A stretch of DNA of 13,690 nucleotides from Promethearchaeota archaeon (GTDB lineage Archaea; Asgardarchaeota; Lokiarchaeia; Sigyniarchaeales; SOKP01), in NCBI GenBank assembly GCA_019058015.1, contig JAHLWH010000071.1, positions 1 to 13,690 of the forward strand, in the 5' to 3' direction. Both the position numbers and the translations under genes were made by a program. Shown here piece by piece: positions 1 to 13,690 of this stretch (the stretch's first letter is position 1; each line of letters starts with the position of its first letter). The notes beneath the pieces were generated by a model. The model saw only the letters and a program-made list of their open reading frames with translations, was not told the origin of the DNA and made no database searches.

Positions 1-63
1 TCCCATTCCACCCATTCCACCCATTCCTGGAGGCATTCCACCACCTGGAGGCATTGGGGGCAT
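1..63 (-). repeat. Low-complexity codon repeats encoding the chaperonin GGM/MPPG tail
   Basis: Plus strand has 9-nt units cccattcca and two copies of cctggaggcatt, translating to [21 protein letters not shown]. Confidence 0.9.
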
Positions 64-1647
64 AGCATATTTTGAGCCGGCGATTATATCGTCAATACGC
101 AGGATAAGGCCTGCCGCTTCGTAACCAGATTTTATGGCTTGTTTTTTTACAACGGTTGGTTCGATAACATTTAAATTCATCATATCATTCTCGATTTCTC
201 CCTTTTCCAGATCAATTCCCGCATATTTATTACCACTATGATGGGCAGCTCTTAATTTAACTAAAATATCAATTTGATCAAGACCACCATTTTCAGCAAG
301 TGTAGTCGGAACAATATCTAAACTATCAGCAAATACTTCAACAGCTAATTGTTCTCTTCCTCCAAGAGTGGCTGCAAATTTTCTTAATTGAATAGCAGTT
401 TCTACTTCTGGAGCACCTCCACCGCCAACAATATTCTCATCTTCGATAACATCTTTGGTTACGCTCAAGGCATCATGTATTGCACGTTCTGCTTCATCTA
501 CTATTAATTCTGTTCCACCACGGATTAAAATCACTACTGATTTAGGATCTTTACATTTTTCTACAAAAATCCAAGAATCTTTCATAATTTTTCTCTCTTC
601 TACTAATCCCGCATGACCAAGTTTATCTTTGCGTAAATCATTAAAACTTGTGAAAATCATACCACCTGTTGCTTTGGAAAGCTTTTCTAAATCAGATTTC
701 TTGACTCTTCTTACAGCCAATACTCCTGCTTTAGCCAAAAAATGTTGAGCCATATCATCAATACCTTTCTGACAAATTACTACATTTGCACCAGTATTGA
801 TAACGTTATCCACCATATCTCGAAGCATTTTTTCCTCCTGATCAAGATATGCTTGTATTTGCTCCGGACTTGTGATTTGCAACTTACTATCAAATTCTGT
901 TTTTTGAATTTCTATTGCAGATTGAAGTAATAAAATTTTAGCCTCTTCAACGATTTTTGGCATACCAGGATTAACGACTTCTTTATCTAAGATAATACCT
1001 TTAATTAATTTTGTGTCGTCTATGCTCTCACCTTCCTTTTTCTGGATTTGTACCTTATCTAAATCGGCTCTCCATTCTCCATTTACTTGCTCGGCAACAG
1101 AAATTATGGCATCTACGCAAATATCTGAGAGTAAATCTCTTGATTCTGAGACCAATTTAGAAGACATCGAAGTCATTGCTACATTCTTAAGTATATCCTT
1201 ATTATCTATAGTCGCTTTTTCTGAGATATTATCCAAAATTTCTAAACCTTTATCAGCGGCTTTTCTGAAACCTTCAGCAATTATTGTTGGGTGTATCTTT
1301 TGCTCTAATAATTTTTGAGAGCGTTTTAATAATTCACCAGCGAGTATTACTGCAGTAGTTGTTCCATCTCCAACCTCTGAATCTTGTGTTTTAGCGACTT
1401 CCACCATCATCTTGGCTGCTGGGTGTTGTACGTCAATCTCTTTTAAAATTGTGGCACCATCATTCGTGATTACAATGTCGCCGAATTGGTCCACTAACAT
1501 CTTATCCATTCCCTTAGGACCAAGGCTTGTTCGAATAGCCTCGGCAATTGTTATTGCAGCGGCTATGTTGTTGCTTTGAGCGTCTTTACCTTTAGTTCTT
1601 TCAGTTCCTTCTCTTAAGATTAGAACTGGTTGACCACCTAGTTGCAC
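1..1647 (-). CDS. ths: Thermosome subunit (group II chaperonin), 3' end runs off the window
   Basis: Translated by hand; absent from the ORF track because the stop lies outside the window. GTG start at 1647, with an in-frame TGA a few codons upstream and an RBS-like GAGATGA. N-terminus [24 protein letters not shown], chaperonin ATP-binding motif VGDGTTTA, C-terminal LILRIDDII followed by a Gly/Met/Pro tail. Alpha versus beta subunit cannot be determined. Confidence 0.97.
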
Positions 1648-1786
1648 TTTTAAATTTCATCTCTTTCTTTTAAATTTCAAAATTTTTTAATACTATTTAA
1701 ATGATCTCTATGTCATATAGATTTTAAATTTTTCTCTATTTTAACCTAGAAATATTTAATTTCAAGATAATAAAAATTTAAAGAAG

Positions 1787-1951
1787 TTATTTTGAGCGTT
1801 CTCTTCTTTTTGGTCTTAAATCCTTACTCCGGCATAGTCTACACTTTACTGCCTTAATTGGATTATGCGCTCCGCATTTTCTGCAAATTAAATGTTTAGC
1901 TAATAAATGGTAAGCTGCGATTTTCCGTTTGTAAGGATCATCAATTGGCAT
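1787..1951 (-). CDS. rpl40e: 50S ribosomal protein L40e (eL40), standalone, 54 aa
   Basis: Hand translation, below the ORF-track cutoff: MPIDDPYKRKIAAYHLLAKHLICRKCGAHNPIKAVKCRLCRSKDLRPKRRERSK*. It has the eL40 zinc-finger pattern ICRKCGAxN...A.KCR.C...LRPK. Confidence 0.96.
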   Translation of the reverse strand: MPIDDPYKRKIAAYHLLAKHLICRKCGAHNPIKAVKCRLCRSKDLRPKRRERSK

Positions 1952-2136
1952 TTTCGAGCACTGTTTTGAAATTAATATAAAAAATTTTAGATACTTTCAA
2001 AGATACTTAATAATCTATAAAATTTTCGAAATTTTAAAGTAAATCAAAAATTTAATATTTGATTTTTCTTTCATTTGAATATAATAGAGATAAATTGAGA
2101 TTAATAATAGAAAAGTAGATATGGATTAGAAAGCAA

Positions 2137-2331
2137 ATGCCTAAAGAAATTTTTGATTCAGATCAATTCATAGAATTAAGTAAAATTGCTATTCATTGTA
2201 GAGTAAAGCGTAGGAAAGAAGATGTCAAATTAAAATTAAGGACTAAAAAGTACTTATTTACTTTTAAAACAGATTTTAAAACTGCAGAAGATCTATTAAA
2301 TAAAATAGATTGTTCAATTATAGAATTGTGA
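2137..2331 (+). CDS. rpl38e: 50S ribosomal protein L38e (eL38)
   Basis: 64-aa basic protein. MPKEI.D...F start and K.KLRTKKYLFT motif are characteristic of eL38. Confidence 0.9.
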   Translation: MPKEIFDSDQFIELSKIAIHCRVKRRKEDVKLKLRTKKYLFTFKTDFKTAEDLLNKIDCSIIEL

Positions 2332-2343
2332 AAGAACAGAATA

Positions 2344-2847
2344 ATGAAAGATTTACCAGCAGATAATACATGCATTAAATCGTCATTTTTATGTTCTAAT
2401 TGTAAGCGAAAGTTAGAAAATAATGAGATTTCTCAGTTTGATTTAGATATCGCAAGAGATCTTTTAGAAATAGAAGCAAAATACCCCTCATTAGAAAAGG
2501 CTTCTTTATATAGGACTATTGATTTTGGAGATGTTGTTATTTTTATTGTAGGAAAGGGAGATAAACTTAGATATAACAGGGAGATTTTAAAAATTCTAAG
2601 AAAGAAATATGATGTTTCATATTTAATATTAGTTGAAAAAACTAAAAAAATTAGACAGATTGTAGAGAGTTTAATTTCTCCTGGTAAATTGATTGGGTTA
2701 AATGAAATTTTTGTGCCTACGGGAGATGTTGAGTATAAAGCAATAATTAGTAAGATTGATAAAGACAAAATTCTTTTTACTAAAGATGAGCTTGAAGAGC
2801 TTATTGAGGAGATATCTACTCAAATTATAAGATTTAGTTTTGAATAA
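2344..2847 (+). CDS. Archaeal NusA-like paralog (N-terminal Cys cluster plus degenerate KH-like domain)
   Basis: CIKSSFLCSNC..KL..NEIS.FD N-terminus, VEKT...RQIVESLISPGKLIGLNEIFVPTG. Its position next to pth2 and truD is typical for this archaeal family. Confidence 0.75.
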   Translation: MKDLPADNTCIKSSFLCSNCKRKLENNEISQFDLDIARDLLEIEAKYPSLEKASLYRTIDFGDVVIFIVGKGDKLRYNREILKILRKKYDVSYLILVEKTKKIRQIVESLISPGKLIGLNEIFVPTGDVEYKAIISKIDKDKILFTKDELEELIEEISTQIIRFSFE

Positions 2848-2896
2848 ATATATAATTTTTCTTTTTGATTGTTTCACTATATAGAGAGGATTTCAT

Positions 2897-3259
2897 ATGG
2901 TTGCAATTGAATACAAACAAGTTATTTTAATAAGGACAGATCTTGGAATGAGTGCGGGAAAGAAGTGTGTTCAATCCTGCCATGCAAGTGTTAGCTCTTC
3001 AGATTTAGTTAGAAAACGAGATAAAATAGTATGGAAGCAGTGGATGAATACAGGTCAAAAGAAAATTGTATTAAAAATTAAAACTTTAGAAGAATTATTA
3101 TCAATTTATCGTAGAGTTTTAAAAGAAAAAATACTATGTTTTTTAGTTCAAGATGCTGGTTTAACTCAATTGGAACCTGGAACTATTACAGCTTTGGGCA
3201 TTGGTCCGGCAAAATCAGATATATTAGATAAAATTAGTGGAGAACTTAAACTCTTATAA
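2897..3259 (+). CDS. pth2: Peptidyl-tRNA hydrolase Pth2
   Basis: [50 protein letters not shown] and C-terminal LKLL. Confidence 0.97.
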
Positions 3260-3267
3260 CGATTAAA

Positions 3268-4620
3268 ATGGAAAAAATTCGACTTAGAGAAAATGAAAAA
3301 TTCGTTGGAATCGAATATTATGGAACCAGTGAGAGAGGAATAGGGGGTATTATTAAACATAAATTTAAGGATTTTATTGTTAAGGAGATTACACGAGAAA
3401 GAAAAATATTAGAAATAAGGGAAGATCGTCCAGAGATAGTTTTCCTACCAACAGGTAAATATACTACTTTTAATGTTACCAAGGTAAAACGAGATACATT
3501 AGAAGTATTAAATATTATTGCACATGAACTTGGTATTCCATCCGAACATATTTCTTATTCTGGGTTAAAAGATCATCGAGCGATTACTGTTCAACAAATG
3601 TCAGTTAAAGGCGATGTAATAGAGAAATTGAAAAAAATTAAAAAAAAAAACATATTTATTAGAGATTTAAGGTCTACAAAACATCCCGTTAAAGTGGGAG
3701 ACAATTGGGGGAATCACTTTTCAATTATAATTAGAAATATAGAAGATTATCGAAAATTAAACAGGAATATTGAACCAATTAACCAATTCTTAAATAAATA
3801 TGGGTTCCCAAATTATTATGGCTTACAGAGATTTGGAATCTATCGTCCAAATTCTCACCTTATTGGTAAATATATTTTACAAAAGAAATACAAGGAAGCT
3901 ATAGAAGAATTTCTGATGAGAATTTATTCAATTGAAGAGACAAAAAATATAGGTGGAAGGAAAGAAATTTCTGAGATTATTGAACGAATGAATTCATTTG
4001 ATGAAATCCCAAGAAAATTTGAATTTGAAAAATCAATCGTTGATTACTTGGCCAAAAATGGAGAAGATTATTTTGGATGCTTATCATCTCTTTCTAAGAA
4101 TATACTTAATTTAGTTATTAGTGCATATCAATCTTATTTATTTAACAAGGCTCTCTCCATGAGAATTCAATTGGGTTATCCAAGATTTAAGCCTGTAAGA
4201 GGAGATTTAATTGGTATATTAGAGGATGAAATGGCTCATTTAACTAAAATAAAGTATTTATATAATGGAAATTTAAAAAAACCTTTAAAAAGGGCATTAA
4301 AAATCGATCGAGCAGCAATTATTTCCCCAATAATAGGATATGATTCTGAATTAAACCCCTCGCATTTAATGTCTAAAATCTATTTAAAAATATTGAAAGA
4401 TGAAGAAATATTAAGAGATATTTTTAACCTTCCAGAATTTTCCGCTTTAAATTTCCCCGGGACATATAGGCCCATATCTATAAAACCTAGGGGATTGAAA
4501 ATTGTTAAAATCGATGATGATGATTTATTTCCAGGGAAAAAGAAAATAAGATTAGATTTTGACTTAAGAAAAGGTTCTTATGCTACTATGTTATTAAGGG
4601 AGTTCATAAAACATCCTTAA
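3268..4620 (+). CDS. truD: tRNA pseudouridine(13) synthase TruD/Pus7
   Basis: GIGGIIK....DFIVKEI, catalytic SGLKDHRAITVQ, GNHFSIIIR, FPNYYGLQRFG, SAYQSYLFN and GSYATMLLREF. Confidence 0.97.
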   Translation: MEKIRLRENEKFVGIEYYGTSERGIGGIIKHKFKDFIVKEITRERKILEIREDRPEIVFLPTGKYTTFNVTKVKRDTLEVLNIIAHELGIPSEHISYSGLKDHRAITVQQMSVKGDVIEKLKKIKKKNIFIRDLRSTKHPVKVGDNWGNHFSIIIRNIEDYRKLNRNIEPINQFLNKYGFPNYYGLQRFGIYRPNSHLIGKYILQKKYKEAIEEFLMRIYSIEETKNIGGRKEISEIIERMNSFDEIPRKFEFEKSIVDYLAKNGEDYFGCLSSLSKNILNLVISAYQSYLFNKALSMRIQLGYPRFKPVRGDLIGILEDEMAHLTKIKYLYNGNLKKPLKRALKIDRAAIISPIIGYDSELNPSHLMSKIYLKILKDEEILRDIFNLPEFSALNFPGTYRPISIKPRGLKIVKIDDDDLFPGKKKIRLDFDLRKGSYATMLLREFIKHP

Positions 4621-4651
4621 ATACAAAAAATTTATTAAGTGCAATTTTAAA

Positions 4652-5493
4652 TTAATTTAATGCTTTTCCACATCTAATACAGAATCTTGCTCCTGCCAGT
4701 AATTGCTCTCCACAATAAGGACAATATCCTACGTATTCTATTGTTCCTGCTTTTGCGCTTGTTAATTGATCTGGAGGTTTTGATAAGTATATGAGGTTAA
4801 ATCTTTTAATTTTGCTAAAGAGAAATAACCGATTAATTTAAAAATTATGCTGATGATACTTGGGATTATTAGGAAAATAAATACTGCACATAAAGCTGCC
4901 GTCTTTAAATTTTTAGAGCCATCTATTGCTGCCTCTGAAATATTTGGAGGAAACATGGAAGCATTTTCTATAAAAAAGTTATTTAAATTCTCCCAAGCCT
5001 TCATTTCAATTATCGAGGCTATAATGATTATAACAAACATAATACCAAGAAAAATAAGGAAAATCATTAACATCTCCAAAATAGAAGATATTTCAAGTGT
5101 AGATGGGGGATAAGGGTAAAGTCTTGACATTATATCAACTAAAAAAAAACTCATCACTCCTAACAAAATTGCGGAAAGAACATTTGTAAAAATGATAGCT
5201 CCGAGTAATAATGAATGAAATTTCGCCAAGTTATGATTATTTAGTTGTAGATTTATCCTTTTTACATTTACTAATGCACTAATATTAAAAATTATTAGAA
5301 GTATAGATGGAATTATTGATATTAATATTGAAACAATAAATAAAGTAGTTGAAGGTATTAAACTAAAAAAGGATAATTGTATACTTATTATAGGACCTAT
5401 AATCACGATTATTGCTACAATTTTTATTTTTCTTCCAAATTCGGAGAATTCATAATTAACATTAACATCTGTCATAGTTGGATTCACCTTCAA
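4652..5493 (-). CDS. Multi-pass membrane protein with a frameshifted C-terminal zinc ribbon (main ORF 4762-5493; -1 frame open 4652-4837)
   Basis: The main ORF has about 5 hydrophobic segments; the start is TTG 5493 or ATG 5475. The -1 frame continues ...SKPPDQLTSAKAGTIEYVGYCPYCGEQLLAGARFCIRCGKALN* (stop 4652-4654), a CxxCG-x9-CxxCG zinc ribbon with no ATG of its own. Confidence 0.8.
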
Positions 5494-5622
5494 TTTATAT
5501 TTGAATTAAAATATTTGGAATATTTATCATTTTGAATTTAATTTTTAATAAGGGAATCACTTTATTTAAATTAAGTATTATTATAAAAAGAAATTGAATA
5601 GAACTAAGAGGAACGATTATAA

Positions 5623-6945
5623 ATGTCTATGGATGAGATGGAAGACTTTAGAAAAACTCATTATACGAAAGATATAATTCCTGAGTTAATAGGAAAAGAA
5701 GTAATTCTTGGTGGCTGGGTTCAAAATTATCGTGATTTAGGAGGATTAAAATTTATCATTCTACAAGATAAATTTGCCGAACGACAAATTACATTAAAGA
5801 AAGGTGTTGTTTCTAATGATCTTTTTGATGTTAAAGTAGGATATCAATGGAATATAATGGTAAAAGGCATCGTTAAAGAATTTAAAAAAGCACCTGGTGG
5901 AATAGAGATAATACCTTCCCAAATCAAGATTCTGAATAAAACTCCAGAAAAATTACCTATTGATATGACTGGAGAAACAGTTTCAGAATTGGATATTAGG
6001 TTAGATAATCGTGTTTTAGATTTAAGATCTAAGAAAAATCAAGCCATCTTTCGAATAAGGTCAGAAGTGATCAATTCAATAAGAGAGTTTCTTTTAAAAA
6101 ATAATTTTACAGAAATTACAACACCAAAAATTATAGCTTCTGCTACAGAAGGTGGAACAGAACTTTTTCCAATAATATATTTTGAGGCGGAGGCATTTTT
6201 ATCTCAATCAGCCCAACTATATAAAGAACAATTATGTAGTGTTTTTGAGAACGTGTTTGAAATAAGTCCTGCCTTCAGAGCCGAAAAAAGCCATACGAAA
6301 CGTCATTTATGTGAGATTTTTACGTTAGATGTTGAAATGGCTTTTGCAAATATGCAAGATGTATTAAAATTACTTGAAGAAATGATTCAATTCATAATAA
6401 AAGACATTAGAGAAAAAAGATTGGATGATTTAAAAATCTTAAACATGGAAAATAAAACAATTGTTCCTAAAATACCGTTTCCAAGATATACGTATAAAGA
6501 GATAATTGAAAAAATTTCAACCGAATTTAATATAAATGTAGAATTCGGAGAAGATATCTCAACGGAGGCTTATAGAAAATTGGGTGAAGTATTACCGGGT
6601 TATTATTATATAATTGATTGGCCAACATCGAGTAAGCCATTTTATATTATACCATACAAAGATAAGCCGGAATTAACAGAATCCTTTGATTTACAAAAAG
6701 GATACCTTGAACTCACATCTGGAGGAACGAGAGTTCATAATAAGGAATATTTAGAGAAAAGATTAGAAGAAAAGGGTTTAAACCCCATATCTTTTGAATC
6801 TCATCTAAGAATGTTTGATTTTGGCATGCCTCCGCATGCAGGAGCTGGGTTAGGAATTGACAGATTTATAACCGTATTATGCGGTTTAGATGATATTAGA
6901 GAGGCTGTAATGTATCCAAGAACGCCAGATCGGCTTACTCCTTAA
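5623..6945 (+). CDS. aspS: Archaeal-type aspartate--tRNA ligase (possibly non-discriminating Asp/Asn)
   Basis: OB-fold GWV...[15 protein letters not shown], motif 1 [12 protein letters not shown], motif 2 [13 protein letters not shown] and motif 3 [14 protein letters not shown]. The start could be any of three nearby Met codons. Confidence 0.96.
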
Positions 6946-6966
6946 AAATTTATTATAAGGATTGTT

Positions 6967-7866
6967 ATGATCGAAGATTATTTAAAAGCTGGAAAGGCCA
7001 CTGTAAGTGCAAAAAAGTTGGCACGTCAAATCACCAAACCTGGAACTCCATTAATTGAAATTTGTAATAAATGTGAAGAAAAAATAAAAGAAAATGGAGC
7101 AGAACTGGCATTTCCTTTAAATATTTCATTGAATGAAATCGCAGCCCACTATAGTTCTCCAATTGATGATCAGAGTGTAGTACCTGAAGAAGGTTTACTA
7201 AAATTAGACTTTGGAGCACATGTTAATGGATACATCGCTGATACAGCCATCACAATAAATTTAAACCAAGATAAAAAATTTGATACATTTATTATAGCTG
7301 CAGAAGAAGCATTAGAAGCAGCAATTGAAAACTTTCGACCCGGTGTTAAATTATTTGAGATAGGAGAAAGAATTTCAGAGAAGATCATTAAATATGGATT
7401 AAAACCGATAATGAACCTTGGAGGACACAGATTATTACAATATACTTTACATGCAGGGGAATTTGTTCCTAATTTTAAAGATAAAACTCATAATCAAGAA
7501 ATTCATATTGGAGATGCTTATGCGATTGAACCATTTTCCACAAACGGGGTTGGACGTGTAAAAGATGGAAAAAATAGTTATATTTATAGATTTCATAAAG
7601 TTATCAAAAAAAATATATCGTATGAATTAAAAACTGCTATAAACCAAATCAAACAAAATTTTTCTACACTTCCATTTAGCCCCCGAGCGGTTTTAAAGAA
7701 AAAGATATTACCAAAAAATAAAATAATGCCAATTATAAATCGCTTAGCTGGTAAAGGAGCTCTTAAACATTATCCAATTCTTGTCGAAGTAAGAAATGGA
7801 TTTGTCGCACACGCAGAGCATACGGTTGTGGTCAATGAAAATGAAACAATAATAACAACTAAGTAA
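6967..7866 (+). CDS. map: Methionine aminopeptidase type II
   Basis: AFPLNISLNEIAAHY, KLDFGAHVNGYIADTA, NLGGH, AIEPF and AHAEHTV metal-ligand motifs. Confidence 0.97.
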   Translation: MIEDYLKAGKATVSAKKLARQITKPGTPLIEICNKCEEKIKENGAELAFPLNISLNEIAAHYSSPIDDQSVVPEEGLLKLDFGAHVNGYIADTAITINLNQDKKFDTFIIAAEEALEAAIENFRPGVKLFEIGERISEKIIKYGLKPIMNLGGHRLLQYTLHAGEFVPNFKDKTHNQEIHIGDAYAIEPFSTNGVGRVKDGKNSYIYRFHKVIKKNISYELKTAINQIKQNFSTLPFSPRAVLKKKILPKNKIMPIINRLAGKGALKHYPILVEVRNGFVAHAEHTVVVNENETIITTK

Positions 7867-7885
7867 CAAATTATATAAAGAAAAT

Positions 7886-8752
7886 TTGAAAGAAAATTTG
7901 AAAAATTATAATAAGTTATCTTTAATCATTCTCTGTGCAGGAGAAGGAAAAAGAATTCAAAAATTCTTTCCAAAAATTCCTAAATCTTTAATAAAAATAA
8001 AAAATCTCGATAAATCAATAGTAGAATATACTATAACGCAATTTTTAAATCTAAATTTTAATAAAATTTATCTTATTTATGGATATAAAGCGAACATTTT
8101 TATCAAGTATATTAAAGATTTGGAATCAAAAAATAAAATTGATAACTTTCACTTAAATAATTCAATATTTCCTGTAAATGCGGAAAAGAATTACCAAAAA
8201 GGACCATTTCATTCATTTTTGGAGATTTTAAACGAACCTAATTTTATTATCGATGATAATTTCTTCTTATTAATTCCTGGAGATACAATTTTTGAAAATG
8301 AATTACTTAATTCAATACTTGGATACATTAAAGAAAAAATAGGGAAGAAGATTAATATACCAATTATTTTTTATCGTGAATTTGATAAAAATTTAAAAGA
8401 AATTTATAAATCGAAAAAATGTTTTTCTATTTCTGTTGTAAATATATTGAAGGAAAAAAATAATGAATTCTTAAAATCTATAGAGCAGATTGATATTAAA
8501 TCTAATAAATTAGAAAAATCCATTTTTCAAGTGATTCCAATTTATTTCTTCCCTTCTAAATTTTTAGAAGAAATAAGAGATTCGATTGATATTAATCTAG
8601 ATGACTATTCAAATTTGACGGAATTCATCAATAGTGTCTATTTAAAAGAAAATCAAGTTCTTACTCATGAGATAAATAAATCTTTAAATTTTTTTGAAGT
8701 AGATACTATAGAAGATTTACAGTTTCTAGAAGCAAATTATAAAGTAAATTGA
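7886..8752 (+). CDS. Nucleotidyltransferase (NTP_transferase / GT-A fold) family protein, substrate unknown
   Basis: IILCAGEGKRI......PKSLI N-terminal signature, PGDTIF and C-terminal EVDTIEDL; TTG start. Confidence 0.85.
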   Translation: MKENLKNYNKLSLIILCAGEGKRIQKFFPKIPKSLIKIKNLDKSIVEYTITQFLNLNFNKIYLIYGYKANIFIKYIKDLESKNKIDNFHLNNSIFPVNAEKNYQKGPFHSFLEILNEPNFIIDDNFFLLIPGDTIFENELLNSILGYIKEKIGKKINIPIIFYREFDKNLKEIYKSKKCFSISVVNILKEKNNEFLKSIEQIDIKSNKLEKSIFQVIPIYFFPSKFLEEIRDSIDINLDDYSNLTEFINSVYLKENQVLTHEINKSLNFFEVDTIEDLQFLEANYKVN

Positions 8753-8763
8753 TTTGAAGATTT

Positions 8764-8772
8764 AAAAAAAAA
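8764..8772 (-). terminator. Oligo-T (T9) archaeal-type terminator for the candidate minus-strand ncRNA
   Basis: Plus strand A9 at 8764-8772 directly abuts G5 at 8773-8777. The minus strand reads ...TACTATTATCCCCC-TTTTTTTTT, immediately after the 3' arm of the terminal helix. Confidence 0.6.
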
Positions 8773-9406
8773 GGGGGATAATAGTAGTTTTGCATTAGCA
8801 ATCTTCAGAATTAACTGAATCCTCTTTTTTATATAGATTTTAAATGACAATTGTGGAAATTTTGGAAGATTCTAATTCGTTTATCATTCTGGGATTTTTG
8901 GATATATCAGGATTATATATCTAAGATTTTTTTTCGAGTAGAATTTGTATTTTATTATTTCAGAGAAGTCAGTATTATGATTCTCTGCGTCAGAGTTTGG
9001 TAAACATTGCATATTATAATGATTGAAAACTAATTTTCACCGAATTTTACCATTATACAGTGAATCAAGAACTTATGCGGTTAATGTCTCTATATTTGAT
9101 TCTCTGCAGCCGATTTTTATTTTAAAGAGAGGTTTTTTGATGGCTTTAGGTTTATTTGAAAGGAAACTAATTTTCTAATGACTTATCTTATTGCCTATGA
9201 ATCAGTTACTTATATCAGAGAAGAATTAATTTGGTTCTCTATATTAAAGTTTGTTTAAGAAAGACTTTTTATTGATAGAATTTTTGATTTAATTGAATAA
9301 AAGTCTAGTTTTTGGATTAATTTTTGACGAATTTAAAATAATAATTATCTAAGGTTCCCGAAATTTTGTTTGGATATCTAACCAATGCAAACGGATACTA
9401 TTATCC
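8773..9406 (-). ncRNA. Candidate ~634-nt structured non-coding RNA, family unrecognised
   Basis: No ORF of 60 aa or more in the track. Perfect 11-bp end pairing (8776-8786 with 9396-9406) plus an 8-bp helix (8789-8796 with 9384-9391) that extends to 11 bp with G-U pairs on the minus strand. At least six internal hairpins. TATA centred ~26 nt upstream of G9406 and T9 directly downstream. Strand assignment rests mainly on promoter and terminator geometry; some internal wobble pairs favour plus. Confidence 0.68.
9020..9241. repeat. Degenerate ~137-nt direct duplication within the candidate ncRNA
   Basis: gaaaactaattttc 9025 / ggaaactaattttc 9162, tgaatca 9061 / 9198 and acttat 9071 / 9208 are all offset by 137. 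tgattctct 9097 / tggttctct 9232 is offset by 135. Hand count gives 35/57 identities for 9020-9076 versus 9157-9213. Confidence 0.7.
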
Positions 9407-9425
9407 AAATAATATAAGAAAATTC

Positions 9426-9439
9426 ATATTTATAAATAT
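9426..9439. promoter_or_regulatory. Palindromic TATA box (ATATTTATAAATAT), probable bidirectional promoter
   Basis: TTTATAAA at 9429-9436 reads the same on both strands. Its centre is ~26 nt from minus-strand G9406 (ncRNA 5' end) and ~26 nt from plus-strand G9459, just ahead of ATG 9481. Confidence 0.6.
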
Positions 9440-9480
9440 TTAGTAAATATTTTAATAAGGTCTTATTATATTAAATCCAT

Positions 9481-9882
9481 ATGAGTGAAAGTTCTGATAA
9501 AATACCAATTAACATAAATATTTTTAACTGTGGAACAATTAAGGCAACTTTTTATAGACATTTAAGTCCTTTTTCAGTTATGGAAATTTTAGAAAAATTA
9601 CCGCTTACTATTAGGGGGAGATTTAATTTTATAGGTCCGAAGACTCATTGGATGCTTTCCCAAATAGGTATATCAGTCGGTCCTGATTCGAAGGCAACGC
9701 TAACGGTTGAGAAGGGAGATATTGTTTATTGCCCCCAGACTGACAGTGTTTATATCTTTATAGAGAATGATAAACTTCCAACAAAAATGAATAAAATTGG
9801 GAAAATTAATAATATAGAGGAGTTAAATTTATTTTCTAATGCAAAGAATGGAACTAATACCGAATTAAAATTAAGTAATTAA
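9481..9882 (+). CDS. Cyclophilin-like fold protein (TM1367/DUF369-like)
   Basis: 133 aa. RHLSPFSV.EILEKLPL, VEKGDIVYCPQTDSVYIF and MNKIGKI match the archaeal cyclophilin-like pattern. Confidence 0.8.
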   Translation: MSESSDKIPININIFNCGTIKATFYRHLSPFSVMEILEKLPLTIRGRFNFIGPKTHWMLSQIGISVGPDSKATLTVEKGDIVYCPQTDSVYIFIENDKLPTKMNKIGKINNIEELNLFSNAKNGTNTELKLSN

Positions 9883-9890
9883 ATGTTAAT

Positions 9891-10697
9891 TTATTTTTCT
9901 TTCTTTTGCCGATCTTCCAAATATCGACTCCAATCGAACCCAAATATAAACATCATAATTGTTAAAGTCAAAATTAACATAATACCTTCGATTATCACAT
10001 CTTGAATTGGAGTTAATTCTGCACCAATCCCTAAAAGTCCTAGTCTCACCAATACTGGCCAAGTGCAATAGAATAAAGTCGTAAAAGTCTTCCCAATCCA
10101 TCCTGGAATAAGAGCTTTATACCATTTATATTTTAGTAGACCAAGAGGGATAAAGAGTAAATCATCTGGAGCAGGAGTAAGAGCAAATAGGAAGATATAT
10201 AGGGGAGTGCGTTTCTCATTTTCTAAGACCAATTTTCCAAACCCACTTAAATTCTTCATGCTTTTGGAACTTGAAGCATCTATTAATTTCCCAGCCCCAT
10301 ATCCAGCGATATAGCCAGCTAACTCTCCAACAGCACAACCTAATCCCCCAAATACGACAAAACCCATAATTTCCATCCAAAAATTACTATTAGCTAATAT
10401 TTCTTCGAATAATAAGCCCTGATTTCCGTATTTCATTAATAATGAATTTGATAATGTAAATAAAATGAATGGAAAAGGAATTGGGAAGCCGATACTTGCA
10501 GATCCTATTAAGCAAACTAAAAAAGCAATAAATACTCCCCAGAAAAAATTAGTATCTTCTGTTAGAATCACAAAAGAAGAGCGCACTGATATTACAAAGT
10601 CTTGGAATTCAGGAAAAACAAAAAAACACAAAAGATAAGCAGAAACTATAACGTAAAAAAATATAAAAACATATAATAATCGCTTGGATAGGGTCAT
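9891..10697 (-). CDS. DedA/VTT (SNARE-associated) family membrane protein
   Basis: Multiple hydrophobic helices, GGLGCAVGELAGYIAGYG and FLFALTPAPDDLLFIPLGLLKY...LIPGWIGK. Confidence 0.82.
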   Translation of the reverse strand: MTLSKRLLYVFIFFYVIVSAYLLCFFVFPEFQDFVISVRSSFVILTEDTNFFWGVFIAFLVCLIGSASIGFPIPFPFILFTLSNSLLMKYGNQGLLFEEILANSNFWMEIMGFVVFGGLGCAVGELAGYIAGYGAGKLIDASSSKSMKNLSGFGKLVLENEKRTPLYIFLFALTPAPDDLLFIPLGLLKYKWYKALIPGWIGKTFTTLFYCTWPVLVRLGLLGIGAELTPIQDVIIEGIMLILTLTIMMFIFGFDWSRYLEDRQKKEK

Positions 10698-10792
10698 GAT
10701 TAATTAAAATTATTTTGAGTTATTAATCTTATTTAGTAATGATTCAAGCTCAAATTCTCAAACACAATGCTGATTGAAAAAATTCTAATGAT

Positions 10793-11131
10793 CTAAAATT
10801 TTGTAGATAATTCGATTTCAATTCTAGAGATTAGTTCTTTATTGTGATTTTTGCTATTTCTTTTATAATTTTGACCTCTGATTCGAGAATCTTGGTTTCT
10901 CCCATAATTCCCATAATTATTCCTACGGGAACTGATAACTATATTGCTAATATCGACTCCTGGATACATTCTATTTTTTAGATCAACAGCGGTTTCGACA
11001 GCGGTTGCGATCTCGTCTCCTTCTCCTTTAATCAGAATAGTTTTTGTTCCGGAAGTAAATGCAAATATGCCATCTGTCGTGTATTTGCCTTTGTCCCGTC
11101 GTGTTCTTACGGTGATAACCTTGGGATTCAT
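10793..11131 (-). CDS. Divergent Alba-family nucleic-acid-binding protein
   Basis: ILIKGEGDEIATAVETAVDLKNRMYPGVDISNIVISS...ISRIEIEL aligns by eye to the Alba consensus (KARGRAISKAVDVAE...I.IG...VS.IEI.L), with a long R/N/G/Y-rich insert in the beta-hairpin. Confidence 0.8.
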   Translation of the reverse strand: MNPKVITVRTRRDKGKYTTDGIFAFTSGTKTILIKGEGDEIATAVETAVDLKNRMYPGVDISNIVISSRRNNYGNYGRNQDSRIRGQNYKRNSKNHNKELISRIEIELSTKF

Positions 11132-11270
11132 ATTTTAAAAAAAGATATTTAAAACTTAATAATTAAAATTTTACAATACTAAATAAAAAGCTTGTTATAT
11201 TTGCGTTATTTTTGAATTTTACAAGTACAAGTAATTTTAAAATAAGGCATAATTTTTTTTTTCAGATAAT

Positions 11271-12422
11271 TTATTTTATTTTAAATTTTAATTTTTCTTC
11301 AATAATCTCAAGTTCTTTCGTATAGGAATTAAGCCTCTCTTCCAAATATTCAACGATTTTTCTTTCGGCGGTATCCAAATAGTCATAATAAGGACGAATG
11401 ACGTCCAATTTTTTATTAAATCTAGCTTTAATCTTCCCTAACCATTCTTTTGGCTTCAGTAATTTCTTCTCTAATTCCCCTTGAATTTTTTTCTTTGCCC
11501 CCTCAAATTTCTTTTTAGATTCAGATTTAGTAAATGTTTTATCTTTTAGGATTTTTTTCAATTTTTGTTTTGATTTTCCTATTTCTTTCTCTAACTTTTC
11601 TCTATAATGCGGAACACGATATTTTCGTTCTAGGAATTTTGGATTCCATTCATACAGATAATGATCTGCCTCCTCTTCAGCTAGCTCTTCTGAGGTTGTA
11701 ATTTTTTTATCTCTTTTCTGAACTAAAATTAATCCAAAATTTCTTTGTAGTTGAGCCATTAACTTTTTTCGTAATATATTATGAATATAATGCAATAATT
11801 CCTTAATTTCTTTAAATTTTGGAAGAACTTCTTTAATTTCATTGTTAACCTTTTTTATCGCTTGATCAACAGGAACATCAAATTTTAATTCTGCAAATGC
11901 ATATTTTGAATAAACACCACGAGATGGATCAACAAGTCGTAAACCTTTAATTCCAGAAACATTAATAGTCTTCTCTGTATGATCATATATAAGTCCTATG
12001 GCATATGGATTTGGACCTTGATATCCTAGTTGCGTTGCAGTATCAACCCTGGAGAAAAACCAGCCAAAACCTGGATGCGTATGCCACCATCCTATAATGA
12101 AATCATCATTTTGTTCATTAAGGAATTTTTCATAAAGAGATTCATCGATCTGAGCCATATCTGCATATTGTTTTGTTTCAAATTTAACACCAGCACGACT
12201 ACCAACAATCATAGGAATTGCATCTGTAATATAACAGATATCATCATTCTCAATATGTCCAATCAGAATTCCATATGCTTCTCTCCAATTTTTTGGCTTC
12301 ATATCATTATTTGCATATCTCAAGGCGTAGACTACAATTCGCCTATATGCTTTCATTGAGATAATGCAAGGAGATTCTGGATCAACATTTTTTGATGAAA
12401 AATTAATAGATTTTCTTGCCAT
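11271..12422 (-). CDS. MPN+/JAMM metalloprotease (Rpn11/CSN5-like) with a long charged helical C-terminus
   Basis: E48 in REAYGILIG and GWWHTHPGFGWFFSRVD.ATQ give a complete E-HxH-x7-S-x2-D JAMM motif. The C-terminal ~200 aa are K/E-rich. Confidence 0.9.
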   Translation of the reverse strand: MARKSINFSSKNVDPESPCIISMKAYRRIVVYALRYANNDMKPKNWREAYGILIGHIENDDICYITDAIPMIVGSRAGVKFETKQYADMAQIDESLYEKFLNEQNDDFIIGWWHTHPGFGWFFSRVDTATQLGYQGPNPYAIGLIYDHTEKTINVSGIKGLRLVDPSRGVYSKYAFAELKFDVPVDQAIKKVNNEIKEVLPKFKEIKELLHYIHNILRKKLMAQLQRNFGLILVQKRDKKITTSEELAEEEADHYLYEWNPKFLERKYRVPHYREKLEKEIGKSKQKLKKILKDKTFTKSESKKKFEGAKKKIQGELEKKLLKPKEWLGKIKARFNKKLDVIRPYYDYLDTAERKIVEYLEERLNSYTKELEIIEEKLKFKIK

Positions 12423-12560
12423 AATTTAGAATATCAAATTTTATGAGAGTAGACAATTCATGAATTTTTTGTATAGTATAATAAATCAAAAAAAATTATT
12501 AAAAACCTTCTTTATTAAATTACTTATTATTATAAAAAACGATAATTTCTCTCTTCAATC

Positions 12561-13139
12561 ATGACGCAACCTATTATGAAGAATAAAATTGTTATTGGTT
12601 TTGTTGGATTAGCTGGAGCCGGTAAATCATCTGCTCTTGAAGGGATAAAATCCATAGGAACAATAATTACAATGGGGGATGTCATAAGAAAAGAGGCAGA
12701 ACTGAGAAATATACCTCGTACTTCAGAAAATCTTGGAATGATTGCAAAAGAAATGAGAAAAAAATATGGGAATGATATTATCGCAAAAAAAAGCGTTGAG
12801 CTCATAAAAGAACACCCATCTGATACAATTTTCATAGATGGATTACGTTCAATGAATGAAGTAAATATTTTTCGCGAATTTTGGAAATTCCCAATAATTT
12901 CTATTATTATCGATGAAGAGATTAGGATTAAACGCCTATTAGAAAGGGGAAGAGAAGATGATTCAATAAAAATTGATGATATTAAAGAACGCGATGAAAG
13001 AGAAACTAAATTTGGCTTGAAAGAAGTTATAGAGAATTCAGATTATAAAATTAACAACAATTCAACAATTACAGATTTACAAGAAAAAACACGAAAAATT
13101 ATTGAAAAAATAATTATAGAATCATCTAATTTATTCTAA
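12561..13139 (+). CDS. P-loop kinase, UPF0200 / dephospho-CoA-kinase-like archaeal family
   Basis: Walker A GLAGAGKS, MGDVIRKEA, IDGLRS..EV, RL.ERGREDD and RDERE..FG. The start is possibly at the second Met (MKNK). Confidence 0.85.
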   Translation: MTQPIMKNKIVIGFVGLAGAGKSSALEGIKSIGTIITMGDVIRKEAELRNIPRTSENLGMIAKEMRKKYGNDIIAKKSVELIKEHPSDTIFIDGLRSMNEVNIFREFWKFPIISIIIDEEIRIKRLLERGREDDSIKIDDIKERDERETKFGLKEVIENSDYKINNNSTITDLQEKTRKIIEKIIIESSNLF

Positions 13140-13690
13140 TTGTTTTGCAATAAGTTTAGCAAGACTTACTTTACTCACAGGAGTATCAATAGAATCAGTT
13201 CCAATGATTTCATCGGCTCCTGCATTTAATATGCGGTAGGCTGCATTTTCTAATAATAAAGCATGGGTTCCCACTGCTAATATTTTATTTGCACCACATT
13301 TTTTAGAAATTTTAATTGCATTAGCCATAGTACCTCCTGTCGCTATTATGTCATCTGAAATAATTACATCATGTCCTGATAAATCTATATCAGCATACAT
13401 TTCAATTTCTCCAGTTCTCACATCTCGTTCTTTTGAGAATAACTTTACAGGAATATTTTCTCCTAAATGTGCTGCAAATTGTTCTGAACGGGCTACAGCA
13501 CCCTTATCTGGAGCAATAATAATTGTATTATTCAAATTTAATACTTTCACGTAATTGGCAATTTCGGTCATTGGATCAAGATTTTTGGCGGGAATCGAGA
13601 AATCATTTAATATATCAGGTGCATGAACATCTACAGTATAAAATTTATCAATACCTAATGAGTCAATCATTTTCACGATTACGCTAGCAA
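13131..13690 (-). CDS. prs: Ribose-phosphate pyrophosphokinase, 5' part outside the window
   Basis: TVDVH, IIAPDKGAVAR, PRPP-binding DDIIATGGTM, THALL and GTDSI. The frame stays open upstream of 13676 (...ASVIVKMI) to the window edge. Confidence 0.96.
   Translation of the reverse strand, partial: ASVIVKMIDSLGIDKFYTVDVHAPDILNDFSIPAKNLDPMTEIANYVKVLNLNNTIIIAPDKGAVARSEQFAAHLGENIPVKLFSKERDVRTGEIEMYADIDLSGHDVIISDDIIATGGTMANAIKISKKCGANKILAVGTHALLLENAAYRILNAGADEIIGTDSIDTPVSKVSLAKLIAKQLE

Follow-up and report, generated by a model that had tools for sequence, protein, structure and literature searches.

Archaeal stable RNAs such as SRP RNA and RNase P RNA are encoded by single-copy genes with a TATA box about 26 nt upstream, a helix that closes the molecule and an oligo-U end, and they are present in RNA libraries. 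In telomerase RNA, 7SK and RNase MRP RNA, a conserved core at the ends is combined with a centre of variable length and a closing helix. OLE, GOLLD and ROOL, which are bacterial or phage- and plasmid-borne, measure several hundred nucleotides, contain many conserved helices and are restricted to certain lineages, with no obvious function; OLE has linked partner genes. According to PMC3413148, the expression of OLE is exceptionally high.

Here we compare a locus of a Promethearchaeota archaeon with these systems. In a stretch of 13,690 nucleotides (contig JAHLWH010000071.1, hereafter the window), an initial annotation, made from the letters alone, had proposed a structured non-coding RNA gene of about twice the size of archaeal SRP RNA, belonging to neither the SRP nor the RNase P RNA family. 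The gene almost certainly exists and is conserved, covarying, non-coding and present in RNA libraries. From 9406 to about 8764, the minus strand very probably encodes a stable and highly structured non-coding RNA whose family is undescribed, the gene being present in one copy. It shares all features listed above with the SRP and RNase P RNA genes, but differs from them by the lack of a match to RF01857 or RF00373, by a roughly twofold size and by its occurrence in one family of organisms, whereas SRP and RNase P RNA are universal. In size, number of conserved helices, lineage restriction and lack of an obvious function it resembles OLE, GOLLD and ROOL, but it is archaeal and chromosomal, lies in a housekeeping block and, unlike OLE, has no partner protein gene beside it. 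Its conserved ends, its closing helix and its varying centre (homologues measure 362-632 nt) may, by analogy, be likened to telomerase RNA, 7SK and RNase MRP RNA, to which Rfam gave no homology signal. No defining feature of any family considered was found, and we class it as a new RNA family. The abstracts returned by a full-text literature search hold no description of such an RNA in Asgard archaea and, to our knowledge, Archaea have no such orphan class of large structured RNA.

The RNA gene and its signals

The window has about 29% G+C and an archaeal gene content, with genes for thermosome, PTH2, TruD, AspRS, MetAP, an NTP-transferase, a cyclophilin-like protein, DedA, Alba and JAB. The interval concerned had been called the only large gap without an ORF, which is fair, since the other ORF-poor stretch (1648-2343) holds the small L40e and L38e genes; the other statements of the initial annotation about the sequence itself proved correct throughout. 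The minus strand starts from G9406 with GGAUAAUAGUA-UCCG-UUUGCAUUGGU, and its 3' end reads GCUAAUGCAAA (8799-8789), AC, UACUAUUAUCC (8786-8776), CCC (8775-8773) and U9 (8772-8764). The locus has the following features:

7886..8752, plus strand: MobA-like NTP-transferase (Pfam PF12804, PF00483), convergent neighbour
8764..9406, minus strand: RNA gene; transcript predicted to run from G9406 into the U-run, about 631-643 nt
8764..8775, minus strand: putative terminator, CCC and U9 (from the sequence and the T-run in syntenic loci)
8776..8786, minus strand: 3' strand of helix P1, UACUAUUAUCC, pairing with 9396-9406
8789..8799, minus strand: 3' strand of helix 2, GCUAAUGCAAA (from the sequence and the minimum-free-energy fold)
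8839..9392, no strand assigned: cover by RNA-library contigs (four metatranscriptome runs, two studies)
9368..9392, minus strand: candidate alternative hairpin, GUUUG (9392-9388), loop CAUUGGUUAGAUAUC, CAAAC (9372-9368)
9381..9391, minus strand: 5' strand of helix 2, UUUGCAUUGGU, pairing with 8789-8799, genus-specific
9382..9387, minus strand: CAUUGG motif, best-conserved internal sequence of the RNA family
9396..9406, minus strand: 5' strand of helix P1, GGAUAAUAGUA, pairing with 8776-8786
9429..9436, minus strand: TATA box TTTATAAA, centred 26.5 nt upstream of G9406
9481..9882, plus strand: cyclophilin-like gene (Pfam PF18050), divergent neighbour

The ends of the gene are predicted from the conserved spacing between the TATA box and the first G, the terminal helix and the T-run. 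The TATA box, which had been placed near -26 and was located at 9436-9429, is preceded by an A-rich BRE-like stretch; the element reads AAGATTTAAATA in most relatives, and in an alignment of 26 sequences (A6) the promoter columns A.ATTTA.A are invariant and at a constant distance to the 5' G. Oligo-T is an established archaeal termination signal, and 25 of the 30 syntenic loci show a run of at least five T where it would be expected, no more than 8 nt from the 3' arm. With a conserved TATA box about 25-27 nt upstream and an oligo-T 3' end, the locus has the predicted make-up of an independent archaeal ncRNA transcription unit; promoter, paired ends and oligo-U end, as originally proposed, are present here and conserved in relatives. 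Transcription would start about 26 nt downstream of the consensus TATA box and stop in the oligo-U run, and the 5' and 3' ends would pair in the 11-bp helix P1, closing the molecule. The predicted length also bears out the size estimate, the SRP RNA of the source genome measuring about 322 nt.

In a repeat search the two arms of P1 (8776-8786 / 9396-9406) were listed as a perfect inverted repeat of 11 nt. The same AT-rich kilobase contains 43 inverted pairs of at least 10 nt, this one included, so that the terminal repeat alone is within chance and it is the comparison with relatives that lifts it above chance.

The gap has no ORF of at least 50 aa on the minus strand. On the plus strand it holds two ORFs that start with TTG, one of 50 and one of 51 aa, neither of which has a Pfam match. 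The start motif of the 50-aa ORF (8851-9003) is absent in the other three close relatives, and the 51-aa ORF (9023-9178) contains a 2-nt alignment gap, by our own count, in two of four close relatives. Across homologues, the longest ATG ORFs on the RNA strand measure 5-64 aa at positions that are not conserved, and on the opposite strand the median length of the longest ORF is 40 aa, again without conservation. No ORF is thus kept in frame and in place among the homologues, as would be expected of a protein-coding gene.

Parts of the stretch occur in 20 public runs, four of which are metatranscriptomes. Nine contig pieces from these four runs, X17 and X18 (study P2) and X19 and X20 (study P10), are 90-99% alike with a word depth of 5-496; the contigs carry no strand or ends, and DNA carry-over is possible in RNA libraries. 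RNA libraries, which come from sediments and vents, thus contain this sequence or that of close relatives. Between 7600 and 10700, contigs of the RNA runs gave no cover on 7600-8743 or 9472-10700, which is no sign of silent flanks because the runs were chosen for holding this stretch and were searched as contigs.

Conservation, synteny and distribution

In a DNA search, matches over the full stretch were limited to three genomes of the source genus (89-92% identity), the remaining matches being short and at chance level. Conservation of the gap within the genus (0.886-0.927) compares to 0.836-0.963 at third codon positions of the neighbours; since the gap evolves at about the rate of third codon positions of the flanking genes, identity within the genus is uninformative. 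Because the DNA search stopped at these three genomes, synteny was used for a wider reach. Homologues of the NTP-transferase were found in 51 of 61 family genomes, with 28-46% identity outside the four closest genomes, and in 27 of 30 loci the homologue is directly followed by an ORF-free gap of at least 300 nt. Read on the strand opposite to the transferase, 25 of the 30 loci have a gap ending in ..CUAUUGUCC, a few pyrimidines and a T-run, and four more have variants of this ending, the contig of the last one being too short. The complementary 5' arm GGACAAUAG.. lies 437-632 nt upstream of the 3' arm and is itself preceded, at a constant distance, by AAGATTTAAATA. Further members were found in three genera without a transferase match (g4, g7 and g12), the shortest measuring 362 nt.

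The RNA gene is part of a conserved block that comprises TruD, a DNA methylase (in most cases), AspRS, MetAP, the NTP-transferase, the RNA, the cyclophilin-like gene and DedA, followed by Alba, JAB, a small kinase and PRPP synthase. The NTP-transferase adjoins the RNA gene in most genera and is missing beside it in g4. On the other side, a cyclophilin-like Pfam match is found at the corresponding position in two of six annotated neighbourhoods and an ORF of comparable length that lacks a Pfam match in three more; in g7, neither ORF on this side has a Pfam match. We read the linkage as conserved gene order and not as a functional pairing, the neighbourhood being a housekeeping block without functional hint.

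Two search models were built from the family, which now counts more than 50 distinct sequences. Model R1, covering the 3' domain, matched 89 of 131 family genomes (36/42 in g2, 47/53 in g11, 5/8 in g6 and 1/1 in g13) and none of 19 genomes of three sister families. Model R2, a sequence model of promoter and 5' domain, gave matches of up to 60.5 bits in 115 of the 126 family genomes, with all 13 genera represented. Outside the family but within the same class it gave matches of 19-24 bits only, in six of 24 genomes, and across the phylum it found 24 of 25 family genomes compared to three of 125 others, at 21-25 bits. In sister family f2, the pair of MetAP and NTP-transferase is kept in five genomes; an ORF-free gap of at least 200 nt after the pair is absent in four of these, and the fifth locus ended too early. 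For the models and genomes sampled, and as far as searched, the RNA appears confined to one family of Promethearchaeia. The suggestion of an undescribed Asgard RNA holds in that Rfam 15 contains no match, but by these searches the RNA belongs to a single family and is not Asgard-wide.

Several candidates were discarded along the way. Five weak R2 matches outside the family were inspected and turned out to be promoters or coding sequence, one further match (G222) lying outside the inspected set. In all, the weak R2 and pattern matches inspected outside the family (L114, L115, L148-L150, L165 and L166) are promoters or coding sequence, as is L167, a weak R2 match inside the family that is not a member. 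A loose 5' pattern was too unspecific, matching 148 of 151 genomes, mostly at random.

Copy number and synteny bear on the reading of the locus as a MITE, a non-autonomous mobile element with terminal inverted repeats. Although the terminal repeats, 11 nt long or some 25 nt if helix 2 is counted, would suit such an element, a MITE has many dispersed copies at variable sites, whereas this sequence is present as one copy in the source genome, gave a single match in 87 of the 89 R1-positive genomes, and occupies the same site in a conserved block across genera, with arms that change by compensatory substitution. Copy number and synteny thus refute the MITE reading, to which we assign a negligible probability.

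Pairing and conserved architecture

In the syntenic loci the terminal helix is both kept and covarying. Across 17 distinct end pairs, positions 1-10 of P1 are paired in 15-17 of the 17 and position 11 in 13. Five pair types occur at position 4 (UA, CG, AU, UG, GC), four at position 10 (UA, GC, UG, AU) and two at position 2 (GC and AU), and one further member changes A-U to U-A at position 6. Among 38 sequences of the large genera, changes on both sides number 20 at position 10 and 12 at position 11.

For the interior of the RNA, a partial structure of seven helices and 43 pairs was defined by hand on the alignment of these 38 sequences. Paired cells amount to 84.7% compared to 79.0 +/- 0.5 after shuffling, cells changed on both sides to 88 compared to 45 +/- 5, and the covariation score to 0.176 compared to 0.095, none of 500 shuffles being as high in any of the three, with the reservation that kinship inflates shuffle tests and related sequences can exceed shuffles without structure. 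Slid controls paired 36-49% of cells, a comparison in which hand-defined helices drawn from one sequence are favoured. The best internal helix is AGUGC/GCACU, with both-sided change at all five pairs, and its neighbour GUUCC/GGAGC has such change at three of five. The 3' helix GCUUUGAU/AUCGGAGC is paired in 96.4% of cells and shows almost no variation. It contains two U.G pairs, in 38/38 and 35/38 sequences, that would be A.C on the opposite strand, which identifies minus as the RNA strand; promoter and T-run are both on this strand as well. P1 and the seven helices (38 sequences) thus keep their pairs through compensatory changes, as expected of a structured RNA.

Folding energies give a modest signal. 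The minus strand folds at -97.6 kcal/mol (z -2.25, none of 20 shuffles as stable) and the plus strand has a z of -1.46, with two of 20 shuffles as stable. Among 14 homologues the median z is -2.97 on the RNA strand versus -2.19 on the other, the RNA strand being lower in 12. RNAalifold on global alignments recovered P1 only and, applied to the 3' domain alone, gave nothing useful; a first structure of the 3' domain, drawn by hand on a plain MAFFT alignment, was paired about as often as after shuffling (68.9% versus 68.5%).

As a separate observation, a scan of column pairs and searches for best local stems (P2, H1) were confounded by AU-richness, stems of 4-6 bp being expected by chance; H1 stems were at least as good as 1-199 of 200 shuffles.

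These pairings also bear on the possibility that the stretch is conserved DNA that is not transcribed, namely a replication origin, a long regulatory spacer or a decayed gene. It is AT-rich and intergenic and contains short repeated motifs, with three copies of a 21-nt unit in the region at spacings of 119 and 135 nt, next to which no tandem repeats of note were found. However, pair-keeping changes and U.G pairs that work on one strand only fit RNA and not DNA, promoter and terminator bracket the unit exactly, RNA-library contigs lie on it, no Orc1/Cdc6 gene is among the neighbours and no ORF remnants were found, which makes this explanation extremely improbable.

The structured RNA that we favour has a family-wide layout. 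Near the 5' end lies CAUUGG(U/A)UU, followed in most members by a U-rich stretch of up to 12 U within nt 61-200. In the large genera a central long-range helix is formed by GUUCC..AGUGC and GCACU..GGAGC, and a 3' hairpin domain, with GCUUUGAU / AUCGGAGC as its closing helix, adjoins P1. The centre of the RNA varies, with a length change of 270 nt, and is expanded in the source genus, where the RNA is about 130 nt longer than in most members. CAUUGG is found in 32 of 32 sequences, three of them in the form CAAUGG, and C20, A21, U23, G24 and G25 are invariant in an alignment of 28 sequences (A3).

Two stacked 11-bp helices had been proposed to close the unit. The minimum-free-energy fold of the minus strand holds both, but of these two predicted terminal helices the outer one, P1, alone is the covarying feature of the whole family, and the second occurs only in the source genus. 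Pairing in helix 2 is invariant in four close genomes; in a fifth, more distant genome of the genus it pairs at 10 of 11 positions with one break, and three of its four one-sided changes are wobble exchanges (UA to UG, GU to GC, GC to GU). An equivalent 3' partner is absent from the other genera, where the sequence beside the 3' strand of P1 is AUCGGAGC, which is paired elsewhere. The source genus is thus predicted to re-pair the CAUUGG motif with the 3' region, and the local hairpin GUUUG/CAAAC may, tentatively, compete with helix 2 there. Other genera have a short stem of varying sequence around CAUUGG (UUUUG/CAAAA, UUAUG/CAUAA, AAAGUC/GACUUU), so that outside the source genus the motif might occupy the loop of a short local stem; this remains tentative because a search of this kind should yield stems of 4-5 bp by chance. 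Complements to CAUUGG that could allow loop-loop pairing are present in 19 of 32 sequences, about the estimated chance level. Finally, the 3' domain opens with an AAUAG stretch, which repeats the 5' end and is complementary to the 3' partner of P1. This alternative pairing with the 3' end fits seven of 11 sequences checked by eye and would be a switch or an intermolecular contact.

Known RNA families and possible function

At gathering thresholds, Rfam 15 gave no match in the window. At E up to 10, four chance-level matches were found around the gap in 8600-9600 and no family inside the RNA, and 18 homologous loci (61,328 bases) gave four weak matches to four families, all outside the RNA. Neither RF00373 (archaeal RNase P RNA, with its P1-P4 core and CR-I/CR-V), searched in 8600-9600 and the 18 loci at E up to 10, nor RF01857 (archaeal SRP RNA, with Alu and S domains and helix 8), searched in 8600-9600 and the 18 loci, was recognised. 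Both RNAs have their own genes on contig C111 of the source genome, RNase P RNA at C111:22989-23316 (63.3 bits, E 4e-17, full model length) and SRP RNA at C111:28122-28443 (79.4 bits, E 7e-18), in agreement with the proposal that the RNA is neither of them. OLE, GOLLD, ROOL, HEARO and raiA are families present in Rfam 15, and none of them gave a match at gathering thresholds or at E up to 10. ARAGORN found no tRNA or tmRNA gene in 12 loci and Rfam no match to these; a likeness of AUUGGUUUA to a tRNA D-loop is unsupported. By eye, 28-32 aligned ends show no conserved box beside P1, neither C (RUGAUGA) and D (CUGA) flanking the terminal stem nor an ACA 3 nt from the 3' end; the aligned 3' ends read ..UUGUCC, and Rfam matches of snoRNA type lie only outside the RNA.

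The RNA could still be a very divergent member of a known family (an RNase P/MRP paralogue, or an SRP-like, tmRNA-like or snoRNA-like RNA) that was missed in an AT-rich lineage. Rfam models are indeed weak in this lineage, because the genuine RNase P and SRP RNAs of the source genome stay below the gathering cut-offs (63.3 versus 84 bits and 79.4 versus 96.5 bits). These two are nevertheless found at E of about 1e-17 and in full length, whereas no family reaches E 10 inside the RNA, here or in the 18 homologous loci, ARAGORN finds nothing in 12 loci and, by eye, no conserved C/D or ACA boxes adjoin the terminal helix, so that we consider such a relationship very unlikely.

We now turn to functions that a new RNA family might have. 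Our best guess is that the RNA could act in trans as an abundant RNP or RNA scaffold, a reading we hold tentatively and at somewhat below an even chance. It derives from the conserved ends, loops and internal loops, the U-rich stretch and a centre whose length can change by 270 nt. Its binding sites for proteins or other RNAs would lie in the conserved loops and internal loops, and the variable centre would accommodate insertions, as in SRP, telomerase or OLE-type RNAs.

CAUUGG raises the alternative of a trans-acting antisense regulator, in which a loop-presented CAUUGGUU would pair with ..AACCAAUG.., for example around the start codons of mRNAs, the remainder of the RNA giving stability. The motif is the best-conserved internal element, its complement contains AUG, and in most genera it can occupy a hairpin loop. 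In the source genus, however, it is paired with the 3' region, and a length of 360-630 nt, several covarying helices and a conserved 3' domain are far in excess of what a seed-presenting sRNA needs; we judge this role unlikely.

An RNA-only assembly, oligomerising by intermolecular pairing like the bacterial ornate RNAs, would account for the resemblance to OLE, GOLLD and ROOL in size and lineage restriction, and PMC12286853 describes these three as forming homo-oligomers. The 5' end and the internal AAUAG are both complementary to the 3' end, which might allow strand exchange between molecules. On the other hand, there is no sequence or model match to OLE, GOLLD or ROOL, and the alternative pairing, read from the sequence, fits the seven of 11 cases by eye, which leaves this assembly distinctly doubtful as the specific explanation.

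In a broader formulation, we see about an even chance that the RNA represents a new class of large, abundant, structured archaeal RNA, being the family-specific subunit of a new RNP, a ribozyme or a self-assembling particle, in which P1 may switch with the AAUAG pairing. Large structured RNAs without an assigned function are rare, and each one that was solved, as for OLE, GOLLD and ROOL, opened new biology. Moreover, even the RNase P and SRP RNAs fall short of the Rfam gathering thresholds here, which implies that the RNA inventory of this lineage is under-annotated. The RNA occurs in the archaea most closely related to eukaryotes and has been retained by a family of more than 100 species-level genomes and, with its many sequences, a partial structure supported by covariation and two models, it provides a concrete, testable target.

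Repeats and an alternative pairing within the RNA

A 21-nt motif is present three times in the RNA gene, at spacings of 119 and 135 nt (window coordinates; plus-strand reading UGAUUCUCUG..):

8978-8998, 21-nt motif, first copy
9097-9117, 21-nt motif, second copy
9232-9252, 21-nt motif, third copy

On the RNA strand the motif reads CAGAGAAUCA, and a nearby UUCUCUG is its possible pairing partner, so that these three spaced, pairable copies suggest repetition of a hairpin module as the origin of the extra RNA length in the source genus.

In homologous loci (e.g. L045:1361-1468 and L034:1372-1474), the 3' domain begins with the stretch AAUAG(G/A)AGC, a repeat of the RNA's 5' end. The same 3' end that is used by P1, the 11-bp helix joining both RNA ends, is also complementary to this stretch. 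The resulting pairing extends over 9 bp without a mismatch in L045 (AAUAGAAGC / GCUUCUAUU) and, checked by eye, fits 7 of 11 sequences. Judged from sequence, it would be an alternative to P1, the two being mutually exclusive.

Gene position and copy number in relatives

At the genus g4 locus L171 (G019:C65:17200-25288), the NTP-transferase gene is absent and the genes for MetAP and the cyclophilin-like protein directly flank the RNA gene, which indicates that the RNA is independent of the NTP-transferase neighbour. At L029 (G073:C170), the RNA sequence seen beside the transferase gene is limited to the 3' part, and elsewhere in the same locus there is a 551-nt full-length candidate whose 3' arm is divergent, an arrangement that may reflect rearrangement or duplication.

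Two genomes carry two RNA copies each, namely G015 (L151, G015:C87; L152, G015:C151) and G139 (C57 and C117). One G015 copy is complete (~534 nt, with GGACAUUAGU / ACUAAUGUCC); the other possesses the promoter and 5' domain, and no matching 3' arm was found within 800 nt. This incomplete copy could represent a paralogue, a copy in decay or contaminating sequence.

Other small genes and RNAs

The other ORF-poor stretch of the window contains two small ORFs that match ribosomal proteins, and DNA matches in the family's other genera fall on these two parts of the query:

1787-1951, minus strand, L40e (PF01020, 23.5 bits)
2137-2331, plus strand, L38e (PF01781, 32.3 bits)

In a sister-family genome, L149 (G037:C84) carries a small gene-like unit on the plus strand at ~95-215, in which AAGATTTAAATAA is followed ~24 nt on by GGAGAGUA...UACUCUCC (~70 nt, ends paired) and then by a pyrimidine-rich tail. 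It does not belong to the RNA family described here and has the look of a further small RNA that is missing from the annotation.

Contig C111 of the source genome carries both the RNase P and SRP RNA genes, with 5 kb between them (loci L051 and L054):

G000:C111:22989-23316, RNase P RNA, 63.3 bits (Rfam gathering cut-off 84)
G000:C111:28122-28443, SRP RNA, 79.4 bits (Rfam gathering cut-off 96.5)

Since both score under their gathering cut-offs, standard annotation would overlook these two RNAs in this lineage.
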